Source: Nitrososphaerota archaeon
GTDB lineage: Archaea; Thermoproteota; EX4484-205; JAAOZP01
Direction: 5' to 3'
Length of the DNA: 64,000 nt
NCBI GenBank assembly: GCA_011605725.1
Contig: JAAOZP010000014.1
Location: 64,001-128,000 of the forward strand
Shown: one piece after another, positions 1 through 64,000 of the stretch
Layout of the letters: the number at the start of each line of letters is the position of its first letter
Position numbering within the stretch: position 1 is the stretch's first letter
Position numbers and translations under genes: made by a program
Notes under the pieces: generated by a model
Told to the model about the DNA's origin: nothing
What the model saw: only the letters and a program-made list of their open reading frames with translations
Databases searched by the model: none

Positions 1-275
1 GAAACAGCTCCAACTACGAACTCTGATGAACCCGTTTTCGCAATAAAGTAATCCTCGTTTTCTCTAAAAGAAAATTTTTCAACCAGGCTCGGCCGCTTGT
101 AAAGCAGGAGAAGAACTATGGGGAGTAGAAGAATCGTTAAGAGTAGAGTGCTCCCTAAGGAGGGAAGGTTTGGGAAAAACTGGAGGTTTGAAAGGTTTTT
201 CACAATGCTTATGAGTATTGTGATGATTACCGCTACATAGGTCGGGTCAGGCTTTATATTCTTGCCGTCAGCCAT
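1..275 (-). CDS. Membrane protein of the pilus locus, runs off the window edge
   Basis: Read by hand: ATG at 275, open frame to base 1 (MADGKNIKPDPTYVAVIITILISIV...), two hydrophobic segments, 3 nt downstream of the pilin gene. Confidence 0.6.
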   Translation of the reverse strand, partial: MADGKNIKPDPTYVAVIITILISIVKNLSNLQFFPNLPSLGSTLLLTILLLPIVLLLLYKRPSLVEKFSFRENEDYFIAKTGSSEFVVGAV

Positions 276-278
276 TAT

Positions 279-518
279 TTATGGCAGCATCCAACCGAAT
301 AGGCTTTCGCCCAGTTTACCCACTTCCCCTATTAGAGAGTTGAAGAAGCCCGATATGTTGTCTACGACTTGTTTCGAAACTCCGAAGACGGCTCCCAGCA
401 TGACTAGTGCCAACACTATCAGCAGACCCTCTTCTATGAGTTGCGACCCTTTCAACTTTGTTTTCAAGATTCTTTTCAACCCACTATTAACACGAGTCTT
501 AGATAATTTAAGCACCAA
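279..518 (-). CDS. Archaeal type IV pilin with class III signal peptide
   Basis: Basic leader ending KLKG, then SQLIEE (E at +5) and a hydrophobic helix; in an operon with ATPase and platform genes. Confidence 0.75.
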   Translation of the reverse strand: MVLKLSKTRVNSGLKRILKTKLKGSQLIEEGLLIVLALVMLGAVFGVSKQVVDNISGFFNSLIGEVGKLGESLFGWMLP

Positions 519-523
519 TGATT

Positions 524-1324
524 CTATCCGCTGATTCGCATAGTGAAGCTGCTGATAATATTGTTGAAAACCAGGAATGATGCTGCGAAGCTTAAAGCTG
601 AGTAAAGTATTGTTTTCACAAGTGTTCTGAATGCTAGGGAGCGGTGAACAAGTATAGAGACGCTTAATACGTATAGGAAAAGGGAAATAAGCTGGGAAAA
701 ATCCCCCTGTAAAACGGATGTTGCTGAAAAATCTGAGAATGCGTTGAGAATGGGGGTTGCAGCAGAGAGGAAACCAATTAGAGAGGAGCTTACTACAAGC
801 ATTATCATGGCTCTAAACCTGGCTTCTGAAAAAAGAGTCCTCCTCTCATTCTTCAAAGCCTCGTTTTCCCTAAGCAGAACCACATAGCTCTTCAGAATTT
901 TTTTAGCAGAGACAGCATCCTTAACGAAAAGGCTTGAAGCAAGCCTGATTAAGAGCCTGCCTGTTCGGCTAAGCCCACTCGAATAGGATGTTAAAGTTTT
1001 CTCCATCGGATACCCGTTTATACTGTTGCGCATAGCTTTTTCGAAAAGACCACGGTAATCGGTTTTCAAATCTGGATCCGACAAAGTTTTGAAAACGGAA
1101 CCCTCAAGATTCAGGTTTTCAGGACTATCCGCTAACCTATCTACTAGTGTTAGGTCAACGGTCTCTGAAAGGTTTTCAGCATTGTTTTCCTTATTCCGAG
1201 TCATCATAAGCGTGTAGACTAGAAGCTGAATTGAGAATGCAACATACGGCTTAAGCTTTAAAACAGGCATTAAAAAGGCAAGTGTTCCAAGCCCTGTTAC
1301 TAGGAAAAAGCGTGTTTTACTCAA
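524..1324 (-). CDS. Pilus platform membrane protein (TadB/TadC, T2SS-F-like)
   Basis: Cytoplasmic helical domain followed by TM helices; downstream of secretion ATPase. Confidence 0.6.
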   Translation of the reverse strand: MSKTRFFLVTGLGTLAFLMPVLKLKPYVAFSIQLLVYTLMMTRNKENNAENLSETVDLTLVDRLADSPENLNLEGSVFKTLSDPDLKTDYRGLFEKAMRNSINGYPMEKTLTSYSSGLSRTGRLLIRLASSLFVKDAVSAKKILKSYVVLLRENEALKNERRTLFSEARFRAMIMLVVSSSLIGFLSAATPILNAFSDFSATSVLQGDFSQLISLFLYVLSVSILVHRSLAFRTLVKTILYSALSFAASFLVFNNIISSFTMRISG

Positions 1325-1887
1325 CCCAGCAGAACACTCCTAATCCTTCCGATCTTGTCGAAGAAGATGCGGAACACTATCATGCTTATGATGAAGAATG
1401 CTGAGAAGAGTATTGTCGAGGTTTCTGGTGAAAACCCGGAGACCAATATTATTGGTATTGGAACAAGAAAAACGTAGAAGAAGAATAGTGAAACTATGGA
1501 GTTAAGTTTCAACGTGTACTCATGATACTTCATTCTGGCTTTCGACTCAAGGATTCTGAATAGCACTAACGTCTCCTCAGGATCAGCTCTCTGCTTAGAA
1601 GTGTTCTGAACCACGTGAGTAATCGCGTTCAGTAGATCCGGATATTTTCTGAGAGCCTTGTTTAACGCTTTCTGAATATCTACACCATTCAGATCTTTTT
1701 TAAGACATTGATTTAAGACTGTGTAAAACTCTTCATATTTTTTACTTGAAACGTCGCAAATAGTTCTATAAAGGTTGTTGTATGCAGATTGAGCTATTAT
1801 TATTTCAGCTACAATTGGAGTTATTACCTCGTAAGCATGCTTATCATCATCTTTAAATATTCTTCTTAAAAACGTTTTCAATGTCAC
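1321..1887 (-). CDS. Second pilus platform membrane protein (TadB/TadC-like)
   Basis: Helical domain plus two C-terminal TM helices; 4-nt overlaps with both neighbours. Confidence 0.55.
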   Translation of the reverse strand: MTLKTFLRRIFKDDDKHAYEVITPIVAEIIIAQSAYNNLYRTICDVSSKKYEEFYTVLNQCLKKDLNGVDIQKALNKALRKYPDLLNAITHVVQNTSKQRADPEETLVLFRILESKARMKYHEYTLKLNSIVSLFFFYVFLVPIPIILVSGFSPETSTILFSAFFIISMIVFRIFFDKIGRIRSVLLG

Positions 1888-3749
1888 TTCTGAAAACCTC
1901 CTCCAGTCTTTCTAAGCATTTCCACGTGAATTTTTTGAACTAGAGCTTTAATGGTGAAATTGTCTGAAAAACGGTTCTCTAAAACCACTTTCAAGATGTC
2001 TTCATATTCTTCATAGAGGTTTTTCTCATCGATACAGCTTAAACCGGCTATTTTTCCGAAAAATCTTGAGGCTTCTAACCCAGTATAGCAGCGTAACTCG
2101 TCCGAAACAGTATGTCTCGAAAATATTTCATTAAGGCTCGAATCCTCGTCTATCAGAGCTATTTCCCAGACGAGCCGTTTAACAAAATTATTTGCCTCAA
2201 TCCTTCTCATAACTATTAGCAGATCAAGCTCTGAAACTAGGGCTCTAGGAACTCTGTAAACGTCTACAAGCCTTTTAAAGAAACCCTTGCCGGAAGCAGC
2301 GTGAGCAGTATGCATTATTCTTAAACCGGCTGAGACAGCGCGGAACATCGCTTTAACATGGCTTCCGGTTTGAACCTCTCCCAGAATCAGGTAGGAAGGA
2401 GTTCTGTGAAGAGCCTTAACTATTTCAAGCGTCTTATTATCGCTTCTTCCCCTGGTTTCGAATGGTTCAACCACATACACTATTCTATGCTGGTCGAAAA
2501 TCCTTGGGGGAAGTGTTTCAAGAGCGTCTTCAATATGCACTATGCGCCACCATGAGGGAGCAAAATAGCTTAGAAAGTTCAGGAGAGAGGTTTTCCCAGA
2601 ATTCGGCTCACCCAAGATAGAGATGTTTGCACGATTAAGAATTGCAAGGATTAGAAATGCTGCAGACTCGGGTGAAAAATACTCTGATTCTAAAAGATCC
2701 TTCAAGCGAAGCACGCCTACCATGTGTTTCCGAATGTCTAGCACGCCCTTCCCCAATGTTAGGGGAGGAATATCTATCGATACTCTTGTCAAAATCCTGT
2801 TGAACAAGATAGCGGTTTTAATCGAGGGGTTGGAGTAGTCCAGGCTCAGGCCTGATTCTCTTTTCACAAGCGACGTCAGGCTTTCAAAATCTCTTTCTTT
2901 AAACACAATATTCGTACGGAGCCTTCCGAAACGGGAATGGTCGACGTAAAGCCTTCTCCCTACATCGTCTAAGAAGAAACACTGAACATCACTGTCTTTC
3001 AATAATGGGTATATTTTCGACAAGCCTATGGAGGAGTATACTGCGTGTCTAACTATGGAGTTTGCCGGCTCCGTCTCACCTCGCGTTAACACTTTCAAAA
3101 ACCTTAAGCCGACTTTAAACCTGTAGCTAAATATGTCTTTAAGCCTACCGGTTTTAAGCATTCTCCTAGAGTAGGCTAGTCGCAGAATTTTCGAAAGCTC
3201 CTTCTCAATCCAGAAGTAATCGTCAGTCTTGAAAAAAACCCTGTAGAAACCGCTTTTAGAATCCACGCAGTACAGCAGGTGGCCAAGCACGTAGCTGTGT
3301 TCAGCCTGCCAAGTGTTGTGGAAAACCCTTTCGAATTCCTGGAAGCTGCACTCGGAAAAAAGTTTGATTGATGCGGGAAACCGTAATAATGGCTTAGAAT
3401 ATATGCTTCCATAGAATGGCCTGATGGAAAGCATTCCTCGGGAAGTATCAAGGTCAAGACTATTCTCCAGAAGTTTTTTGTAAAGCTCTTCCTTCTCCTT
3501 CTCAGCCTCCCGTGAGAGATTCTTTAATAATCCAACATATTGTTTCTGAACTTCAAGCAAACGATCATCAACATGAACCAGTATTCTCTCTGGCTTGAAA
3601 TACATGAGTTTATGCATGATATCGCAGAGAAGCCAAGGATCGGTTTTTGAGGAACCTGAATACGACAGGTATAAAGCCCTATTCCTATAATCCCAGGCCC
3701 ATTTTCTTTCAAAGCCGGTATGAAGGAAATTCTGTTCAACGCTGCTCAT
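1884..3749 (-). CDS. Type II/IV secretion (pilus assembly) ATPase, VirB11/TadA family
   Basis: Walker A GEPNSGKT, Asp box HIEDALE, Walker B LILGEV, His box TAHA. Confidence 0.85.
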   Translation of the reverse strand: MSSVEQNFLHTGFERKWAWDYRNRALYLSYSGSSKTDPWLLCDIMHKLMYFKPERILVHVDDRLLEVQKQYVGLLKNLSREAEKEKEELYKKLLENSLDLDTSRGMLSIRPFYGSIYSKPLLRFPASIKLFSECSFQEFERVFHNTWQAEHSYVLGHLLYCVDSKSGFYRVFFKTDDYFWIEKELSKILRLAYSRRMLKTGRLKDIFSYRFKVGLRFLKVLTRGETEPANSIVRHAVYSSIGLSKIYPLLKDSDVQCFFLDDVGRRLYVDHSRFGRLRTNIVFKERDFESLTSLVKRESGLSLDYSNPSIKTAILFNRILTRVSIDIPPLTLGKGVLDIRKHMVGVLRLKDLLESEYFSPESAAFLILAILNRANISILGEPNSGKTSLLNFLSYFAPSWWRIVHIEDALETLPPRIFDQHRIVYVVEPFETRGRSDNKTLEIVKALHRTPSYLILGEVQTGSHVKAMFRAVSAGLRIMHTAHAASGKGFFKRLVDVYRVPRALVSELDLLIVMRRIEANNFVKRLVWEIALIDEDSSLNEIFSRHTVSDELRCYTGLEASRFFGKIAGLSCIDEKNLYEEYEDILKVVLENRFSDNFTIKALVQKIHVEMLRKTGGGFQK

Positions 3750-3895
3750 TTCGGAGCAACCTTTAGGAGTTCGCTTAACTCCCGATACTTCTTCTCGAGG
3801 TTTAAAATTCTAGTGTTCAACTTCCCTATATGCACCTTCAAATCCTCTATCTCCTGAAGTATTGCGTTAACCATCATGTCATCTTGGAAGATCAT
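3746..3895 (-). CDS. Small coiled-coil protein (49 aa), not in the ORF track
   Basis: MIFQDDMMVNAILQEIEDLKVHIGKLNTRILNLEKKYRELSELLKVAPK; its stop overlaps the ATPase start (ATGA). Confidence 0.55.
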   Translation of the reverse strand: MIFQDDMMVNAILQEIEDLKVHIGKLNTRILNLEKKYRELSELLKVAPK

Positions 3896-4029
3896 CTTCA
3901 AACCAGAATGGTGAGAAACCTATTTATTCACCAATACTGACCCGTTGGCGGTTATAAGGCTTAGACACTGGTATGATTCTGGGTTGAAAAAGCACATGGA
4001 AGCCGTATGGCTTAAGAGGATGATCATCC

Positions 4030-4173
4030 ATGAGTAACCTGCTTGAGAAAACCCTGGTAATACTGCTTTCCATAATCCTCTTTGGACTGGGTTTAGAATA
4101 CTTATCGGAGCGAGTAATACCTATGATTAAGCAGATTTGTGAAAGCGTGGCTAAGCTGCTTGCCGCAGGCTAG
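4030..4173 (+). CDS. Small pilin-like protein (47 aa) without a basic leader, not in the ORF track
   Basis: MSNLLEKTLVILLSIILFGLG...; SD-like GAGGATGA upstream; first gene of the divergent operon. Confidence 0.55.
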   Translation: MSNLLEKTLVILLSIILFGLGLEYLSERVIPMIKQICESVAKLLAAG

Positions 4174-4184
4174 GGTGAAACAGT

Positions 4185-4564
4185 TTGAACGAAATCCTTG
4201 AGGAGCATTTGAAGGACGCTCTCTGGATAACTTTGACGCTCACAGTAAGCTTTACACTTCTTCGTGCTGCGAACACTGTTATAACGGTTTTTTCAACAAA
4301 GGTTTTTAACAGTATCCTGTTTTTGATAGGGAAATATGCTGATCTCTCAGCGGAATACGGAGGAGAGTTCACCATATCTATGCCGGGAAACTCCTACTTG
4401 ATTATTCAATCCTGCTTAAGAATAATGAGTATTCTATTGTGATTCATGGGATTCGAGTCTTCTACGGGACTTGGAAATACAGGTTTAACAGCGTGTCTTT
4501 AGAGCCAGGTGGAACATACTCTTTGAAGAAAACAGAGAATGGATTTGTTTTAACCAAACGATGA
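4185..4564 (+). CDS. Minor pilin-like protein with a frameshift near 4385-4390
   Basis: N-terminal TM helix; adding one base in GGGAAA continues as LLLDYSILLKNNEYSIVIHG...FVLTKR, ending in an ATGA overlap with the next gene. Confidence 0.5.
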
Positions 4565-4692
4565 GCGACAAGCTTCTAGATTTCCTAGAATCATCATTCC
4601 TGATTTTTCTGCTAGTCTTAGAACTAGCGTTGGCTGTTCTTCTCACCTTAAGCAATGTTTCCACTCTAACTCGGCTTGCTGAGCAAGTGTGA
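4561..4692 (+). CDS. Small membrane/pilin-like protein (43 aa), not in the ORF track
   Basis: MSDKLLDFLESSFLIFLLVLELALAVLL...; tightly packed between neighbours. Confidence 0.5.
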   Translation: MSDKLLDFLESSFLIFLLVLELALAVLLTLSNVSTLTRLAEQV

Positions 4693-4698
4693 GTAGGG

Positions 4699-5082
4699 AT
4701 GCAGTTTTTAGAGGGAACCATCGCAATCGTCCTGAGCACTCTCCTATTAATACCGATAATAACTGTCTCGCAAAGTATCAGAAACACGTTTGAAAGAATA
4801 GAAGCAATAGGAATAGATTTGGTTTTGGAGAGAAGCCTTGCAGGAATCCCTCAGCAGAACCTAGCTGACTCTGAAACCCTGCTCAGCGAAGTTGCCAGGA
4901 TCCTGGATTCTAACGGGCTTGAGTGGAGTAGAATAGAGCTTCTGAGCAGGAAGAATGGAAGAACAGTGGTGGAGGGCAAACAGGTCTCAAAAAATCTTGA
5001 TGAACAACATACTAGGCTAATTAGAATAGTCAGAGTAAGTAGTGAAGACATTGTGTGCATAGTGGTGAGTTTTAGAAAATGA
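4699..5082 (+). CDS. Minor pilin-like protein
   Basis: MQFLEGTIAIVLSTLLLIPII: E5 plus hydrophobic helix, then a small alpha/beta domain. Confidence 0.55.
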   Translation: MQFLEGTIAIVLSTLLLIPIITVSQSIRNTFERIEAIGIDLVLERSLAGIPQQNLADSETLLSEVARILDSNGLEWSRIELLSRKNGRTVVEGKQVSKNLDEQHTRLIRIVRVSSEDIVCIVVSFRK

Positions 5083-5546
5083 TTAAAACATGGATGATGC
5101 CTATAGTTGCCTCGACAGCCATCATGGTTTTGCTTTTGACAGTGAACCTAATGGTCCAGTCTGGAAGCATTCTTCTAGAAGGCTTTTTGAAGCAGAGAGA
5201 AAAACTAGTTTTAGCCGACTCTCTAGTAAACGATGTTTTCAACAGTGTGGAGGACATTGCAGAAACAAGCATGAGTTCTTCACAGGGTAATTTCTCTGAG
5301 TTTAGGAAAATCCTAGTGGATAGGATAGAACGCTTCAAATCTGAGAATCTTTATGGGGAATTTTTCAAAGAGTGTGGGATTATTGCGCAGTTTAACTACA
5401 CCATTGAAACCCGTGAGGAGGAGCTTTTAATAGAGGTTACGTGCAGGATTCGCGTGAGTGATCCTGAAGGCTTATTCGAATACGAACGTGTTTACAAGAC
5501 GGTTAAACGGCAGGGTTCTGCTCTGTATGATGGTTCAACGGGTTGA
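5079..5546 (+). CDS. Minor pilin-like / membrane-anchored protein
   Basis: N-terminal hydrophobic helix; ATGA overlap with previous gene. Confidence 0.5.
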   Translation: MIKTWMMPIVASTAIMVLLLTVNLMVQSGSILLEGFLKQREKLVLADSLVNDVFNSVEDIAETSMSSSQGNFSEFRKILVDRIERFKSENLYGEFFKECGIIAQFNYTIETREEELLIEVTCRIRVSDPEGLFEYERVYKTVKRQGSALYDGSTG

Positions 5547-6436
5547 GATGTTTTCCCGAAGAACTCTTCATATGTTTCTCTAACGCTGTACTCTGCATAC
5601 CCCACGTATCCAGCCAGCTCCCTCTGAGTCACAGGGTTCTTAATCTTTAACATGGCCGAAGCCTCCTTTGATGCTGCATAAATTGCTGCTGCTAAACATA
5701 TCATGGGGTTTTTACCATGAAAATAATAGTGTTTAGATTTTAAATCATTAAAGAGCCTGATGGACATCGGCCTAAGAATGTTTAGAAAAGTTTCTCTTTC
5801 AGCAAGAGATTGAAGCTTACGGTTATTTCTTATTATCAGAGATATTATCTCGTTGATCGTTTTAACTGCATCGTATTTCGCTTCTGCAATCCCGATTTCC
5901 CTCGCAATAGAGATCACGTTGAACAGGTCTCTCGGCCGGATTTTAAAACCTATGCTACGCAGGTACGCCTGTATCTTCTTATAGTGCGGAGCAATGTTTA
6001 AACTACAGGATCTTGCTGTGCTAACTACGGAGTATGCTGCAACCGCCGCCAAACTAATCTTTCTATTTTTAGAGCTGCGCAGCAATGTTAAACCAATACT
6101 GAGAGAAAACAGTCTTACTGAATGCCCAAGATGGAAATTGCTACAGACTTTGTCTATTATCCATTTCAGCTCATTCTCCTTCCTAGTAGCAGAGTAGAAA
6201 ATGCTCTTCTGAAGTCTAGAAACATTGTTTTTAAAACCGTGCTCCGCCATGAGGCTTCCGTAGCAGGAGTCTCCGTGAGCCGTGTGATCCTGATCATAGG
6301 ATGCGACATACTTATCTATGAAGTCAACCACTAAGCCGCACCTGCTGCAAACAAGCTCGTTATCTGAGTTAACAAGTGGCGAATTGCAATCTGGGCATTT
6401 GAGGAGAACAGGTGGTTGAACTGTTTCCTGTTCCAT
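5492..6436 (-). CDS. tfb: Divergent transcription factor B (TFIIB) paralogue
   Basis: Zn ribbon CPDC...LVCSRCGLV, two cyclin repeats (GKNP...LAAAIY, VTQRELA); start taken at ATG 6436. Confidence 0.7.
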   Translation of the reverse strand: MEQETVQPPVLLKCPDCNSPLVNSDNELVCSRCGLVVDFIDKYVASYDQDHTAHGDSCYGSLMAEHGFKNNVSRLQKSIFYSATRKENELKWIIDKVCSNFHLGHSVRLFSLSIGLTLLRSSKNRKISLAAVAAYSVVSTARSCSLNIAPHYKKIQAYLRSIGFKIRPRDLFNVISIAREIGIAEAKYDAVKTINEIISLIIRNNRKLQSLAERETFLNILRPMSIRLFNDLKSKHYYFHGKNPMICLAAAIYAASKEASAMLKIKNPVTQRELAGYVGYAEYSVRETYEEFFGKTSQPVEPSYRAEPCRLTVL

Positions 6437-6557
6437 TTCTAAAAGTACCATTAGCAGAACAATAAAAATAGCCACGAAAAAAAGCTATGTTTTAGGATAA
6501 GCTCCTTACTTCAGAAAGTATTAAAAACAGGGAGTGTACTGTAAAAGTGATGTTGAA

Positions 6558-6983
6558 ATGATGAGAACAGGGTTCACGACAGAGGTTAATCGTTTAATAG
6601 GTAAGAAGGTTGCAGTGGTTACTCAAAGCGGTGAGGAGCTTCAGGGTGTTTTAGCCTCGCTGGATGTTGATACTTTTTCAGTGATTTTGAACGATGTTGA
6701 GTTGAAAGGAGGCAGGAAGATTCCTAAGGTGATACTCAACGGGAGTGACGTTAGGAGAATAGAGGTGAGGGCAGCAATCCTGGATTTAAGGAAACTTGCT
6801 GAGAGGATAGAGAGAGTCTTTCCGAAAATGGTTCAGTATAACGAGGAGGCTGGTGTCATAATAGTGATGAACAGGATAAGGGTTACTGAGAATGGAGTTA
6901 TCGAAGGAAGTGGGCTGGCAGCTGAAAAAGTGAGTGAAATATATAACGATTTTATTAAAGAGAGCTCCGCGGAAAAAGAATAA
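6558..6983 (+). CDS. Sm-like archaeal protein with C-terminal domain (SmAP3/Lsm)
   Basis: Sm1/Sm2 motifs (LIGKKVAV...GVLASLD, VILNGSDV) plus Lsm C-terminal domain. Confidence 0.85.
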   Translation: MMRTGFTTEVNRLIGKKVAVVTQSGEELQGVLASLDVDTFSVILNDVELKGGRKIPKVILNGSDVRRIEVRAAILDLRKLAERIERVFPKMVQYNEEAGVIIVMNRIRVTENGVIEGSGLAAEKVSEIYNDFIKESSAEKE

Positions 6984-6991
6984 TTACTCTG

Positions 6992-7627
6992 TCAATCCTT
7001 TGAAAAATATTTTTTAAGAAAGCTGATGACACTATTCTGAGCTGTTTTAGCGGCAGCAAGGTCCGGACTTTCTCCATTGGTCTCAATAAGGATGCATGCG
7101 CTGTCAAAACCATGAAGGCTTGCGAGCCCAGGAATTAGGCCTGCAGCTCCCACGACTGTACCCCTTAAAGGCAGGAACCCGAGGGAGGCACCAAGCATCG
7201 AGATCCTCCAATTAGTAGAGGAAATATAGACCCTTCTTTTCTCACCAACCCGTGTTATAGCATACCCGCCTATGCCTATGATGATCCTTATTCCAGATTC
7301 CTCCGCAACCTCTATCAGTCTCCTGGCTAACTCATACTGGTTAAATTGAGTAGTAGGCTGGGAGACGCCTCTGACTATAGTGATGCCCTTAAACTCTCCT
7401 GTGCTGATTTTGTTGATAGTTATTTTCGGAGGAGTTATCAGGCCCTCTCTAGAGGTTACTGATACGTAGAGGAGAGACTCAGGGTAAAGCTCCAGAATCG
7501 GAATGTTTTCAACAGCAGACTCCATGAGCAGCTCGCCTGTTAACGAGCCTACGAGACCGATACCCGGGAGGCATATCAGCATACAGTCTGCAGTCCAAGC
7601 CTCTTTTCTAAGAACTTTCTCCAGCAA
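6992..7627 (-). CDS. PAC2 family proteasome assembly chaperone
   Basis: LPGIGLVG, IGIGGY, VGAAGL, PDLAAA motifs. Confidence 0.8.
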   Translation of the reverse strand: MLEKVLRKEAWTADCMLICLPGIGLVGSLTGELLMESAVENIPILELYPESLLYVSVTSREGLITPPKITINKISTGEFKGITIVRGVSQPTTQFNQYELARRLIEVAEESGIRIIIGIGGYAITRVGEKRRVYISSTNWRISMLGASLGFLPLRGTVVGAAGLIPGLASLHGFDSACILIETNGESPDLAAAKTAQNSVISFLKKYFSKD

Positions 7628-8101
7628 TCCTTTTACCCCCTGGAAAGCCCCGGGTCCTATTAAAGCTTTTTAATTAAACTCGGTTGCGATACTACTTCCA
7701 CCAACCCCCATTCTTCAAGTGCTAGGTTCCAGCAAGAGGGTTTAGAGGTAGAAGCGGGTTGGATGCTAGAGTCTTGTTGCAGCACGCGGTGCCCAAGTAA
7801 AAAGGGGAAAGATTTCTTAGTCACGTTTTAATCATGTATTCGGAGTATGGGTCATACCAGTAGAAGTCACTCGACTTAGCAAGCCTCCTAGCAGATCTGA
7901 TTAGAGTGAAGGGCCACGCATGTATTTCATGCCTGAGCTGCCTCACGGGACAGTGATAAGCATGAAGAAGTAGGCTGAAATATATGCTGTAGCAATATGG
8001 TAGATCCTTAGTAAGGAGATTATGGGAGTTTAAAAGGAACTCCAGGGGAGAGTTAAAACTTTAAATAAAGACCTGGAGAAAGCGTTGAAGAGGATTAAAA
8101 C

Positions 8102-9358
8102 ATGCTTATAAAATTTCTAGGCGGAGTACGCGAAGTAGGGAGGTCAGCCATTTACTTGGCGGGTCGGGAGAAACGCCTCCTGCTAGACGCTGGAGTAATG
8201 CTCTCCGGGAGGCAGGTTAAATACCCCATGCACATCCCGCCAAGAGAAGTAGACGGCATAATCATAACTCACGCTCATCTTGATCATGTTGGAGCTGCAC
8301 CCATATTCTTCATAAGTGGAGGGAGAGAATCCTTCCTAACGAGTTTAACAGCACCACTTGCTAAACTTATATTGCTGGACTTCATCCGGGTGTCGAAGGA
8401 AACCGTTCCATTCGAAGTTCTTGAAGTAGACAAGTTTGTAAGCAGGTCGAGAAAGCTCAGTTACCAAGAGGAGTACTCTAGAGACGGCTTTAAACTCGTC
8501 TTCCTGTCAGCAGGCCATACTCCTGGAGGAGGACAGGTTTTACTCGAGCTTGACGGGAGAAGGGTGCTCTACACGGGGGACATTAACACTGTTGAAACAA
8601 CTCTGCTTAAAGGCGCTTATACTGATTATCCTCCGGTTGACGTAGCGGTTGTTGAAAGCACTTACGCAAATAAGAATCACCCGCCTAGGGAGGAGGTTGA
8701 GGCGAAGTTCGTTAGAAAACTCGGCGAAACCGTTGAAAGAGGCGGTATAGCGCTTGTCCCAGCCTTCGGCCTAGGAAGGTCTCAGGAAGTAATAACGATA
8801 CTTGCTAAACACGGTTTTCCCCATGACGTTTATTATGACGGCATGGCTAGGACTGTGACCGAGATACTTTTTGATTTCCCAGAATGGCTGTCTCACCCCG
8901 ACCTTCTTGAGAAAGCAGCTAGGCAAGTTATATGGATAACCACGCAAAGACAGAGGGAGGAAGCCTTAAAGAGGCCCGGAGTGATCGTTACGCCAGCCGG
9001 GATGCTTCAAGGAGGCCCTGTCAACTTCTACCTTAAAGAGGTTGGGAAGTCTGACAGGAACCTGATAGCGTTCGTCAGCTATCAGGTTGAAGGGACTCCG
9101 GGAAGGCTTCTCTTGGAGAAGAAAATAGTATCAGTGGATGGGAAACTGGCTAAGGTCAAGGCGGAGGTGAAGCATTTCGAGCTTTCTTCGCACAGCGGGA
9201 AGGATCAGCTTGAGGAATTGGTAAGTAGGATTAAGGCGGAGAAAACCTTCATAGTTCACGGTGATTCGGATAACTGTGAGAAGCTGGCGGAATACGCTAG
9301 GAAGCGTCTTGGTCTTGACGCAGTAGCACCGGAGCTCGGAGAGAGCTATTCCATCTAG
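8102..9358 (+). CDS. beta-CASP MBL-fold ribonuclease (aCPSF2-like)
   Basis: GGVREVGRS, THAHLDH, AGHTPG, YTGD, ESTY, SSHSG, VHGD. Confidence 0.88.
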   Translation: MLIKFLGGVREVGRSAIYLAGREKRLLLDAGVMLSGRQVKYPMHIPPREVDGIIITHAHLDHVGAAPIFFISGGRESFLTSLTAPLAKLILLDFIRVSKETVPFEVLEVDKFVSRSRKLSYQEEYSRDGFKLVFLSAGHTPGGGQVLLELDGRRVLYTGDINTVETTLLKGAYTDYPPVDVAVVESTYANKNHPPREEVEAKFVRKLGETVERGGIALVPAFGLGRSQEVITILAKHGFPHDVYYDGMARTVTEILFDFPEWLSHPDLLEKAARQVIWITTQRQREEALKRPGVIVTPAGMLQGGPVNFYLKEVGKSDRNLIAFVSYQVEGTPGRLLLEKKIVSVDGKLAKVKAEVKHFELSSHSGKDQLEELVSRIKAEKTFIVHGDSDNCEKLAEYARKRLGLDAVAPELGESYSI

Positions 9359-9376
9359 CGGAAACCATGAGGAGAA

Positions 9377-9469
9377 TGGGCCGGGCCGGATTTCCGATTA
9401 ATCCTTGTTTTCGAACCGGCGACCTCCGCTGTGTGAGAGCGGCGTCCTAACCATCTGAACGACCGGCCC
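9377..9469 (-). tRNA. tRNA-Val(CAC) with a 19-nt intron at position 59/60 (9391-9409)
   Basis: Cloverleaf GGGCCGG...CCGCT-CTCACAC-AGCGG...GCCGG-TTCGAA[intron]T-CCGGC-CCGGCCC-A; bulge-helix-bulge-like splice sites. Confidence 0.9.
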
Positions 9470-9514
9470 GTTTAAAAGGTTCAACGCCTGTTTTATATTC
9501 TTTTCTATGCGACC

Positions 9515-9682
9515 CTATTTCTTGGCTCTCCTCTCAGTCCTTTTAGGCCTAAGGTTCTTACTGTGGCATTTTCTACACTTCTTCGCATCAATAGCATTCC
9601 TAGCGCCGCAGTTCCTACATATCATGAACCGCAGCCTCCGGTTCTTAACTATCTCGATCAACACCGGGTCGCTTATCTTCAT
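9515..9682 (-). CDS. rpl40e: 50S ribosomal protein L40e, not in the ORF track
   Basis: MKISDPVLIEIVKNRRLRFMICRNCGARNAIDAKKCRKCHSKNLRPKRTERRAKK. Confidence 0.93.
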   Translation of the reverse strand: MKISDPVLIEIVKNRRLRFMICRNCGARNAIDAKKCRKCHSKNLRPKRTERRAKK

Positions 9683-9779
9683 GCTGTTGAATCACGTTTC
9701 AGATTAGTATTTAAAAGGTTTACGCAGCCTTCGGAAATAGGGAAGATTTAAAAAGAGTTCAATAGCCCACAAGACATAA

Positions 9780-10277
9780 ATGAAAATACCTTTCTGCGAT
9801 TTCTGCGTGAAAAGCGGAATCCTATGCCAGAAATGCAGAGAACTCATAGACAGTGGGAGGAATAGTAGTTTGGATTTAACATTGTCAAGGATCCTGCTTG
9901 AGGAAGCCAGCAGGATTCGTGAGCTCGAGAAAGTCGAGTTTAAGAAGGCTCACGTGGAGGACGGTTTTCTACTCATTTTAAGCAATAATGATGGGGTGAG
10001 GATTCTCAGGGATAGTAAGGAGGTTGCTGAGAGAATCAGAAGGGATATTGGCGTTGAGAAAATAACGGTTGTGGATTACAGGAAGGATCAGAAGAGGAAG
10101 CTAGAGGAACTCGTATACCCGTTTAGAATAGTTGGCTTAAGCAAGGTGTGGCTTCCAGGCAATATTACTGAGTTTAAAATCGTAGTTGAGGGGAGAGAGC
10201 TGGATGAGAAGCAGGTTGAGACGCTTGAGAAGCTCGCTAAAAAACTAGGTATTAACGTTAGGATTCAAGCCTTATGA
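9780..10277 (+). CDS. NusA-like KH-domain protein with N-terminal Zn finger
   Basis: MKIPFCDFCVKSGILCQKC N-terminus, C-terminal VWLPG motif. Confidence 0.75.
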   Translation: MKIPFCDFCVKSGILCQKCRELIDSGRNSSLDLTLSRILLEEASRIRELEKVEFKKAHVEDGFLLILSNNDGVRILRDSKEVAERIRRDIGVEKITVVDYRKDQKRKLEELVYPFRIVGLSKVWLPGNITEFKIVVEGRELDEKQVETLEKLAKKLGINVRIQAL

Positions 10278-10289
10278 AGATGATGGGAA

Positions 10290-11582
10290 ATGTTTGGAGA
10301 GAGGAAAAGAAGCATTGATATAACGTTTGAAGACGAGGGTAAGACTGTTAGAGTCTACGGTTGGGCGCTTGACAGGAGGGACCTAGGCGGAGTCAAGTTC
10401 ATAGTTTTAGCAGACCGGTGGGGCAGGATACAGATAACATGGGTTAGGGGTAAATCCAATCCCAGTGTTGAGGGCACGCTTGACAGTATAAAGCTTAACG
10501 ACGTGATAGAAGTGAGCGGGAGAGTAAGAAGAACCCCGCAGGCTCCAAGGGGGGTTGAAATAGATCCTGTTGAAATAAGGGTTTTAAATACTTCTGAACA
10601 TCCGTTGCCACTGGACCCTACTGACAGGATTAAGAGTAGCCTTGACGTTAGGCTGGACGCGCGGCCCCTGGATGTTTTCAGGCCAAGGGTTAGAAGCATC
10701 TTCATAATTAAGAGCGCTCTTCTACAGGTTTTGAGAGACTTCTTCCATGAAAACGATTTCGTCGAAATAATTACCCCCAGGATAATAGCTTCTGCAACAG
10801 AGGGGGGAGCAGCCCTATTCCCCTTGCCTTACTTTGACAAGATAGCTTACTTGGCTCAGAGCCCTCAGCTTTTCAAGGAGCAAATGGTAATAGGCTTTGA
10901 AAGAGTTTTTGAAATAGGCCCGTTTTTCAGGGCTGAGCCCTTCAACACGACTAAGCATCTGAACGAGTTTACCTCAGTAGATGTTGAGGTTGCTTTCGCA
11001 GACATGGAGGACGTTATGGTTATCTGCGAGAAAATGATAAAGTATGTTCATGAGAAGATAGCTGAAAAATGCAGGAGCGAGTTTGACAACTTAGGTTTAA
11101 AGATAAGAGTGCCTGAAATCCCGCTGAAAAGATTCAAGTATAGCGAGGTTATTTCAATGCTTAAAGAAAAGGGGGTTCAAGTAGGTTTCGGAGATGATGT
11201 TGGAAGCGAGGAGCTTAGGAGCCTTGAGGAGCTGAGGGAAGAGTATTACTTCATAACTCACTGGCCGAGTAAAATCAAGCCTTTCTACATTAAGGTTAAT
11301 CCAGACGGTACTTCGCAATCGTTTGACTTGAACTACGGCCCGTTGGAGCTGGGCTCCGGCGGAACCAGGGAGGAGAATAAGGAGAGGCTTGTAAGCCAGT
11401 TGATAGAGAAAAACCTGAACCCAAGCGACTTTTCATACCATTTGAAGGCTTTCGGATACGGTATGCCTCCTCACGCAGGATGGGCAATAGGTCTTGAAAG
11501 GCTTTTAATGAGCATCCTTAAGCTTGACAACATTAGGGAGGCAACACTATATCCTAGGGACAGGTTTAGACTAGAGCCTTAG
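10290..11582 (+). CDS. aspS: Aspartyl-tRNA synthetase (archaeal type, possibly non-discriminating)
   Basis: OB fold, ATEGGA, LAQSPQLFKE, FRAE, GMPPHAG, GLER; Pro in the QAPRG loop. Confidence 0.95.
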   Translation: MFGERKRSIDITFEDEGKTVRVYGWALDRRDLGGVKFIVLADRWGRIQITWVRGKSNPSVEGTLDSIKLNDVIEVSGRVRRTPQAPRGVEIDPVEIRVLNTSEHPLPLDPTDRIKSSLDVRLDARPLDVFRPRVRSIFIIKSALLQVLRDFFHENDFVEIITPRIIASATEGGAALFPLPYFDKIAYLAQSPQLFKEQMVIGFERVFEIGPFFRAEPFNTTKHLNEFTSVDVEVAFADMEDVMVICEKMIKYVHEKIAEKCRSEFDNLGLKIRVPEIPLKRFKYSEVISMLKEKGVQVGFGDDVGSEELRSLEELREEYYFITHWPSKIKPFYIKVNPDGTSQSFDLNYGPLELGSGGTREENKERLVSQLIEKNLNPSDFSYHLKAFGYGMPPHAGWAIGLERLLMSILKLDNIREATLYPRDRFRLEP

Positions 11583-12598
11583 CCTTCTTCAGCATATGCT
11601 TCTTCCTCAACGTCAGTTATTCCGTTCTCAGTGATTTTGAACAGGCATTCTCCTTCAGGCCTGTCTAGGCTGACAATTAGGCGGGCAACCCTTAAACCCT
11701 GCTCACCCCTGGCTTTACGAAGATATATTCTCGTGTGGCTCCTGTGTGCAAGAATGTGGCCACCCACAGGGTAGGCGCCCATTCCGAATATCTCGTCAGG
11801 CTTAGCCATAACTTGGTTAGTAACGACAATAACAAGGTTGAAAGCCTTGGAAAGACGCTCGAGCCTGTGGAGATGCGCGTTCAGCTTCTGCTGTCTTTTA
11901 ACAAGGCTCTCTCTACCCAGGTATTCGCTTCTGAAATGGGTTGTCAAGGAATCAACTATGACGAGCTTCACCTTCTTACTCTTAATTATCTCGTCGAGAC
12001 GCTCAACTATGAGTATCTGGTGGTCAGAGTTAAAGGCTTCCGCGACAGTAATGTTTTCAACAGTCTTAATCGGGTCCAGCTTCAAATACTTAGCCATCGC
12101 AACAATACGTTCAGGCCTGAAACTGTTTTCAGTATCGATGTAGACAACGTTCCCATTTAAACCCCCTCTCTCCTCAGGCAGCTGAACGTTAACCGCAAGC
12201 TGATGGCTTATCTGTGATTTTCCTGTTCCATACTCCCCGAAGAACTCGGTTATCGTCATAGTCTCCAGTCCTCCCCCTAGGAGGGCATCCAGCTTCTTAC
12301 TTCCAGTAGTAAGCTTCTGAATATGCTCCCGCTGCTTCAGAATGTCTAGGGCTGAGACAAATTTAACCTCAATGCTGCTTCTCGCCAGCGATATTATCTT
12401 GGCGGCAGTCTTATCAGGAATGCCTCCGCTTACAAGCTCGTTTACAGTGGCTGTCGCCAATGCTTCAACAGTAGTGTAACCAAGCTCCTTAAGCTTAGCA
12501 GCAGTAGATGGACCTATGCCTGGAATATCCTCTATTGATTCAAAAACCTCTACTCGCTCAGATTCATCCTCTTCCTCCTCAGTTTTTCTCCTACCCAT
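11579..12598 (-). CDS. radA: DNA repair and recombination protein RadA
   Basis: HhH N-domain, GEYGTGKSQ, YIDTENSFRPER, VDSL, GGHILAH. Confidence 0.96.
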   Translation of the reverse strand: MGRRKTEEEEDESERVEVFESIEDIPGIGPSTAAKLKELGYTTVEALATATVNELVSGGIPDKTAAKIISLARSSIEVKFVSALDILKQREHIQKLTTGSKKLDALLGGGLETMTITEFFGEYGTGKSQISHQLAVNVQLPEERGGLNGNVVYIDTENSFRPERIVAMAKYLKLDPIKTVENITVAEAFNSDHQILIVERLDEIIKSKKVKLVIVDSLTTHFRSEYLGRESLVKRQQKLNAHLHRLERLSKAFNLVIVVTNQVMAKPDEIFGMGAYPVGGHILAHRSHTRIYLRKARGEQGLRVARLIVSLDRPEGECLFKITENGITDVEEEAYAEEG

Positions 12599-12713
12599 GA
12601 TTTTTTCCTTCTGCTTAACCAGTAGATTCTTAGAACGGTAGCTTATAAATGTGAAACCGATTCCCCGTAAAGGGGTTTTCAAGCTTATAACTTCAGCACG
12701 GCTGAAACTTCAG

Positions 12714-13406
12714 ATGGCTAGGGATTACCGTGAAGAGGTCCGTAGGCTTTACGACACCATATCTGAGGAGTTTGACAGAACAAGGATTAAGCCAGACCCT
12801 TTTCTTGAAACGCTGGTTAAAAGAGGTTTTTCAAGAAGAACCCGCTTAATACTTGATAATGGTTGCGGAAACTGTAGGAACCTGAAAGCGTTTGACAAGG
12901 AATGCATCATGATTGCAGGAGACTTTTCCAGAAGCATGCTTAAACAATGTGTGAAAAACGTTTCTGCAAGAGAGGTTCACTACGTGCAGTATGACTTAAC
13001 ACGTCTCCCTTTTAGAAACAGGGTTTTCGACAGTATAATATGTGTTTCAGCAATACATCATTTGAAGGAGGAGGATGTTGAAAAGGCTTTTAGAGAAATG
13101 GGAAGGGTTCTGAGCAACAGGGGATGGATGCTTGCCTCCTCATGGTCAGTAAAGATGACTAGGGATAATAGGTTTCTGCGCAGAGCTAGAAAGATCAGCG
13201 GGAACTATTTCATGGTCAACTGGGGTCCGTACGAGAGGTTTTACTTTCTCATGGATGCTAAAACCCTCGGCGCGATATGCAGGAAGGCAGGCTTCAGGGA
13301 TGCGGTTACTCTAGAATATGGGATGAATAATTACAGTCTAGTGGATAGGAGAACCAGGGAAGCCGGGGCACGTGGAGAGGCTTCAGCCGATGAAAACACT
13401 GGTTAA
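12714..13406 (+). CDS. Class I SAM-dependent methyltransferase
   Basis: ILDNGCGNCRN, GDFSRSM, LPFRNRVFD, AIHHL. Confidence 0.85.
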   Translation: MARDYREEVRRLYDTISEEFDRTRIKPDPFLETLVKRGFSRRTRLILDNGCGNCRNLKAFDKECIMIAGDFSRSMLKQCVKNVSAREVHYVQYDLTRLPFRNRVFDSIICVSAIHHLKEEDVEKAFREMGRVLSNRGWMLASSWSVKMTRDNRFLRRARKISGNYFMVNWGPYERFYFLMDAKTLGAICRKAGFRDAVTLEYGMNNYSLVDRRTREAGARGEASADENTG

Positions 13407-13460
13407 GCGGGAAAAAGGGGAATAAAACTTTTATAACCACCGTCAACTATTAAGGGGATG

Positions 13461-13535
13461 GCGGCGCTGGTCTAGCCTGGTTATGACACCAGCCTTCCAA
13501 GCTGGGAATCCCGGGTTCAAATCCCGGGCGCCGCA
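13461..13535 (+). tRNA. tRNA-Gly(TCC)
   Basis: Full cloverleaf, anticodon arm CCAGC-CTTCCAA-GCTGG; TATA-like TTTATAA upstream. Confidence 0.95.
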
Positions 13536-13577
13536 TAAACCATAATAACCTTCAAGTGTTTTTCCATAAGCGTTTAA

Positions 13578-13943
13578 ATGGGTAAGAGGATGGTGATGAA
13601 TATCGCAAGGGAGAGGATAGACATACTGCTTAGGCTTGCGCTGGAAACTGCGGAATCCGACTTGAGCAGGGCTGAATCATATGCCAAGCTTGCCTGGAGG
13701 ATTGCTGAGAAATACAACCTTAGGAGGAAGACCGTGTTGAGAAGATACTTTAGATGTAGTAAGTGTAAGAGCCCAGTGATACCTGGTCGTAGCCTTAAGA
13801 TTAGGGTTTTGAAAGACAAGGGAGTGGGGCTCATCTGTTTGAAGTGTGGAAGCGTCAAGCTTATTCCAGTTTTCCGCGAAAAAGATAAGAATCCTGGTGT
13901 TGAAGCATATTCGACCAGGTTTGAGTCTAGAGCTTACGGCTGA
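13578..13943 (+). CDS. rnp4: Ribonuclease P protein Rpp21
   Basis: IARERIDIL, CSKC...PG...CLKCG Zn ribbon. Confidence 0.88.
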   Translation: MGKRMVMNIARERIDILLRLALETAESDLSRAESYAKLAWRIAEKYNLRRKTVLRRYFRCSKCKSPVIPGRSLKIRVLKDKGVGLICLKCGSVKLIPVFREKDKNPGVEAYSTRFESRAYG

Positions 13944-14538
13944 AGTGGAGCGTTTCACGAAAGCATTCATATTGCTGTTCGTCATACTCGATTCTGTTGG
14001 AAACATTCCTGTTTTCCACGCTTTTCTAGAGTCCTTCTCAAGCGAGAGGAGGAGGAAGATAATAAGGGAGTCTGTCGTCGCCGCGACAGCAGTGCTAGTG
14101 TTCTTCGCCATGCTTGGAAACATAATGTTCAGCTTCCTCGGGATAAGGCTATATGACTTCTACGTTGCTTCAGGAATGGTTCTTGTAGCAATATCCTTAA
14201 AATACATACTTGTGGGTGAGGAGAGCGAGCTGAGAGGGGAAAAGGCTGAGGAGATCTCTGTCTTCCCCCTGGCTACGCCGCTTCTCGCAGGTCCGGGAAG
14301 TATTTCCACAGTCATAATAATATCTAACCCTCCATATAACATTCTGATTTGCATACTAGTAATACTGCTGAACGCGGTTTTAGCATACGTGATCCTTGTT
14401 AACGGTGAGAGGATTATGGCGAGCATAGGCAGAACTCCTTCGAAGCTTATTGCGAAAATATTCAACTTGATAATAGTGGCTTTCGGGATAGTTATGATTA
14501 GAAACGGTTTAGAAGGATTTCTACAGTTACCCGGGTAG
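13921..14538 (+). CDS. MarC family membrane protein
   Basis: LFVILDSVGNIPVF, FPLATPLLAGPGSI; start taken at TTG 13921. Confidence 0.88.
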   Translation: MSLELTAEVERFTKAFILLFVILDSVGNIPVFHAFLESFSSERRRKIIRESVVAATAVLVFFAMLGNIMFSFLGIRLYDFYVASGMVLVAISLKYILVGEESELRGEKAEEISVFPLATPLLAGPGSISTVIIISNPPYNILICILVILLNAVLAYVILVNGERIMASIGRTPSKLIAKIFNLIIVAFGIVMIRNGLEGFLQLPG

Positions 14539-14553
14539 CTTTAGAAGAAAAAG

Positions 14554-14716
14554 TTAATATAGTAGTGGAGCGGTCTCCGCTGAGGAGGTGTATAGTGCAC
14601 ATGGCCAGCAACGCCCAAAGGGGGCGAGACTACCTGCGTTGCAGAGACAGCGACACCTCTATCGGAGTCTGCTGAAAAACAATATTGTTTTAAACCTGTT
14701 TTAGGAGGGTTTCGTA
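14554..14716 (+). promoter_or_regulatory. leu operon promoter and leader (TATA, uORF, hairpin, main SD)
   Basis: TTAATATA 14554-14561, GGAGGTG 14584-14590, palindrome AAAACAATATTGTTTT 14676-14691; shares motifs with the ilv leader. Confidence 0.7.
14595..14675 (+). CDS. Putative leu operon leader peptide (26 aa) MHMASNAQRGRDYLRCRDSDTSIGVC
   Basis: GTG 4 nt after GGAGGTG; AxRGRD in the same register as the ilv leader peptide. Confidence 0.6.
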   Translation: MHMASNAQRGRDYLRCRDSDTSIGVC

Positions 14717-16252
14717 ATGGTTTGGAGAGGATATATTGCTGAGGCTGAAATACCTGGCAGGGTGATTCTTTTCGACACTACTTTAAGAGATGGTGAACAG
14801 ACTCCTGGAGTCGCGCTTACGCCCGAGGACAAGCTTAAGATAGCGAGACAGCTGGACTTGCTTGGAGTACCCGTATTGGAAGCAGGCTTTCCAGCAGCGT
14901 CGCGCGGCGAGGAGGAGGCTATTAAGCAGATAGCTAGAGAAGGGTTGAACGCGGAGGTCGCTGCCTTATCCAGATGCGTGAAGGAGGATGTTGAGAAGAC
15001 TGCTTCAACCGGTGCACGGAGAATACATCTTTTCATAGCAACCTCAGACATACATTTGAATAAGAAGCTGCAGATAAGCAGGGATGAAGCTGTATGCAGA
15101 GCGGTTGAATCCATAGACCTTGCTAAATCCTACGGTATGAAAATAGAGTTTTCAGCTGAGGATGCGACTCGGACGAGCATCGATTTCCTAGTGGAGTTTT
15201 ACAGGAGGGTTGAAGAGGCGGGAGCAAGCATAGTCGACATTCCTGATACTGTTGGTGTTGCAACACCCTTTGCTATGAGGGAGATTGTTAAGAGGGTTCG
15301 CAAAGCCCTGAGGATCCCGGTTGCAGTGCACTGTCACAACGACATGGGTCTAGCAGTTGCGAACACGCTTGCAGGCATTGAGGGCGGAGCCTCTGAGGCG
15401 CATGTAACAATTAATGGACTTGGGGAGAGAGCAGGCAACGCGAGCCTAGAGGAGGTGGCGGTTTCCCTGAAAGTATTGTATGGTGTTGAAACAGGCTTAA
15501 AGTTTAAAGAGATATACAACACTTGCAGGCTTGTCTCACTGATAACTGGCGTAGCAATACCTGTGAATAAGCCTATAGTTGGAGAAAACGCTTTCTCCCA
15601 TGAGAGCGGTATCCATACTCACGGCATACTGGCGTCTCCAGAGACTTACGAGCCTATAGACCCTGGGTTTGTTGGAGCTAGGAGAAAGCTGGTAGCTGGA
15701 AAGCACGCCGGTGTCCACGGGATTTCAGCGCAGCTTGAAGAAATGGGGTACAGGCTTAGTGAGGAGGAGTTGAAACAGGTTCTTAAAATAGTTAAGGATA
15801 TTGGCGACAAGGGTAAGAAGGTTACTGACGCGGAACTCGCCTCGATAGCTGAAAGCGTTATAGGGTACGGGGTCGGTGAGAAGGATCGCATCGAGCTTGA
15901 AGAGCTTCTGGTGGTCACTGGGTTAAACACGACGCCGACAGCAGCAATAAAGATAAGAAGGGGTGAACAGGCTTGGAGAGGAGCGGAGTTCGGAGTGGGG
16001 CCGATAGATGCTTCGATGAAGGCAGTCAGCAAGCTTCTTGGAGACCTGGTTAAGATTAAGCTTGAAAGCTTCAGGTTGGAGGCAATCACGGGAGGCACGG
16101 ATGCGCTTGCAGAAGTTACGGTCAGGGTTTCAGATGAAGAAGGGAGGAGTGTGACTGCGAAGGGATTCAGCGAGGACATTGTGCTAGCAGGGGTTTACGC
16201 GATATTAAACGGGGCTAACAGGCTTCTGCAGATTAAGAGGGCTGGTAGATGA
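14717..16252 (+). CDS. leuA: 2-isopropylmalate synthase (or citramalate synthase CimA)
   Basis: DTTLRDGEQ, HCHND, GERAGNA, HESGIH, C-terminal regulatory domain. Confidence 0.88.
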   Translation: MVWRGYIAEAEIPGRVILFDTTLRDGEQTPGVALTPEDKLKIARQLDLLGVPVLEAGFPAASRGEEEAIKQIAREGLNAEVAALSRCVKEDVEKTASTGARRIHLFIATSDIHLNKKLQISRDEAVCRAVESIDLAKSYGMKIEFSAEDATRTSIDFLVEFYRRVEEAGASIVDIPDTVGVATPFAMREIVKRVRKALRIPVAVHCHNDMGLAVANTLAGIEGGASEAHVTINGLGERAGNASLEEVAVSLKVLYGVETGLKFKEIYNTCRLVSLITGVAIPVNKPIVGENAFSHESGIHTHGILASPETYEPIDPGFVGARRKLVAGKHAGVHGISAQLEEMGYRLSEEELKQVLKIVKDIGDKGKKVTDAELASIAESVIGYGVGEKDRIELEELLVVTGLNTTPTAAIKIRRGEQAWRGAEFGVGPIDASMKAVSKLLGDLVKIKLESFRLEAITGGTDALAEVTVRVSDEEGRSVTAKGFSEDIVLAGVYAILNGANRLLQIKRAGR

Positions 16253-17514
16253 CGGGTTTAACAGCAGTACAGAAGGTGCTTTCCAGGAAAACAGGCAGGC
16301 CTCGTGTGGAACCTGGTGAAATAGTTGAGGCTAAGGTGGATTTCCTAATGTTGCACGAGGTAACTGGGCCACTGGCTGTCGAAGAGTTTGAAAAAATCTC
16401 TGGAAAAGTCTGGGACCCAAGTAGGGTGATAGTGGTTTTCGACCATGATGTTCCGCCGAGCACGATAGACTTAGCCAACCAGATGAGAAGGATGAGAAGC
16501 TTCGTTAAGAAACACGGGGTAAACAATTTTTTCGAGATAGGCAGGGGAGGTATTGCTCATCAAGTTCTCTTCGAAGAAGGCTTCGACATGCCTGGCTTCC
16601 TGATAGTCGGCGCGGACAGTCATACTTGCACAGCTGGGGCGACTGGCGCAGTTGGAATAGGGGTCGGCTCTACTGATGCTGCTGTTGTCCTAGCAACCGG
16701 AGAGATATGGTTGAGGGTTCCTGAAACACTGTTGGTTGAGGTCAAAGGCAGGCTTAGGAAAGGCGTTTTCGCGAAGGATGTTGCTTTAAGTATCGTTGGG
16801 AGAATTGGCAGCAATGGAGCAACCTATAAGGCTCTGGAGTATTCAGGTGAAACAGTAAGCATGATGTCTCTTTCTGAACGCCTTACTCTTGCAAACCTCT
16901 CCGTGGAGACTGGCGCTAAAACCGGGATTGTTCAGACAGATTCTAAAAGCATTGAGTATGCTGAGAACTCTGGAAGACGCAGCGAGCTACTGGATGTTAG
17001 GAGCGACCCCGACGCGTGCCTGGAGAAAATCGAGATTGATGTTTCAAACTTGGAGCCTGTTGTAAGCCTGCCGCATAGCGTGGATAATGTTAAGCCCGTT
17101 GCAGAAGTTGAAGGCCTTGAGATAGACCAGGCTTTCCTAGGTTCCTGCACGAACGGGAGGCTGGACGATCTTCTCGTAGCCTTCAAGATACTTAAGGGGA
17201 GAAGGGTCGCGCCGAGCGTGAGGCTGGTGGTTAGCCCGGCTTCAGTCAAGGTGTATGCGGAGGCTTTGAGAGCAGGAGTCGTCGAGGAGATTGTGCGGGC
17301 AGGAGGAATAGTGACAAGCCCAACATGTGGTCCCTGCCTCGGAATGTCGAGGGGAGTTCTTGCTGAAGGAGAGGTTGCAGTTTCAAGCAGCAACAGGAAC
17401 TTTATAGGCAGAATGGGTGATAAGAGGAGTAAAGTGTTCCTCGCTTCCCCGGCGACAGTGGTTGCGTCAGCGGTAGAGGGAAGAATAGCTGATCCAAGGA
17501 GGTTTCTGCCTTGA
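16249..17514 (+). CDS. leuC: 3-isopropylmalate dehydratase large subunit
   Basis: GADSHTCT, GSCTNGR, CGPCLG, NRNFIGRMG. Confidence 0.92.
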   Translation: MTGLTAVQKVLSRKTGRPRVEPGEIVEAKVDFLMLHEVTGPLAVEEFEKISGKVWDPSRVIVVFDHDVPPSTIDLANQMRRMRSFVKKHGVNNFFEIGRGGIAHQVLFEEGFDMPGFLIVGADSHTCTAGATGAVGIGVGSTDAAVVLATGEIWLRVPETLLVEVKGRLRKGVFAKDVALSIVGRIGSNGATYKALEYSGETVSMMSLSERLTLANLSVETGAKTGIVQTDSKSIEYAENSGRRSELLDVRSDPDACLEKIEIDVSNLEPVVSLPHSVDNVKPVAEVEGLEIDQAFLGSCTNGRLDDLLVAFKILKGRRVAPSVRLVVSPASVKVYAEALRAGVVEEIVRAGGIVTSPTCGPCLGMSRGVLAEGEVAVSSSNRNFIGRMGDKRSKVFLASPATVVASAVEGRIADPRRFLP

Positions 17515-18008
17515 AGATACGCGGTAGGATTATTAGGCTTGGAGACAACGTGGATACTGACGTGATAATACCTGCAAGATACTTGGTGACTCACGATGCG
17601 GAGGTTCTTGCGAAACATGTTTTCGAAGACTATTATCCTGAATTCAGGGCAAAGGCTTCTGGTGGAGCGATAATAGTTGCCGGAGAGGACTTCGGGCTGG
17701 GGAGCTCAAGAGAGCATGCAGTAATAGCTTTGAAACACTCCGGTGTGAAAGCGATAGTAGCTAAGTCTTTTGCAAGAATCTTCTACAGGAATTCTATCAA
17801 CCTGGGTCTTCCCGCGCTCGTCTTAAGAAGTAATGAGGGTTTTGACAAGCTTAAGGATGGGGATGAGGCTGAGCTTGATGTCTCCAACGGGGTTTTGACG
17901 ATTATCAGAACCGGGGAGAAGTTTTCCTGCGATAAAATGCCTGAATTCATGATGAAAATAATAGAAGCAGGAGGCTTAATAAACTATTTTTTGAAGAAAC
18001 ACGGATGA
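17511..18008 (+). CDS. leuD: 3-isopropylmalate dehydratase small subunit
   Basis: DTDVIIPARYL, GSSREHA, SFARIFYRN. Confidence 0.93.
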   Translation: MKIRGRIIRLGDNVDTDVIIPARYLVTHDAEVLAKHVFEDYYPEFRAKASGGAIIVAGEDFGLGSSREHAVIALKHSGVKAIVAKSFARIFYRNSINLGLPALVLRSNEGFDKLKDGDEAELDVSNGVLTIIRTGEKFSCDKMPEFMMKIIEAGGLINYFLKKHG

Positions 18009-18056
18009 AACCCGCTGGAAAACAGGGCCCGATAACTATTTATAAACCGGCTCAGC

Positions 18057-18917
18057 ATGAAACTATTACTGTTGCAGCGGAGAGAAGCAGTTAGAAGGGA
18101 GGCTGTTGGCAGTTATTCCTGCGAGCAGTGTGGGCGTCCACTGAGCCCTGAATACAAGTTCTGCCCAGCCTGCGGAACCCCGCGGAGAGGAGTCTCCTAC
18201 GTTAGGAGGGTTTCAACAGGCAACCCGGCTATAGACGAGATTCTGGAGGGTGGTTTCGAAGTGGGTAAAACATATCTGCTCGCCGGGGAGGCTGGAACCG
18301 GTAAGACGATTTTCAGCTTACAATACCTCTTACACGGGGCTAAGAATAATGAGCCCGGAATATATGTTACGATAGACGAGAGGCCGGAGATGCTTGTTAG
18401 AGACGTGAGGAACTTCGGCTGGGATCTTCAGCCGCTCATAGAGACAAAGAAGCTTGCGATACTCCCGGTTAGGAGATACTTCACCTCCAAGATGTGGGGG
18501 AGGGAAATGGACACTATAGTTAACAACATAATAGAGGAGCTTGACAGGAGGAGGAGGGAGATAGGGGCTAAGAGGCTTGTCATAGATCCTATAGCCCCGT
18601 TGGTAACTACTTATTCGAACGAGGTTGCATGGGTTAGAGAATACATCAGGAGCCTCATATTCTCTATTGAGGAGAAGCTCGGTGTAACCACGGTTATAAC
18701 GTCAGAAGTCCCTACTGGGGAGAACATGATGAGCAGGTATGGTGTTGAAGAGTTTCTGGCGAGCGGCGTAATATTACTATCCCTGTCTAGAGTTGGGAAC
18801 TCCATAATAAGGACGATGTTTATAAGGAAGATGCGCTGGACTGCTGTGAACCCAACGATCTACAGGTTTGAAATAGAAAGGGGTCGTGGAATAGTTCTTA
18901 AAGAACCGTTAAGCTAA
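18057..18917 (+). CDS. KaiC/RAD55-like ATPase with N-terminal zinc ribbon
   Basis: CEQC...CPAC, GEAGTGKT, LVID, IRKMR. Confidence 0.85.
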   Translation: MKLLLLQRREAVRREAVGSYSCEQCGRPLSPEYKFCPACGTPRRGVSYVRRVSTGNPAIDEILEGGFEVGKTYLLAGEAGTGKTIFSLQYLLHGAKNNEPGIYVTIDERPEMLVRDVRNFGWDLQPLIETKKLAILPVRRYFTSKMWGREMDTIVNNIIEELDRRRREIGAKRLVIDPIAPLVTTYSNEVAWVREYIRSLIFSIEEKLGVTTVITSEVPTGENMMSRYGVEEFLASGVILLSLSRVGNSIIRTMFIRKMRWTAVNPTIYRFEIERGRGIVLKEPLS

Positions 18918-19480
18918 GTCGGCAGCCTGGTTCCACATCTGAAGCAGAATTTGTAGCGCGCATTGTTTATTGCCCCACACTTTGGACAGGTTTTAGTGCC
19001 TGCACTACCAGCCGTCTCCTCGGAAGCAGGCCGCGACGCAACGGTGACGGTTTCAACATGCTCCGGTTCCGCCGCCTCATATTCAGCAGGCTCCTTGAAA
19101 GAGGGCTGGGCCTCAGGAGCCTCCGCTGCACTACTGCTTGGCGCAACCTGGACCTCAGGCTCCTTCGGCACGTACGTGGAGGGTTTTGCTGAAACCTGCT
19201 CCCTAACCTGGGTCTTCGGCTCTTCACGCGTTTCGACAGCCGGCTTCGCCGGCGCAGGGGGTGCAGCTGGAACAGTAACCTCTTTCTTCAATATCACTAT
19301 GTCTTCAGCAGCGTCAACCTCGCTCCAGATGAACTCCATCTCCCTATTGTCTCTCCCGACAACAACTATTCCAACTAGGTTCTCGCCTAAGACAAACCCT
19401 ATGTCTTTAACAGTGCCGACGTATCGGCCCCTCTTATCGTAAACCTGGAGGCCTATTATCTTGTCTTTTCTAATTAGCAA
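18914..19480 (-). CDS. PRC-barrel protein with Pro/Ala/Glu linker and C-terminal zinc ribbon
   Basis: IIGLQVYDKRGRYVGTVKDI...DIVIL; CPKC...CFRC. Confidence 0.75.
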   Translation of the reverse strand: MLIRKDKIIGLQVYDKRGRYVGTVKDIGFVLGENLVGIVVVGRDNREMEFIWSEVDAAEDIVILKKEVTVPAAPPAPAKPAVETREEPKTQVREQVSAKPSTYVPKEPEVQVAPSSSAAEAPEAQPSFKEPAEYEAAEPEHVETVTVASRPASEETAGSAGTKTCPKCGAINNARYKFCFRCGTRLPT

Positions 19481-19601
19481 CCCGTAGGGAAATTCTCCCG
19501 GGGTGACTTTTATTCTTTATCTTCATATTAGTACACAATGCTAACGGTTTAGATGCTGTGTCAAACAGGCAATGAAACAGTTTAAAGGCATTAGAGGGCC
19601 T

Positions 19602-21134
19602 CTAAGGGCATTTTTCAACCGTGGAGAAGGAGAAGCCCTTGACAAGCCTGCTTACAGCGTTTTCCAGAAGCATCCTAGCCTCCGTGTCTTTCTGAAGCAT
19701 CAGGCTAAGCTTTGAGAAACACTCTTTTAAAACGTTCTCCCTGTCTGCGAGCATCATTTTATCAGCCTCGGGAGAGCCTGCGCCTAAGGATACTCGCTTC
19801 GAAGCGACAGCACTCGCGTCAGCCTCTTTCAGTATTTTCATCAGTAGACCGCTAACGTCTCTGCCTAACACGTTCAGGGAAACACTTTTTAAATCCTCCT
19901 CGTTGAGACTATTCATCTTCCTGCCGGTTTTAACGCTGAGCTTAACAATCTCCCCCACCAACCTGTGGGCAAGCCTGAATGGAACCCTGGCTTCCTCAAC
20001 TATTCTTTCAGCAACATCCAAGGCAATAATGTTTGGCTCAGTTAAAGACCTTATTCTCTCACGGTTCTCCTTAAGATTCTCAAGAACAATTCTAACGATT
20101 CTAACTGCTTCCCTGCTTGTTTCAATAGCCTCGATCAACGGGGGCTTGGTTTCCTGAAGATCTCTAACATAGCCGCTGGGCACTGCCTTGCAAACCATCG
20201 AGAGCTGAGCTAGACTTGAGAAAACCCTTCCTGTTCTCGCACGGGTCAGCTCAAGTATGCAAGGATTCTTCTTATGTGGCATCGCGCTCGATGGGAAAGC
20301 CAGCTCGTCTGGAAGCGTGAAGAAACCGTATTCTGAGGAAAGCCAGATTATAAGGTCCTCCATAATCCTGCTCAGGTTAAGCATGAGAATGTTGAGGTTT
20401 GAAACAACCTCCAGCGCGAAGTCTCTTGACGAAACAGCGTCGAACGAGTTCTCCACAACACCGTCGAACCCTAGGAGCCTCGTAGTGAGACTCCTGTCTA
20501 TCTTAAGCGAGGAGCCGACTATAGCAACGCTCCCTAAAGGATTCTGGTTAACCCTTTTAAAGGATTCTGAGAGTCGGTTAAAGTCTCTCAGAAACACGTC
20601 GAAATACCCTAGGAAATAGTGTGAAAGAGGAGCAACCTGAGCCTGTTGCAGATGAGTGTAGAACGGGAAAACTACGTCAAGAGTCTCTCCAGCCTTCTTT
20701 AGAAGAGTTGCCTCAAGCTTAAGCAGCTCTCCCATAATGCTTAAGACTTCTCTCCTCGTCTTAAGCCTCACCGCCGTGACAACCTGATCATTCCTGGAGC
20801 GAGCCGTGTGAACAAGGCCTCCTACCTCCATCCCAGCCTGCTTAACTACATAAGACTCTATGAGTTCATGAACATCCTCGTACTTTTCAAGGTCGAGCTG
20901 ACTCAAACCTTCCTCTCTAAGCCTTTTAAGAGCCTCAAGAATCTGTTTAAGCTGCTCCTCAGTAATATAGCCCTGTTTCATAAGCATGAGGTCGTGCGCA
21001 ACCGTGCATTCAATATCCTCGTTAAATATCCAAGCGTCTTCCCTAATGCTGGACACGTATCTCGTGGCCTCTGAGGAAACCGGTCCAAGCCTGCTCCTAT
21101 ATATGCCTCCGGAAGCATCCTGCTCCATTGACAA
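19602..21134 (-). CDS. argH: Argininosuccinate lyase
   Basis: HTARSRNDQV, YTHLQQAQ, SSAMPHKKNP. Confidence 0.93.
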   Translation of the reverse strand: MSMEQDASGGIYRSRLGPVSSEATRYVSSIREDAWIFNEDIECTVAHDLMLMKQGYITEEQLKQILEALKRLREEGLSQLDLEKYEDVHELIESYVVKQAGMEVGGLVHTARSRNDQVVTAVRLKTRREVLSIMGELLKLEATLLKKAGETLDVVFPFYTHLQQAQVAPLSHYFLGYFDVFLRDFNRLSESFKRVNQNPLGSVAIVGSSLKIDRSLTTRLLGFDGVVENSFDAVSSRDFALEVVSNLNILMLNLSRIMEDLIIWLSSEYGFFTLPDELAFPSSAMPHKKNPCILELTRARTGRVFSSLAQLSMVCKAVPSGYVRDLQETKPPLIEAIETSREAVRIVRIVLENLKENRERIRSLTEPNIIALDVAERIVEEARVPFRLAHRLVGEIVKLSVKTGRKMNSLNEEDLKSVSLNVLGRDVSGLLMKILKEADASAVASKRVSLGAGSPEADKMMLADRENVLKECFSKLSLMLQKDTEARMLLENAVSRLVKGFSFSTVEKCP

Positions 21135-21412
21135 CCCTAAGCCGGATGAACCTGCAGAAACATGCTAATAAGGGTTACATGAAAAACGGTTTGAAACATT
21201 CTGAAGGCTTAAAAGCGATCAGCATTTTACGGGTTTCCCTAGAGACAAGTGGTGGCGAGCTAAGATTCTACAAGGGTTGAGACGCCTCCGGTAGTCCAGA
21301 AGCATGTGAATCACACTCCACGGAAAGCCTTTCCCCCGGTTTTCTACGCGCGCAAAAAGCAGCGGGCAAAACTTAAAAGGCTCAAAAACAAGTATTTCAA
21401 GAGGAACTCGTC

Positions 21413-22538
21413 ATGCTTATAGAGGAGAAGCTGGATCTCGGAAGACTCGTCACATTCGTGCCCAACAAGCATATTCCAATACATAATTGGTTTTTTCTAT
21501 AAAGAAGGGTTTTCCCGCGACTTCGTAGTTCTTGTGAGTAGACGGCTGGGGCTTGGCGAAGACTCGTGGATGCTGGACCCGTTCTGCGGCGTCGGAACAA
21601 CCCAGTTAACTGGAAAGGAGCTTGGGATAAATACTGTTGGCGTCGACGTGGCTGAGCTTCCTGTTTTCGTCTCCAGGGTTAAGACTGCCGACTATGATGT
21701 TGAGCAGCTCAGGAAGGTTTCTGAAAAAGTTTTCTCGGAAAAATTTAGAAGACCCAGCCTAGGTGGTTTAAGCAGGCTTGTTAGAAGAGCTTTTCCCAAG
21801 CATGTTTTAGAGGACATATTGTTCTTCAGAGAGATTGTTGAAAACATTGAGGATGAGACTGTGAGAAACTTCTTCAAACTCGGTTTAATAAGTGCTGCTA
21901 TGAAAGCATCCTACGTCGTGAAGGACGGCGGCCTCCTTAGAATAGTTAAGGAGAGGAACATCCCGCCTTTCAGAAAGTTTTACAAGAACAGGATTAAGAG
22001 GATGATTAAGGATGTTGAAGCCTCCAGAATGCTTAACCCTAAGGTGTCAACTTTTAAGGCTGACTCGAGAAACCTATGGTTCTTGGAGGATGAAACGTTC
22101 GACGCGGTCGTTACTTCACCACCCTACTTGAACAAGATAGAGTACACCAGGGTTTACAGGGTTGAAAACGAGCTTTTCTTCAAGGGTTCCGAGCCCATGC
22201 TACGCTCATACATAGGTGACGCCGTTAGGCTGACGGAGGATTCTGAAAACACCGGAAACACCCCGGCGATAGTTGAAGCCTATTTCCGAGACCTCCGCAG
22301 GGTTCTGTCCGAGCTTCACCGTGTTCTTAAAAAGAACGGGATGGGTGTTTTCGTCATAGCTCAAGGAGTCTTTCCGACGGGCGTTGTAGAAACAGAGAGA
22401 ATATTCGTTGAAATAGCTGGGGAAACCGGTTTTGAAACCGAGAGGCTCTGGCTAGTCAACAGGAGGGTTGCAACCAGAGACCGTGTCGTCAAGATTGGTT
22501 ATGCAGACGAGTATGTTGTTTTCACACGTAAACTCTGA
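21413..22538 (+). CDS. Orphan amino-DNA methyltransferase (probably N4-cytosine), frameshifted in a T6 run at 21491-21496
   Basis: DPFCGVGTT (motif I), TSPPY (motif IV); removing one T restores HNWFFYKEGFS from ATG 21413. Confidence 0.8.
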
Positions 22539-22544
22539 AAAACT

Positions 22545-23558
22545 TTAAAGCCTGAAACTGGCCTCAATGCTTGGACGTATCGGTTGAGAATCGTAGCCCA
22601 GCCTCCTAAGCTCCCTTGAAAACTCTTCCGGGAAACCGTGGACTGTGAAAACCTTCTCCGGACAGGTTTTCCTAACGATTTCCACCAGGCCGTTGAAATC
22701 AGCATGATCGCTCAACGGGAAAGCCTTGTCAACGCCCAGCGCCTCGCTATACCAGTCGAAAATCGACCTGCCTGAGAAGCTTATGAAGACAGCACCATAC
22801 TTCCTTTTAACAAGCTGCATGAAAGCATTTCTACCGGAGACATTAGGATAGTATAGGGCCCAGGATCCCTCAGGCAGCTCTGGAGACTGGGGTGTGAAAA
22901 CCTTCTTCCCACTTATCCCCATTGAGAAAAGCCTGTAAACATTGTTATACTCTGCTATAGATGGTGAAACATATGTTTCAACAACATCCTGGAGAACAGG
23001 GTCTAAAACCATTTGAACATGTTGAGACTTGCCAAGCGGGTATCCCATTAGAACTATGGGTCTGCCTCTTCTCACTGTTTCACTAACGTAGTCGACAATC
23101 TCGCCTATCAGCTGTCTTCTCGAGGGGAAAACCAGGCCGGGGCGACCATAGTTAGACTCTATTATGAGAGTATGAACCCTTGGGAAGCACGGTTCAGGTA
23201 TGCCCTCAACCGGTGAAGTGTTAACATCTCCCGTGTAAAGAATCCCTCCCCTATCGGTTTCAACAAGCAGGGCTTTAGACCCTAAAATATGGCCTGAGTC
23301 CAGAAGGGTGAAAGGATTGTTCTCAACACGCTTAACTTCAAGCCCCCTGAGCGTGGAAAGAAGCAGAGTCTCCTCCGAGCATACTGCTGAGGCTTTCTTC
23401 GCGTCAGACCTGCCTAAATGGTCGAAGTGCGCGTGAGATATGAAAAGATAGTTGAAAGACTCGTCTGAGCCTGTTTTCAGAAAAGCCTCTCCCCCTTTGA
23501 AGCAGAGGGTTGCGAAACGGTCAAGCTTAACTGAAAAACCCTTGAACGCTGCGGACAT
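22545..23558 (-). CDS. MBL-fold beta-CASP nuclease (SNM1/ligase-associated exonuclease-like)
   Basis: SHAHFDH, SGHILG, YTGD, ESNYG, LSDHAD, VHG. Confidence 0.82.
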   Translation of the reverse strand: MSAAFKGFSVKLDRFATLCFKGGEAFLKTGSDESFNYLFISHAHFDHLGRSDAKKASAVCSEETLLLSTLRGLEVKRVENNPFTLLDSGHILGSKALLVETDRGGILYTGDVNTSPVEGIPEPCFPRVHTLIIESNYGRPGLVFPSRRQLIGEIVDYVSETVRRGRPIVLMGYPLGKSQHVQMVLDPVLQDVVETYVSPSIAEYNNVYRLFSMGISGKKVFTPQSPELPEGSWALYYPNVSGRNAFMQLVKRKYGAVFISFSGRSIFDWYSEALGVDKAFPLSDHADFNGLVEIVRKTCPEKVFTVHGFPEEFSRELRRLGYDSQPIRPSIEASFRL

Positions 23559-23561
23559 TGG

Positions 23562-25196
23562 CTAGGTGAAAAACCTGTTTTCCCTCAGCTTAGCTAAAAA
23601 CCGGCTTTCAAGCCTCTTAGCCGGCGGAACCCATTTCCTCCTTCTCTCCTCAAGCTCGTCTCTATCGACAAGCAGGTCCAGCCTTCTTTCCGGCACGTCT
23701 ACAAGTATCTCGTCACCGTCCTCCACGAGCGCTATAGGTCCCCCCAAGTAGGCCTCTGGGGAAACATGGCCTATGGCAATTCCCTTCGTGCCCCCTGAGA
23801 ATCTTCCGTCAGTAACCAGCGCAACCCTTTCAACAAGGTTCCTGCCAACTATTAGCGAGGTCGGCATCAGCATTTCACGCATACCGGGGCCGCCTAGAAG
23901 CCCCTCGTAGCGCACGACAACTACAGTGTCCACAGTGAAATCCTCTTTCTCAAGCGCTTCAACAGCCTCCTCCTCAGAGTTGAAAACCCTAGCCCTGCCT
24001 CTGAACGTTCTAAGCTGAACAGGTGTTCCAGCAAGCTTAATCACAGCGCCCTCCGGCGCCAAGGACCCCCATAGCACCGCTATGCCTCCTTCACCTCTAT
24101 ACGGGTTATCCGGAGAACGTATAAGCATGCCCCTTGGATCTGGAAACTCTTCAACAAGCTCCCGGAGACGCCTACCGGTAACAGTTAAAACATCCAGGTT
24201 AAGATATTTTTTAAGAGTCTTCATGAGCGAGGGGACTCCGCCCGCGTTGTAGAAGTCGATCATGAAGCTCTCGCCGGACGGCCTTATTAGAGCCAGCGTA
24301 GGTATCCTTCTGCTCAGCTCGTCGAAGGTCTTTAGAGGAAGCTCGTACCCAGCCTCCTTGGCTAGAGCGCTCAAGTGGAGAACAGTGTTGGTGGAGCCTC
24401 CGAGAGCATTATCAACAATTATAGCGTTAACAATGCTTTCAGGCTTAACAATATCCTTAAACCTTAAACCCTCCTTCCAGAGTTCCACTATTCGCCTTCC
24501 AGACTCGTATGCAAGAGTCTTCTTACCCTCGTCCTCAGCGTGAGTAGCAGCCATGCCGGGAAGCGATATGCCCATCGCCTCAACCAGGCAAGCCATAGTG
24601 TTAGCAGTGAAAAGGCCGGCGCAGCTTCCGGCGCCGGGGCAAGCAGCCTGTTCAAACTCCCTCAGTTCTTCAAGCGTAATCCTTCCCTCACGGTATTCCC
24701 CGAGCGCTTCGAAGACTGAAACCAAGTCAACCCTCCTGCCTTTGAACAACCCCGGATACATGGGTCCGCCTGTAACGAATATCGACGGAAGATTCAGCCT
24801 GGCTGCTGCCAGCAGGTGGCCGGGAACAATCTTGTCGCATGAAGATATGAAAACCAGGGCGTCGAACACGTGTGCTGAAACCATTATTTCAACCGAGTCG
24901 GCTATGACTTCTCTGCTTGGGAGCGAGAACCTCATTCCATCATGGTTCATCGCAATACCGTCGCAGACAGCGATCGTGTTGAAGATGAAAGGCACCCCGC
25001 CGCTGTCTCTAACACCCTTGGAAACGTTTTCCGCAAGCACGTTGAGGTGAACATGTCCTGGGACAACGTTAGTGAAGGAGTTGACTACACCTATGAAAGG
25101 CTTTTCGAAGTCCTGGTTTCTCAAGCCTATGGCGTGAAGCAGAGACCTGTGCGGAGCCCTGTCCACACCTTTTTTTACAGCGTCGCTCCTCATCAA
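23562..25196 (-). CDS. ilvD: Dihydroxy-acid dehydratase
   Basis: CDGIAM, CDK, TANTM, GGSTN, TDGRFSG, HVSPEA. Confidence 0.96.
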   Translation of the reverse strand: MMRSDAVKKGVDRAPHRSLLHAIGLRNQDFEKPFIGVVNSFTNVVPGHVHLNVLAENVSKGVRDSGGVPFIFNTIAVCDGIAMNHDGMRFSLPSREVIADSVEIMVSAHVFDALVFISSCDKIVPGHLLAAARLNLPSIFVTGGPMYPGLFKGRRVDLVSVFEALGEYREGRITLEELREFEQAACPGAGSCAGLFTANTMACLVEAMGISLPGMAATHAEDEGKKTLAYESGRRIVELWKEGLRFKDIVKPESIVNAIIVDNALGGSTNTVLHLSALAKEAGYELPLKTFDELSRRIPTLALIRPSGESFMIDFYNAGGVPSLMKTLKKYLNLDVLTVTGRRLRELVEEFPDPRGMLIRSPDNPYRGEGGIAVLWGSLAPEGAVIKLAGTPVQLRTFRGRARVFNSEEEAVEALEKEDFTVDTVVVVRYEGLLGGPGMREMLMPTSLIVGRNLVERVALVTDGRFSGGTKGIAIGHVSPEAYLGGPIALVEDGDEILVDVPERRLDLLVDRDELEERRRKWVPPAKRLESRFLAKLRENRFFT

Positions 25197-25203
25197 GTCT
25201 TTT

Positions 25204-26187
25204 TCAACCGTACACCATCGACCTTATTTTCCTTCCAACAGTCTCTATCAAGTGGTTTCTCTCTCTTTCAACGAGAGTCTTCAGAACAACCTGGTTCGAA
25301 CTGTTTTCAAGTATCCACTCTCTTGCGAAAACACCTGTCTGAACATCTTCAAGAAGCTTCCTCATCTTCCTCTTAACATCCTCATCTATAAGATAGGGGC
25401 CGCGCGTAAGACCGCCGTACTTAGCAGTATCGCTGACAGCCTGCCACATGCCGGATAAGCCTTTAGACCAGATCAGGTCGACGATAAGCTTAAGCTCGTT
25501 TAAAACTTCGAAGTAAGCCACCTCAGGCTGGTATCCTGCTTCCACAAGGATTTCGAAGCCGCTTTTAATAAGCGACGAGACTCCGCCGCATAGCACAGCC
25601 TGCTCTCCGAAAAGATCTGTCTCAACCTCCTCCTTGAACGAGGTTTCTATCAAGCCGATCCTGCTTAGCCCCACAGCCTTCCCCAGCTCCCTGACTATTC
25701 TTGAAGCATTACCCGTGTAATCCTGGTGGACAGCTATTAAGCCGGGGACCCCGGTTCCGCGAACATATGCTTCTCTTAAAGCAGGACCAGGCGCCTTGGG
25801 AGCCACGAGGACAACGTCGAGCCAGGGAGAAGGAACTATCTGCCTGTAGTGAATGTTGAAAGCATGCGCGAAAACAAGTGTTGAACCCTTAGAGATGTTC
25901 GGCTCAACATGATCCCTGTAGACAGCCGGTTGAGCAGGATCAGGAATAAGCATTAGAATAATGCTGCTTTTTCTAACTGCCTCACTTATCTCGTAGACTT
26001 CGAAGCCGTCTTCAGAAGCCCTTCTCCAAGACGAGCCTTCTCTTCTCAAGCCTATTATCGTGTTAACACCGCTGTCTCTAATGTTCTTAGCCTGAGCCTC
26101 ACCCTGGGAGCCATAGCCTATCACGGCGACAGTCTTATTCTTAATCAGCTCGATGCTTATTTCATCATCCCTTATTATCCTAGCCAT
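25204..26187 (-). CDS. ilvC: Ketol-acid reductoisomerase
   Basis: GYGSQG, APKAPG, ETDLFGEQAVLCGG. Confidence 0.96.
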   Translation of the reverse strand: MARIIRDDEISIELIKNKTVAVIGYGSQGEAQAKNIRDSGVNTIIGLRREGSSWRRASEDGFEVYEISEAVRKSSIILMLIPDPAQPAVYRDHVEPNISKGSTLVFAHAFNIHYRQIVPSPWLDVVLVAPKAPGPALREAYVRGTGVPGLIAVHQDYTGNASRIVRELGKAVGLSRIGLIETSFKEEVETDLFGEQAVLCGGVSSLIKSGFEILVEAGYQPEVAYFEVLNELKLIVDLIWSKGLSGMWQAVSDTAKYGGLTRGPYLIDEDVKRKMRKLLEDVQTGVFAREWILENSSNQVVLKTLVERERNHLIETVGRKIRSMVYG

Positions 26188-26231
26188 CCTCAGTCACCCC
26201 TACTCCACGGCTACGTTTTCTTTTAAGCTTT

Positions 26232-26720
26232 TTACTTTCTGAAACGGTTCAAAGTGTGAATCATCACACCGCTCCTCGAGAAGCTTTCAACACGATCTTT
26301 AAACTCCTCCTTAAAGTCGTCGACAACCCTAGGGTCGGCGAGGAGCTCGACGAGAAGCCTGGAGCCGCTCAGCAAGGTTGTTCTAGCCCTATACCTGACC
26401 CTGATATAGTCGCTCACACTAGTGTCACAATCCTTCAGCACAGCTACGAAAGCCTCCCTTATCACATCGTACTCGAGAGAACCTATCTTAACCTCGAAGA
26501 CACATGGGTTTTTCTCAAGAACCTTAACTATGTTTTCAAATTTCTCCTGAGGCAGGCTGAAGGTTAGAGATATCTCCGAGGTCTTCCCGTTCACCATGCC
26601 GACAGTTATCGTGTCAATGTTTATTGCTCTCCTCGCGAATATTGAGGCTATTCTCTCCATCACCCCAGGCATGTTGAGAACCCTGAGCACAACGAACCTC
26701 TTATTCTCGTCTGAAGCCAT
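26232..26720 (-). CDS. ilvN: Acetolactate synthase small (regulatory) subunit
   Basis: ACT domain NMPGVMERIASIFARRAINI; between ilvB and ilvC. Confidence 0.85.
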   Translation of the reverse strand: MASDENKRFVVLRVLNMPGVMERIASIFARRAINIDTITVGMVNGKTSEISLTFSLPQEKFENIVKVLEKNPCVFEVKIGSLEYDVIREAFVAVLKDCDTSVSDYIRVRYRARTTLLSGSRLLVELLADPRVVDDFKEEFKDRVESFSRSGVMIHTLNRFRK

Positions 26721-26728
26721 TTTCCACC

Positions 26729-28402
26729 CTACCTCCTTACGATGACTCTGTCAAGCGGGGCAGCCGGGGGAACCATTGGGAAAACATTATCCTCTCTCGC
26801 GACAATCACGTCTAACACAGTTGTCTCATCCTGCTTTAAAGCGGTTTCAAGAGCGTTTTTAAGCTCGCTTATCCTCGTCACTTTAAACCCTTTAGCGCCG
26901 AAACCCTCTGAAACCCTAGCTATGTCAGCTCTGCCCTTCAAATCCACAGCCATATACCTCCTGCCGTAGAAAAGCTCCTGCCACTGTCTAACCATGCCCA
27001 GGAAATAATTGTTAAGAACCAAGACTATGATCGGCAGGTTATAGTCTACTGAAACCGGAAGCTGGTTACAAGTCATGAAGAAGCTACCGTCTCCAGCTAT
27101 GTCGAAAACACGGCTCTCCGGGAAGGCTGCTTTAACCCCGATCGCAGCCGGAAGCCCGAAGCCCATTGTGCCAAGTCCGCCGGAGGATATGAATTGTCTC
27201 GGACGCTTAGCTGTAAAGTGGAGTGAAGCATACATCTGGCACTGGCCTACCTCCGTCGTCACAAAGTCTTCAGCCTTAACATAGTCGTTCAGAACCCTTA
27301 CGGCAGTACTTGGATCAACCGGAACAGCATCGTAATCGTAAAGGAACTCAGATTCCTTCTTGAGCTGTTTAACTCTTTCACCCCACGTAGCAGCCTTGCC
27401 CTTCTTGAAAAGCCTGAGAATCGTTTCGCGAATCCTGATTAAAACCTGCTTAGCGTCACCGGCGACGCCAAGGTCGGGCTTAAGCAGCTTCCCGATTTCA
27501 GACCTATCTATGTCAACATGTATCTTCCTCGCTCCCGGGGCGAAGCCGCTTAACTTACCAGTAGTCCTGTCGCTAAACCTCATGCCTACTGCAAGAATCA
27601 GGTCGCTCTCCTGAACAGCCTTGATCGCGCCTAGCTTCCCATGCATTCCAACCATGCCTAGGGACAACGGATGGTCTTCAGGAATGCTTCCCTTGCCCAT
27701 TAGAGTCGTCGCTACGGGAGCGTTTAGAAGCTCAGCAAGGGCGATAAGCTCGCTGGACGCGCCTGATATTATTACTCCGCCTCCAGCTATGATCACAGGC
27801 CTCTCAGCCTCAACCAGCATCTTTGAGACTGTTAGAATCTCCTCGTCGGAGGGAGAGGGAGGAGTATAAGAGTAGATGTAGAAATCGTCATCAGGCTCGC
27901 CCTCCATCAGCTGAACATCCCTAGGGACGTCGATGTGAACAGGCCCAGGTCTTCCGGATAAGGCTATTTTAAAAGCGTTCTCAAGCGCAGAGTTAAGCTC
28001 GTTTAAGTCTCTAGGTAGAAAGTTCATCTTCGTCAACCCTATCATCATCGAGAAAACATTAGCCTCCTGAAAACCGTCGTAACCTATGAGAGGCGTCGCA
28101 ACCTGGCCGGCTATGCTTAAAACCGGCGAGGAATCCAAGTAGGCGTTGGCAATTCCTGTTGCAAGATTAGTGGCGCCAGGGCCGGATGTGGCGACGACAA
28201 CGCCAATCCTGCCGGTTGCCCTAGCATACCCGTCAGCCATGTGGGCAGCACCCTGCTCATGCCTCGCGAGAATGAACTCTATGTCGCCAGCCTTATAAAG
28301 CTCGTCTAGAAACGGGAGCACAGCCCCACCGGGTACTCCGAAGATGGTTTTAACCCCGTTCTCCCTCAGCTTCTCAACTAGTAGTCTAGACCCTGAAACC
28401 AT
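26729..28402 (-). CDS. ilvB: Acetolactate synthase large subunit
   Basis: RHEQGA, TSGPGATN, GLGTMGFG, GDGSF; start at ATG 28402 after SD GAGGTG. Confidence 0.95.
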   Translation of the reverse strand: MVSGSRLLVEKLRENGVKTIFGVPGGAVLPFLDELYKAGDIEFILARHEQGAAHMADGYARATGRIGVVVATSGPGATNLATGIANAYLDSSPVLSIAGQVATPLIGYDGFQEANVFSMMIGLTKMNFLPRDLNELNSALENAFKIALSGRPGPVHIDVPRDVQLMEGEPDDDFYIYSYTPPSPSDEEILTVSKMLVEAERPVIIAGGGVIISGASSELIALAELLNAPVATTLMGKGSIPEDHPLSLGMVGMHGKLGAIKAVQESDLILAVGMRFSDRTTGKLSGFAPGARKIHVDIDRSEIGKLLKPDLGVAGDAKQVLIRIRETILRLFKKGKAATWGERVKQLKKESEFLYDYDAVPVDPSTAVRVLNDYVKAEDFVTTEVGQCQMYASLHFTAKRPRQFISSGGLGTMGFGLPAAIGVKAAFPESRVFDIAGDGSFFMTCNQLPVSVDYNLPIIVLVLNNYFLGMVRQWQELFYGRRYMAVDLKGRADIARVSEGFGAKGFKVTRISELKNALETALKQDETTVLDVIVAREDNVFPMVPPAAPLDRVIVRR

Positions 28403-28577
28403 TTGAAACACCTCTTGCAAACGGCTTTTTGAAAACCACTGTTTTCTCTAGCGGAGGCTGGGTTTGCAGCGGGACTCCTGCAGTTGGTGGACGGTGTCCC
28501 GCCCCCTTGGAGCGTGAATATTATGGTACACTCAGCGCACCTCCTAAGCAGTGTGCCCATTGAGAGGCCTATATTAA
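28403..28577 (-). promoter_or_regulatory. ilv operon promoter and leader (TATA, uORF, hairpin, main SD)
   Basis: TTAATATA at 28577-28570, GGAGGTG at 28544-28538, hairpin GAAAAC-AGTG-GTTTTC at 28446-28431. Confidence 0.7.
28448..28531 (-). CDS. Putative ilv operon leader peptide (27 aa) MYHNIHAPRGRDTVHQLQESRCKPSLR
   Basis: GTG 6 nt after GGAGGTG; AxRGRD at codons 7-12 as in the leu leader. Confidence 0.6.
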   Translation of the reverse strand: MYHNIHAPRGRDTVHQLQESRCKPSLR

Positions 28578-28596
28578 TCTTTCCCCCCTAAGCTGG

Positions 28597-29298
28597 CTAA
28601 ATACCGTCGATACGAATATTCCTGGTTTCTACCGAGCAGGCATACAAGGCTAAGACGTAGAGCGGCAGGGAAACAAGCAGAACAACCAGTATCAATATAC
28701 TGCGAAATCCAACAGTAAACTCTTTAAGAAAGAGCTGTTGACCCTGCGGCTGGCTCGCCTCCTGGGTTATTAAGAAAGGAGATATCGTTACGCTGAAGAT
28801 TATCACGCAGAGAAAAATGGCTGTAGTGTTCGCGAGCTTTCTTAAAACCTCCTTAGAAAGACCATATCCGACGGCTAGTGAGAAAAGCCAGTAACCATGC
28901 GTTGCCAATAGGAAATGAATCAAACCGTTAAAATCATTGAAGATAAGGGGAGATCGTAACACAGGTATTAAAACTATAAGTGTTTTAAGCTCTAGCAGGA
29001 TGAGGGAAACAAGAGAATGCGCTAAAAACGGTATGTACTCAGACATGGCTGTGTAAATCTTTAGCTTAAAACCCTTGTTTAAAAATTCCATGCGCCAAAT
29101 CTCAAGCTCAGAAAGGGTTGAGCAGAGAATTATAACTAACCATACTGCTGGGAGTAAAGCGCGCACGCTAACAATAGGTTCGAAGGAACCAGGGCATAGT
29201 AGTGTATAGGCGGCTAATGCTACTGGGGCAAACTCCAGGGTCATGAAGAGCGGTGAAGTGAAGAAGAGCTTCAGCTCCCGGTCAACAAGGTTAGCCAA
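28597..29298 (-). CDS. ABC-2 type permease-like membrane protein
   Basis: About six TM helices, N-terminal LVDRELK; follows an ABC ATPase-like gene. Confidence 0.6.
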   Translation of the reverse strand: MANLVDRELKLFFTSPLFMTLEFAPVALAAYTLLCPGSFEPIVSVRALLPAVWLVIILCSTLSELEIWRMEFLNKGFKLKIYTAMSEYIPFLAHSLVSLILLELKTLIVLIPVLRSPLIFNDFNGLIHFLLATHGYWLFSLAVGYGLSKEVLRKLANTTAIFLCVIIFSVTISPFLITQEASQPQGQQLFLKEFTVGFRSILILVVLLVSLPLYVLALYACSVETRNIRIDGI

Positions 29299-29304
29299 AA
29301 CTCG

Positions 29305-30246
29305 TCACTCCTCCATAAACCTGTGGGCGGACTCAAGCAGGTGCTGCCTGCTGCTTACAATCTTGTTGATGGAAGCATTGTTCTTAACAAGGAACTCCAG
29401 AGTCCTCTGGATTTTCTCAGGAGTATTGTCAAACTCTATTATTGCCTCCTTCTCACCGGTTGCGTACCAGCTTACACCGATTTTCTCAAGCATTTCAATA
29501 TTGCTTTCAACGCTGAAGCCTGAAACATGTATGGAAAGCATGCCGGGGCCGCTGACTCCGGTGATGAAGCTCTCCGTATGGTCTAACACGGCCTGCTGCC
29601 CATTGTGGAATATGGTTATCCTGTCGCAAACATCGTCCAGGAGCATGGGTATTGTTGAAAACACGACTATAGACTTACCCAAGTCCGTCGAAGTCTTTAT
29701 GAAGTTACGCATGAAGGAGGCTACGTCGTAAGTTGCCCCCCTGAAAGGATCGTAGAGAAGCACCACTGCCGGATCATGGATGAATGTTGAGGCGAAGCAT
29801 AGCTTCCTCCTGATGGAGAGGGAAAGCTTGGACCATTTAACCCTTGAAACGTTAGCCGCTTCGAAAAGGGAAAGCAGCTCCTCAACTCTTTTAACAGCCT
29901 TATCCCTAGGCACTTTGTGCAAAGAGGCTGCTAGAAGAAAGTTTTCCATGACCGTCAAGTCTTCAACCAGGTTCATGGTGCACGAGTAAAAACCAACCCT
30001 CCTGCTGAAATCCCTCCTGCTGAACCTCGGGTTGTTAAAGTAGATTATGCTGCCTGAGGAAGGCCTGTCTAGGAGAAGCAGGAGTTTGAAAAGGCATTCA
30101 ACCGGCTCAGTCCTGTTTGAAACAATCCCGAGTATTTCAGCATTATCCAGGACGAAGCTTACTTTCGAAAGCAACATATGCCCGTTTTTCTTGAAGGAGA
30201 CGTCTGAAACCTTCAACGGGGCACCAACGGGCTCTGCGAGACTCAA
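29305..30246 (-). CDS. ABC ATP-binding-like protein with degenerate catalytic motifs
   Basis: ABC-2 ATPase scaffold (PSSGSI, LTVMENF, HDP, CDRI) but no Walker A lysine, Walker B DE or H-switch. Confidence 0.7.
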   Translation of the reverse strand: MSLAEPVGAPLKVSDVSFKKNGHMLLSKVSFVLDNAEILGIVSNRTEPVECLFKLLLLLDRPSSGSIIYFNNPRFSRRDFSRRVGFYSCTMNLVEDLTVMENFLLAASLHKVPRDKAVKRVEELLSLFEAANVSRVKWSKLSLSIRRKLCFASTFIHDPAVVLLYDPFRGATYDVASFMRNFIKTSTDLGKSIVVFSTIPMLLDDVCDRITIFHNGQQAVLDHTESFITGVSGPGMLSIHVSGFSVESNIEMLEKIGVSWYATGEKEAIIEFDNTPEKIQRTLEFLVKNNASINKIVSSRQHLLESAHRFMEE

Positions 30247-30262
30247 CCTTAAACATCCTCCT

Positions 30263-30336
30263 CACGGTGGAAGCTCATAACTCAAGATCACGAGCACACG
30301 GCTCAAAGGCCAGAGAATTCATCGTCTTCCACCGCG
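30263..30336 (-). ncRNA. Candidate structured small RNA or 5' UTR (weakly box C/D-like)
   Basis: 11-bp terminal stem CGCGGTGGAAG/CTTCCACCGTG starting about 24 nt after TATA-like CTTAAAAG. Confidence 0.3.
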
Positions 30337-30589
30337 TTAAGAGTATCCGAAAACAGGAGCTTTTAAGCTTTCCGCAAAGGCTTGTAGAATAAAAAAGAAC
30401 CTGTTCCCAGCATGAGACTACACGTTTTACCTGCCCTGAAGAATACGGGCGTGAGAGAAAACAGAGCCTGGGAAATGAGCATGCAGAGGCCTATTAATAA
30501 CCCGGGTAAAAACGAGCATTGAGAAGGAACTGTTTAGGATGGTTTAGGTTTAAAACTTTTATTAACCACCACCATCCATTGGTGAGACA

Positions 30590-30664
30590 GCGGCGCTGGT
30601 CTAACCTGGTTATGACACCAGCCCCCCAAGCTGGGAACTCCGGGTTCAAATCCCGGGCGCCGCA
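30590..30664 (+). tRNA. tRNA-Gly(CCC) with atypical C33 and A15-U48
   Basis: Near-copy of the tRNA-Gly at 13461; anticodon loop CCCCCAA. Confidence 0.88.
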
Positions 30665-30795
30665 TTTCAAAACGTTAAGCAGAATCAAGAGTCTTGAGCG
30701 CGCGTGGCTGAGGCCGTTAAGAATGTTGAAAAGCCTGGCTGGAATGTTTCCTTAGAAAAATAAGAAAAAAGAAAAAAAAGCTTGGTTTAAGTGTC

Positions 30796-32454
30796 TTAGT
30801 CTAGTTCTCCAGCACCGCCTTCCTCAGACGGTGGCTTCGGAGTCTTCTCCTTCTCTTTAAGCTTGCCCGCGGCAATCACGTCGTCAATCCTCAGGATCAT
30901 GCTTGCAGCCTCGCTTGCAGACTTCACTATCTGCTCTTTCACGAGCAATGGTTCAAGAATATTGTTAGCCCAGCTGTCAGCAGTCTTCTTAGACACAATG
31001 TCTACGCCGTGCCATTTGTTTCCAGACTCATGTTGCTTCCTGAGCTCAGCTATGATATCTATCGGATCCATTCCAGCGTTCTCAGCAAGCGCTGAGGGTA
31101 TTGACTCCAGCGCGTCTGCAAACCTTAATACTGCAAGCTGCTCCTTGCCAGCTATAGTCTCCGCCTTCTTCCTTATTCTCATCGCAACCTCTATCTCAGG
31201 AGCTCCCGCGCCGGCGACGATATACGGGTATGTGACAACATCCTTCACAACGCAGAGAGCATCGTGGAGAGCCCTGTCAGCCTCGTCAACCATCTTCTCA
31301 GTTCCACCCCTTATCAGGATGGTTACAGACCTCGGATCCTTGCACTGCTCTATGAAGACCCACTTGTCTTCACCGACCTTCCTCTCCTCAACTAGGCCGG
31401 CGTAGCCAAGGTCGTCCTTAGTAAGCTCGTTCACGCTGGTAACTATTCTGGCGCCGGTTGCCTTAGAGGCCTTCTCAATATCAGACTCCTTGACTCTTCT
31501 CACAGCGATCACCCCAGCCTTAGCCAAGTAGTGTTGAGCAATGTCGTCAATACCCTTCTGGCAGAGAACCACGTTTGCACCAGCTTCAACGATCTTGTCA
31601 ACCATCTCCTTCAGAATCCTCTGCTCCTCCTCCAGGAATGCTTTAATCTGCTCAGGCCTTTCAATGTTTATCTTAGCGTCGAACTCAGTCTTCTCGATCT
31701 CAAGCGGGCTGTTGAGAATAGCTATCTTAGCATTAACAATCCTCCTCGGCATCCCAGAGTGAACAATCTCCTTATCCAGCACGATGCCGTTTATCAGCTT
31801 GGTCTCCATCACTGAGCCGCCGGCCTTCTTCTCAACCTTAACATCGTCAAGCCTAATGTTAAACTTCCCGTTCTCCTCCCTCGCCACCTTCAGAATAGCG
31901 TCGACAGCGATCTCCGCAAGCTGGTCACTATACTCCCTGACAACCTTGCTCCTCAGAGCAGTCATGGCTATCAGCTTGAGAACCTCCCTGTCCGTCGGCT
32001 TAACCTCTTGAGCAATCTCCTTAAGGAACTGGAGCGCCATGGTTGTGGCCCTCTTATAGCCGTCGACTATGATCGTCGGATGAACATCCATGTCTAGAAG
32101 CTCTTCAGCCTTCTTCAAAAGCTCCCCGGCGAGGACTACCGCTGAAGTGGTTCCGTCGCCAGCCTCAACGTCAGTGCTCTTAGCGACTTCAACCATCATC
32201 TTCGCAGCCGGGTGCTCAATCTCCATCTCCTTCAGAATAGTTGCACCATCATTGGTTATCGTCACGTCGCCAAGCGAGTCGACAAGCATCTTGTCCATAC
32301 CTCTAGGACCGAGTGATGAACGGACTATTTCTGCGAGAGTTATTGCAGCGTTAAGATTGTTCCTCTGGGCTTCCCTGCCCCTCGTCCTAGTGCTTCCCTC
32401 TTTAAGGATTAATACTGGTGTTCCACCTACTGTTGCAGGTATAGCAGTAGCCAT
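30796..32454 (-). CDS. ths: Thermosome (group II chaperonin) subunit
   Basis: [22 protein letters not shown]. Confidence 0.97.
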
Positions 32455-32562
32455 TTCAATCTCACCTCAGAACCCCGATTAATAAAGAGGGGTATAAAAA
32501 CTTTATTTCAAGCCTTGAAAAAGGTAAAAACTTAAGTCTAACCTTCTTCTAAAATATTGGAA

Positions 32563-32889
32563 ATGAGCCCAGAGTTAATCTGTCCCTGCGGCAGGATTAT
32601 TAAGGACGCCTCCGAGTTTAAACTCCTATATCTTAAGAAAGAGCTTAACGAGATAGATATTCTGTGTCCAAACGACAACTGTTACCTTAGGGAAGTAGGA
32701 TACATAAAGTTTGAAATAGTCGACGGTAAGCCGAAGTTTAAGGAAGCAAGCTTCTACCCTCCGTTCGTAACCTGGAACGCAAGCCAAATGGGGAGAGAAG
32801 CCGCGTTAGCAGAGTTGAAAAACACTCTCAAGAAGCTTGTTGAAAGAATAGACTGGAGCATGATAAAGCCTGTTGAAGCGAAGACTTAG
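32563..32889 (+). CDS. Hypothetical Zn-binding protein
   Basis: CPC...CPNDNC; codon usage like neighbours; TATA-like element upstream. Confidence 0.65.
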   Translation: MSPELICPCGRIIKDASEFKLLYLKKELNEIDILCPNDNCYLREVGYIKFEIVDGKPKFKEASFYPPFVTWNASQMGREAALAELKNTLKKLVERIDWSMIKPVEAKT

Positions 32890-32894
32890 AAACC

Positions 32895-35081
32895 CTATTC
32901 TATAAGGTCATCCACCTTAGGAACCTCAGCCGGAAGACCCTTCCTCCTCCTTATTTCAGCGATAACGTTGCCTAAAAGCTGGCTTGGAACAGGCTCCCAT
33001 CTGGCGAAGCTAGTGTCCCAGAAAACCCTGCCTCCGGTTGCACTCCTCAAAACCTCTGAAAGGTCGAAGCTTTCAGCAGCAGGAAGCTCTCCAACAATAT
33101 AGGTCATCAAACCCTTCTGCTCAATGCTTAAAACCTTGCCTCTCGCACGGCTGATAACCCTGGTCACGTTTCCAACCTGATCCATACCGGTTCTAACATC
33201 CAGCCTGAGAATAGGCTCGAGAATAACAGGGTCAGCCAGAAGAATAGAGGCGTGCGTAGCCCTTCTCACAGCCGGAATAATCTGCGCAGGACCATGGTGA
33301 GCAGGATCCTCGTGAATAGTCGCGTCGAGAAGCTTAACCTTCACACCTCTAACCGGCTCCCTAGCCAGAATACCCTCGTTCATAGCCTCGATGAAACCCA
33401 TCCTAATGCTTCCGGAAACCTGCTCAAGCCTCTGAACACCCTTAGTGGCGTCAACCAGAACACTGAAGCTCTCGCTAACCGCTTCAACACCACGAGCCTC
33501 GTCAGCAGGCCAGCCGCACTCCCTAAGCATCCTAGCAACCTCCTTCCTGTCAGTAAACTCCCCAATCTTACCGGTTGCAATAAGCTCTATAACCTTAGGC
33601 TCAAGAGGCTCAACCTCAATCATAATCTTATTATGGCCATTCGGAGACCTCACCATCACCGGCCCACCCTTCCTACGGATACTCTCACGGTAAATGACGA
33701 TTGGACGCGAGGTAACGATCTGAATACCCGCCTCCTGAATAAAGGTCGTAGCAACCTCAAGATGAAGCTGCCCCATTCCAGATAAAAGATACTCCCCGGT
33801 CTGCTCGTTAATAGTCACCTTAAGATTAGGATCCTCAATACTAAGCTTATGCATCGCGCTGATAAGCTCGGGAAGCTGAGCAGGATTCCGAGGCTCAACA
33901 GCAATCGTCATAACAGGCTCAGAAACATACCTGATGCTTTCAAACGGAACAAGATCCTGAACAGTAGTAATAGTCTCCCCCGCCCTCGCAGCGTCCAAAC
34001 CCAGCAGCGCAGGAATATTGCCGGCAGACATAGAGCCAACAACCTCCCTGTGCGGACCCATGTAGATGCAAACCTGCTGAACCCTACCCTTAGCCCTAGA
34101 GTTAACAAGATAAACCTCCTGACCCTCGTAAACCGTCCCAGAGAAAAGCCTGCCGGTAGCAACAACACCAGCCTGAGGATCAACACGAATATGCGAAGCA
34201 GCCATCACAATAGGCCCATTCGGATCACACTTCAACATCGCCCTCCCAACCTCACTATCCAAATCACCCTTCCAAATCCTCGGAATCCTATACGCCTGAG
34301 CAACAACAGGAGGAGGATGAAACCTGACAACCATGCTTAAAACAGCCTCATGCAATGGAAGAAGCTTAGAAAGCTCAGCCTGCCTACCCTTCTCGTAAGC
34401 AGAAACAATATCACTAAACTTCAACCCAGCCTTCTGCATCATAGGAATAGTGAAGCCCCACCGGTCCTTAGCACTCCCGAAAGCAACCATACCCTTCAAA
34501 GCATCAACACGCCACTCAGACTTAAACTCCTCAGGACCATAAAGATCAATAAGCCTGTTGAAATCAGCAATAATACGAAGCAAAGTCTTCTCAACCTCCT
34601 GCGGAGAAAGCTTAAGCTCACGAATCAAACGGTCAACCTTATTGATAAACAACACGGGACGAACATACTCCTCTAAAGCTTGACGAGTAACAGTCTCAGT
34701 CTGAACCAAAACACCCTCAACACTATCCACAACAATAACAGCACCATCAATAGCACGCAAACTACGAGTCACATTCCCCGTAAAGTCGATATGCCCGGGC
34801 GTATCGATGAGATTAATTATATAAGGATTTTTATCTATTTCATGATATAATGATACGTTTGCAGCCTTGTATGTGAACTGCCTCTCCTGCTCTATCTTCA
34901 AGTAGTCTAGTGCTAGTGCTTCACCGGCCACTGTTGGCGATAAGAGCCCTGAGGCGGCGAGCAGGGAATCTGATAGCGTGGTCTTTCCGTGATCCACATG
35001 AGCACATATAGAAATATTTCTAATGTTTTCTAGACTTTTCGAAAGCTTCAACACTTCCTCCGTTGTCTTGTACCTTGGCAA
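32895..35081 (-). CDS. fusA: Translation elongation factor 2 with atypical G2 and diphthamide motifs
   Basis: AHVDHGKTT, DTPGH, NKVD, five-domain length of 728 aa. Confidence 0.93.
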   Translation of the reverse strand: MPRYKTTEEVLKLSKSLENIRNISICAHVDHGKTTLSDSLLAASGLLSPTVAGEALALDYLKIEQERQFTYKAANVSLYHEIDKNPYIINLIDTPGHIDFTGNVTRSLRAIDGAVIVVDSVEGVLVQTETVTRQALEEYVRPVLFINKVDRLIRELKLSPQEVEKTLLRIIADFNRLIDLYGPEEFKSEWRVDALKGMVAFGSAKDRWGFTIPMMQKAGLKFSDIVSAYEKGRQAELSKLLPLHEAVLSMVVRFHPPPVVAQAYRIPRIWKGDLDSEVGRAMLKCDPNGPIVMAASHIRVDPQAGVVATGRLFSGTVYEGQEVYLVNSRAKGRVQQVCIYMGPHREVVGSMSAGNIPALLGLDAARAGETITTVQDLVPFESIRYVSEPVMTIAVEPRNPAQLPELISAMHKLSIEDPNLKVTINEQTGEYLLSGMGQLHLEVATTFIQEAGIQIVTSRPIVIYRESIRRKGGPVMVRSPNGHNKIMIEVEPLEPKVIELIATGKIGEFTDRKEVARMLRECGWPADEARGVEAVSESFSVLVDATKGVQRLEQVSGSIRMGFIEAMNEGILAREPVRGVKVKLLDATIHEDPAHHGPAQIIPAVRRATHASILLADPVILEPILRLDVRTGMDQVGNVTRVISRARGKVLSIEQKGLMTYIVGELPAAESFDLSEVLRSATGGRVFWDTSFARWEPVPSQLLGNVIAEIRRRKGLPAEVPKVDDLIE

Positions 35082-35354
35082 GTCCTATTGACACCTTTAG
35101 TTGACGAAGGTTCCCTTGAAAACGGGTTATTAAGCCTTTCCTCTCCGACGGTATATTTGTCTTTTATGCTTCTCGCATGGAGATTTAAATACCGTTGAAG
35201 CGTATTCTAATGCGGGAGAAAGTAAGCATAGAATAAGGGTTTTGAAGCGCGACCTTAATAGAAAGTATGTGGATGTCGAGCTGGATGGGGAGAGGGTTAG
35301 GGTTGAGGAGCTTTCTGAAGAGGAAGTAAGGGTGGAATAAGCATCTAGACACCG

Positions 35355-35759
35355 GTGGAGTTTACTATTTTAACCATACGGGCAGGTTGGATAGACTTCG
35401 ATTATGGCTCGACAAGCCTGTTCTATAGGGAGGCTTGTGAAAGGGCGTGGAGAGAGCTTTGCTGGCGTAAGGCATTAGCGGTTTACAGACTCATATGGTA
35501 CTTCCCGCCTTTCCAGTTCTCTAGTGGCGGCGAAGAATCCTCCTGCATGTTCACGTTGAAGTATAAGGGATACGTCTTCAAGGTAGAAGATATATTTGGT
35601 GAGCACATGAGGGTTAATTTTCTTCACTTAGTCACAGAAGAAGAGTTCCGCAAGCTGGAGACAACAGAACGGAGGAGGCGAGAGGAGTATGCCCCCTTCC
35701 GAGGAAACTGGGTGGAGGAGATCGTGAGCATGATAGAATACTTGACGGAAACTCTGTGA
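35355..35759 (+). CDS. Hypothetical protein
   Basis: 134-aa ORF only; start uncertain. Confidence 0.4.
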   Translation: MEFTILTIRAGWIDFDYGSTSLFYREACERAWRELCWRKALAVYRLIWYFPPFQFSSGGEESSCMFTLKYKGYVFKVEDIFGEHMRVNFLHLVTEEEFRKLETTERRRREEYAPFRGNWVEEIVSMIEYLTETL

Positions 35760-35910
35760 TGGTATATACCGATGCTGGCTCAGCACAAATCTAGCCCAAG
35801 CACTACTTCCCGTATTTCGTTTCCATGTGTTAACACGTGCTACTTGATGCTTGCTTCTTATAATCGCTCAACTTTTTCTAATAATAAAAGACCTCTGTAT
35901 GGAACAATAA

Positions 35911-36498
35911 CTACATATTAGGGTACTTCTTATAGATTTCCAAGATTTTCAGGAAGAAATCGGCAATTTCTCTCACACTCTTATTCATCTTCTCTATTAC
36001 TGCATCTATTTTCTCATCATGGTGCACATCGTTCAAATCTAATAAGCCGCCTCCTAAACCGAGTTTCTTAGCTATCATCCTATCTTCGGGAACCTCCTTA
36101 GACAATAGGGGCTTAGCTACAAGCTGGTTTATTTCATCCCTAACCTCCTTTAGGTCTAAGACTTTAATTGGCCATTTCGCATACTCCTTCCTAAACTCTC
36201 TCGTCGCTATCTTAACATCTACCTTCCGTTTTAGCAACTCGAATGCCCTATTAATCTCCTCTAGGCACAGGGACGGTAGTCCAACTTCATAGTCGAGAAA
36301 CGGTTTACTGTACTTGGAGGAGTCGGATGATATGAAGTTCCCGGTGTAGATAATTGCAGGTATGTACTTTAATCCCTTTAGTTGCATGAGCTCGATGCTG
36401 GTCCAAAGGAATTGGGGGACCACGACCTTATTTAACTCGCTGAGAGCACTCCACGGGGTCATGAACGAAAGCCTTATCGTAACAGAGTGCCAAGACAT
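35911..36498 (-). CDS. Hypothetical protein (possible immunity protein)
   Basis: 195-aa ORF with SD AGGTG, co-oriented behind the TPR gene. Confidence 0.55.
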   Translation of the reverse strand: MSWHSVTIRLSFMTPWSALSELNKVVVPQFLWTSIELMQLKGLKYIPAIIYTGNFISSDSSKYSKPFLDYEVGLPSLCLEEINRAFELLKRKVDVKIATREFRKEYAKWPIKVLDLKEVRDEINQLVAKPLLSKEVPEDRMIAKKLGLGGGLLDLNDVHHDEKIDAVIEKMNKSVREIADFFLKILEIYKKYPNM

Positions 36499-36529
36499 CT
36501 TTTAACACCTGAAATTTAATAACTCCTCC

Positions 36530-37654
36530 TTAGGATCTCGCCTCCGTATTAGCTTCACTGCCAATCCCTGGACGGGTGGCCTTCTTGCTCTTAACCCTTT
36601 TAACGAGCATAATCATGTAATTGGCAACACGTTTATCCTTATCGAGCTCCAAGGACTTCTTGAATTCCTCGAGTGCCTCGTCATATCTTCCGAGTTTGTA
36701 GAACACCATCCCTTTCTTATGGTAGAAATAGTGGTTGCTCGGGTCTATGGCAATGGCTTCATCGAGTTCTTTCATAGCCTCTCCGTACCTTTCCATCTCG
36801 TAAAGCACGAAGCCTTTATTGTAACGGTAATAGGGATTGTATGGATCTAGCTTAACAGCTTTCTCTAAATCGCTGAGAATCGCTTCAAGCATTTTCTCAG
36901 CGTCTATCTCAACATTTTTAAGCTCATCGGTTCTTTCTTTAAATATGATTAAGCTCAGCGATGCCAAGGCCCTGTTATTGTAATACGCGGGGTTATTTGG
37001 ATTGAGGATTATCGCCTCATTTAACTCCTCAAGGGCTTTCTGAACCTTGTAGGCATACATATCCCATGCTCCAAGCATGTAATGAGTTACCCCCAAGTTG
37101 TTGTAGCAATCCGGATCCCTTGGATATCTCTCTAAATAATCTTTAAAGGCCCATTCAATATCATTAAGCTTACTATACGAGTATATCTCAAAAGTCCCAC
37201 CATCCGCATCTACTGCGAAGCCGCTGGCGTAAATGGAAGGCGGACCGATAGCGTGAAAGCAGGCCCACATGTCCAGCTCTCTGAACATACTTGCCTCGAT
37301 GCTCCAATCTGGCAGATACATGAACTCTCCGACGATCTCGCTTCTAATGAGGTGGAAGAAATCGACCTCAGGATCCAGCTCAATCGCTGTATCTATCTCT
37401 GCAAGTGCATCCTTACATCTTTTCACGTAAAGACTATCAGGTCCTTCAAACCTTCTAAGCTCGTAAAGGATATCTGCCTTCCAACAATGTAGATAGGGAT
37501 TCTCTGGGTTGGACCTTAGTAGCTCATCACACCTCTTTACAGCCTCCTCATAGTACTCCTTAGCTTCGCTAGAAGCTTTAGATTTCAAGGATCTCGCTTT
37601 CTGAACGCATTCGTTTAAGAATTCGTCATCAGCCTCGTTTTTTCTTCTGATCAT
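36530..37654 (-). CDS. Tetratricopeptide repeat protein
   Basis: Repeated YNNLG/YNKG...A..E...AI.LDP units. Confidence 0.85.
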   Translation of the reverse strand: MIRRKNEADDEFLNECVQKARSLKSKASSEAKEYYEEAVKRCDELLRSNPENPYLHCWKADILYELRRFEGPDSLYVKRCKDALAEIDTAIELDPEVDFFHLIRSEIVGEFMYLPDWSIEASMFRELDMWACFHAIGPPSIYASGFAVDADGGTFEIYSYSKLNDIEWAFKDYLERYPRDPDCYNNLGVTHYMLGAWDMYAYKVQKALEELNEAIILNPNNPAYYNNRALASLSLIIFKERTDELKNVEIDAEKMLEAILSDLEKAVKLDPYNPYYRYNKGFVLYEMERYGEAMKELDEAIAIDPSNHYFYHKKGMVFYKLGRYDEALEEFKKSLELDKDKRVANYMIMLVKRVKSKKATRPGIGSEANTEARS

Positions 37655-37727
37655 CCGACGTACTCCTCTCTATAACCTTCTGTATACCTTTTTAACAGAG
37701 AGTTTTTAAACGTTCTAGCGTGCAACA

Positions 37728-38795
37728 TTATCCTCCATATCTCGTTTTCATGTATTGCTGCAACGCATCCCATCCGTTTAGCAGTACAAGCCATTCGCTC
37801 GTATCTCCGAATTCTTTCTCGACTATGCTCTTCAAAAGGTTCTAGCTGTCTTCCGGGAGCTTTTTAAACGCGTACACAGCTTTTCTCCCAGTCTTCTTCC
37901 AAGCCTCTCTATATCCATACATTTGTTCTAGGAATTCATCCACCTCCGTTGGAATCTGAAGAAAAGTTGGCTCACGGTACTTCACATCCAAATTATCATG
38001 CTCATATACGAAGTCTATGACGATATGCTTCTCAGTGCCGCTCTTATCTTTATACTCGAAATCCTTTTGGTACGCTATCGGCTCAGCATAATCTATGGTT
38101 TTATCGAAGGCTATGAACTCTGCCAACTTGCCTTTGCAACCTGTGTCGGTTAATGTGTCCAAGTCTTTTTCTGGCAAGGTCATTACCTCGGCCAATCTTC
38201 CCGCAAGGTCTTCGATAAGCTTCTCGTTGCTAAGCAGATACTGGTTTCTAAGGACATCCTCAGCCTGCTCTATGCTCAGCCCCTCATGTTGTTCGAAGCT
38301 GAATTTGCATACTACAATCTCATTTGGTTTCGCTATGCCGCCGATCCTTGTCCTGACGATCTCCTGTTCATGAGGCTTCAGCAGGATTAGCCTTTCGCAC
38401 TCCTCCCCATCCTTCGTAGCCCTTACCCTCAAGACCCTATGGTCCTCGTCCAGATTCTCCCAGTTCAGCACGTAGCCCCTCTCCGTATGGATGAGGTACT
38501 TCTCCCTCCACTCCGCATTCTTGTGGAGGAATCTTTCAAGCCACTCGGTCAACGCTATTTTTCCTCCTTCCTCCTCTTCAACCCTGACGGGCATGATTAC
38601 CCTAGCGTTCTCCGGCACGGCTTCCGTGAACAGGATTAGCCCGGTTTCCCCCGGCAGGTACCCAATCTCCTTAAGGTATGCTTGGGCGTCGTGAGGAACC
38701 GATACGATGTACGATTCTTTATCAGGTTTTTCTTCATCAACTATCCTCGTCGCGATCACTGGAATGCATATTTTCTCGCCATCCTTATCAACCAT
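37728..38795 (-). pseudogene. Probable C-terminal remnant of a larger protein with a PD-(D/E)xK nuclease-like domain; internal amber codon at 37842-37844
   Basis: GKLAE...IDF...DVK...EQMYGY pattern; frame continues 37 aa past TAG and is open upstream of the ATG. Confidence 0.45.
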
Positions 38796-38849
38796 GATGT
38801 AGTTGACCTCCTCCGGCGTGTTAGCGTGCGATAAAACCCTATTCTTAAT

Positions 38850-39335
38850 TCAGCATGTTTTTTCTCCTGCTCTTATTGGCCATGCCCATCCGTAGCTGGT
38901 TCTCTCCACTCCTTTTTCCATTAGTTCTCTTAGAAGCTTCTCCTTTGAGTTTTGCAGGAAGCTTTTAGGGTCATGAAGGATTATGCCGTCTATCAGTGCG
39001 TCGATGATCCAGCCGCTTTTAGATTTAGTATGGGTTTCGAATTCCTCAGGGGTCATGTATATGGCTTGAACTATGCTCGGCAGCTTTAGCTCTGCAATAA
39101 GCTTTGAAGCCATTAGTATCCTCTCCTGGAGCTTCGGCAGTCCTTCTACCACAAGTATTAAATCGATATCGCTCTCCGCTGAGGAAAACGGTTTAGCTTT
39201 TCCCTTTGCCACCGAGCCGAATAATAAGATGCCCACTATTTTCTCTTTGAAAAGCTTTGAAATTTTCTCTATGTATTGCTCTACGAGTTCTCGATACTCC
39301 GAATCCCTAATCTTATCCAAGTTTTCCAGATGCAT
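38850..39335 (-). CDS. Minimal nucleotidyltransferase (MNT antitoxin)
   Basis: LFGSVAKG...SDIDL. Confidence 0.88.
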   Translation of the reverse strand: MHLENLDKIRDSEYRELVEQYIEKISKLFKEKIVGILLFGSVAKGKAKPFSSAESDIDLILVVEGLPKLQERILMASKLIAELKLPSIVQAIYMTPEEFETHTKSKSGWIIDALIDGIILHDPKSFLQNSKEKLLRELMEKGVERTSYGWAWPIRAGEKTC

Positions 39336-39840
39336 CGTCCACCAGGCTTCTTAACTGGCTAATCATGCCTGAGAGGTCTGGCGGCAAGTTCTTAAACTCG
39401 TTGAAGAATTTTACCACGCTGCTTAAGCCTTCCAATGTTGACCTTAAAAGCTCCTTAGCCACGTTCTCTACGTAGACCTCTGAGGGCATTATGATCCTCT
39501 CCTCCGTCTCCCAACCGTATCTCGGCATCGAACCCTGTGATTCAAGAGCCGAAGCATGGGAGACTGTGAGCGTCAGATGGGTTATTTGCTCCCTGCTTAG
39601 ATTAAGCTTTTTCATCCTCTCCTTGTCTGAAACAAGCCTTCCTATCAGGACGCTGGGGAAATGCGTTTTTTCAAACTCTATGCCCAAGAAGCTTAAGATC
39701 GATTTGCAAGCGTTTTCAACCGATAACTGGAATCTGAAAACAGCGTCCGGATAGTCACCCTCCAAGTATCTTGCTAAGCCTCTTCTTAGATCCTCTAGGC
39801 TCATTTTCAACCTGTCCCTAGCCTTGCTATAATTGTCCAA
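39313..39840 (-). CDS. HEPN domain protein
   Basis: AVFRFQLSVENACK, KTH, PRYG; overlaps the MNT gene. Confidence 0.85.
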   Translation of the reverse strand: MDNYSKARDRLKMSLEDLRRGLARYLEGDYPDAVFRFQLSVENACKSILSFLGIEFEKTHFPSVLIGRLVSDKERMKKLNLSREQITHLTLTVSHASALESQGSMPRYGWETEERIIMPSEVYVENVAKELLRSTLEGLSSVVKFFNEFKNLPPDLSGMISQLRSLVDDASGKLG

Positions 39841-40265
39841 CGAGGTGAGTGAAGCATAAAGAAGAATATAAAGTTTATGAAAAAAATTCCATGAGCACTA
39901 TATTCAGTAGGGTGGAGGAACTTGGCATCTCAGTCATCGACGCATTGAAGACAGATATGAGCAGCATGATAGATTTCACTACTCCAAGAAAATGAAGAAA
40001 ATCTGTAAGCGTGCACCATATACTGATTAACCTAAGATAATCAGGTTCATTTATACCTTAACAGTTAAGATGAAGGTGCATCCTTCTAGACAGGGTATCT
40101 TTATCGCGCTTTTTAATTCCTTCGACTAACAATAACGATTACTGTCTCCACCATCCCGTCTGTGCAATCATTTGAAAAACTAAGTTTGAATTCAACTTAT
40201 CTTTTCCTGATGTAAAAATTTACCGTATATGCTTAAAAGCCTCATGATGCCTACTTCTTAAGAGG

Positions 40266-40784
40266 TTGGTTAAGAAGAAGATAGTGGTGAAAGGCGAGAA
40301 GGTTCAGGATGTTGGCTACAGGCTTTTCCTTTTGGAAGCCGCAGAGTCCTTCGGCTTGAAGGGTTCTCAAGCTAGGAACATTGAAGACTATGTTGAGTTT
40401 CTCGTTGAGGGTACTGAAGACAGGGTTGCGGAATTCGTAGAGTATGCGAAGGCCAACTACCCGGAGCACGCTGTGGTTAGAGAAGTTGTTGTGGAGAGTT
40501 ATGGGGGGAGCGTCATGCCTATTGAAGTTTTCCACAGGGGCTTTGACACGAGTCAGCTGGTAAAGATTGTAGATGTTGGAGTAAGTATGCTGGAAAAGCA
40601 GAATAAGATGTTAGAGAAACAAGATTCCATGTTGGAAAAACAGGATTTGATGCTGGAGAAACAGGAGACCCTAATAGGCGAGGTTAGAAATCTTAGAGAG
40701 GATCTTAAAACCTACATGGATGAAAGGTTTCGAAAACTTGAGACGGAGGTAGCGAGGATAAAGGAGAAGATTGGAATAGTCTGA
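40266..40784 (+). CDS. Acylphosphatase-like domain fused to a coiled coil
   Basis: GEKVQDVGYR...RN motif; four MLEKQxx heptads. Confidence 0.75.
   Translation: MVKKKIVVKGEKVQDVGYRLFLLEAAESFGLKGSQARNIEDYVEFLVEGTEDRVAEFVEYAKANYPEHAVVREVVVESYGGSVMPIEVFHRGFDTSQLVKIVDVGVSMLEKQNKMLEKQDSMLEKQDLMLEKQETLIGEVRNLREDLKTYMDERFRKLETEVARIKEKIGIV
40587..40670 (+). repeat. Four imperfect 21-nt tandem repeats (MLEKQxx)
   Basis: ATGYTRGARAARCAR units read directly. Confidence 0.8.
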
Positions 40785-40899
40785 TCCGATTCCTTAAACA
40801 CGTATTTTCAAGTTTTAGAATAATGAGGCCAAAGGGCAGGGTAGATTATAGCGCGCGCCATGCTCTTCAAGGCCTCTATCTTCGCCTCATAAAACAATA

Positions 40900-41973
40900 A
40901 TGTCCGAACATACATCATTGTTGGATCTTAGGGCGGCTGCAAGCCATTATTCAAAAGCTCTGGAATCAGTTGCTCAAGCCAAGAAAAAGCTCGCGGAAGT
41001 CGTGATCAAGTACATCATAGCCAATGGGATAGACCTCGGGAAATGCACAGAACTCTCTATATCTGAGAATCTTGGTCTCCCCAGAAGCACGGTTCGGAGC
41101 ATCCTGCTCGACCTTGTTGAGGAGAAAGTACTGAAGGTCAGCGAATATGGTAATACTAAGCCCTACATGCTGAGCGAGATAGGGATTGGGATTGCCCTAG
41201 ACTGGATGGGCTTGAGTTTCACGAGGGCCGAAGTGAATGCACTCTTGGCTTCTAAGGAGGCAGAGGAGCTTAAAGGCATGCTGGTGGGTTCCCCGCTGAT
41301 ATTTAGCGAGGTCAATGGGAAGAGGATCGCTAGGTACCGGGGATTAGCAGCAGATCAGTGTCTTGGAACACTCATCGGAAGATTCTTTGAATACGTGGAA
41401 GAAGGTTTTTATGAGAAGCTCAGAAAGGCTTTCGGCGAAAAGACCCTGAGGGAATTGGAGCTCCTGAATCCTGAACTAATTGCCTTTGAAAGGCTCGTGG
41501 CTCCTCCCCCTATCGGCGAGTGGGCACGTGAAAAGCTTCAAGAATTAGATGATAATGCTTCTCCTGAAGATATCAGAAAAATCATCGTCGAATCATACGA
41601 GAAGAACCTGGAACACGTTATCCGGGAACTTGAAAAATTTGCCGCTGTCTTGGAAGAAATGGGCTATGAAAGGCTTCATAAACATTTCAAAGGAAAAGCA
41701 CCGTCTCGCGAGGTCCTGATTAAGGGGAAATCAGTGCCGGAGTACAGGTTTCACGACGAGTATCTCTGGGCCACAACTTTAGCACTTAGGGAAGGGTGTA
41801 AAATAGGGCAGAAGATAGGCGCGAATTCTGAACTCCTCAAGGAAGCATTGTTATTGGCTGGCGTTCTGGATATGGCCCTTGAGAATAGATACAGGGGAGC
41901 TGAAGCTGAAGGGCTTAGTCTAATGGAGTTGGGCACTAGGCAGTTGTCTCGGGAAACTAGTTCTTCTCCCTAG
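40900..41973 (+). CDS. Winged-helix domain protein
   Basis: ELSISENLGLPRSTVRSILLDL HTH followed by an unknown helical domain. Confidence 0.6.
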   Translation: MSEHTSLLDLRAAASHYSKALESVAQAKKKLAEVVIKYIIANGIDLGKCTELSISENLGLPRSTVRSILLDLVEEKVLKVSEYGNTKPYMLSEIGIGIALDWMGLSFTRAEVNALLASKEAEELKGMLVGSPLIFSEVNGKRIARYRGLAADQCLGTLIGRFFEYVEEGFYEKLRKAFGEKTLRELELLNPELIAFERLVAPPPIGEWAREKLQELDDNASPEDIRKIIVESYEKNLEHVIRELEKFAAVLEEMGYERLHKHFKGKAPSREVLIKGKSVPEYRFHDEYLWATTLALREGCKIGQKIGANSELLKEALLLAGVLDMALENRYRGAEAEGLSLMELGTRQLSRETSSSP

Positions 41974-42539
41974 ACGCCATGTTTGCAATAGAAGCCTCAG
42001 GGTTATCGCGCGCACTTCGAAGCAGAGGGTCATTCCTAGCAAGGAGATTAGCCAGGCATCATTGATGCCGCATATTAGTCGTGTTCAATAGCGCTCTCTT
42101 GCCACCACTGCCTTCCCGTCGGACTCGCTTTAATTGGCAGTATTACTTCGACAAGAGCTATGGTACTGATAGGTTTATTAGGCGAAGCCAGATTAGCTTT
42201 TACAGGCTGGTTTAAAGTGTCTGCGGCAGAGGAGTTTGTCGAGAAGTTTCTAAAGGATGCTGCCGGTTTCAAGAATCTGGATTACGTTTCGAAAATGATG
42301 TTTCTCTCCTTATTCATAACGCGTAAGGATGATCGTAGCCGCAGGGGGAGAAAGAGGAGGAATATGTTGAGAAAGGGTTAAGCATAGGCTTAATTCTAAA
42401 CCTTAACGCTTATGGAGGAATGTTTCTTCTGCTTTGCGAATTCTACGAATATACTCGGCTTATAACGTATATGCTTCAGTCGGCTTCGCGTTAAGGATTT
42501 GAAGAATGCTTAAATGCGTATTGCATAACCAGTTTATCA

Positions 42540-43535
42540 ATGGGATTTGAAGAATTGTTGAAACTGATAAGGACGCCTAACAAGGTTTCGAAGCTTGTTC
42601 TTTCAGCCTCTTACAAGAAGGGCGAGTTTGACAGCCATCTTGTTGACTGTCCATTCGTTTTTAAGCATGAGGGATGCTTCTACATGACTTATGTTGGATG
42701 GGACTCTATAGGGTATAGAACTGGTTTAGCCTCGTCGAATGATCTTATTCATTGGAGAAAAGAGGGAATGATAATAGATCGTGGGCCGAAGGGTTCACCA
42801 ACCGAGTTCAACGTCGCCTTGACATGGATTCTCCGCGACAACGATCTTTTCGGTGAAGGTTGCTTGAAGAAGGTTAACGGGGTTTTTATTGGAACATACC
42901 ATGCGTACCCTAAACCCGGCTATGAAGCAGGCTCTGCTGTGATAGGCTTGGCTTACAGTAAGGACTTGCGGCACTGGGTTCTTGACAAGCCTGTTCTCTA
43001 CCCTGATGAGGGTGGCGACTGGGAACAAGGAGGGCTTTATAAGTCCTGCCTGCTCGAACACGAAGGAGTCTACTACATGTTCTATAATGCTAAGAATAGG
43101 CCGGAGTGGCCTTGGGTTGAGCAAATAGGCTTAGCCACATCCCTGGACTTGAAGAAGTGGAAACGCTTCGAGAAAAACCCTGTGTTAACCATTGGGCGAA
43201 AAGGCTCTTTCGACGATGTTTTCGCCAGTGACCCGTGTGTCCTGAAGCATAATGGGTTTTGGATAATGTTCTACTACGGGCTTTCTAGTGACGGGCATGC
43301 TAGGAACAGTGTAGCTTTTTCCCGTGACCTTTTTAAATGGGAGAAGTCGGGGGAGATTCTTATAGACGTCGGCCCTAGGGGTGCTGTTGACGAGCTTTAC
43401 GCTCATAAGCCAAGCGTCATTTTTCGGAATGGGAAACTGTATCATTTCTACTGCGCGGTGACTCCGGCGGAAAACAGGAGAATGGGCGAGATAGAGTATC
43501 ACGAGATCAGGGGGATAACAGTTGCAACATCATGA
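42540..43535 (+). CDS. Five-bladed beta-propeller glycoside hydrolase (GH43/GH130/GH32 clan-like)
   Basis: Repeated GLAxSxDLxxW blades, NPVL, SDPCV. Confidence 0.75.
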   Translation: MGFEELLKLIRTPNKVSKLVLSASYKKGEFDSHLVDCPFVFKHEGCFYMTYVGWDSIGYRTGLASSNDLIHWRKEGMIIDRGPKGSPTEFNVALTWILRDNDLFGEGCLKKVNGVFIGTYHAYPKPGYEAGSAVIGLAYSKDLRHWVLDKPVLYPDEGGDWEQGGLYKSCLLEHEGVYYMFYNAKNRPEWPWVEQIGLATSLDLKKWKRFEKNPVLTIGRKGSFDDVFASDPCVLKHNGFWIMFYYGLSSDGHARNSVAFSRDLFKWEKSGEILIDVGPRGAVDELYAHKPSVIFRNGKLYHFYCAVTPAENRRMGEIEYHEIRGITVATS

Positions 43536-43607
43536 AGTGTTTGAAGCCTAATGTTCTGCTAAACAGTTTAACAATAATCGTGAATACTGTTGAGAACCTG
43601 TTCTGTT

Positions 43608-44534
43608 TTACTTTTTCTTCAACACTGACCTGCATGCTGCAAGGGTTAGGACCCATCCTGCGAGCCCAGCTATTACGGCAAGCAGGCTAAGCGCCAGGCT
43701 TAGCAGAAGGTTTATAGTGAACATGGCTGCGGCCAGTGAAAAACCTGGTTTTTCAAGCTTTCTACCGAGTTTGAAAAGCCCGGACACCAGTCCTGTTTGC
43801 CCCACGGCTAGTAGAGCAACCCCAGTCCAGAACAGTATTACTGGGATCGTTGAAACGGGTTTCCTGCTTGAAACCTCCATGGCGAACATTGCTACGGCTA
43901 TCAGGAGAAACGCGGGTCCGGTGCAGCTGATTTCAACAAGCGTTGAGGAGGCTCTGAAAGACGCATCATGCCTCTTAAGATATTCGAACGCTGGGAGAAG
44001 AAGGCCGTATTCTAATGCAAGAATCAATAACCCTCCGCCGACAGCCAGCAGGAAGAGCATGAGTATTGGTGCCGCGAGCAGAGAGTATTCTCCGAGAATG
44101 GTTTGAAGCATGAACCAGAGGCTTAGAGCCATGGTTATAGACTCGCTGGAAACGTTGAAACCGATAAGGGTCGTGAAGCCGGCGACGGACATTAGGATTA
44201 CTGTGCCGGCAAGAGGGGAGCCGACGACGTAAAGAGGAAGCATCCAGCCAAGCCTCTTAAGACCATTAGTAAGGTTCTCGTCAAGAATACTTTCTCCAGG
44301 CCTCCTGGTAATGTTTGCTAGGAAGCTCTCCGCCGACTCTGCCGGCTTGCTCACTGGCCCCGGTGTTTCAAGCCTAGTTAGAATAGCCCTAGGCTTTTTA
44401 AGGGAGATGCAGTCATGCACCTCCGGATCCATATGTTTTTCGCAAAAAACCCACTCGCACAGTGGGCAGGGCTTGCAGTCCTCACCCATCCTGCCGCAGA
44501 CATGACAGCGTTGCGACATATCCCATAATGGCAA
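43608..44534 (-). CDS. AN1-type zinc finger fused to a multi-pass membrane domain
   Basis: CHVC...CPLCEWVFCEKHMDPEVHDC, then about six TM helices. Confidence 0.7.
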   Translation of the reverse strand: MPLWDMSQRCHVCGRMGEDCKPCPLCEWVFCEKHMDPEVHDCISLKKPRAILTRLETPGPVSKPAESAESFLANITRRPGESILDENLTNGLKRLGWMLPLYVVGSPLAGTVILMSVAGFTTLIGFNVSSESITMALSLWFMLQTILGEYSLLAAPILMLFLLAVGGGLLILALEYGLLLPAFEYLKRHDASFRASSTLVEISCTGPAFLLIAVAMFAMEVSSRKPVSTIPVILFWTGVALLAVGQTGLVSGLFKLGRKLEKPGFSLAAAMFTINLLLSLALSLLAVIAGLAGWVLTLAACRSVLKKK

Positions 44535-44736
44535 TGTTTCAGGATAAAAATGTTTTCTTATGGGGGAATTCTTGAATATTAGTGCGCTTAAAAATATATT
44601 AAACGAAGTGTTATGTGAAGCTTAACAAGGATGGTGAAGAAAGGTTTAACCGTCTTAACGTATCGACGGGAAAGGAGATAGGCGTTTCTTATTGGGTAGG
44701 GAATCCAGGAATAAAGAGTCGCGCGAAGTATTAAAA

Positions 44737-46146
44737 CTATAGTTCGGCAAACCGTATTTTTTCATAGCTTGCTGCACCCTCCGTTACGAAAAGGCCTGCT
44801 GGCTTATCGTGAAGCCCGTAGGCCCGGCAGGATAGTGCAACACGTCCACCGATGAAGGCTTCCACAATACTGTCGTCAACAAAAATTAGGAGTGACACTG
44901 GTTTACCGGGTGTTAGAAACAACGGGCACTCGGCGAGAGGCGGCGCGTCACCCGCTCTTGGGAAACGGTTGAACACTACCCTGTTCCCAGCGGGCTCAAG
45001 CTCCAGCATATATCCGGAGGAGAAGTCTAAACTGGTTCCGACGAGTAGTCCGAAGGAGCGGGTACCCGGTTTAAAGGAGAATACGCCTTCCAGCGCGAAA
45101 CTGTTTTTCAGGCAGGGTATGGTGGCGTAGGCAAACCCGTCTAACCGTTCCCCGTACGCATTGTTCCCGTGAAACCTCCATCCGCCAAGCCTGCCTAAGA
45201 CGTTTCCCCGAGCATCTAGGTCTTTAAACTGAAATGCGCTCACAACTTCCTCTGGACAATGCGCGGAGAGGCTTCCATCAGCTTCAGCTCTCAACTCATG
45301 GGGAACAGCCAGATGCCCACCCCACTGCCATTTACCCTCGTCGCTTTCATTCTCTCTGGTCGGGATCCATCCGAATAGGATTCTTCTCCCCCCGTTTCCA
45401 GCTGTCTTCGCAGCGTAGAAACGCTGCCCGTTGAAAACATCCGGCACCGTTACGCGCCAAGGACCCTTTAAATCGTCAGCCACACGGTAATGCGTTTGAA
45501 GCTTCTCAGTGAACTCTGAGAAAACCAGGTACCAGTGTCCATCCATCTTGAATAAGTCTGGACACTCCATGGGGCCGCAAATATTCGGCGCGTAGAAAGG
45601 CGGTTGACACTCCCATTCCTCCAGGTCGCGGGATTTGGCAAGCCCGATGCATCCCCGCTTCGCCGCAGGCCCTTCTCTAGTGGTTGCGCAAACAAGCATG
45701 AAGTATAGTTCCTCCTCAGGGTTCCAGAACACGAACGGGTCTCTCCAGTCAGCCTCCCCATACCAGCGTTCATCAGGCACTGAAACCGGGTTATGCTCGT
45801 CCTTAACCCATTTCACAAGGTCATTGCTGACAGCGTGGCAAATCGTCTGCGGGAAACGGTTGCTCGGGTTCCACCCGGTGTAAAACGCGTGGAAAACACC
45901 ATTCCTCTCCACCACGGATCCAGTCCAGCATCCCCCGCTGTCGGGAGCATCTTTCTCACCGGGCAGGATAGCGTCAGGCATCTCTATCCAATGCAATAAG
46001 TCTTTTGAAACAATGTGCGACCAGACGAGGCGGTCGCCAGTTTTCCGCGTCGTCTTCAGATAGAAAACATGATAGCTGTCCTTCCAGTAGAAGGGTATGG
46101 CGTCGCCGAAAAACCCGTCGGCAGGCTTATAGTGAACATGCTTCAT
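44737..46146 (-). CDS. GH32 family glycoside hydrolase (beta-fructofuranosidase-like)
   Basis: FGDAIPF, WTGS, WRDP, ECPD catalytic motifs plus C-terminal beta-sandwich. Confidence 0.88.
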   Translation of the reverse strand: MKHVHYKPADGFFGDAIPFYWKDSYHVFYLKTTRKTGDRLVWSHIVSKDLLHWIEMPDAILPGEKDAPDSGGCWTGSVVERNGVFHAFYTGWNPSNRFPQTICHAVSNDLVKWVKDEHNPVSVPDERWYGEADWRDPFVFWNPEEELYFMLVCATTREGPAAKRGCIGLAKSRDLEEWECQPPFYAPNICGPMECPDLFKMDGHWYLVFSEFTEKLQTHYRVADDLKGPWRVTVPDVFNGQRFYAAKTAGNGGRRILFGWIPTRENESDEGKWQWGGHLAVPHELRAEADGSLSAHCPEEVVSAFQFKDLDARGNVLGRLGGWRFHGNNAYGERLDGFAYATIPCLKNSFALEGVFSFKPGTRSFGLLVGTSLDFSSGYMLELEPAGNRVVFNRFPRAGDAPPLAECPLFLTPGKPVSLLIFVDDSIVEAFIGGRVALSCRAYGLHDKPAGLFVTEGAASYEKIRFAEL

Positions 46147-46352
46147 ACTGCCGCCACCAGCCGTAGAAGAAACGTTTGACTCATATAAGTCTTGCAACAG
46201 GTCATCCAACTATCCTGACTCTTCTGAGAACCAGGGAGATTTTCAGGTCGATAAGACTATTCAAGACTGCGCGCGCAAACAGACATAGCTATAATAGAGA
46301 CAAATTTTTAGTCTGCTTCAATGCTTATATTCCGCTGCGAGGTTGCATCATC

Positions 46353-46886
46353 ATGGTTAGCGAAACAACCATAGTATGGTTGCTCAGAATCCTAACGATC
46401 ACGGTGGTTTTAATACCTATAGTTGTCAACTATTTCGCTTCAGAGTCGCTGCAGGATTTCATAGTGCCGGATTTAACCATTCCCTTAAGCTCAACTCTTA
46501 ACATTCCCCATTCTCTCCAAGTATACTCTATTGATTACAGCATTGCGGGGGACGAGTGTCTGTTAAACCTAGGATTATTCAATGCGGGAAGCATCGGAAT
46601 CGGTTTGAAAGAGCTTGACTGCAGGATAACAGTGGCCTCGATGAACATGAGTATTAGTGGGAGACTTGTGCTTCAATCACCGTTCATCGTGAAGCCAGCA
46701 GGCAGGGAAAGAGTAAGCCTCTCTCTGAGTGTGGAGAACGGTATTGTTGAGGATTTTCTCAGGCTACTCTCCCAAGAGTCTCAGGCAAGCCTCTTTGGAG
46801 AAGCCACTGTACTGCTGGATTCAGCTGAGCTTCCCATAAGCCTGGAGATAACAAGCCTTTCAACAGGCTTCCTTCCCCCAGGGTGA
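46353..46886 (+). CDS. Membrane-anchored protein with LEA/WHy-like beta domain
   Basis: N-terminal TM helix, then a beta-rich domain. Confidence 0.55.
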   Translation: MVSETTIVWLLRILTITVVLIPIVVNYFASESLQDFIVPDLTIPLSSTLNIPHSLQVYSIDYSIAGDECLLNLGLFNAGSIGIGLKELDCRITVASMNMSISGRLVLQSPFIVKPAGRERVSLSLSVENGIVEDFLRLLSQESQASLFGEATVLLDSAELPISLEITSLSTGFLPPG

Positions 46887-46892
46887 TCATGC

Positions 46893-47630
46893 TTGGAGAA
46901 GTTTAGAATACTCTATTTTATCAGCGGCATCTTGTTTCTGGCGGTGTCTGCAGCCGGAGGCTCCTGGTGGGAGCTTGTCGCAGGAGAAGCCTCTAAACCA
47001 GTTCTATACGTTGGGCTCTCGCCTTTCGAATTTAGGGTTGAGCTTCTCGGAGCACGAGCTGTCAACCCGTCTCCACTCATGAATGCTTTTTTCACTTCAG
47101 AAAGACTCCTCGCCCTCCTTGGGTCGGCTACGGTGATCATTGGCTCACTGCTCCCGGGGAAACCCTGGTCCCGGAGGCTTCTTAACCTCAGGCCTTTAAC
47201 GATGCCCGTGTTCTTCGGAATCCTGACTATTGCTTTAACCACGGTCCTAGCAACCTTTGTCCAAAGCTTCGCACCCTCCGTAGCCCAGGCTCTTCCAAAC
47301 CTAGCCGAGGCTTTAACGCCTTATTCAGGCAAATACTTAACCATCAACCTGTATCCGTTTACTGGTGTCAACGGCTCTGTGAAAATCAGCACAGAATCTA
47401 GGTTCACTGTCCAGTTTTGGACTGCCCTGGTTTCAGGCGTATTCTGTCTAGCAGGCTGGGTACTGGGTGGGAAAAAAGACTTGAGCCAAGCCTTGCCTCC
47501 ACAGCCTGAGCCCAGCGGGGCTCCGAATAAAGTTGAAAACCCTTCTAGCCTGCCAGCCCAGGAGCGGGAGGCTATTAGAGTAAAGGTGGAAACGCAGTTA
47601 GCAAGCGTACGCGGCATTAAAAATCCTTAA
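46893..47630 (+). CDS. Multi-pass membrane protein
   Basis: About four TM helices; 6 nt after previous gene. Confidence 0.6.
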   Translation: MEKFRILYFISGILFLAVSAAGGSWWELVAGEASKPVLYVGLSPFEFRVELLGARAVNPSPLMNAFFTSERLLALLGSATVIIGSLLPGKPWSRRLLNLRPLTMPVFFGILTIALTTVLATFVQSFAPSVAQALPNLAEALTPYSGKYLTINLYPFTGVNGSVKISTESRFTVQFWTALVSGVFCLAGWVLGGKKDLSQALPPQPEPSGAPNKVENPSSLPAQEREAIRVKVETQLASVRGIKNP

Positions 47631-47663
47631 AGCTTTTAAAACTCTTTTTAATCGTTAAGCCGA

Positions 47664-48143
47664 ATGTCTTTGAGACTAGACCCTGATAGTGCCCTCAACT
47701 GTTTGCCGCAGCCCCTTGTAATAGTTACTGCAGGAGACTTTGAGAAACCGGGTCAGAGAGGAGGAATGACTGCAGCATGGGTCAGCAGGGTGTCAATGAG
47801 CCCCCCGTTAATAATGGTTTCAATCGCCCCGTCAAGATACACTTTAGAGCTAATAAGGAGAAACGGGGAGTTCGCAGTCAACATTGTCGGGGAAACGCTT
47901 GAGAAGACTGCTTACGGCATATTCGGCTCCAGGACCGGCAGGGGGATAGATAAGATTGCTGAAAGCAGGGTTAAAGCTAGGAGAGGCGAGAAAACAGTGG
48001 TCCCGCTACTTGAGGAAGCAACCGTAGCGTTAGAGTGTAAGCTTGTGAAGACAGTGGAAGCAGGAGACCATGTTCTAGTAATAGGCGAGGTAGTGAACGC
48101 TTTAAAGTTCAGCGAGGAGCAGCCGATCGTCTTCACCCCCTAG
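47664..48143 (+). CDS. Flavin reductase family protein
   Basis: GMTAAW, SPPLIMVSI, FAVNI, GDHVLVIGEV. Confidence 0.9.
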   Translation: MSLRLDPDSALNCLPQPLVIVTAGDFEKPGQRGGMTAAWVSRVSMSPPLIMVSIAPSRYTLELIRRNGEFAVNIVGETLEKTAYGIFGSRTGRGIDKIAESRVKARRGEKTVVPLLEEATVALECKLVKTVEAGDHVLVIGEVVNALKFSEEQPIVFTP

Positions 48144-48223
48144 TCTAAGCATGTGATAAGGCCTGTGTCAAAAGCTTTTTGAAGCACCCTAAATTTATAA
48201 GCGTGTTTCGCCTGCTGAACAGC

Positions 48224-48891
48224 GTGCTGAAAATAGGCCACAGGGGTGCGAAATTCTACGAGCCGGAGAACACGCTGCGAAGCTTCAGGAAAGCATTGGA
48301 GCTTGGCGCGAATGCTGTTGAACTGGACGTTAGAAGAACAAGGGAGGTGAACTAGTGGTCATTCATGATGCTGAGGTTGACAGGACTACGAACGGGAAGG
48401 GGCTGGTGAGCGGGCTCACGCTGGAAGAGATAAGGAGCCTCGACGCTGGGAAAGGGGAGAAGATACCTACTTTAGAGGAAGTGCTCGACTTCCTGGATAA
48501 TAGGGTGAAGATACTGATAGAGCTTAAGGAGGCCGGTGTCGAGGAGAAAGTGTTGAAGCTTGTTCATGAAAAAGGGTTGGAGAAAAACGTGATAATAATA
48601 TCTTTCCTGGAGGATGCGTTAAGAAGGGTTAGGGAGCTTGACAAGGATGTTGAAACCGGGTTTATTTTCGTGAAGCACAATGACCCGGTGAAAACCGCCG
48701 TGGAGTTGAAGGCGAACTACCTGTTGCCACTGTACCGTTTCACACATTCCGATTTAATCAGAAAGTCGCATGAAAACGGTTTGAAAGTGATAGTTTGGAC
48801 GGTGAATGACGAGAAGGAGGCTTCAGAGTATGCGGGGAAAAGAGTTGACGGCATAACTAGCGATAAACCTGACATTCTTAAAGCATTATAG
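48224..48891 (+). CDS. Glycerophosphodiester phosphodiesterase, frameshifted near 48344
   Basis: IGHRGA...PENT...ELDV in the upstream frame joins GELVVIHD; IELK, VWTVN, ITSDKP. Confidence 0.85.
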
Positions 48892-48929
48892 GCGTCAGCG
48901 GAAGACTGGGTTTAGACAGGCTAGAGGGT

Positions 48930-49223
48930 TCATGCCTGACTAATGGGAAGAAGCTTCTCCACTCCCTCCACGAAACTGCTAGTCTCTATTCCAAACTCGT
49001 CAGCCATTTCTGAAACTATTAGCCTCTCTATGACTCTGGCTCCTGGACCATATATTTTCTCCAGGCCAGTGATGAATTCTCCCGGCTTATCAGGTATCTC
49101 CTCCCTCTTCAACCCTTGCTCGTTCTCAAGATACCAGTATAAGACTCGTTTAACAGTCTCCCCTAAACAGCGTAAACCATTATCCACGCATTTCAAAACC
49201 CTATCCCTAGGGGTTTCCATCAT
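48930..49223 (-). CDS. Small archaeal helical protein (DUF3227/NitrOD5-like)
   Basis: LGETVKRVLYWYLE...IPDKPGEFITGLEKIYGPGARVIE pattern. Confidence 0.6.
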   Translation of the reverse strand: MMETPRDRVLKCVDNGLRCLGETVKRVLYWYLENEQGLKREEIPDKPGEFITGLEKIYGPGARVIERLIVSEMADEFGIETSSFVEGVEKLLPISQA

Positions 49224-49416
49224 TTTTCAAGCTCACCTCTAAACCGTTTAAGGGAGAAACTCCTGCAGCCCGGGCCTCCGTCGCCAACGGCTAAGCCTAA
49301 AGCTTTAAGGTGCTTTAAAACATTAACCCTCGAGTTGGATTCGGGAAATCTTCAACCATGCTTTCCAAAACCTGTCGATATTGAAGCCTCTCCGGCTTAG
49401 GAGGCTGGCGTGCGCT

Positions 49417-50091
49417 TCACCAGAAGCTTTTCTTCTTAGCCTGCATCTGCTCCATTATCCTTGCGACAAGACTGCTGAGAACATATGAGATGCCGAGGGC
49501 GAATCCGCCGAAATATGTTAATCCGGACCCGCCGAGCAGATTATCCTTATAGTTATTCCACCAGTTCCAGAACACGTGTAGAGACATGGGGAGAAAAATA
49601 TTCTTATAGCGAACCTGGCATAATGCTGCAACCACGCCGAACAAAAGGGGCCAGAGAAAGCCGCCGAGCCCGTAGTGGAAGAAGTGCGTTAGGGCAAAAA
49701 CTAGGCTGCTTACTGATATCGCCATGTGAGGATTTATCTCTGCCAGAGTGGAGAGGAGAAGCCCCCTGAAGAACCATTCTTCCAGAATTGGAAGGATAAG
49801 TATTCCGCAGGCGGGTGTGAAGGGGTCTAGGAGGAAAACCGTCGGTATGACGAAAAGCGCTGTAGCCAGGAACGTAAGCTGCTCCCCGCTCATGCTTCGC
49901 CGGAAACCGTTTAAATCCTTTACCTGGCTGCTCATTAGAAGAAGGGGGACTGCTGAAGAGAAGAGGATGATTAGCGTGAGCTCTAGGACTCGCTGCTCAA
50001 AATACTGGGTGACTCCGACAGTCTGCAGAATGAGAATCCAGAAAACGAACAGGTTGGTGACGCTGGCCAGAACCCTCCAGTGTTTGAACAC
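49417..50091 (-). CDS. CPBP (CAAX/Abi) intramembrane metalloprotease
   Basis: EEWFFRG, FALTH, HVFWN. Confidence 0.85.
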   Translation of the reverse strand: MFKHWRVLASVTNLFVFWILILQTVGVTQYFEQRVLELTLIILFSSAVPLLLMSSQVKDLNGFRRSMSGEQLTFLATALFVIPTVFLLDPFTPACGILILPILEEWFFRGLLLSTLAEINPHMAISVSSLVFALTHFFHYGLGGFLWPLLFGVVAALCQVRYKNIFLPMSLHVFWNWWNNYKDNLLGGSGLTYFGGFALGISYVLSSLVARIMEQMQAKKKSFW

Positions 50092-50275
50092 CAGGGGTCA
50101 CAGGTAGTAAACCGCCTCCGAGTAATTATGCTTTGCTAAACCTGTTTTAACCCGGACTAGACTATGCTTCCCTAAGCATGTTTAGACACTGTTTTTAAGC
50201 AGCCGGGAAACCTGGTTCTCTGGGAAAGAGTACTGCAAGTATTTAAAAAGCAGTGCGTGTTTTCTCTACAAGGCT

Positions 50276-50602
50276 TTGAACGAGCAGAAGCCCCCGGTAT
50301 GGATAATGATCGTTTCACTCCTGATGCTTTTAATAAGCAGTGCTTGGACGATGGCAGCAGTATTTTCAGTCAGCATTAATAGAACCTTGGCCTCGATAAT
50401 GCTGGCTACAGCAACAGCCTCGAACATAAGCTTCCTTCTAGCAATGCTTACTGCAATACTGCTGTACTCCGGGTTGGAGAAAGGAGGAAGGCTTAGACTA
50501 ATCATGGTTAGCCTCTTCGCAATCGGAATAGTCAGCCTCGTCTACACAGTAGTGCTCTTCCTGCTCGCCTTCTTAACAAGGTATCCGCTGCTACCGGATT
50601 AG
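50276..50602 (+). CDS. Small membrane protein
   Basis: Three hydrophobic helices; TATA-like TTTAAAAA upstream. Confidence 0.55.
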   Translation: MNEQKPPVWIMIVSLLMLLISSAWTMAAVFSVSINRTLASIMLATATASNISFLLAMLTAILLYSGLEKGGRLRLIMVSLFAIGIVSLVYTVVLFLLAFLTRYPLLPD

Positions 50603-50612
50603 CGTTACGCGA

Positions 50613-52599
50613 CTATTTCAGGTTCACAACCACCCATTCAACATCGTCGACAACCGAAATCTTCAAAACAACTCCGCTTCCGAAGGCTTCAACCTGAACA
50701 TCCGCCCCCCTGCAGGCCCTTGCAGAAACAATCTGCTCAACCGGTACTCTCAAATAAACCTCAACATCCCGGGCTGCAGAAGGATTGTAAAGAGTCGAAC
50801 CCTTCATAATGTTCACCAAGCATATTGAAACCTTTTTCCCACCTCCTCTAATCGTCAAGTCTAGAAAGTGGTCAGATTTAACGTATGCTAATGGTTCCTT
50901 CAGAACCCAGAGAGAAGCATTCTTATACAGCTTGCCATACTCATCCTTAAGATAACTGGTTCCCTCAGTCACCAGCCAAGAGAAATGTATAACCCTGCCC
51001 CTACCAGGCGTGTTAGCAGTTAGAAGAGCCTTCTCCGGGAAACTGGTCTTTATCAGGATGCTGGAGGAAAGGGGCTTAACGTTAGCCCTCATCTCCCCAA
51101 CAGGATAGGCCTCCTGCGAGACGGCTCGCCTGAACGCTTCCACTGCAGGATGGCTTGGCGTAACGATTCTGGCTGTTTCAACCAGCAGCGGCGGCTCCTC
51201 GTAAACGTTTCCAAGAATATTAGTCAGCAAGGGCATCTTTACACACTTGTTCCCCTCAGTTGCAGCGTAGAGTCCAGACTGGAAGAAAGCGAGGAGGCCT
51301 AACCCGTTTTCAGAAACCAGTTTCCCAATCTCCTCCGCCTCTTTCAGGGTTAAGGCTTCAAGGCCTGTGAGAACTATTCCCGACCCGCTTTCTCCAGGCA
51401 TCCCAACAGCTATCGGAACCCCTATCCCCATGAAGGTTTGAAACATTTCTCTGAAACTATCAGTATACTCCACGCCTTCCAGCAGGCCTCTTGTCCTCAC
51501 GGTGAGCATGGAATACGGGGCAACCAGGGGCTTAATCCTGGCTTCAGACAGGCTATGCTCCATTTTTTCAACGAATTCAAAGGCCTGGCTTAAAGCCGCC
51601 CAGTGATGCGGCCTATCATGGCTTTCAACACCGGGCGGAGAGCCTCCGAACTCTATCACCCCGTCAGCCCCATGGGCTAAAGCCTCGTACACGTTAAGCT
51701 TAAGCATCTGGCCTGTTCTAAGCCTGTAGCTGGCTAACCCAACCCAGATTTTAGCTCTTTTCGTCAAAGCCTTCATGTATTCGGCGACAACACCCGGCCA
51801 CGTGGAGCCGTAAAGCTCCGCGTAGTATGAACCTGGCATTATGAAGTCAACTATTTCAGAGAGTTTTTCAAAGTCCTGACCAAGGTTGAACAGGTTTACC
51901 TCCGGATAGGAATGGTTAACAGTGTAAACGCCAAGGAACGCCGGGGTTTATTTTCTTCACCTCGTCTCTCACTTCCCTAACTATTGAAGTTATCCTCTCA
52001 GCCCTCCAGAAAGTTATCATCTGCCTAACAGGGTTCTTCGGGTTCACCGTGTCCCTGAGGCTTAAGCCTTCCACGCTAATCCCGTCTCGAAGCATTTCTT
52101 TCCTGCAGTATTCACAATAACAGTAGCCCGGCCCTCCGTATCTTATGTAGTCCAGCATGATTCCGTGAACACCCAGCTCAGCAAGCTTACGACAGATCTC
52201 TACGAGTTTCCCACGTCTCTCAGGCCTGACTGGACACCACATGACGCTCTCGACTTCTCCGGTTAACGGGTTAACCCACTCGCTTCTACCACCCTCAATG
52301 TTCTCCTCAACATGATACTCCGGAAACGGAATCCCGATCTTCTCAACCGATTTCTCCCCTTCGAACGATACCACCATAACAACCATTTTTAGACCATTTT
52401 TTTCAAACACCCTTATCGACTCGCTCAGCCTATCCTGTGGAATGAAATCATTCACAACACAGGCGTTCAGAACACCGTTGCAGTGAGCATTCTTCATCGC
52501 ATTAGCCGCTTGGTTGAAGTCTTCAAGCGAGAGAAAGTCTTGAATATGCATCACGCCAAACCTGGCTTGAAACCCTTCCCACCAGTTGAAGCCGGGCAA
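50613..52599 (-). CDS. TIM-barrel glycoside hydrolase-like protein (GHL10/GH42-like) with trimerisation-type domain, frameshifted near 51935
   Basis: HGIMLDYIRY, CYCEYC; adding one base joins VP to LGVYTVNHSYPEV...GQDF...VDFIMPGSYY. Confidence 0.65.
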
Positions 52600-52667
52600 A
52601 GAGTCGGAGCGTAAAGCCTAAGCAGCATTTAAGCGTTTCTAAAAAACCGGCATGCTCATCCAGTGTT

Positions 52668-53540
52668 TCACACAGGCAAGCCTGCTTCAACCCAGACTTT
52701 TTTCAAGGCTTCACCCGTTGTTTTCACAGCCTCCTCTGGGCTCAGCCTACTAACCTTCTCGCTGAACGGTTCAGGAGTAACCGGGCCGTCGTAACCAATG
52801 TTTTTCAAAGCCTTCAGAAAACCAGTCAGGTTGATTACACCCGTCTCGCCGGGTAGACACCTAACGTTGTCGAGAAGCCTGTCTAAAGACACGTTTACAG
52901 GAGCATCGTTAACATGCACGTAGACAACATCCCTTCCTCTAAGCCTCAAAACATCATCGATAGACCCACGGGAAGCATACCAGTGCCAACTGTCCAGAAG
53001 GACGCCGACATTCCCGTATTCCAGGGCTCTGCACAGGCTCATTATCCCGTTTAAATCATGGATGAAAACATGCTTACGGTTTACACGGAGCGACTCGGTG
53101 CCGATGAACTCCAGCCCAAGCATGCAGCCGTTGTCAGACAGGACTCTGGCTATTGGCTTAAGCCTGGAAACATGCCAATTAAAATTGTCTTCAAAAGGCT
53201 TATCGTCGGAGAAAGGCATTATGAAAGTGAAAGCCCTGGGACAGCCTATTTCAGCAGCCAGGGAAGCCAACCGGCTGAGACTCGTTAAACCCTTCTCGTA
53301 AACATTCTCTTCCCCACGCCAGTCGAAAGGCAGACCCCAGCCCCCGGGCCTTACCCCTGCTTTTTCAAACAGGCTTTTCACATAGCTCAACGACTTTTCG
53401 CCGACCAGCCTAGAGACCTCGCCCATATCCACTTCAACACCCTGAAAACCCCCTGTCTTAGCCAGCGTAATGTTTTCAGCCAGAGGCTTCTGAACACCTA
53501 TGGCTCCAGGACTCAGATTCCTAAACATGTTTCCACACAT
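52668..53540 (-). CDS. Sugar phosphate isomerase/epimerase (xylose isomerase-like TIM barrel)
   Basis: LGLEF, LDSWH, VHVND, PGETG, YDGPVTPE. Confidence 0.85.
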   Translation of the reverse strand: MCGNMFRNLSPGAIGVQKPLAENITLAKTGGFQGVEVDMGEVSRLVGEKSLSYVKSLFEKAGVRPGGWGLPFDWRGEENVYEKGLTSLSRLASLAAEIGCPRAFTFIMPFSDDKPFEDNFNWHVSRLKPIARVLSDNGCMLGLEFIGTESLRVNRKHVFIHDLNGIMSLCRALEYGNVGVLLDSWHWYASRGSIDDVLRLRGRDVVYVHVNDAPVNVSLDRLLDNVRCLPGETGVINLTGFLKALKNIGYDGPVTPEPFSEKVSRLSPEEAVKTTGEALKKVWVEAGLPV

Positions 53541-53586
53541 GTTTCCAATCTTAAAAACTTTAAGCCGGCGGGGAAAAAATAAAACG

Positions 53587-54597
53587 TTAATCTATTCGAA
53601 TCCTTCCTCCTTTTCGAATGCTTTCAACAATCGCGTCGAGAGTTTTCAAAGCATAGTAAGCATCCTCAGCATCAGCATGAGGATGATCCCCTGAAGCAAC
53701 GCTTTGCGCAAATACTTCAAGCTCCTCAACATAACCGGGACGGGAAACACCCCGGTAATGACTCCCATGCTCGAAAACCAGAGTCTGAACAGCAGAAGGA
53801 TCCGTAGGCTCAATCCACCCCTTCTTGCCGGCATACCGCATTCTCTTAAACTGCTCAGCCTCCGCCCAGCCGCCGGTCCCCTGAACACCAACACGCTCGT
53901 AGAACACGGGTGAGCAGCCTCCGAGCGTGAACGAGCCCACGGCTCCTGAGGCAAACCTAAGGGAAGCCGAGACAGCGAGCTTCCTACCCTCCTCCGCAAC
54001 GCCCCAAGCCTCAGCCTCGATCACCCTTCCTCCGAGAAACTGGAGGCAGTCCATAGGGTGTATAGCCTGGTTAAGCATGAACCCCCATTCGAAAGAAAGC
54101 CCCCAGGCTCCACGCGTATCCGGCGCAAGGTAAGTGGCTTCTAAACGGAAAACCTCGCCGAAAACCTCCTTTTCAGAAAGCGTTTTAAGAGCCCTGTGAA
54201 CAGGCATGTGTCGCCAATGTGTCCCAACCATGCAGATCCTTCCAGAAGCCTTCATCGCCTCCATAAGCCTCTTAGCACCGTCCAAGGTTAAAGACGGAGG
54301 CTTCTCGACGAAAACATGCAGACCCTTCTTCAAACAATAGACACCGGCTTCCTCATGCAGCTGGGGAGGGCCTACGATTATGACGGCGTCAGGAGACTCC
54401 TCGTCAACCATTTCAACATAGTCAGTATACCATTTCCTGGCGCCGAACCGCCGAGTAGCCTCCATAGCCTTCTCCCCTACTAGGTCGCAGGCAGCAGTAT
54501 AGTTGAACAACGGTATGAGGGAGACAGCGGGTTGAAGACTCTCCGTAGAATGGTGGCCGCAGCCTATGAAGCAGACGCGAACCCTGGTTTCAGCCAT
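53587..54597 (-). CDS. Gfo/Idh/MocA family oxidoreductase
   Basis: IGCG, HVFVEKP, AIHPMD. Confidence 0.88.
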   Translation of the reverse strand: MAETRVRVCFIGCGHHSTESLQPAVSLIPLFNYTAACDLVGEKAMEATRRFGARKWYTDYVEMVDEESPDAVIIVGPPQLHEEAGVYCLKKGLHVFVEKPPSLTLDGAKRLMEAMKASGRICMVGTHWRHMPVHRALKTLSEKEVFGEVFRLEATYLAPDTRGAWGLSFEWGFMLNQAIHPMDCLQFLGGRVIEAEAWGVAEEGRKLAVSASLRFASGAVGSFTLGGCSPVFYERVGVQGTGGWAEAEQFKRMRYAGKKGWIEPTDPSAVQTLVFEHGSHYRGVSRPGYVEELEVFAQSVASGDHPHADAEDAYYALKTLDAIVESIRKGGRIRID

Positions 54598-54702
54598 ACT
54601 TGGAAACCCCTGGTGGAAAAACAATGGGAGAAGCATTTAAGCATTAACGTGCGTGCTACGACTAGTATAGGACACCGGTCTTAATCCTGACGCGCGCTAC
54701 CT

Positions 54703-54789
54703 TTGCTTCTAGTAGAATTCTTAAGAGCTTTAGAATCGGCTGCTGACGAGTGTGAAAACACCGCTGACTTCCTAAGAATAATGTCGTAA
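54703..54789 (+). pseudogene. C-terminal remnant of a DUF47/PhoU-like phosphate transport regulator
   Basis: LLLVEFLRALESAADECENTADFLRIMS*. Confidence 0.55.
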
Positions 54790-54799
54790 GCACATTCCA

Positions 54800-55038
54800 C
54801 TAGAACACGGAAACAAGTGAATAAATAGTTGCACAGATAAGCATCGTAATGAGAAAAGTAGTAACCCACGCGTAAATGATTTTCCTTATTTTCCCAATAT
54901 TCACCCAAACTCTCCTGGTCAACCCGACCCCTGTGACGGCCCCGATGAGGATGTGAGACGCCGATAAGGGAATTCTCAGTAACGTTCCGGCCATGAGGAT
55001 TAGCATGACGGAAACCTGTGCGGAGAGGGCTGCTACAG
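54800..55038 (-). pseudogene. C-terminal remnant of a PiT inorganic phosphate transporter
   Basis: IPLSASHILIGAVTGVG...KIIYAWVTT is the PiT C-terminal signature; the 5' part is missing. Confidence 0.7.
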
Positions 55039-55108
55039 GCGCGCGCGCCGCAGGCCACTGTTAAAAAATATTAATCCAGCTGGCAACGGTTTCTAAAGGC
55101 TTCCAGAA

Positions 55109-55549
55109 ATGGGGGAAGAGAGTGTAGAGCATACTGCGGATGGACGCGCCGAGGTCCGCTTCATAGGCTTCGTCGAGAGCGTTGAAAAGGATTGGGCGAA
55201 AATAAGGATCTACCCTGAGTACTGCAGCGGGCTTAAAGGCATAGAGGAGTTTTCACACCTGATAGTGCTCTACTGGCTCCACCTTTGCGGCGAGAAGGAG
55301 AGGCGAACCATGCTTGTATACCCGAGGAAGCATACGGTTAACGTGTTAACCGGGGTCTTCGCCTGCAGGAGCCCAGCCCGCCCAAACCCGGTTGGGCTAT
55401 GTGTCGTCGAACTCTTGGAAAAGAAGGGGAACACTCTGGTGGTTAAAGGGCTGGATGCTTTTGAAAAATCTCCGGTGATCGACATAAAACCCTATGTTCC
55501 GAAAACGGACTCTGTTGAGAAGGCGCAGACACCCGAGTGGGCACGCTAG
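55109..55549 (+). CDS. tsaA: tRNA m6t6A37 methyltransferase TrmO/TsaA
   Basis: FSHLIVLYWLH, GVFACRSPARPNP, VIDIKPY. Confidence 0.9.
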   Translation: MGEESVEHTADGRAEVRFIGFVESVEKDWAKIRIYPEYCSGLKGIEEFSHLIVLYWLHLCGEKERRTMLVYPRKHTVNVLTGVFACRSPARPNPVGLCVVELLEKKGNTLVVKGLDAFEKSPVIDIKPYVPKTDSVEKAQTPEWAR

Positions 55550-55587
55550 AGTGAAACAGGTTAATAGTAGGGTTCAGCAGCCCCGCT

Positions 55588-56277
55588 TTAACGGGTTTTC
55601 CCAGACCAGTGTTTCCTCTGTTTAAGCAGCCACTTGTAGAGCCTAGGGTTATCGTAGGTGACTGTCCAAGAGTCGTGACCCAGGTCGGGGTAAATCGTGA
55701 GCCTCACTTTCCCACCGATCTTCTTAAGAGCCTCATAAAGCTGCTTCGAATTGTCAACGGGCACAAGCTCATCCTTAGCCCCGTGGAAAATCCAGATGGG
55801 AATATCTTTCAAAGCCCTGATCCTCTCTTGAAACTTGTCGTCGGGAAACATGCCTCCGCAAATCGGGACGACGGCGGCGAAGAGCTCAGGATAAGTGGAG
55901 GCCAGGTGCCAGGCTCCGAAACCACCCATGCTCAGCCCAGTCAGGTAGATGCGCGTCTCGTCGATACGGTAGCGTTTCAAAGCATCCAGCAGCAGGTCGC
56001 GAAGCTCATCCACCATCATCGGCCACATTGAGTACGACGGGCACTGCGGCGAAATAGCTATGAAAGGAAAGCTTCTCTTCTTCTCAACGATCTTCGGAAT
56101 CCCATGCTTCTTGACGAGCTCAAGATTATCACCCCTCTCACCCATTCCATGCAGGAAAAGGATGGCGGGCCACTTGACACTAGGCTTCCTGTCATAGTCC
56201 TTAGGAAGATAGAGCAAGTATTTGATGGAAACCTTCTTCACAACCTCTTCTTCAAACACCTGTGGAGTCTGACTCAT
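55588..56277 (-). CDS. Alpha/beta hydrolase (predicted esterase/peptidase)
   Basis: FLHGMGE, SPQCP, GLSMGG, FHGAKD, GHDSW. Confidence 0.85.
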   Translation of the reverse strand: MSQTPQVFEEEVVKKVSIKYLLYLPKDYDRKPSVKWPAILFLHGMGERGDNLELVKKHGIPKIVEKKRSFPFIAISPQCPSYSMWPMMVDELRDLLLDALKRYRIDETRIYLTGLSMGGFGAWHLASTYPELFAAVVPICGGMFPDDKFQERIRALKDIPIWIFHGAKDELVPVDNSKQLYEALKKIGGKVRLTIYPDLGHDSWTVTYDNPRLYKWLLKQRKHWSGKTR

Positions 56278-56372
56278 AAACATCTGTCGCGAGCCGGATT
56301 TATATAAACATAGGGTTTTGAGAAACCGGACTCTACGCTTAAGCGCACGCTTAGGGTGGCGTAAGCCTCCTT

Positions 56373-56735
56373 TCACCGGGCGCGTCCAAAATACTTCTCC
56401 ACCGGGTATTTCTCCTCGTTCTTCTCAAGCTTTCTGAACACGGCTTCAGACACATCTATGCCTAGAGCATTAGCCATGCTTAAGCAGTAGATTAAAACAT
56501 CTGCCAACTCTTCTCTAATCCTCTCCATCTTCGAAGCGTCATTCCCCCAGGATGAAGCCTCTTCAACTGTGGACCACTGGAAGACTTCGAGAAGCTCCGC
56601 AGCCTCGACGCATACTGCTTCAGCAAGATCCTTAGGATTATGATACTTCTCCCAGCCTCTTCTAGAGACGAAGGCTTTAACACTGTTTTTCAAATCTTGA
56701 AGCGTCGCTTCAGAATCCGTCTTCCTTTCTTCCAA
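56373..56735 (-). CDS. MazG-like nucleotide pyrophosphohydrolase (DCTPP1-like)
   Basis: HNPKDL, EAAELLE, EELADV, KYP. Confidence 0.9.
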   Translation of the reverse strand: MEERKTDSEATLQDLKNSVKAFVSRRGWEKYHNPKDLAEAVCVEAAELLEVFQWSTVEEASSWGNDASKMERIREELADVLIYCLSMANALGIDVSEAVFRKLEKNEEKYPVEKYFGRAR

Positions 56736-57004
56736 ACCGGAGAATAGCCGTCAGCCCCGCATATAAGCTGTTCGCCGAGAACTTTTAGACTGAAACCCGG
56801 TGCTTTGGGAACCATGCTTCTAAGGCTGCAAGACGCTGGGTTTCACCCTCCTGCTCTTAAATCTTCCCTTCTCAACCTGTTTTCCCCCAGCAAGATGAAA
56901 AACTCTAATCAAAGCATAACTAGCCCTAGGTTTCTCCATCCATGACGCTCGTCGAAAGGGTTAACGCGAATTAGGTTTAACTTAATATAGTTCCTTTAAA
57001 CGGA

Positions 57005-58543
57005 GTGAACAGTATGGTGGAGGCTAAGGAACAGGAAAAGTTTGAAATCTATTCGACAAGCATCTGCCCCGTCTGTCAAAGAAGGATTCCTATGAGGATC
57101 TATGAGGAAGACGGAGTTATTTATCTCGAGAAGACTTGCCCCGAGCATAAAGAGTTTGAAGACGTCTACTGGGGAGACGCTGAACTCTATAAATGGTTCT
57201 TCAAAAACTGGTATACAGCCAGATACGTGGGCGATGGGTTGGAGAATCCGCATACAGGAATTATGAAAGGCTGCCCGTATGATTGCGGCTTATGTCCTCA
57301 ACATAAAACCCATACTGTTCTCGGAATAATTGATGTTACGAACAGGTGTAACATGGCTTGTCCAATCTGTTTTGCGTACGCTGGAGCCTCAAACTATGTT
57401 TACGAGCCGTCGTACAGTCAAATAGTCGAGATGATTAGAAACCTTACTAGCAATAAACCTTGGGCTTGCAATTCTTTACAGTTTAGCGGGGGCGAACCCA
57501 CGTTGAGAAACGACCTGCCGGACCTGATAAGGGAAGCTAAGAAAGCAGGCATAAGGCATGTTGAAGTAAACAGCAACGGGCTCCGCCTGGCTGAAGACAA
57601 AGAATACTTCAGAACGCTGAAAAAAGCCGGAATGGACACGCTCTACCTCCAGTTTGACGGTTTGAGAGAGGAACCATGTAGGAAACTAAGGGGTAGAACG
57701 GATCTAGTTCCAATCAAGGAGAAGGTTATTGAAAACGCGAGGGAAATCGGTTTGAAATCCATAGTTTTGGTCGTAACCCTGGCGAAGAACGTGAATGATA
57801 AGGATTTAGGCAGCATAATTAACTACGCGGTTAAGAACAGGGATGTTGTCAGATGCGTTAATATTCAGCCGATTTCTATGGCTGGAAGAGCTAGGAAAGA
57901 AGAAATGAGGGAAATGCGCATCACCATACCTGACGCTATTAAACTTATAGAGGAGCAGACTCAGGGAGCAATCACCCGCTGGGACTGGAGGCCTGTCAAC
58001 TGGCCTGTTCCAGTCTCTAAGGGGATGGAGATTCTGAAGAGCAGAACATATCCGGAGTTCACTATGCACCCGATGTGCGGCGCCGCCACTTTCATAGTTG
58101 TGGAGGACGACGGCTCCTACAAGCCTATAACGAAAATTATTGACGTAGATAAATTCGCAAACACGTTCTGGGAAGTATACTATGCGGGTATCAGAGGGGA
58201 GAAGACGCTGGCTAAAACCAAGCTTCTAAACCTATTATCTCTAGCGAAATCAGACCTTATTCGAGGCTTGGTTAAGAATGTTGTGACTAAGGGTAGTTAT
58301 GAAGCCTTAGGTGAACTCATGTATAAGATGGTGATGATAGGAATAATGCACTTCCAAGACGTTTGGAACATGGATCTGGACAGAGTGCAGAAATGCGCGA
58401 TCCACTATGCTACTCCAGATGGGAAAATCAGATCCTTCTGCACGTATAACAGTCTGCACAGAAACGATGTTGAAAAACAGTTTGCAGTTTCAATCAGCGA
58501 ATGGACAAGCAAAACCGGGAGAAAAGTTAATGAGCCAGTATAA
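57005..58543 (+). CDS. tes: Tetraether lipid synthase (radical SAM, GDGT-MAS/Tes)
   Basis: N-terminal CPVC...CPEH, CPYDCGLC, CNMACPIC, C-terminal cysteines (HPMCG, KCAIHY, SFCTYN). Confidence 0.85.
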   Translation: MNSMVEAKEQEKFEIYSTSICPVCQRRIPMRIYEEDGVIYLEKTCPEHKEFEDVYWGDAELYKWFFKNWYTARYVGDGLENPHTGIMKGCPYDCGLCPQHKTHTVLGIIDVTNRCNMACPICFAYAGASNYVYEPSYSQIVEMIRNLTSNKPWACNSLQFSGGEPTLRNDLPDLIREAKKAGIRHVEVNSNGLRLAEDKEYFRTLKKAGMDTLYLQFDGLREEPCRKLRGRTDLVPIKEKVIENAREIGLKSIVLVVTLAKNVNDKDLGSIINYAVKNRDVVRCVNIQPISMAGRARKEEMREMRITIPDAIKLIEEQTQGAITRWDWRPVNWPVPVSKGMEILKSRTYPEFTMHPMCGAATFIVVEDDGSYKPITKIIDVDKFANTFWEVYYAGIRGEKTLAKTKLLNLLSLAKSDLIRGLVKNVVTKGSYEALGELMYKMVMIGIMHFQDVWNMDLDRVQKCAIHYATPDGKIRSFCTYNSLHRNDVEKQFAVSISEWTSKTGRKVNEPV

Positions 58544-58673
58544 GCATACGCGTGTTTCCCCCAGACGGGTGTGCAGCAATTAAGAATCCAGGGTGCGCGC
58601 TAAATCCGTTTTGCAACGAGAGAAAAATAACACGGCCGCATTAAACAATTCCAGAGCCTCCCCGCCGCGTATC

Positions 58674-59063
58674 CTATTTAATCTCCTTCCACTCCTTCAT
58701 TATCTCCTTATCATAAGTGAAGACTGGAAGCCTCCTTGCTCTTGCAACTGAAACTATAAGTTTATCGTTAAACCTTTTGAAAGAAATATTTTCCTTCGAA
58801 ATAATATTGATGGAATCTAGGAAGTTTTGTCTTGTAATGGGGACGATCTCCGCTTTCTCATCGTGAAGAATCTCCAGCATTTTTCTCACGATGAAGCCTT
58901 TCTCCACTTTTAGCTGTAACAGGACTATTGCAAACTCCTCCAGTACAACCGTCGGTATAACCCATTTTTTCAGGGTGGAAAGCTTTTCTCTAGCGTCTTC
59001 ATGGAAAGCAGAATCTTCAATCGTGTCGTAAACCAAGACGTTCGTGTCTATTACGGCTTCCAT
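58674..59063 (-). CDS. vapC: PIN-domain toxin
   Basis: VIDTNVLVY, VLEE, FND, TYD. Confidence 0.88.
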   Translation of the reverse strand: MEAVIDTNVLVYDTIEDSAFHEDAREKLSTLKKWVIPTVVLEEFAIVLLQLKVEKGFIVRKMLEILHDEKAEIVPITRQNFLDSINIISKENISFKRFNDKLIVSVARARRLPVFTYDKEIMKEWKEIK

Positions 59064-59296
59064 CTCACTATCTCCTTCCAGCCTTCTTCAATAAGTTTCT
59101 CAACATCCTCCGGTTTAAGGTTTCTTCCGATTTTCAATTTAAGCCTCTCCTTTCTACGCATCCCTTGAGTAACCCCGCCCCCTAGCTTCTCATTTATAAG
59201 TTGAGAAAGCTTCTTTGTCGTCCCGTATTTTTCCAAAGCCTCCTGAACAAGCTTTTTGTAAAGTTCATCGTCTAGAATTATGGTCGTTTTCACCAT
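59051..59296 (-). CDS. vapB: Antitoxin (RHH-like) of the VapBC pair
   Basis: MVKTTIILDDELYKKL; overlaps the PIN gene. Confidence 0.8.
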   Translation of the reverse strand: MVKTTIILDDELYKKLVQEALEKYGTTKKLSQLINEKLGGGVTQGMRRKERLKLKIGRNLKPEDVEKLIEEGWKEIVRWKP

Positions 59297-59623
59297 ACGG
59301 CATGCGTATCCCCTAGAAAACAATATATAAACTTTACGGTTATATGGTTTTATGGCCACCCGACAACATTGCTAGCACGTCTCAAGGCAGCGTTCAGCCT
59401 CAAGAGAACCAGGATGACTTTTCCTAACATCAAATTTCTGGGACGGATTAAGCCTCTTTGAAGAAATTAAGACGCAGGGTTATGCTAAGGTTGCTTGTTA
59501 AACACTTCAGCTGTAAGCATTATCCTTCCCAGGCGAAAACTGTTTTATCCAGAGAAACTAATTATTTAAGACGATTGTTTCATGGGCATTTAAGAACGTT
59601 TATAAGCTTAGTAAGGCTGAGAA

Positions 59624-60514
59624 ATGATAAAGCTCGGCATGAAGAGGATTGTAGCAGTGGCTAAGGGCGATGTTCAAAGAGTCGGCTACAGAGACGAGGT
59701 TGAGAAAGCCGCCAGAGAGCTGGGCCTGACGGGTTACGTTGAAAACGTGAAGCCCTACGACGTCAGGATCGTGGCTGAAGGCGATGAGGAGAAGCTGAAG
59801 CTGTTCATGGAACGCATAAAAATCCGGAAATACCCGATATTCGTTGAAAACATCGAGGTGAGCTGGCAGGAGGCAACAGGAGAATTCAGCTTTTTCGAGA
59901 TAAGGCGTGGCGAATGGACTGAAGAGCTTTTCGAAAGACTCGATACTGCTGGAAGACTTCTCTACAGGACTGTTGAGCTTGGAGAGAAAAGCGTTGAGCT
60001 CGGTGAAAAGAATGTTGCGCTCAGCGAGAAAGCCGTTAAGCTGGCGGAGAAGAACGTGGAGCTTGGAGAAAAGAACGTTAAGCTTACTGAAAAAGCTGTC
60101 AAGCTGGGTGAAAGGAATGTTGAGCTTACTGAGAAGGCTGTTGAGTTAAGCAAGAGGAACGTTGAGCTTACTGAAAAAGCTGTTGAGTTAAGCAAGAAGA
60201 ATGTTGAGCTTACTGAGAAGGCTGTCAAGCTGGGTGAAAGGAATGTTGAGCTTGCCGAGAAGGCTGTTGAGCTGAGTGGGAAAAGCGTTGGGCTTGGAGA
60301 GAAAGCCGTAAACATAGGGGAGGAGACGCTTAGAGCGATAAGAGAGGAGTCTGAGAAGACGAGGAGTGTGATAAAGGATGAATCTGAAAAAACCAGGGAG
60401 GAGATAAGGCTGCTCAGAATCGACTTGAGAGAATACATAGAGGAAAGTTTAAAAGAGATCCGTGTTAAAATCCTTGAAATAGAGAATGCTTTGAGAAAAG
60501 CTGGAATAATGTAG
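59624..60514 (+). CDS. Acylphosphatase-like domain fused to a long heptad-repeat coiled coil
   Basis: GDVQRVGYR...GYVEN...AEG; about 17 EK(N/A)V(E/K)L(G/S/T) heptads. Confidence 0.8.
   Translation: MIKLGMKRIVAVAKGDVQRVGYRDEVEKAARELGLTGYVENVKPYDVRIVAEGDEEKLKLFMERIKIRKYPIFVENIEVSWQEATGEFSFFEIRRGEWTEELFERLDTAGRLLYRTVELGEKSVELGEKNVALSEKAVKLAEKNVELGEKNVKLTEKAVKLGERNVELTEKAVELSKRNVELTEKAVELSKKNVELTEKAVKLGERNVELAEKAVELSGKSVGLGEKAVNIGEETLRAIREESEKTRSVIKDESEKTREEIRLLRIDLREYIEESLKEIRVKILEIENALRKAGIM
59969..60319 (+). repeat. About 17 imperfect 21-nt tandem repeats
   Basis: Recurring GTTGAGCTT/GTCAAGCTG units every 21 nt. Confidence 0.85.
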
Positions 60515-60548
60515 CTATAAACCAGGACCAATGGTTTCTGCGCACACT

Positions 60549-60710
60549 TTAACGGTTTATGAACAAGCGTTCCTTGGTTTTCGAAACTATTTTTACGAAT
60601 AAAAGCATCGACGGGGCCTCCCACAGGGGGCCGACCACGGTTGCGAGAGCCGCCCCAGAATTGACGCCGAATACGAGCGTGGCTGTTGCTATTGCAACTT
60701 CAAACTGGCT
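60549..60710 (-). pseudogene. C-terminal remnant of an Acr3 arsenite efflux transporter
   Basis: SQFEVAIATATLVFGVNSGAALATVVGPLWEAPSML matches the Acr3 C-terminal signature. Confidence 0.7.
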
Positions 60711-60743
60711 TCGGTGCGTTAAGATACATACCTAGGATTGTAG

Positions 60744-60769
60744 TATTACTTTTTCCATAAAAAGTAATA
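60744..60769. promoter_or_regulatory. Palindromic operator next to a TATA box
   Basis: TATTACTTTTT-CCAT-AAAAAGTAATA perfect 11-bp inverted repeat; CTTATATA at 60773-60780. Confidence 0.65.
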
Positions 60770-60810
60770 ACACTTATATACGGCTTCTACGGAGCCGTCC
60801 GCGATAAAAA

Positions 60811-61125
60811 ATGTGGCTGATAGTCACATGGTGGGCAGCCATAATGGCTACGATCGCGTATATCTTTACAAAGAATCCGGTGAACTATCGCTTGGACTGG
60901 CTTTGCCTGATGCTTTGGGGTCTAGCAATAATGGTTCTCGTAGATCATTCAATAGGATTTATAACGGAGGGGGGAGAATTCATAGAAATGACTACTGAAG
61001 GATATATTGAAAACGGGGCTCTACTCGGAGCAGTTATGCTGATACCCATATTCATAGTGTGGGAGATTGCAGTACTTGTTTCGAGGGCAAGAATAGCTGC
61101 TAGGGAAAACACGGAGGGGAGGTGA
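60811..61125 (+). CDS. Small membrane protein
   Basis: Three TM helices, LMLWG...LVDH motif. Confidence 0.7.
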   Translation: MWLIVTWWAAIMATIAYIFTKNPVNYRLDWLCLMLWGLAIMVLVDHSIGFITEGGEFIEMTTEGYIENGALLGAVMLIPIFIVWEIAVLVSRARIAARENTEGR

Positions 61126-61131
61126 ATAGCA

Positions 61132-61476
61132 GTGGCATGCTTTCTAGTACCCATGACTATCGCCATCATTACAAGCCTGTTGAGAAAACGTTGCCCGAAG
61201 GCTCTTAGAATAAACATTCTAAACCTATTTCTGTGGGGTGGTGCGCTAGGGCTTGCCCTTGAACACTTGGCGCATAAGGAAATCGTCCCGTATCCTCCGT
61301 TCCTGACAGCAGGCGTAGAACACGTGGTTCCTGAAATGCTTACCGTCGGCGTTCCGATGACGATGGCGGTTTCAGGAGTATGGGCTTTAATAATCTTGGT
61401 CGTAGAGAGGCCTTTAAGCAGGTTTTTCAGGCCGAGTAGACTTGGAGCAATCGAGGTTCATCCGGCACAGAGATGA
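61132..61476 (+). CDS. Small membrane protein resembling the previous gene
   Basis: MACFL N-terminus, LFLWGG...LEH motif. Confidence 0.7.
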   Translation: MACFLVPMTIAIITSLLRKRCPKALRINILNLFLWGGALGLALEHLAHKEIVPYPPFLTAGVEHVVPEMLTVGVPMTMAVSGVWALIILVVERPLSRFFRPSRLGAIEVHPAQR

Positions 61477-61515
61477 AAGGCATGTAGAGAAATAGTTTTC
61501 TTTTTTCTCCATAGG

Positions 61516-62532
61516 CTATGGTGAAGACTTTAATAGCCATTGGAAATCAGGCGCGCAACTTCTTTTTTCAACTCTTTCAGCAAGAGCGTGAACAACAATC
61601 GGTAGAGCAATCGTGGCGTCACAGTAGCATACGACATTCCTTCCTGTGGGAGACTCTTTTCCCCAGCTTATCGCCTCTTCAAAAGTCGCGCCTGATAATC
61701 CTCCCCACTGAGGACTGTCGGTAGTAAATTGAATAGCGTATTTATGCGGACGATCCCTACCATTTACAAATTCTAGTGCAATAGCAATGAGCTGTATAAA
61801 ATCCTTCGGCACTCCTCCCCCAATATATATTACTCCTGTCTCCTTGCTTTCAACACCTATCTTCACGATTTCCTCAAAATCCTTCATCTGATCCAAAATT
61901 ATCTTTTTATTTTTCTTAAACCTGAGTATGATGTTAGCCATCCCGTAGCCACTGTCTACAAGACCAGGGCTAAACACTGGCACACCGCTCCTATAGGCTG
62001 CGGCAACGATGCTGTTAATACCCTTTTTATTAAGGAATTCGCCGAAAAGATAAAGATATTCTCTCGAGGAATAGGCATAGTCAGGGTTAAGCGTTTCAGT
62101 AAACTCTCCTATGAGGCTCTCCATCTTCCTATACTCCATCTCGCTGGCGAAAACATCGTAAAACCTATCTATCCTATGCTTATAGAGTTCATGGTCGTCG
62201 ACAAGATGACTCCCCTGCCAATAGCTAAAACCCATTGCTTCAAGAATATCCTCAGAAATGTTTGCCCCTGTTGAAACCAGCACATCTATAAACCTATTCT
62301 CAATAAGCCACCTTATTATTTTCCACTGTCCCGTAGTACTCATGGAACCCGCGAAGCCCATAAAGATCGTTAAATCCCTGTCCCTAAGCATCTCCTCCCA
62401 TACTTGAGCCGCCTCACCTAGCTTTCTTCCCTGGAAACCCGTTTTCGCCATTTCCTGTAGAAGCCGCGAAATAGTCTTGCCCTTCTCAACTTCAATGGAC
62501 TCAAGCTTCCTCTGGAAATAGGGATTAGCCAA
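61516..62532 (-). CDS. dys: Deoxyhypusine synthase
   Basis: STGAN, GGGVPKD, GGLSGATFEEAISWGK, DATIALP. Confidence 0.92.
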   Translation of the reverse strand: MANPYFQRKLESIEVEKGKTISRLLQEMAKTGFQGRKLGEAAQVWEEMLRDRDLTIFMGFAGSMSTTGQWKIIRWLIENRFIDVLVSTGANISEDILEAMGFSYWQGSHLVDDHELYKHRIDRFYDVFASEMEYRKMESLIGEFTETLNPDYAYSSREYLYLFGEFLNKKGINSIVAAAYRSGVPVFSPGLVDSGYGMANIILRFKKNKKIILDQMKDFEEIVKIGVESKETGVIYIGGGVPKDFIQLIAIALEFVNGRDRPHKYAIQFTTDSPQWGGLSGATFEEAISWGKESPTGRNVVCYCDATIALPIVVHALAERVEKRSCAPDFQWLLKSSP

Positions 62533-62793
62533 TTTCAAAAACAGAACGCACACCATTATTTAAGTTTTAGACTTTGGATTAAGGATTCAAGCTTCAAGCC
62601 TCATTAGTTCCCACACCATAAAGATTTAGTGGCCTGGTTGAAGCAGTGGAACGTGAACCAGAATAGTTTCCCAAGCTTCTGTAAGCATTAGGATCCTTTA
62701 TTAGCACGCGCCTAGAAGTGTTGCAGTAGAAAATGGGTTAGCGTGCTACTTACGATTACAGCATATGCTAGTTTCTGCCTCTGAGAAATCTGT

Positions 62794-63444
62794 CTATTCT
62801 CGGAAAAGTTTCGATAAAACCCTGCCTTTAAGCGTTAATCCCGCGATCCTCTCCTTACTAACTCTCTTGGAAGCTACGACACCGTTCTCCTCCATCCGCT
62901 TTAAAACCCTATGCATCGTAGAGACGGAGACCCTAAGCCTCTTTGCCAGTTCGCTTAACGACACTTCCTCTCCGTTTGCCAACATGCTCAGAACCATGAC
63001 CTCCCTGTTACTGAAATCAGGATACTGCATCCACACTTTCGGAATACTAAGGTCAACCTTATCCTCAGTCCTAATTTCCAAATCCAAATCGCTAATCCTT
63101 AGAAGAGTCAATGCTAGAAGCACCTCAGCCACTAGTATCCTCATTCCTCCGCTTAAGTTAACGATCAGCCTCCTGCCTTCTTTAGCCTCACTGTTAATCC
63201 GTTTAGCCAAAAAAGCTATTGCCTCCACCGGGTCGTAAACAGGAACCTGAATATCATGAACATTCACGCCAGGGACAAACCTTGAAACAAAACCTTTAAC
63301 CTCATTAATCGCCTCCTTAGACCTCTCATCCCTCTTCTCCGGAGAAAGTAGAATTATCCTATCTCCTTTCGAAAGACCATGCTTCAATAAAGCGGAGGCT
63401 ATGGGCCACTCGGTCCAGCCTATAGTTGCTATGAAAGTCCTCAT
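62794..63444 (-). CDS. csa3: CRISPR-associated CARF-HTH transcription regulator Csa3
   Basis: FIATIG, VNLSGGMR, C-terminal wHTH; divergent from csa5. Confidence 0.88.
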   Translation of the reverse strand: MRTFIATIGWTEWPIASALLKHGLSKGDRIILLSPEKRDERSKEAINEVKGFVSRFVPGVNVHDIQVPVYDPVEAIAFLAKRINSEAKEGRRLIVNLSGGMRILVAEVLLALTLLRISDLDLEIRTEDKVDLSIPKVWMQYPDFSNREVMVLSMLANGEEVSLSELAKRLRVSVSTMHRVLKRMEENGVVASKRVSKERIAGLTLKGRVLSKLFRE

Positions 63445-63574
63445 GACATTAAGGAAAGATCGCCAGGTAAATAAATGTTTTACTTTTAACGGGAACGTTT
63501 TCATATAAAAGAAAAAGTTTTCTTAGATACGATAAAGTATAAATACCTCTGTTCTACATTAAAATAAACAGAAA

Positions 63575-63949
63575 ATGATGTCACCCCCGTATAGAAGTGT
63601 CCCGGAACTTCTTGCAGTTCTAATAGCTGAAAACGAAAGCTATACCTACGTCGATAAGCTTGGATATGCTCCGTCAAAAGACCTAGCATTATACTATTTG
63701 AGAGAAGCCTTGAGAGATTTCCACTCTATTTCTAAAAAGCCGGAATCCCAATGGAGTAGTGAAAAGGCAAAAAACAAGGCGAAGGAAATAGACATGGAAA
63801 GGGCAATTACTGAATTAGAGAAAATAAAGAAGGTTAGTAGCATCAAAGATTTAAGGGAGGAAATATCCTTCATCACAGCCAAGGCCTTGGCCCTGGCGGC
63901 CACATTAGCAAAAACAGAAACGAGTAGTGGAAAACAAACTGGAGGATGA
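63575..63949 (+). CDS. csa5: Type I-A CRISPR small subunit Csa5 (Cas11)
   Basis: SYTYVDKLGYAPSKDLALYYLREALRD; context between csa3 and cas7. Confidence 0.8.
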   Translation: MMSPPYRSVPELLAVLIAENESYTYVDKLGYAPSKDLALYYLREALRDFHSISKKPESQWSSEKAKNKAKEIDMERAITELEKIKKVSSIKDLREEISFITAKALALAATLAKTETSSGKQTGG

Positions 63950-63954
63950 TCTTG

Positions 63955-64000
63955 ATGAGTAACATCTTCCTATCTATAAGAGGAAGAATCCTGGTGAATG
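63955..64000 (+). CDS. cas7: Start of type I-A Cas7 (Csa2), partial
   Basis: MSNIFLSIRGRILVN after SD GGAGG; expected gene order after csa5. Confidence 0.65.
   Translation, partial: MSNIFLSIRGRILVN

Follow-up and report, generated by a model that had tools for sequence, protein, structure and literature searches.

A conserved short reading frame ahead of the leu and ilv operons of Candidatus Brockarchaeota: a candidate archaeal attenuator with a single operon-specific codon

Ribosome-mediated attenuation is a textbook mechanism of bacteria, and it needs transcription and translation to be coupled. The locus described here, where a short reading frame lies between the promoter and the first gene of an archaeal leucine operon, raises the question of whether such an operon could be controlled by a translated leader and, if so, which of its parts would do the sensing. 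In the window (the whole stretch of DNA that was analysed, with a length of 64,000 nucleotides), the operon occupies 14717-18008 of the forward strand and consists of leuA (14717-16252), leuC (16249-17514) and leuD (17511-18008), whose products match NCBIfam models above the curated cut-offs for 2-isopropylmalate synthase and for the large and small subunits of isopropylmalate dehydratase. Its promoter (14548-14561) is formed by a BRE-like AAAAAG followed by the TATA box TTAATATA (14554-14561), and these elements are invariant in all leu and ilv leaders of the genus alignment. The spacer that runs from the TATA box to the expected transcript start (14562-14583) holds the inverted repeat AGCGG (14569-14573) and CCGCT (14577-14581). 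Some inverted repeat is found at this place in every species, with a sequence that differs from one species to another, and it may be an operator.

The predicted 5′ end of the mRNA is a Shine-Dalgarno sequence, GGAGGTG (SD1, 14584-14590), which is invariant in the genus and, together with the preceding A, forms a perfect 8-nt complement to the 3′ end of the 16S rRNA (...GGAUCACCUCCU). It is followed by the upstream frame (14595-14675), with a GTG at 14595 and 26 codons closed by TGA (14673-14675), and by an additional in-frame ATG at 14601 (codon 3), which is where sister species start. A small hairpin, H1 (14588-14600; 14588-14592 with 14596-14600), takes in both the GTG start and the 3′ half of SD1. 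Codons 7 to 12, GCC CAA AGG GGG CGA GAC (14613-14630), encode A7-x-R9-G10-R11-D12, and the last four of them are read from an invariant purine-rich core, AAGGGGGCGAGAC (14618-14630), which mimics an SD sequence and overlaps a second hairpin, H2 (14612-14626; CGCCC at 14612-14616 with GGGCG at 14622-14626). Codon 14, CTG (14634-14636), is the sole Leu codon of the peptide and starts 9 nt past the G-run of the core; it is the candidate sensor codon. Farther downstream, codons 20-22 contain an anti-SD-like segment, ACACCTCT (14653-14660), which mimics the 3′ end of the 16S rRNA and is kept in most leaders. The untranslated spacer (14676-14702) carries an A/U hairpin (AAAACA at 14676-14681 with TGTTTT at 14686-14691) and a second U4 tract (14699-14702), and it leads to SD2, AGGAGGG (14703-14719 up to and including the start codon), located 7 nt (8 nt after GGAGG) before the leuA ATG at 14717.

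An ilv operon is encoded on the reverse strand of the same window (23562-28402) and comprises ilvB (26729-28402), ilvN (26232-26720), ilvC (25204-26187) and ilvD (23562-25196). The matches of ilvB, ilvC and ilvD to NCBIfam models are above the curated cut-offs, and that of ilvN is weaker (45-51 bits, below the cut-offs of 56.9 and 119 bits). The leader of this operon (28403-28583) repeats the arrangement described above, with a TATA box at 28577-28570, SD1 (GGAGGTG) at 28544-28538, an upstream frame of 27 codons and a TAG that starts with the GTG at 28531 and extends over 28531-28448, the core at 28508-28496, codon 14, GTC (Val), at 28492-28490, codon 17, CTG (Leu), at 28483-28481, the anti-SD-like segment GCCTCCGC at 28458-28451 and SD2, AAGAGGTG, at 28416-28409. 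Its peptide has Leu also at codon 26, in addition to codon 17, and Ile at codon 5. When both leaders of the window are aligned, the mean column identity is 76%, and the codons of shared residues differ only synonymously (GCC/GCT and CGA/CGG). The ilv leader resembles the leu leader with nine additional bases, (A/C)CC GTC CRC, inserted ahead of CTG, an arrangement that fits ilv genes being controlled through more than one amino acid. An earlier sequence-only reading of this DNA had described the TATA box, the SD, the GTG-started frame, the AxRGRD codons and the CTG at codon 14 of the leu leader, and had noticed a second copy of the layout, with synonymous differences, ahead of the ilv genes; all these parts are located where that reading had placed them, the second copy being on the minus strand.

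The position of the promoter is informative on how the upstream frame would be met by the ribosome. In this genome, BRE/TATA-like sites are located either 22-23 nt ahead of leaderless starts or 30-44 nt ahead of starts, and in the latter class there is a short leader whose SD-like sequence begins at about the expected transcript start. The distance from the TATA box to GGAGGTG, 22 nt in the leu leader and 25 nt in the ilv leader, places both of them in the second class, and their arrangement (TATA, 22-25 nt, SD, 4-6 nt, start codon) is also used by ordinary genes of the genome. As the spacing between the TATA box and SD1 fits the distance from TATA box to transcript start that is usual in the genome, the mRNA should begin at SD1 and, consequently, the short frame would be the first one on the transcript. 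In the sister family f3, the first ATG is found 27 nt after the TATA box, and this frame may be leaderless or nearly so; both f3 and family f2 appear to use leaderless starts.

The host genus belongs to Candidatus Brockarchaeota, and the whole class is represented by only 26 genomes. The lineage has been described from hot springs and vent sediments (PMC8065059). A scan for further copies within the genome of the window, which is 2.2 Mb long, returned AAGGGGGCGRGAC exactly twice. Across the genus, the pattern formed by GGAGGTG, 20-50 nt and ARGGGGGCGRGA is present in 16 of the 17 species genomes, with two copies in 15 of them, one ahead of leuA and the other ahead of ilvB; as a control, the reversed pattern gave no match in the 17 genomes. 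A sequence model of the core region recovers the leader in all 17, always ahead of leuA or ilvB, and two copies per genome are present wherever both loci were assembled. Such an occurrence exceeds what chance would give, and the leader also reaches the ilvB gene of family f3, where the ilv leader is present and the leu leader is absent. Family f2 has its branched-chain amino acid (BCAA) genes in one long operon without such a leader, and in family f4 no ilvB match was obtained with the query used.

Beyond these families, 125 other genomes of the phylum gave matches at chance level only, none of them adjoining leuA or ilvB. When the ilv-type core was searched for in 185,579 species genomes, this returned 16 records and one chance match in a Clostridiales genome, the 16 being named as Candidatus Brockarchaeota or as unclassified Thermoproteota, Crenarchaeota, Nitrososphaerota or Bathyarchaeota archaea. 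Metagenome contigs supply a few more variants of the leader. Judging from these searches, it is a cis-regulatory leader specific to the lineage Candidatus Brockarchaeota. Several apparent extensions of its range were discarded: the order-level matches in genus g5 correspond to a tRNA gene on the opposite strand, weak model matches elsewhere in Thermoproteota have no leuA or ilvB close by, and one metagenome contig matched by chance. Similarly, an Arg-rich frame upstream of argH in the window (21219-21314, reverse strand) is missing in the eight relatives that share the start region of argH and, thus, gives no support to a wider leader system. The contigs of two hot-spring runs that are labelled metatranscriptomic (probably DNA) contain a relative that is about 88% alike.

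Is the upstream frame, then, a reading frame, or does it happen to be open within an RNA that is conserved for other reasons? The RGRD frame has no stop in any of the 30 distinct leaders of the genus (15 leu and 15 ilv), while the other two frames are interrupted by stops, in the leu set in 10 and 14 of 15 leaders and in the ilv set in 1 and 15 of 15. When the columns of the alignments were shuffled, a procedure that preserves relatedness and composition, the leu set remained free of stops in 98 of 20,000 shuffles, so that its openness is unlikely to be due to chance. By contrast, the ilv set remained open in 3678 of 20,000 shuffles, and it is therefore uninformative, as chance openness is not rejected. 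Every leader has a start codon, in most cases the GTG (codon 1) six bases after GGAGGTG, and those that have lost this GTG have an ATG at codon 3 instead; starts are, consequently, relocated rather than lost. The stop of the leu frame is held at codon 27 in 14 of the 15 leaders, although it switches among TGA, TAG and TAA, and the exceptional leader has undergone a 6-nt in-frame deletion. In family f3 the frame starts with ATG and has 22 codons, with the tail Y-P-V-Y-Q-I-L-C-V-L, and across all types the length of the frame ranges from 20 to 27 codons. Frame-breaking indels and missing start codons, which had been named beforehand as observations that would speak against a leader peptide, are found in none of the 30 genus leaders. 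The start, the openness, the position of the stop and the in-frame deletion support the conservation of the upstream frame as a frame, at least as far as comparison of the leaders can tell.

Conservation of a frame does not imply conservation of the peptide, and the distribution of variable columns among codon positions 1, 2 and 3 is in fact even (17, 19 and 18 of 26 in the leu set; 10, 12 and 9 of 27 in the ilv set). Except in the core and at a small number of other codons, selection does not act on the sequence of the peptide itself. Such an even spread is also expected from an untranslated RNA, and we must consider the alternative that the leader is a structured element, riboswitch-like or bound by a protein, whose binding site is formed by the core and its flanks and whose open frame is incidental. 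Besides the spread of variable sites and the chance-compatible openness of the ilv frame, this alternative would account for a core that is conserved as nucleotides, down to the same codons in different families, for the covariation observed in H1 and for the presence of SD-like and anti-SD-like segments that are able to form long-range helices (see below). It does not account for the openness of the leu frame, for starts and stops that keep their function or position while their sequence changes, or for a layout that is the same as that of normal initiation sites of the genome. Furthermore, single-sequence folds are no more stable than those of shuffled sequences (z of -0.35 and -1.55), H2 is missing in family f3 and at locus L127, and no Rfam family was matched, either at the gathering threshold or with E-values up to 10, T-box (RF00230) and Leu_leader included. 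Consequently, we consider an untranslated RNA unlikely.

The part of the frame that is most strongly conserved is the core, and the sequence-only reading had interpreted its product, AxRGRD, as a motif that stalls the ribosome as a nascent peptide. Short arrest motifs containing Arg and Gly exist in bacteria, and an exit-tunnel arrest peptide, R-G-R-D, could either make the ribosome more sensitive to codon 14 or respond to a free amino acid in the manner of TnaC, SpeFL and AAP. In agreement with this possibility, all leaders keep R9 and R11, and their residue 12 is always acidic or aromatic. A peptide motif, however, should be conserved independently of the codons that encode it, and this is not what is observed. 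In IlvB, the residues that are identical between the genome of the window and family f3 keep their third base in only 39 of 117 cases (33%), but the AGG, GGG, CGA, GTC and CAA codons of the leader are unchanged between the same two genomes. Additionally, Gly10 has been replaced by Arg in two lineages (G005 and L127) through a change of GGG to AGG, family f3 has Cys in place of Ala7 and Tyr in place of Asp12, L127 has Gly for Ala7, G010 has Glu for Asp12, and the remaining peptide is unconserved. As core codons are kept despite the saturation of synonymous sites, while the change from Gly to Arg is tolerated, selection acts on the RNA or on codon choice. The proposal of AxRGRD as a nascent-peptide stalling motif is, therefore, not supported: codons are fixed where the third bases of ilvB are not, Gly10 was exchanged twice, Ala7 is not universal and variable sites are spread evenly over codon positions. 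An arrest peptide of this kind seems quite improbable to us, and the case illustrates that selection on RNA can leave behind, as a by-product, what looks like a peptide motif when a leader is translated on paper.

At the RNA level, what the core retains is its potential to pair with the ribosome. Its purine run (AGGGGG or AGGAGG) forms a complement to the terminal bases of the 16S rRNA (...CACCUCCU-3′), and the change of GGG to AGG that alters the peptide converts AAGGGGG into AAGGAGG, so that complementarity to CCUCC is retained. In Escherichia coli prfB, AGGGGG acts as an internal SD during elongation and is part of a programmed +1 frameshift; the core is SD-like in the same sense, with a putative function. 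From the end of the purine run it is 6 nt to codon 13 and 9 nt to codon 14, distances that may be compared with the 8 nt that separate GGAGG from its own start codon both in SD1 (in GTG-type leaders) and in SD2. Additionally, Arg11 is encoded only by CGA or CGG, the rarest Arg codons of the genome (3% and 5%). Frameshifting of the prfB type was considered and discarded, as there is no conserved shifted frame and the other frames are closed by stops in most leaders.

If the core would act on the ribosome, the codons that follow it become of particular interest. Codon 14 is CTG in all 15 distinct leu leaders, flanked by variable codons 13 and 15, and it is GTC in all ilv leaders, including those of family f3 and the metagenome variants. 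In the ilv leaders, this codon is followed by CTG at codon 17 in the genus and by ATT CTT at the equivalent place in f3, where the BCAA residues of the peptide tail are V, I, L, V and L. That the one invariant codon should specify Leu in the leu leaders and a BCAA in the ilv leaders has a probability of only a few percent by chance. Thus, the operon-specific cognate codon two positions after RGRD, as originally pointed out, holds throughout the leaders compared. A run or cluster of cognate codons, which characterises classical attenuators, is not found, since there is one Leu codon in the leu leader and one Val and one Leu in the ilv leader; compared with codon runs, a single cognate codon is a weak sensor. 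It should also be considered that CUG lies at the foot of small, variable hairpins and could be conserved for a reason at the RNA level. The notion of Leu-linked control by the ribosome consequently stands in part: the conserved frame, the normal initiation context and the cognate codon argue for it, while the stalling motif that was thought to drive it does not hold.

An invariant codon at a fixed place beside a conserved core could also be read as a specifier, as would be the case if uncharged tRNA were sensed directly, in a T-box-like manner, by pairing with CUG or GUC. This is scarcely credible, as the searches mentioned above gave no T-box match even with E-values up to 10, no Stem I-like element, T-box sequence or conserved purine after the codon could be recognised by inspection, and conservation of the frame would not be needed. 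Alternatively, the core might be a DNA operator for a transcription factor common to both promoters, with the frame and the RNA features being secondary. The same 13-nt box is indeed present at an equal distance from both promoters, and inverted repeats occur between the TATA box and the predicted transcript start, but the core itself is asymmetric and is located about 35 nt downstream of that start, and the conservation of frame, start and stop, as well as the operon-specific codon, would be left unexplained. We regard an operator as very improbable.

If the leader is indeed translated, a further question is how the position of the ribosome could be converted into a change of expression, and here the structure of the RNA has to be considered. 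H1 is formed in one register in the 15 leu leaders, with 92% of cells paired and exchanges among GC/GU, UA/UG/CG and AU/GU/GC, and an equivalent is predicted in ilv leaders by RNAalifold. H2 shows 95% of cells paired within the genus and zero compensatory changes, in addition to its loss in f3 and L127. Where the frame ends, within its final codons or directly behind them, leaders of all types carry a mimic of the 16S rRNA end, ACACCUCU in the leu type and GCCUCC or CACCUCC in the ilv type; in the consensus folds obtained with RNAalifold, this anti-SD-like segment pairs with SD1 in leu leaders and with SD2 in ilv leaders. The frame is followed by a U-rich spacer of 32-54 nt. Within it, the A/U hairpin with U4 is restricted to one leu subgroup (74% of cells paired), and the U tract ahead of SD2 is conserved in leu leaders and missing from some ilv leaders. 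A universal terminator-like hairpin with a U tract was not found across the leaders, and consensus and masked folding did not demonstrate conserved alternative (terminator/antiterminator) stems. When free RNA was compared at 37 °C with RNA on which a ribosome masked codon 12, codon 14 or the stop, no consistent shift in the accessibility of SD2 or of the AUG was observed in the 30 leaders.

These features might also be explained by a frame that is translated but does not sense amino acids, for example a constitutive frame on which ribosomes load or stand by and whose translation opens SD2 by coupling, or a stabiliser of the 5′ end of the mRNA. Because the anti-SD-like segment is located within the 3′ end of the frame or directly behind it in all types, terminating ribosomes would melt its pairing with SD2, and both the 5′ terminal hairpin H1 and the presence of one cognate codon only would be in agreement with such a role. 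A general function of this kind is difficult to reconcile with the restriction of the leader to two BCAA operons per genome, with its absence from three leuA-like paralogous synthase genes of the genome of the window, and with an invariant codon that differs between the operons in the direction that would be expected from their end products. We thus consider a constitutive frame rather unlikely.

The reading that we prefer is that the leader acts as a ribosome-mediated attenuator, with a probability that we put at roughly 0.45, slightly below even. As a more specific and more tentative proposal, Brockarchaeota might sense the charging of BCAA-tRNAs by means of a core that mimics an SD, contains rare codons and parks the ribosome on a single cognate codon (Leu for leu; Val and Leu for ilv), which would amount to a minimal, single-codon form of attenuation with an output through masking of SD2 or through termination at the U tract or by FttA. 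In this model, transcription would start about 23 nt after the TATA box, at GGAGGUG, and ribosomes would first meet the short frame of 20-27 codons. The core within it, AAGGRGGCGRGAY, would combine an SD mimic with a rare CGR Arg codon, and it lies 6-9 nt ahead of the operon-specific codon, compared with about 8 nt between a real SD and its start. The leu leader has CUG as this codon, and the ilv leader has GUC, with CUG three codons farther on or, in the sister family, AUU CUU. By slowing or tethering the ribosome, the core would hold the matching codon in or beside the A site, so that the dwell time of the ribosome would report the charging of the cognate tRNA.

Two outputs, acting singly or together, can be envisaged for the proposed sensor. 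In the first one, the position of the ribosome would set the partner of the anti-SD-like segment, which could be SD1, the core or SD2. In the second one, it would decide whether the U-rich spacer is left open to termination, which could be intrinsic, at the U tract, or be brought about by FttA/aCPSF1, an archaeal, Rho-like termination factor that prefers U-rich RNA (PMC13681488); shielding of the spacer, as in the tna operon, would give the right direction of regulation. The comparison shows the frame, its start and stop, the cognate codon, the core, H1 and the promoter geometry to be conserved; that the frame is translated, that the ribosome pauses on the core and thereby senses tRNA charging, and how this is turned into an output, we infer.

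Among known systems, the closest comparison is with the enterobacterial attenuators leuL, ivbL and ilvL. As in these, the transcript of a leu or ilv operon begins with a short frame, the cognate codons match the end products (Leu in one case; Val and Leu or Ile in the other) and a U-rich spacer precedes the first gene. By contrast, the host is here an archaeon, there is one invariant cognate codon instead of a run, and a purine-rich, SD-like core stands just ahead of it; moreover, there is neither a universal terminator hairpin nor a demonstrated set of 1:2, 2:3 and 3:4 stems, and no sequence similarity or Rfam match connects the leaders. Related BCAA leaders in other bacteria are the leucine-rich attenuator peptide of Staphylococcus aureus (PMC5794164) and the leader of ilvBNC in Corynebacterium glutamicum (PMC11857589). 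The mycobacterial leaderless polycysteine frames (bioRxiv 10.1101/834739) also control a downstream amino-acid operon from the extreme 5′ terminus of the mRNA, and the apparently leaderless starts of families f3 and f2 resemble theirs, although these Cys-responsive attenuators are bacterial and rely on runs of Cys codons.

Both proposed outputs have bacterial counterparts as well. In the translational attenuation of ermC and cat, a ribosome on the leader may change the pairing by which the SD of the main gene is masked, and the anti-SD-like segments described here could take part in a similar change; in those systems, however, a drug is sensed via the nascent peptide, while mask folding of the present leaders gave no consistent switch. 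In the tna operon, regulated by TnaC and Rho, a stalled leader ribosome shields RNA from the termination factor, as might occur with the untranslated U-rich spacer, but TnaC senses free Trp via its peptide and induces a catabolic operon, and the output considered here is purely inferred. In the literature searched we found bacterial attenuators and lists of archaeal upstream frames obtained by ribosome profiling, and no published archaeal leader peptide that senses an amino acid. A 2025 commentary notes that functional coupling in archaea has so far little direct evidence behind it (PMC13681488), and a conserved, operon-specific pair of leaders offers a concrete object, open to mutation, on which coupling of transcription and translation could be tested in these organisms. 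Finally, with E. coli prfB the leaders share a hexamer, AGGGGG, that is complementary to the 16S rRNA and lies inside the frame, a few nucleotides before the codon where the ribosome waits; as they have no conserved alternative frame, only the idea of tethering or pausing is transferable, and its combination with a single hungry codon possibly represents a new design principle.

In every leu and ilv leader, the stretch running from the TATA box to the predicted transcript start (window 14562-14583 on the forward strand for leu, 28569-28545 on the reverse strand for ilv) holds an inverted repeat, which occupies the same position in loci L009-L038. Its symmetry is retained while its sequence varies among species (e.g., GCCC...GGGC types). 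This repeat could be the operator of a co-evolving dimeric regulator; alternatively, the region from the TATA box to the start could be transcribed after all.

Between the first Shine-Dalgarno sequence, SD1, and the start region, the source genome lacks two bases (at 14591-14595) that are present in all sister species, and contigs of a relative from hot-spring runs also carry both. Their absence shortens the loop of the 5′ hairpin H1 in the source genome and leaves GTG (codon 1) and ATG (codon 3) both in frame.

The GGG codon of the RGRD core is read by tRNA-Gly(CCC), and a gene for this tRNA (30590-30664, forward strand) is situated 2 kb upstream of the ilv promoter, a proximity that is probably a coincidence. 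A KaiC-like ATPase gene (18057-18917, forward strand) begins 49 nt past leuD on the same strand. The product of the next gene after ilvD (22545-23558, reverse strand), 337 aa long, is a metallo-beta-lactamase/beta-CASP nuclease-type protein with only weak matches to a ligase-associated exonuclease and aCPSF1, both under their cut-offs. Upstream of argH there is a 31-codon frame (21219-21314, reverse strand) with three consecutive Arg codons, CGG AGG CGT. As it lies within an insertion missing from all eight relatives that share the argH start region, this frame is unlikely to be a conserved leader.

In family f2, of the same class, a 15-codon, ATG-started frame precedes the long BCAA operon (L119:9711-9790 and L138:2090-2170, both on the reverse strand); it is unrelated to the RGRD leader. 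Its peptide is MEAPKAVQFRTTCRI in species G017 and MEAPRAAQFRTTFLI in G018, and the two frames differ at several third bases and in their stop codons (TGA versus TAA). Since the ATG is 24 nt past a TATA-like box, this frame would be leaderless.

Follow-up and report, generated by a model that had tools for sequence, protein, structure and literature searches.

Conserved leaders with operon-matched leucine and valine codons ahead of the leu and ilv operons of a hot-spring archaeon: probable paralogs and candidate amino-acid sensors

Ribosome-mediated control by leader peptides is the textbook bacterial mechanism for the regulation of amino-acid operons, and for the branched-chain amino acids it is represented by the leader-peptide attenuators leuL, ivbL-ilvBN and ilvL-ilvGMEDA of E. 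coli. A bacterial-style attenuator could not simply be copied in archaea, because the archaeal RNA polymerase terminates without hairpins, and our literature searches on leader-peptide (ribosome-mediated) control of amino-acid operons in archaea found no description of it. The locus considered here raises the question of what two closely similar leaders might be doing in front of two branched-chain amino acid operons of an archaeon, and by what route they might act. The DNA analysed (the window, 64,000 nucleotides in full) comes from a Brockarchaeota-type archaeon of hot springs; it carries leuA-leuC-leuD on its plus strand, with the leuA start at ATG 14717, and ilvB-ilvN-ilvC-ilvD on its minus strand, where we take ATG 28402 to be the ilvB start, and not the mechanically listed TTG 28420.

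Layout and distribution of the two leaders

The leaders have a common layout, which occupies about 160 nt before each operon. A BRE/TATA element (GAAAR-TTAATATA) is followed by a Shine-Dalgarno (SD) sequence, GGAGGTG, then by a short upstream ORF (uORF) with a GTG start, and its stop; after this come a spacer rich in T, 41 or 45 nt long, then a second SD (the main SD) and the first gene (Table 1). The 19-nt core of the leaders, CGCYCMAAGGGGGCGRGAC, has two matches in the window, against 0.11 expected, and when up to two mismatches are allowed it still has only two matches in the 2.23-Mb genome, ahead of leuA and ilvB. A sequence-only reading of the window had already proposed a single architecture for both leaders, with a core hairpin, an anti-SD sequence and a hairpin following the uORF stop. 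All three were found at the coordinates it gave in leu and in ilv. The two leaders do share one conserved architecture, although only two of the three elements are features of the whole family.

As to where transcription begins, the window's two tRNA-Gly genes have their mature 5' ends 24-25 nt after the TATA box, and this geometry would therefore place the transcription start site (TSS) of the leu leader at about 14583-14587, at the uORF SD. By analogy with these tRNA promoters, the leader transcripts probably start at or just upstream of the uORF SD. Immediately behind the TATA box there is also a palindrome, found for the most part in ilv promoters (mean z -1.6), its sequence differing between species. 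By the same geometry it would sit upstream of the TSS, and it is possible that it serves as an operator for a transcription factor.

Table 1. Positions in the window of the promoters, upstream frames and associated elements of the leu and ilv leaders.
Feature	Position	Strand	Remarks
leu TATA box TTAATATA	14554..14561	+	preceded by purine-rich BRE GAAAAAG; invariant in 47/47 leaders
ilv TATA box TTAATATA	28570..28577	-	
leu uORF SD GGAGGTG	14584..14590	+	invariant; complementary to 16S 3' end GGATCACCTCCT
leu uORF MHMASNAQRGRDYLRCRDSDTSIGVC, GTG..TGA, 26 codons	14595..14675	+	stop TGA 14673-14675; alternative start ATG 14601
leu core hairpin CGCCC-AAAGG-GGGCG	14612..14626	+	96% of cells paired; 3' arm invariant
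leu invariant core AGG GGG CGA GAC	14619..14630	+	internal SD-like G-run and rarest Arg codon
leu candidate sensor codon CTG (Leu)	14634..14636	+	CTG in 22/22 leu leaders
leu anti-SD ACACCTCT (ACACCTC 14653-14659)	14653..14660	+	mimic of 16S 3' tail
leu palindrome AAAACAATATTGTTTT (AAAAC...GTTTT)	14676..14691	+	directly 3' of uORF stop
leu +1 frame	14620..14742	+	GGG GGC, spacer, leuA SD, ATG; stop TGA 14740-14742
leuA SD GGAGG 14704-14708 and start ATG 14717-14719	14704..14719	+	LeuA domains in product
ilv uORF MYHNIHAPRGRDTVHQLQESRCKPSLR, GTG..TAG, 27 codons	28448..28531	-	SD GGAGGTG 28544-28538; stop TAG 28450-28448
ilv core	28490..28514	-	hairpin CGCTC-CAAGG-GGGCG 28514-28500, AGG GGG CGG GAC, Val codon GTC 28492-28490
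ilv anti-SD GCCTCC	28453..28458	-	in other species TCACCTCCT, 9-nt copy of 16S 3' end
ilv post-stop hairpin GAAAAC-AGTG-GTTTTC	28431..28446	-	
ilv +1 frame	28378..28506	-	through ilvB SD GAGGTG 28414-28409 and ATG 28402-28400; stop TAG 28380-28378

A scan of GTDB with the exact pattern (one genome per species) gave 29 matches in hot-spring metagenome-assembled genomes (MAGs), two per genome, and three bacterial matches besides, which is about the number calculated for chance. The titles of the matched MAGs read Candidatus Brockarchaeota, Thermoproteota archaeon or similar. Among sequencing runs, the locus was matched only in those from hot-spring and sediment DNA. Whole-genome searches in the 16 other species of the genus recovered the leu leader in 15 and the ilv leader in 15; the species without one of the leaders in these searches are represented by incomplete assemblies. 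The core itself is present in 17/17 species of the genus, two copies to each complete genome, and always ahead of leuA and ilvB. A profile search with the core likewise returned exactly two copies for each genome of the genus; the order's three other families gave none. Where these have a leuA, it directly follows ilvD or another gene and is without a leader. The leader pair is specific to this lineage, and each member carries a Leu or Val codon cognate to its operon.

Within the genome, short ORFs with A-x-RGR[DE] were sought in all six frames, which returned the two known copies and nothing more, and a scan for the TATA-SD-short-ORF architecture returned the same two leaders along with spurious-looking items. 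When a trans-acting complement of the 12-mer core was sought, near matches were found scattered over the genome, none of them in RNA genes. An Arg-rich ORF before argH (21219-21314, minus strand) was considered as a third member and was set aside, the ORF region not being conserved in close relatives; there, the match is confined to the start region of argH. The sequence-only reading had also pointed to Rfam, in which no family matches the leaders: the window gave no match at the gathering score, and the interval 14450-14800 gave one sub-threshold miRNA match only. Taking the layout and distribution together with the properties described below, we consider it very probable that the two are paralogous cis-regulatory leaders, each with a translated uORF, and that they are functional.

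The upstream frame, its peptide and the G-run

The comparisons that follow were made on 22 distinct leu and 25 distinct ilv leaders (47 in all), taken from genomes and from metagenome contigs. The uORF, that is, the frame in which the core reads AGG-GGG-CGR, is open in every one (22/22 leu, 25/25 ilv). It is 20-29 codons long across the set, a version of 20-23 codons being found in one ilv clade; the uORF SD lies 6-14 nt upstream of the start, and the stop lies 32-54 nt before the first gene. The part of the peptide common to all leaders is M-(Y)-x4-A-x-R-G-R-D-x, followed by Leu or Val, and the C-terminal halves are unrelated. The motif is A-x-R-G-R-D-x-Leu in leu and A-P-R-G-R-D-x-Val-x-Q-Leu in ilv, and the conserved stretch of the uORF reads GCY NNA AGG GGG CGR GAY NNN, then CTG (leu) or GTC (ilv).

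It had been suggested, as an alternative in the sequence-only reading, that the conserved unit is an RNA motif or a protein-binding site and that the peptide is incidental. The open frame in all 47 leaders speaks against this, and so does the manner in which the frame has changed. Three independent events have kept to it: one species has a 6-nt deletion in the uORF; one leu clade has lost the GTG-TAC start and has an in-frame ATG two codons downstream; and one ilv clade has a new, earlier stop. In addition, synonymous variation is found at the Ala codon (GCC/GCT), at the second Arg (CGA/CGG) and at the Asp (GAC/GAT). On this pattern of changes, the peptide frame is taken not to be incidental.

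If the peptide were itself the active element, A-x-R-G-R-D-x-L/V in the exit tunnel would stall the ribosome on free Leu or Val, or on the A-site tRNA, in a fashion likened to that of TnaC, the fungal arginine attenuator peptide and SpeFL. The conserved residues precede the Leu/Val codon by 2-7 positions, which puts them in the tunnel-proximal zone; the Ala, Arg and Asp residues persist through the synonymous codon changes, and conservation does not extend to the C-terminal half of the peptide, all of which would suit such an arrest. However, part of the conservation is of nucleotides and not of residues, and for the G-run the nucleotide-level constraint that had been proposed earlier is borne out. 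AGG GGG is without a synonymous variant in the 47 leaders, and the one change found is from Gly to Arg, within the motif itself. Codon 8 may be Q, R, K, L, P or I, yet its third base is always A. A ribosome stalled by the peptide would also be 70-90 nt upstream of the main start, from where there is no obvious route to repression, and to our knowledge no arrest motif matches A-x-R-G-R-D-x-L/V. Arrest by the nascent peptide therefore seems to us distinctly improbable.

A reading of the G-run is suggested by its complementarity to the ribosome. AGGGGGCGA pairs at 8/9 positions with the 16S 3' end GGATCACCTCCT, and the change of CGA to CGG preserves the last of these pairs as G-U. The sole variant of the G-run in the 47 leaders, AGGAGG, is the Gly to Arg change mentioned above; it breaks the core hairpin and makes a better SD. 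Because of the 16S pairing and of this variant, we read the G-run as an internal SD-like site. Codon 13 follows it at 6 nt and the Leu/Val codon at 9 nt, without an indel in any leader, and the commonest SD-to-start spacing in the genome, taken over 5'-proximal starts only, is 8-9 nt. Of the Arg codons used in this genome, CGA is the rarest (2.0 per 1000 codons, 3% of Arg codons). Aragorn, run without intron handling, found 21 tRNAs and is uninformative for tRNA-Arg(UCG) and tRNA-Leu(CAG).

Invariance of a 12-nt block at the nucleotide level would also be expected if the core were a protein-binding site, either for an RNA-binding regulator or as the DNA operator of a transcription factor, with the ORF secondary. 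The core is an inverted repeat (CGCYC..GGGCG), it lacks a match among Rfam families, and the second palindrome, which in the ilv promoters falls after the TATA box and before the TSS, makes some protein control plausible in any case. Nevertheless, it is only the 3' half of the repeat that is fixed, the 5' half being free (CGCCC, AGCCC, TGCTA, TGCCA), unlike a dyad operator, and 47/47 leaders have kept the ORF together with its SD, its start and its phase with respect to the core. A protein site as the explanation of the core is hardly likely on these grounds, and for a ligand aptamer the element is too short.

At position 14, all 22 leu leaders have CTG (Leu) and all 25 ilv leaders have GTC (Val). 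The ilv leaders have in addition a conserved Leu codon, CTG, three codons after the Val GTC (Q-L). Tandem cognate codons are absent: leu has one conserved Leu codon, and ilv has one Val and one or two Leu. In our judgement the chances are about even that the Leu/Val codon is a point of sensing, with roles for the G-run, the rare codon and the anti-SD of the kind proposed below. Against sensing is that there would be one sensor codon, Leu or Val, rather than a run, and that neither CTG nor GTC is rare, these being 19% of the Leu codons and 18% of the Val codons in the genome.

The same features bear on a simpler possibility, namely that the uORF is constitutive and takes no part in amino-acid sensing, the leader being a ribosome-loading, standby or mRNA-stabilising element inherited by duplication. 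The cognate codon is single, the codon difference between leu and ilv amounts to one event between two paralogs, and each main gene has a strong SD of its own, as might be expected in that case. What a constitutive leader does not account for is its confinement, in the whole genome, to two branched-chain amino acid operons, nor the strict invariance of the core and of the Leu/Val codon across the genus while flanking codons diverge. We would give this explanation a low probability.

Hairpins, the anti-SD and predicted folds

The sequence-only reading had held that mutually exclusive folds could convert the position of a ribosome into termination or into sequestration of an SD. In such a scheme, a stall at the Leu/Val codon would alter the hairpins, such that a U-tailed terminator is not formed or the main SD is freed. 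There is some encouragement for this in the anti-SD, which was said to be able to pair with either SD; the duplex energies given below agree. It is complementary to both, its position is conserved in nearly all 47 leaders (it is degenerate in a few leu leaders), and in one clade it shifts codon phase, which argues for a constraint at the RNA level. RNAalifold pairs the anti-SD with the main SD in ilv. The ilv G-run has two possible partners, CGCTC upstream and, downstream, CGTCCNCC or ACGCCC, and T-rich tracts lie ahead of both main SDs.

Such alternative folds find little echo in the comparison of the leaders. Over the 22 leu and 25 ilv leaders, 96-99% of cells are paired in the core hairpin and 98-99% in the helix between the uORF SD and the anti-SD, the columns of both being nearly invariant. 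Covariation, which had been named as a check, gives the proposal no support: pair counts over the 47 leaders reveal no pair of the core hairpin that is altered on both sides, and the SD/anti-SD helix has a single such compensatory change, in one leu sequence. Among 500 column shuffles of the leu set, 64 reach the observed covariation score, and the covariation terms of RNAalifold are only -0.5 and -0.7 kcal/mol. What the alignments establish for these two elements is conservation and not structure.

The post-stop hairpin fares less well. Pairing is kept in 76-81% of cells, with a few double changes; half of the genus lacks the hairpin, and other, unrelated sequence takes its place in the distant clades of both families. 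For the two copies of the window, the energy at 37 °C is -2.4 kcal/mol in leu (z = -0.5 versus shuffles) and -4.6 kcal/mol in ilv (z = -0.8), which is marginal. The T-runs that follow it are T2-T6, mostly of 4 and in some ilv leaders of only 2-3, and a terminator scan detected no terminator-like site (GC-rich stem plus U-tract). Thus, among the elements that the two leaders were proposed to share, the core hairpin and the anti-SD are conserved, but the U-tailed hairpin is weak and is not, and none of the three has support from covariation. Archaeal intrinsic termination is, besides, not known to depend on hairpins, which counts against a terminator of this kind.

There remains the possibility that the main SD is freed. 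The mean duplex energies of the leu anti-SD are -12.2 kcal/mol with the uORF SD, -8.4 with the main SD and -7.6 with the G-run; those of the ilv anti-SD are -12.4, -10.4 and -12.2 kcal/mol, respectively. On these calculated energies, the anti-SD is a mimic of the 16S tail, the best partner of which is the uORF's own SD, and in leu this preference speaks against a switch at the main SD. The leaders were also folded in several states: free; with a ribosome footprint masked at the sensor codon, alone or with a second ribosome queued; and with the ribosome standing at the stop codon. For leu, coarse models predict a main-SD accessibility of 0.51 in the free state, 0.49 in the stalled state and 0.52 with the ribosome at the stop; for ilv the values are 0.36, 0.37 and 0.40, and at 65 °C they are similar. 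In both families, and at 37 as well as 65 °C, masking a ribosome thus makes no difference to the predicted accessibility, and mutually exclusive folds are not supported on this side either. Simple stall models moreover have the wrong sign, in that starvation would switch the operon off. The predictions lend no positive support to a fold switch, in tests that are weak, the columns being nearly invariant and the thermodynamic models coarse; we regard it as rather unlikely.

It is useful to compare the leaders at this point with the translational attenuation of ermC and cat. Common to both is a leader ORF together with an anti-SD that is able to pair with the main SD. In contrast to ermC and cat, no drug is involved here, placing a ribosome at the sensor codon has no effect on how accessible the main SD is predicted to be, and the anti-SD pairs better with the SD of the leader ORF itself.

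The +1 frame as a possible read-out

The frame that is +1 to the uORF has no stop in any of the 47 leaders from the G-run through the anti-SD and the spacer to the main SD, and in all of them it reaches within 6 nt of the main ATG or beyond it. Its stop lies 14-34 nt inside the first gene in 42/47 leaders; in the five others the frame ends at TAATG or 3 nt before the ATG. Six leu leaders have a +1-frame TAA directly 5' of GGG GGC, and the frame there opens exactly at the G-run. No start codon is found in it between the G-run and the main ATG. Apart from the uORF's own stops, the distinct stop sites from the core to the ATG number 5, 0 and 13 in frames 0, +1 and +2 of leu and 10, 1 and 0 in those of ilv. 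With each stop column counted once, at most one of about 21 falls in the +1 frame, for which a rough P is 0.002, or 0.005 if the choice between two frames is allowed for; these values are uncorrected for relatedness and, the sequences being related, are suggestive only. Dinucleotide shuffling of each sequence gives an open +1 frame in 10-19% of trials for leu and in 13-52% for ilv. The spacers of leu are 41, 38 and 32 nt long in 20/22 leaders, and so differ from one another by multiples of 3; the two exceptions, with one ilv clade, are cases in which the +1 frame ends at TAATG or 3 nt before the ATG. The -1 frame was considered as a shared route and discarded, as it is closed early in most leu leaders. 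Judged from these sequence patterns, run-through in the +1 frame currently has more support as the read-out than hairpin switching, and appears to be the best supported of the options.

From the conservation, open frames, complementarities and codon identities observed in the leaders, we infer translation, sensing and a frameshift of the following kind. Transcription would start at or just before the uORF SD, and a ribosome would translate the frame of 20-29 codons. The G-run and the rare CGA/CGG codon would act as a pause or positioning module, through pairing with the 3' tail of the 16S RNA in the elongating ribosome, with the G-run setting codon 13 at six nt and the Leu/Val codon at nine nt downstream. 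Decoding of the single Leu/Val codon would then report the supply of charged tRNA-Leu or tRNA-Val. The anti-SD, to judge from the duplex energies, may serve mainly to close the uORF's own SD once the first ribosome has been loaded, and the AU-rich hairpin after the stop, being clade-specific, would lie outside the mechanism. At a hungry codon, the held ribosome would move into the +1 frame, the sole frame that is stop-free as far as the start of the first gene. It would pass the anti-SD, the spacer and the main SD and would end at or just past that start, where its arrival would deliver or unmask initiation at the first gene, and the gene would be on. Ribosomes that have not shifted would terminate 32-54 nt upstream, too far away for reinitiation. 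A +1 frameshift switch of this sort, triggered by starvation (scarce charged tRNA-Leu for leu, scarce charged tRNA-Val for ilv), is put forward tentatively, and we think it on balance doubtful.

Several known systems offer precedents for parts of the scheme. The lysis gene of phage MS2 is expressed by way of a frameshift, termination out of frame and reinitiation. The leaders would resemble it in that a ribosome in an alternative frame would terminate near a start codon and initiate there, and in five leaders the +1 frame ends at TAATG or 3 nt before the start; unlike MS2 lysis, the +1 stop in 42/47 leaders lies inside the first gene, and the main genes have a strong SD of their own. Coupling of termination and reinitiation is known in archaea (PMC6728339, PMC10666635), and in Haloferax volcanii it is lost at distances of 22-23 nt (PMC10666635). 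Frame-0 ribosomes of the leaders should therefore not couple to the first gene, because the uORF stop is farther upstream than this limit.

There is also a likeness to the +1 frameshift cassette of prfB (RF2), in which an internal SD-like AGGGGG precedes CTT T by three nt (PMC12421855). Both have an SD-like AGGGGG a few nt upstream of a codon that is decoded slowly, presumably so in the leaders, and whose rate of decoding would report the regulated quantity, and both have a +1 frame that is open downstream, frameshifting being conjectural in the archaeal leaders. They differ in that the slow codon of prfB is UGA and that of the leaders would be a sense codon, Leu or Val; in that the distance from the SD-like site to the P-site codon is 3 nt in prfB versus 6 nt here; and in that the archaeal +1 frame, unlike that of prfB, encodes no product and leads only to the start of the next gene. 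A prfB-like slip is also disfavoured by the codon before the sensor, which is not conserved (TAC, AAC, AAT, CAC; ACC, CCC) and is mostly not slippery, whereas prfB has the slippery CTT T. A further difficulty is presented by the Leu codons in the leu +1 frame, among them a CTA inside the anti-SD, because of which a shifted ribosome would stall again.

With bacterial attenuators the leaders share a short, SD-led ORF in the 5' leader of leu and ilvB operons, the translation of which is predicted here, and the choice of codons: Leu before leu and, as in ivbL, Val plus Leu before ilvB. The presumed logic of sensing by means of a translating ribosome would be the same as well. They differ in the archaeal host, in having a single sensor codon and not a run, in the lack of a covarying terminator/antiterminator pair and of a hairpin-plus-U terminator, and in the conserved G-run/RGRD core, which the bacterial leaders do not have.

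A conserved pair of leader ORFs with operon-matched Leu and Val codons would show an archaeal solution to the problem that attenuators solve in bacteria. The pair is also a compact system for tests, about 130 nt in size, and brings its own control, in that the paralogs differ at the sensor codon. If the +1 frame is indeed the read-out, recoding would here be put to a new use, that of a metabolic sensor: amino-acid supply would be sensed by prfB-like recoding on a sense codon, in an archaeon.

Start codon of ilvB and neighbouring genes

Although the mechanical ORF call begins ilvB at TTG 28420 on the minus strand, the alignments, together with a conserved SD (GAGGTG 28414-28409), indicate that the true start is ATG 28402 on that strand. 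The genes around the leu and ilv leaders, the regions 5' of leuA and ilvB, are listed below; for the 233-aa ORF there is no Pfam match.

Features near the leu and ilv leaders and argH (window coordinates)
Feature	Position	Strand	Location
Two genes for tRNA-Gly (TCC and CCC anticodons)	13461-13535 and 30590-30664		
MarC-family membrane protein	13846-14538		upstream of leu leader
KaiC-family ATPase, N-terminal zinc ribbon	18057-18917		immediately 3' of leuD
argH	19602-21134	minus	
ORF, 28-31 codons, three consecutive Arg codons (DYRRR)	21219-21314	minus	upstream of argH
Palindrome GCC(C)..(G)GGC	28555-28569	minus	begins right behind ilv promoter TATA box
233-aa ORF	28597-29298	minus	upstream of ilv leader

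The Arg-rich ORF is probably not a leader peptide. Its region is not conserved in the other species of this genus, where only the start region of argH matches at this locus.

tRNA-Gly genes

Each leader has one of the tRNA-Gly genes upstream of it, at approximately 1 kb for leu and approximately 2 kb for ilv, and the promoters of the two genes are near-identical (AAAACTTTTAT(A/T)AACCACC). The GGG of the core shared by the two leader uORFs (AGG GGG CGR GAY) is the codon read by tRNA-Gly(CCC). Both this correspondence and the proximity may be coincidental.

Palindrome at ilv promoters

Other ilv leaders carry a palindrome at the equivalent position, directly 3' of the TATA box, with an inner sequence that differs by species (e.g. 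CCTCATG/CATGAGG or GCCCCC/GGGGGC) and a mean z of -1.6; amongst leu promoters, only five of 22 have one after the TATA box. Judged by the geometry of the tRNA promoters, the ilv palindrome would be placed upstream of the TSS, and it may therefore act as an operator for a transcription factor and not as an RNA hairpin.

Follow-up and report, generated by a model that had tools for sequence, protein, structure and literature searches.

What might a short reading frame be doing when it occurs twice in one genome, each time shortly upstream of an operon for branched-chain amino acid biosynthesis? The window that raises this question (the whole 64,000-nucleotide stretch of DNA analysed here) comes from a hot-spring archaeon, a member of Ca. 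Brockarchaeota with a genome of 2.2 Mb and archaeal genes, and it holds both copies: one upstream ORF (uORF) precedes ilvB-ilvH-ilvC-ilvD and the other leuA-leuC-leuD (Table 1). An earlier note on this DNA had described the ilv copy by its TATA box, Shine–Dalgarno (SD) sequence, GTG start, 27 codons, stop codon and the 45 nt that separate it from the ilvB ATG, and had matched to it a leu copy of 26 codons that ends 41 nt from leuA; all of these details were confirmed. To judge from the distance to the TATA box, the ilv transcript probably starts some 22–26 nt downstream of it, a few bases before the uORF SD. The initiating GTG is followed by TAC or TAT in all ilv leaders and in most of the GTG-started leu leaders (window positions 28526–28531, minus strand, and 14595–14600, plus strand), and either Tyr2 or the nucleotide context for GTG initiation may matter.

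Table 1. Features of the ilv leader, and of its counterpart before leuA, in window coordinates
Feature	Position	Strand	Remarks
Operon ilvB (28402-26729), ilvH/N, ilvC, ilvD	23562-28402	-	Putatively regulated by the leader; Pfam TPP_enzyme, ACT_AHAS_ss, KARI
Archaeal promoter: purine-rich BRE-like stretch and TATA box TTAATATA	28570-28584 (TATA 28577-28570)	-	Same box before leuA (14554-14561) and in all orthologues
Shared SD-region sequence GCTTAGGAGGTG	28549-28538	-	
uORF Shine–Dalgarno sequence AGGAGGTG	28538-28545	-	Complementary to the 16S 3' end found in this genome
ilv leader uORF (frame 0)	28448-28531	-	27 codons; GTG start 28531, TAG stop 28450-28448
Putative internal SD-like RNA motif A AGG GGG CGR	28499-28508	-	Codons 9-11; third positions frozen
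Codon 14, GTC (Val), putative sensor	28490-28492	-	32/32 ilv leaders, including the second family
Codon 17, CTG (Leu), probable second sensor	28481-28483	-	Ile17-Leu18 in the out-group family
Stop-free +1 frame from codon 14 across the spacer	28378-28491	-	Ends 22 nt inside ilvB; no start codon of its own
Anti-SD-like pyrimidine box GCCTCC	28453-28458	-	CACCTCC in some relatives; can pair with either SD
ilvB SD	28409-28415	-	
Sister leader before leuA-leuC-leuD	14554-14742	+	TATA 14554, SD 14583-14590, GTG 14595 / ATG 14601
leu leader, continued		+	Motif 14618-14627, Leu14 CTG 14634-14636, stop 14673-14675
leu leader, downstream part		+	leuA ATG 14717, +1 frame ends 14740-14742

That the two copies represent the same element beyond chance, as the earlier note proposed, was borne out at several levels. 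A 12-mer shared by the two leaders occurs twice in the window against an expectation of 0.03, and the cassette matches at exactly two places in the 2.2-Mb genome, even when two substitutions are allowed; a genome-wide scan brought up no third copy, and neither the other leuA paralogues nor three class I synthetase genes have one. When the cassette pattern was run over 185,579 species genomes, the 31 archaeal matches all came from the same lineage and all lay directly before leuA or ilvB (five further matches, in bacteria, were unrelated), so the motif is not common in unrelated intergenic regions, one of the outcomes that the note had named as fatal to its proposal. Absence from close relatives was another, and here all 16 congeners carry the cassette, as does one genome from a second family, in which IlvB is 59% identical; across the rest of 400 phylum genomes, outside these two families, matches were at control level. 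The second-family genome has no such leader directly before leuA. From genomes, metagenomes and assembled runs, 60 distinct leaders were gathered (32 ilv and 28 leu), which span one genus and the one out-group genome, and their alignment with orthologues, a check that the note had proposed, showed conservation of the element across the genus. These comparisons support a single, lineage-wide regulatory element shared by two branched-chain operons; as judged from its sequence, the leader element is real, conserved and pathway-specific. The two operons had been called functionally linked but unlinked on the DNA: they are indeed separately transcribed, but they lie only 14 kb apart on the same contig.

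What would such an element sense? Codon 14 matches the pathway in all 60 leaders, being GTC (Val) in 32/32 ilv leaders, as had been read in the ilv copy here, and CTG (Leu) in 28/28 leu leaders; variation of this codon regardless of pathway, the third outcome that would have told against the proposal, did not occur. The earlier suggestion that Ile5 and Leu17 might add multivalent sensing held in part: codon 17 is CTG in 31/31 ilv leaders of the genus, and Leu17 is likely to be a second sensor for ilv, but Ile5 is found in only eight of 15 congeners and was rejected as a sensor. Among the leader-peptide attenuators of branched-chain operons in Escherichia coli, ivbL (of ivbL-ilvBN) and leuL follow the same logic, ilvB being governed by Val together with Leu and leu only by Leu. 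Among the leu uORFs, GTG is missing from codon 1 only in lineages that have acquired an ATG, in frame, at codon 3; L149, an ilv leader, has exchanged its GTG for ATG, and no stop or frame break precedes codon 17 in any of the 60 leaders. Such in-frame replacement of start codons makes translation of the uORF probable, and we consider it very probable that the uORF acts as a translated sensor of Val and Leu codons.

The stretch just before the sensor codon had been taken by the earlier note for a peptide motif, AxRGRD. Its conservation lies at the nucleotide level. Codon 9 is AGG and never AGA, codon 10 is GGG and never GGA, GGC or GGT, and no synonymous change of either was seen in the 60 leaders; the third base of codon 8 is always A, while the residue encoded may be P, Q, K, L, R, I, S or T; and the motif uses CGA and CGG, the rarest Arg codons. 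By comparison, the main genes have saturated third positions and keep one codon at just 13 of 337 invariant four- or sixfold degenerate residues. The only core changes seen were to AGGAGG or to CGA/CGG; they either create AGGAGG or exchange an A-U for a G-U pair against the 3' end of this genome's 16S rRNA, and pairing with it is kept or improved. The motif is kept in the out-group family, together with Val14, and its hexamer AGG GGG is identical to that of E. coli prfB. From this pattern of substitution we read the motif as an internal SD-like RNA element, and AxRGRD, because its conservation is at the nucleotide level, is unsupported as a functional peptide motif. If the peptide itself stalled the ribosome in an amino-acid-dependent way, as a nascent arrest peptide of the TnaC or SecM kind, the constancy of R9, R11 and the position of codon 14 would be expected; but such a peptide should conserve residues and leave synonymous sites free, and the leaders have frozen AGG and GGG codons, a fixed third base beside eight alternative residues, the rarest Arg codons, and natural variants at the AxRGRD site that include APRRRD, GSRRRD, TPRGRD, APRGRE and CTRGRY, which makes arrest extremely improbable. 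Three other ideas about the motif were set aside: a small hairpin pairing it with codon 7 is not required, being broken in L116 and in the out-group; its match to the complements of tRNA T-arms was judged coincidental; and the internal SD was rejected as a site of fresh initiation in the +1 frame, since none of the triplets suitably spaced from it (ACC, CCG, TGC, TCC) is near-cognate and the leaders have no conserved start codon in that frame.

Where would a ribosome go from codon 14? Frame 0 is closed in all 60 leaders, stopping 35–57 nt short of the main ATG. The +1 frame, in contrast, is free of stops from codon 14 to at least position −10 of the main ATG in 60/60 leaders, and terminates between −6 and +34 nt of that ATG in every one of them. 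Stops in the +1 frame are common upstream of the motif (at nt 1, 7, 10, 13 and 22) and absent after it; as the last of them is at nt 22, any frame change would have to be placed at or after codon 9. The −1 frame is closed in 28/28 leu leaders; unlike this, the ilv −1 frame also runs without stops to the start region in 32/32 (for example, window positions 28402–28492, minus strand), which 1-nt indels that swap frames between lineages explain in part but not entirely. The ilv spacer tolerates such indels. In leu, the spacer has changed in length by multiples of three (83, 80, 74 and 68), also behind the frame-0 stop, and in the two exceptions a base inserted behind the SD has created a TAATG overlap of the +1 stop with the start codon; the leu +1 stop otherwise lies mostly 23 nt past the ATG. 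In the out-group family, +1 stops are again confined to the part ahead of the motif, and the frame then closes with an ATGA overlap at the first ilvB ATG, the commonest geometry of translational coupling (PMC10666635). The gene caller takes the second ATG in this genome (G017); it is the first that is correctly spaced from the SD. A frameshift that would fuse the uORF to IlvB or LeuA was rejected, as the frame relations vary and the shifted frames stop.

The +1 frame was singled out after the leaders had been inspected, but the rule for passing was fixed before new loci were fetched, and all 11 new leaders (six leu and five ilv, differing from any of the earlier ones at as many as 30 of 87 nt) proved to have it open. 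In tree simulations, in which the observed 201 and 214 substitutions were dealt out afresh over the trees under two nulls, all leaves stayed open with a probability of no more than 0.004 for leu and 0.001 for ilv, while frame 0 and the leu −1 frame gained stops at the neutral rate; control triplets behaved as the null, and in the argH 5' region, taken as a control, no frame stays open. Counts of stop gains alone are marginal under the strict null (P = 0.085 for leu and 0.027 for ilv). One ‘+1 stop gain’ in the tree analysis sits in a reconstructed inner node, as no real leader has such a stop.

The uORF, the identity of its codons, the nucleotide-level motif and the open +1 frame can be read directly from the sequences. 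The interpretation that in our view accounts best for them, to which we give somewhat better than even probability, is that starvation triggers a change of frame by which translation is coupled into the operon; translation, stalling and the change of frame are what we infer. The uORF would measure charged tRNA-Val or tRNA-Leu through a single cognate codon, with a change of reading frame as its output. When the amino acid is plentiful, codon 14 (and codon 17) would be read quickly and the ribosome would terminate in frame 0, 32–54 nt short of the gene, a distance too great for reinitiation (gaps of about 20 nt abolish coupling: PMC10666635); the U-rich spacer would be left untranslated and exposed to termination (U-tracts are used in archaeal termination: PMC8116511, PMC13675443), and for these two reasons the operon would stay low. 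When the tRNA is uncharged, the ribosome would wait at the hungry codon, anchored by 16S rRNA pairing to the internal SD-like motif, and would move into the +1 frame, either through a short hop or by decoding out of frame as in Ty3. It would then translate the spacer and terminate −6 to +34 nt from the main ATG, and the operon might be turned on by reinitiation, by melting of the start region or by coupling to RNA polymerase that blocks termination by aCPSF1/FttA (the genome encodes aCPSF1). The polarity of such a switch is right for a biosynthetic operon. No slippery site was found in the leaders: a +1 slip of the P-site tRNA would keep one of three pairs in most leaders, and a +4 landing two or three of three. 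Between the SD-like motif and the P-site codon there are 6 nt, as against the 3 nt known for +1 shifts (PMC5009743). We regard as evenly balanced the chances that the leader is, more specifically, a hungry-codon recoding switch, in which shortage of the cognate aminoacyl-tRNA makes the ribosome change frame or hop over the codon, with no classical slippery site, into a frame that leads to the first biosynthetic gene. Against a frame change count the lack of a slippery site, the 6-nt spacing, the open ilv −1 frame, the 1-nt indels of the ilv spacer, the marginal stop-gain counts, the choice of the frame after inspection, the position of the leu +1 stop, long for reinitiation, and the confinement of the leaders to one genus and one out-group genome.

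Could stalling alone suffice? In a translational attenuator of the ermC or cat type, the anti-SD-like box would pair with the upstream SD while the ribosome is stalled (on) and with the main SD after read-through (off), and the open +1 frame would be a by-product. The box is conserved, with pairing to the one or the other SD possible in 82% and 90% of cells; in one ilv subclade the SD is strongly occluded (by about 10 kcal/mol), and the leader of genome G011 folds as this model predicts. The pairing of the box has, however, left no compensatory changes, occlusion of the leu SD equals the genome background (42nd–54th percentile), and the out-group leader lacks the upstream SD AGGAGGTG. When leaders were folded with ribosome footprints masked at the start, codon 14, codon 17 or the stop, the mean opening energy moved by no more than about 1 kcal/mol, stalling at codon 14 brought no gain, and no switch on simple stalling was computed. 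As the open frame and the triplet indels are also left unexplained, we think such an attenuator unlikely; the role of the pyrimidine box is uncertain, and were read-through to open a long hairpin, the response would be of the wrong sign for biosynthesis genes.

Stalling might instead act on transcription, if a ribosome at the frame-0 stop exposed the U-tract for intrinsic or aCPSF1-dependent termination and a stalled one let an A-rich arm mask it. U-tracts with a short stop-proximal hairpin in many leaders, the presence of aCPSF1 and the part that U-tracts play in archaeal termination would fit, but no terminator-like site was found in the leaders, one ilv subclade has a weak U-tract and the hairpin varies; moreover, a stalled ribosome uncouples earlier and should favour termination, and the +1 frame is again unexplained, all of which makes this quite improbable. 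The bacterial-type attenuator implied by the earlier note likewise finds no support, because there is neither a terminator-like site nor a computed switch on simple stalling. There is also the idea that the ORF is incidental to an RNA element, a T-box-like tRNA sensor or a protein-binding site, with the fixed GTC or CTG as its specifier. The frozen wobble positions, so different from the main genes, would suit such an element, whereas the in-frame survival of the start through its turnover and the integrity of the frame up to codon 17 would not; Rfam gave no match at gathering level or at E ≤ 1 except for a chance snoRNA, hence no Stem I with specifier loop, and the alignments contain no conserved T-box antiterminator bulge. 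We regard it as very improbable.

Set beside known systems, the leader with its proposed frame change shares the short leader ORF and cognate codons of bacterial branched-chain attenuators (Corynebacterium ilvBNC: PMC11857589), with an SD and start of its own. It has one or two sensor codons in place of their runs, no alternative terminator/antiterminator hairpins with a U-tract (as sought in the leaders with Rfam, folding and a terminator search), and, unlike them, an internal SD, an open +1 frame and an archaeal promoter. The actinobacterial LEU element before leuA (PMC1262725) is also a leader ORF with Leu codons and no terminator, for which SD pairing is proposed, but here no Leu run pairs with the SD, no pseudoknot was seen, a Val version precedes ilvB and the sequence is unrelated. 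In the +1 frameshift of prfB (RF2), as here, an SD-like hexamer precedes a slow A-site codon, and the outcome is feedback on a translation-related pool (PMC5009743); the differences are its 3-nt spacer (6 nt here) and slippery CUU-U, for which there is no equivalent in the leaders, the slow codon, which would here be a sense codon, and the +1 frame, which always stops at −6 to +34 and is not fused to the main protein. Ketolide-induced frameshifting in the ermCL leader ORF (PMC5009743) also changes the frame of a uORF so that the spacer is translated and the gene behind it switched on, and in 60/60 of our leaders one alternative frame stays open all the way from the uORF, across the spacer, to the start of the gene; in ermCL the trigger is a drug, whereas our leaders would rely on a hungry cognate codon and on an SD-like stimulator of their own, and SD occlusion is not general in them. 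Entry into the +1 frame at a slow codon without standard P-site re-pairing has parallels in the yeast Ty3 shift and in hungry-codon bypassing (PMC5009743), but these are not amino acid sensors of biosynthetic operons. By these analogies the leader resembles a leader-peptide attenuator on its input side and ermCL frameshift activation on its output side; it fails to match classical attenuators, T-boxes, arrest peptides or prfB in their defining features.

To our knowledge, archaea lack bacterial hairpin terminators. We found no description of a codon-sensing leader for archaeal amino acid operons in the open-access literature, most subscription papers being outside the scope of the search. A 2016 review of recoding treats hungry-codon frameshifting as a side effect of starvation, and the only frameshift control by a uORF that it gives is drug-induced (PMC5009743). 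There is perhaps an even chance that the leader is a recoding-based attenuator of a kind not yet described, within the broader class of codon-sensing leader control. If so, it would be a mechanism of amino acid attenuation without hairpin switching, would show how the expression of archaeal operons can be tied to the charging of tRNA, and would supply a search pattern for other lineages.

Finally, several neighbouring genes may be mentioned. A small Arg-rich ORF before argH (window positions 21219–21320, minus strand) was considered as a third member of the system and rejected: the stretch is specific to this genome, being absent from all 15 congeners, and its alternative frames are closed. 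As this arg copy is not conserved, the regulon comprises leu plus ilv. A box resembling TAACCCTTATTAGC, some 30–45 nt upstream of the argH start and downstream of a TTTTAA-type box, is kept in 16/16 genomes, and is possibly the TATA box or an operator of argH. Directly upstream of the ilv promoter region lies a gene for an ABC-type ATPase with a degenerate Walker A motif (window positions 29305–30246, minus strand). A probable citramalate synthase, 31% identical to LeuA, is encoded elsewhere (G000:C19:97399, plus strand), directly behind a ribosomal-protein-like gene; it has no leader, so entry into the Ile branch seems to lie outside leader control. Two relatives within the phylum have an unrelated leader upstream of ilvB, with an SD, an ATG and a C-rich spacer, which is conserved between both genomes.
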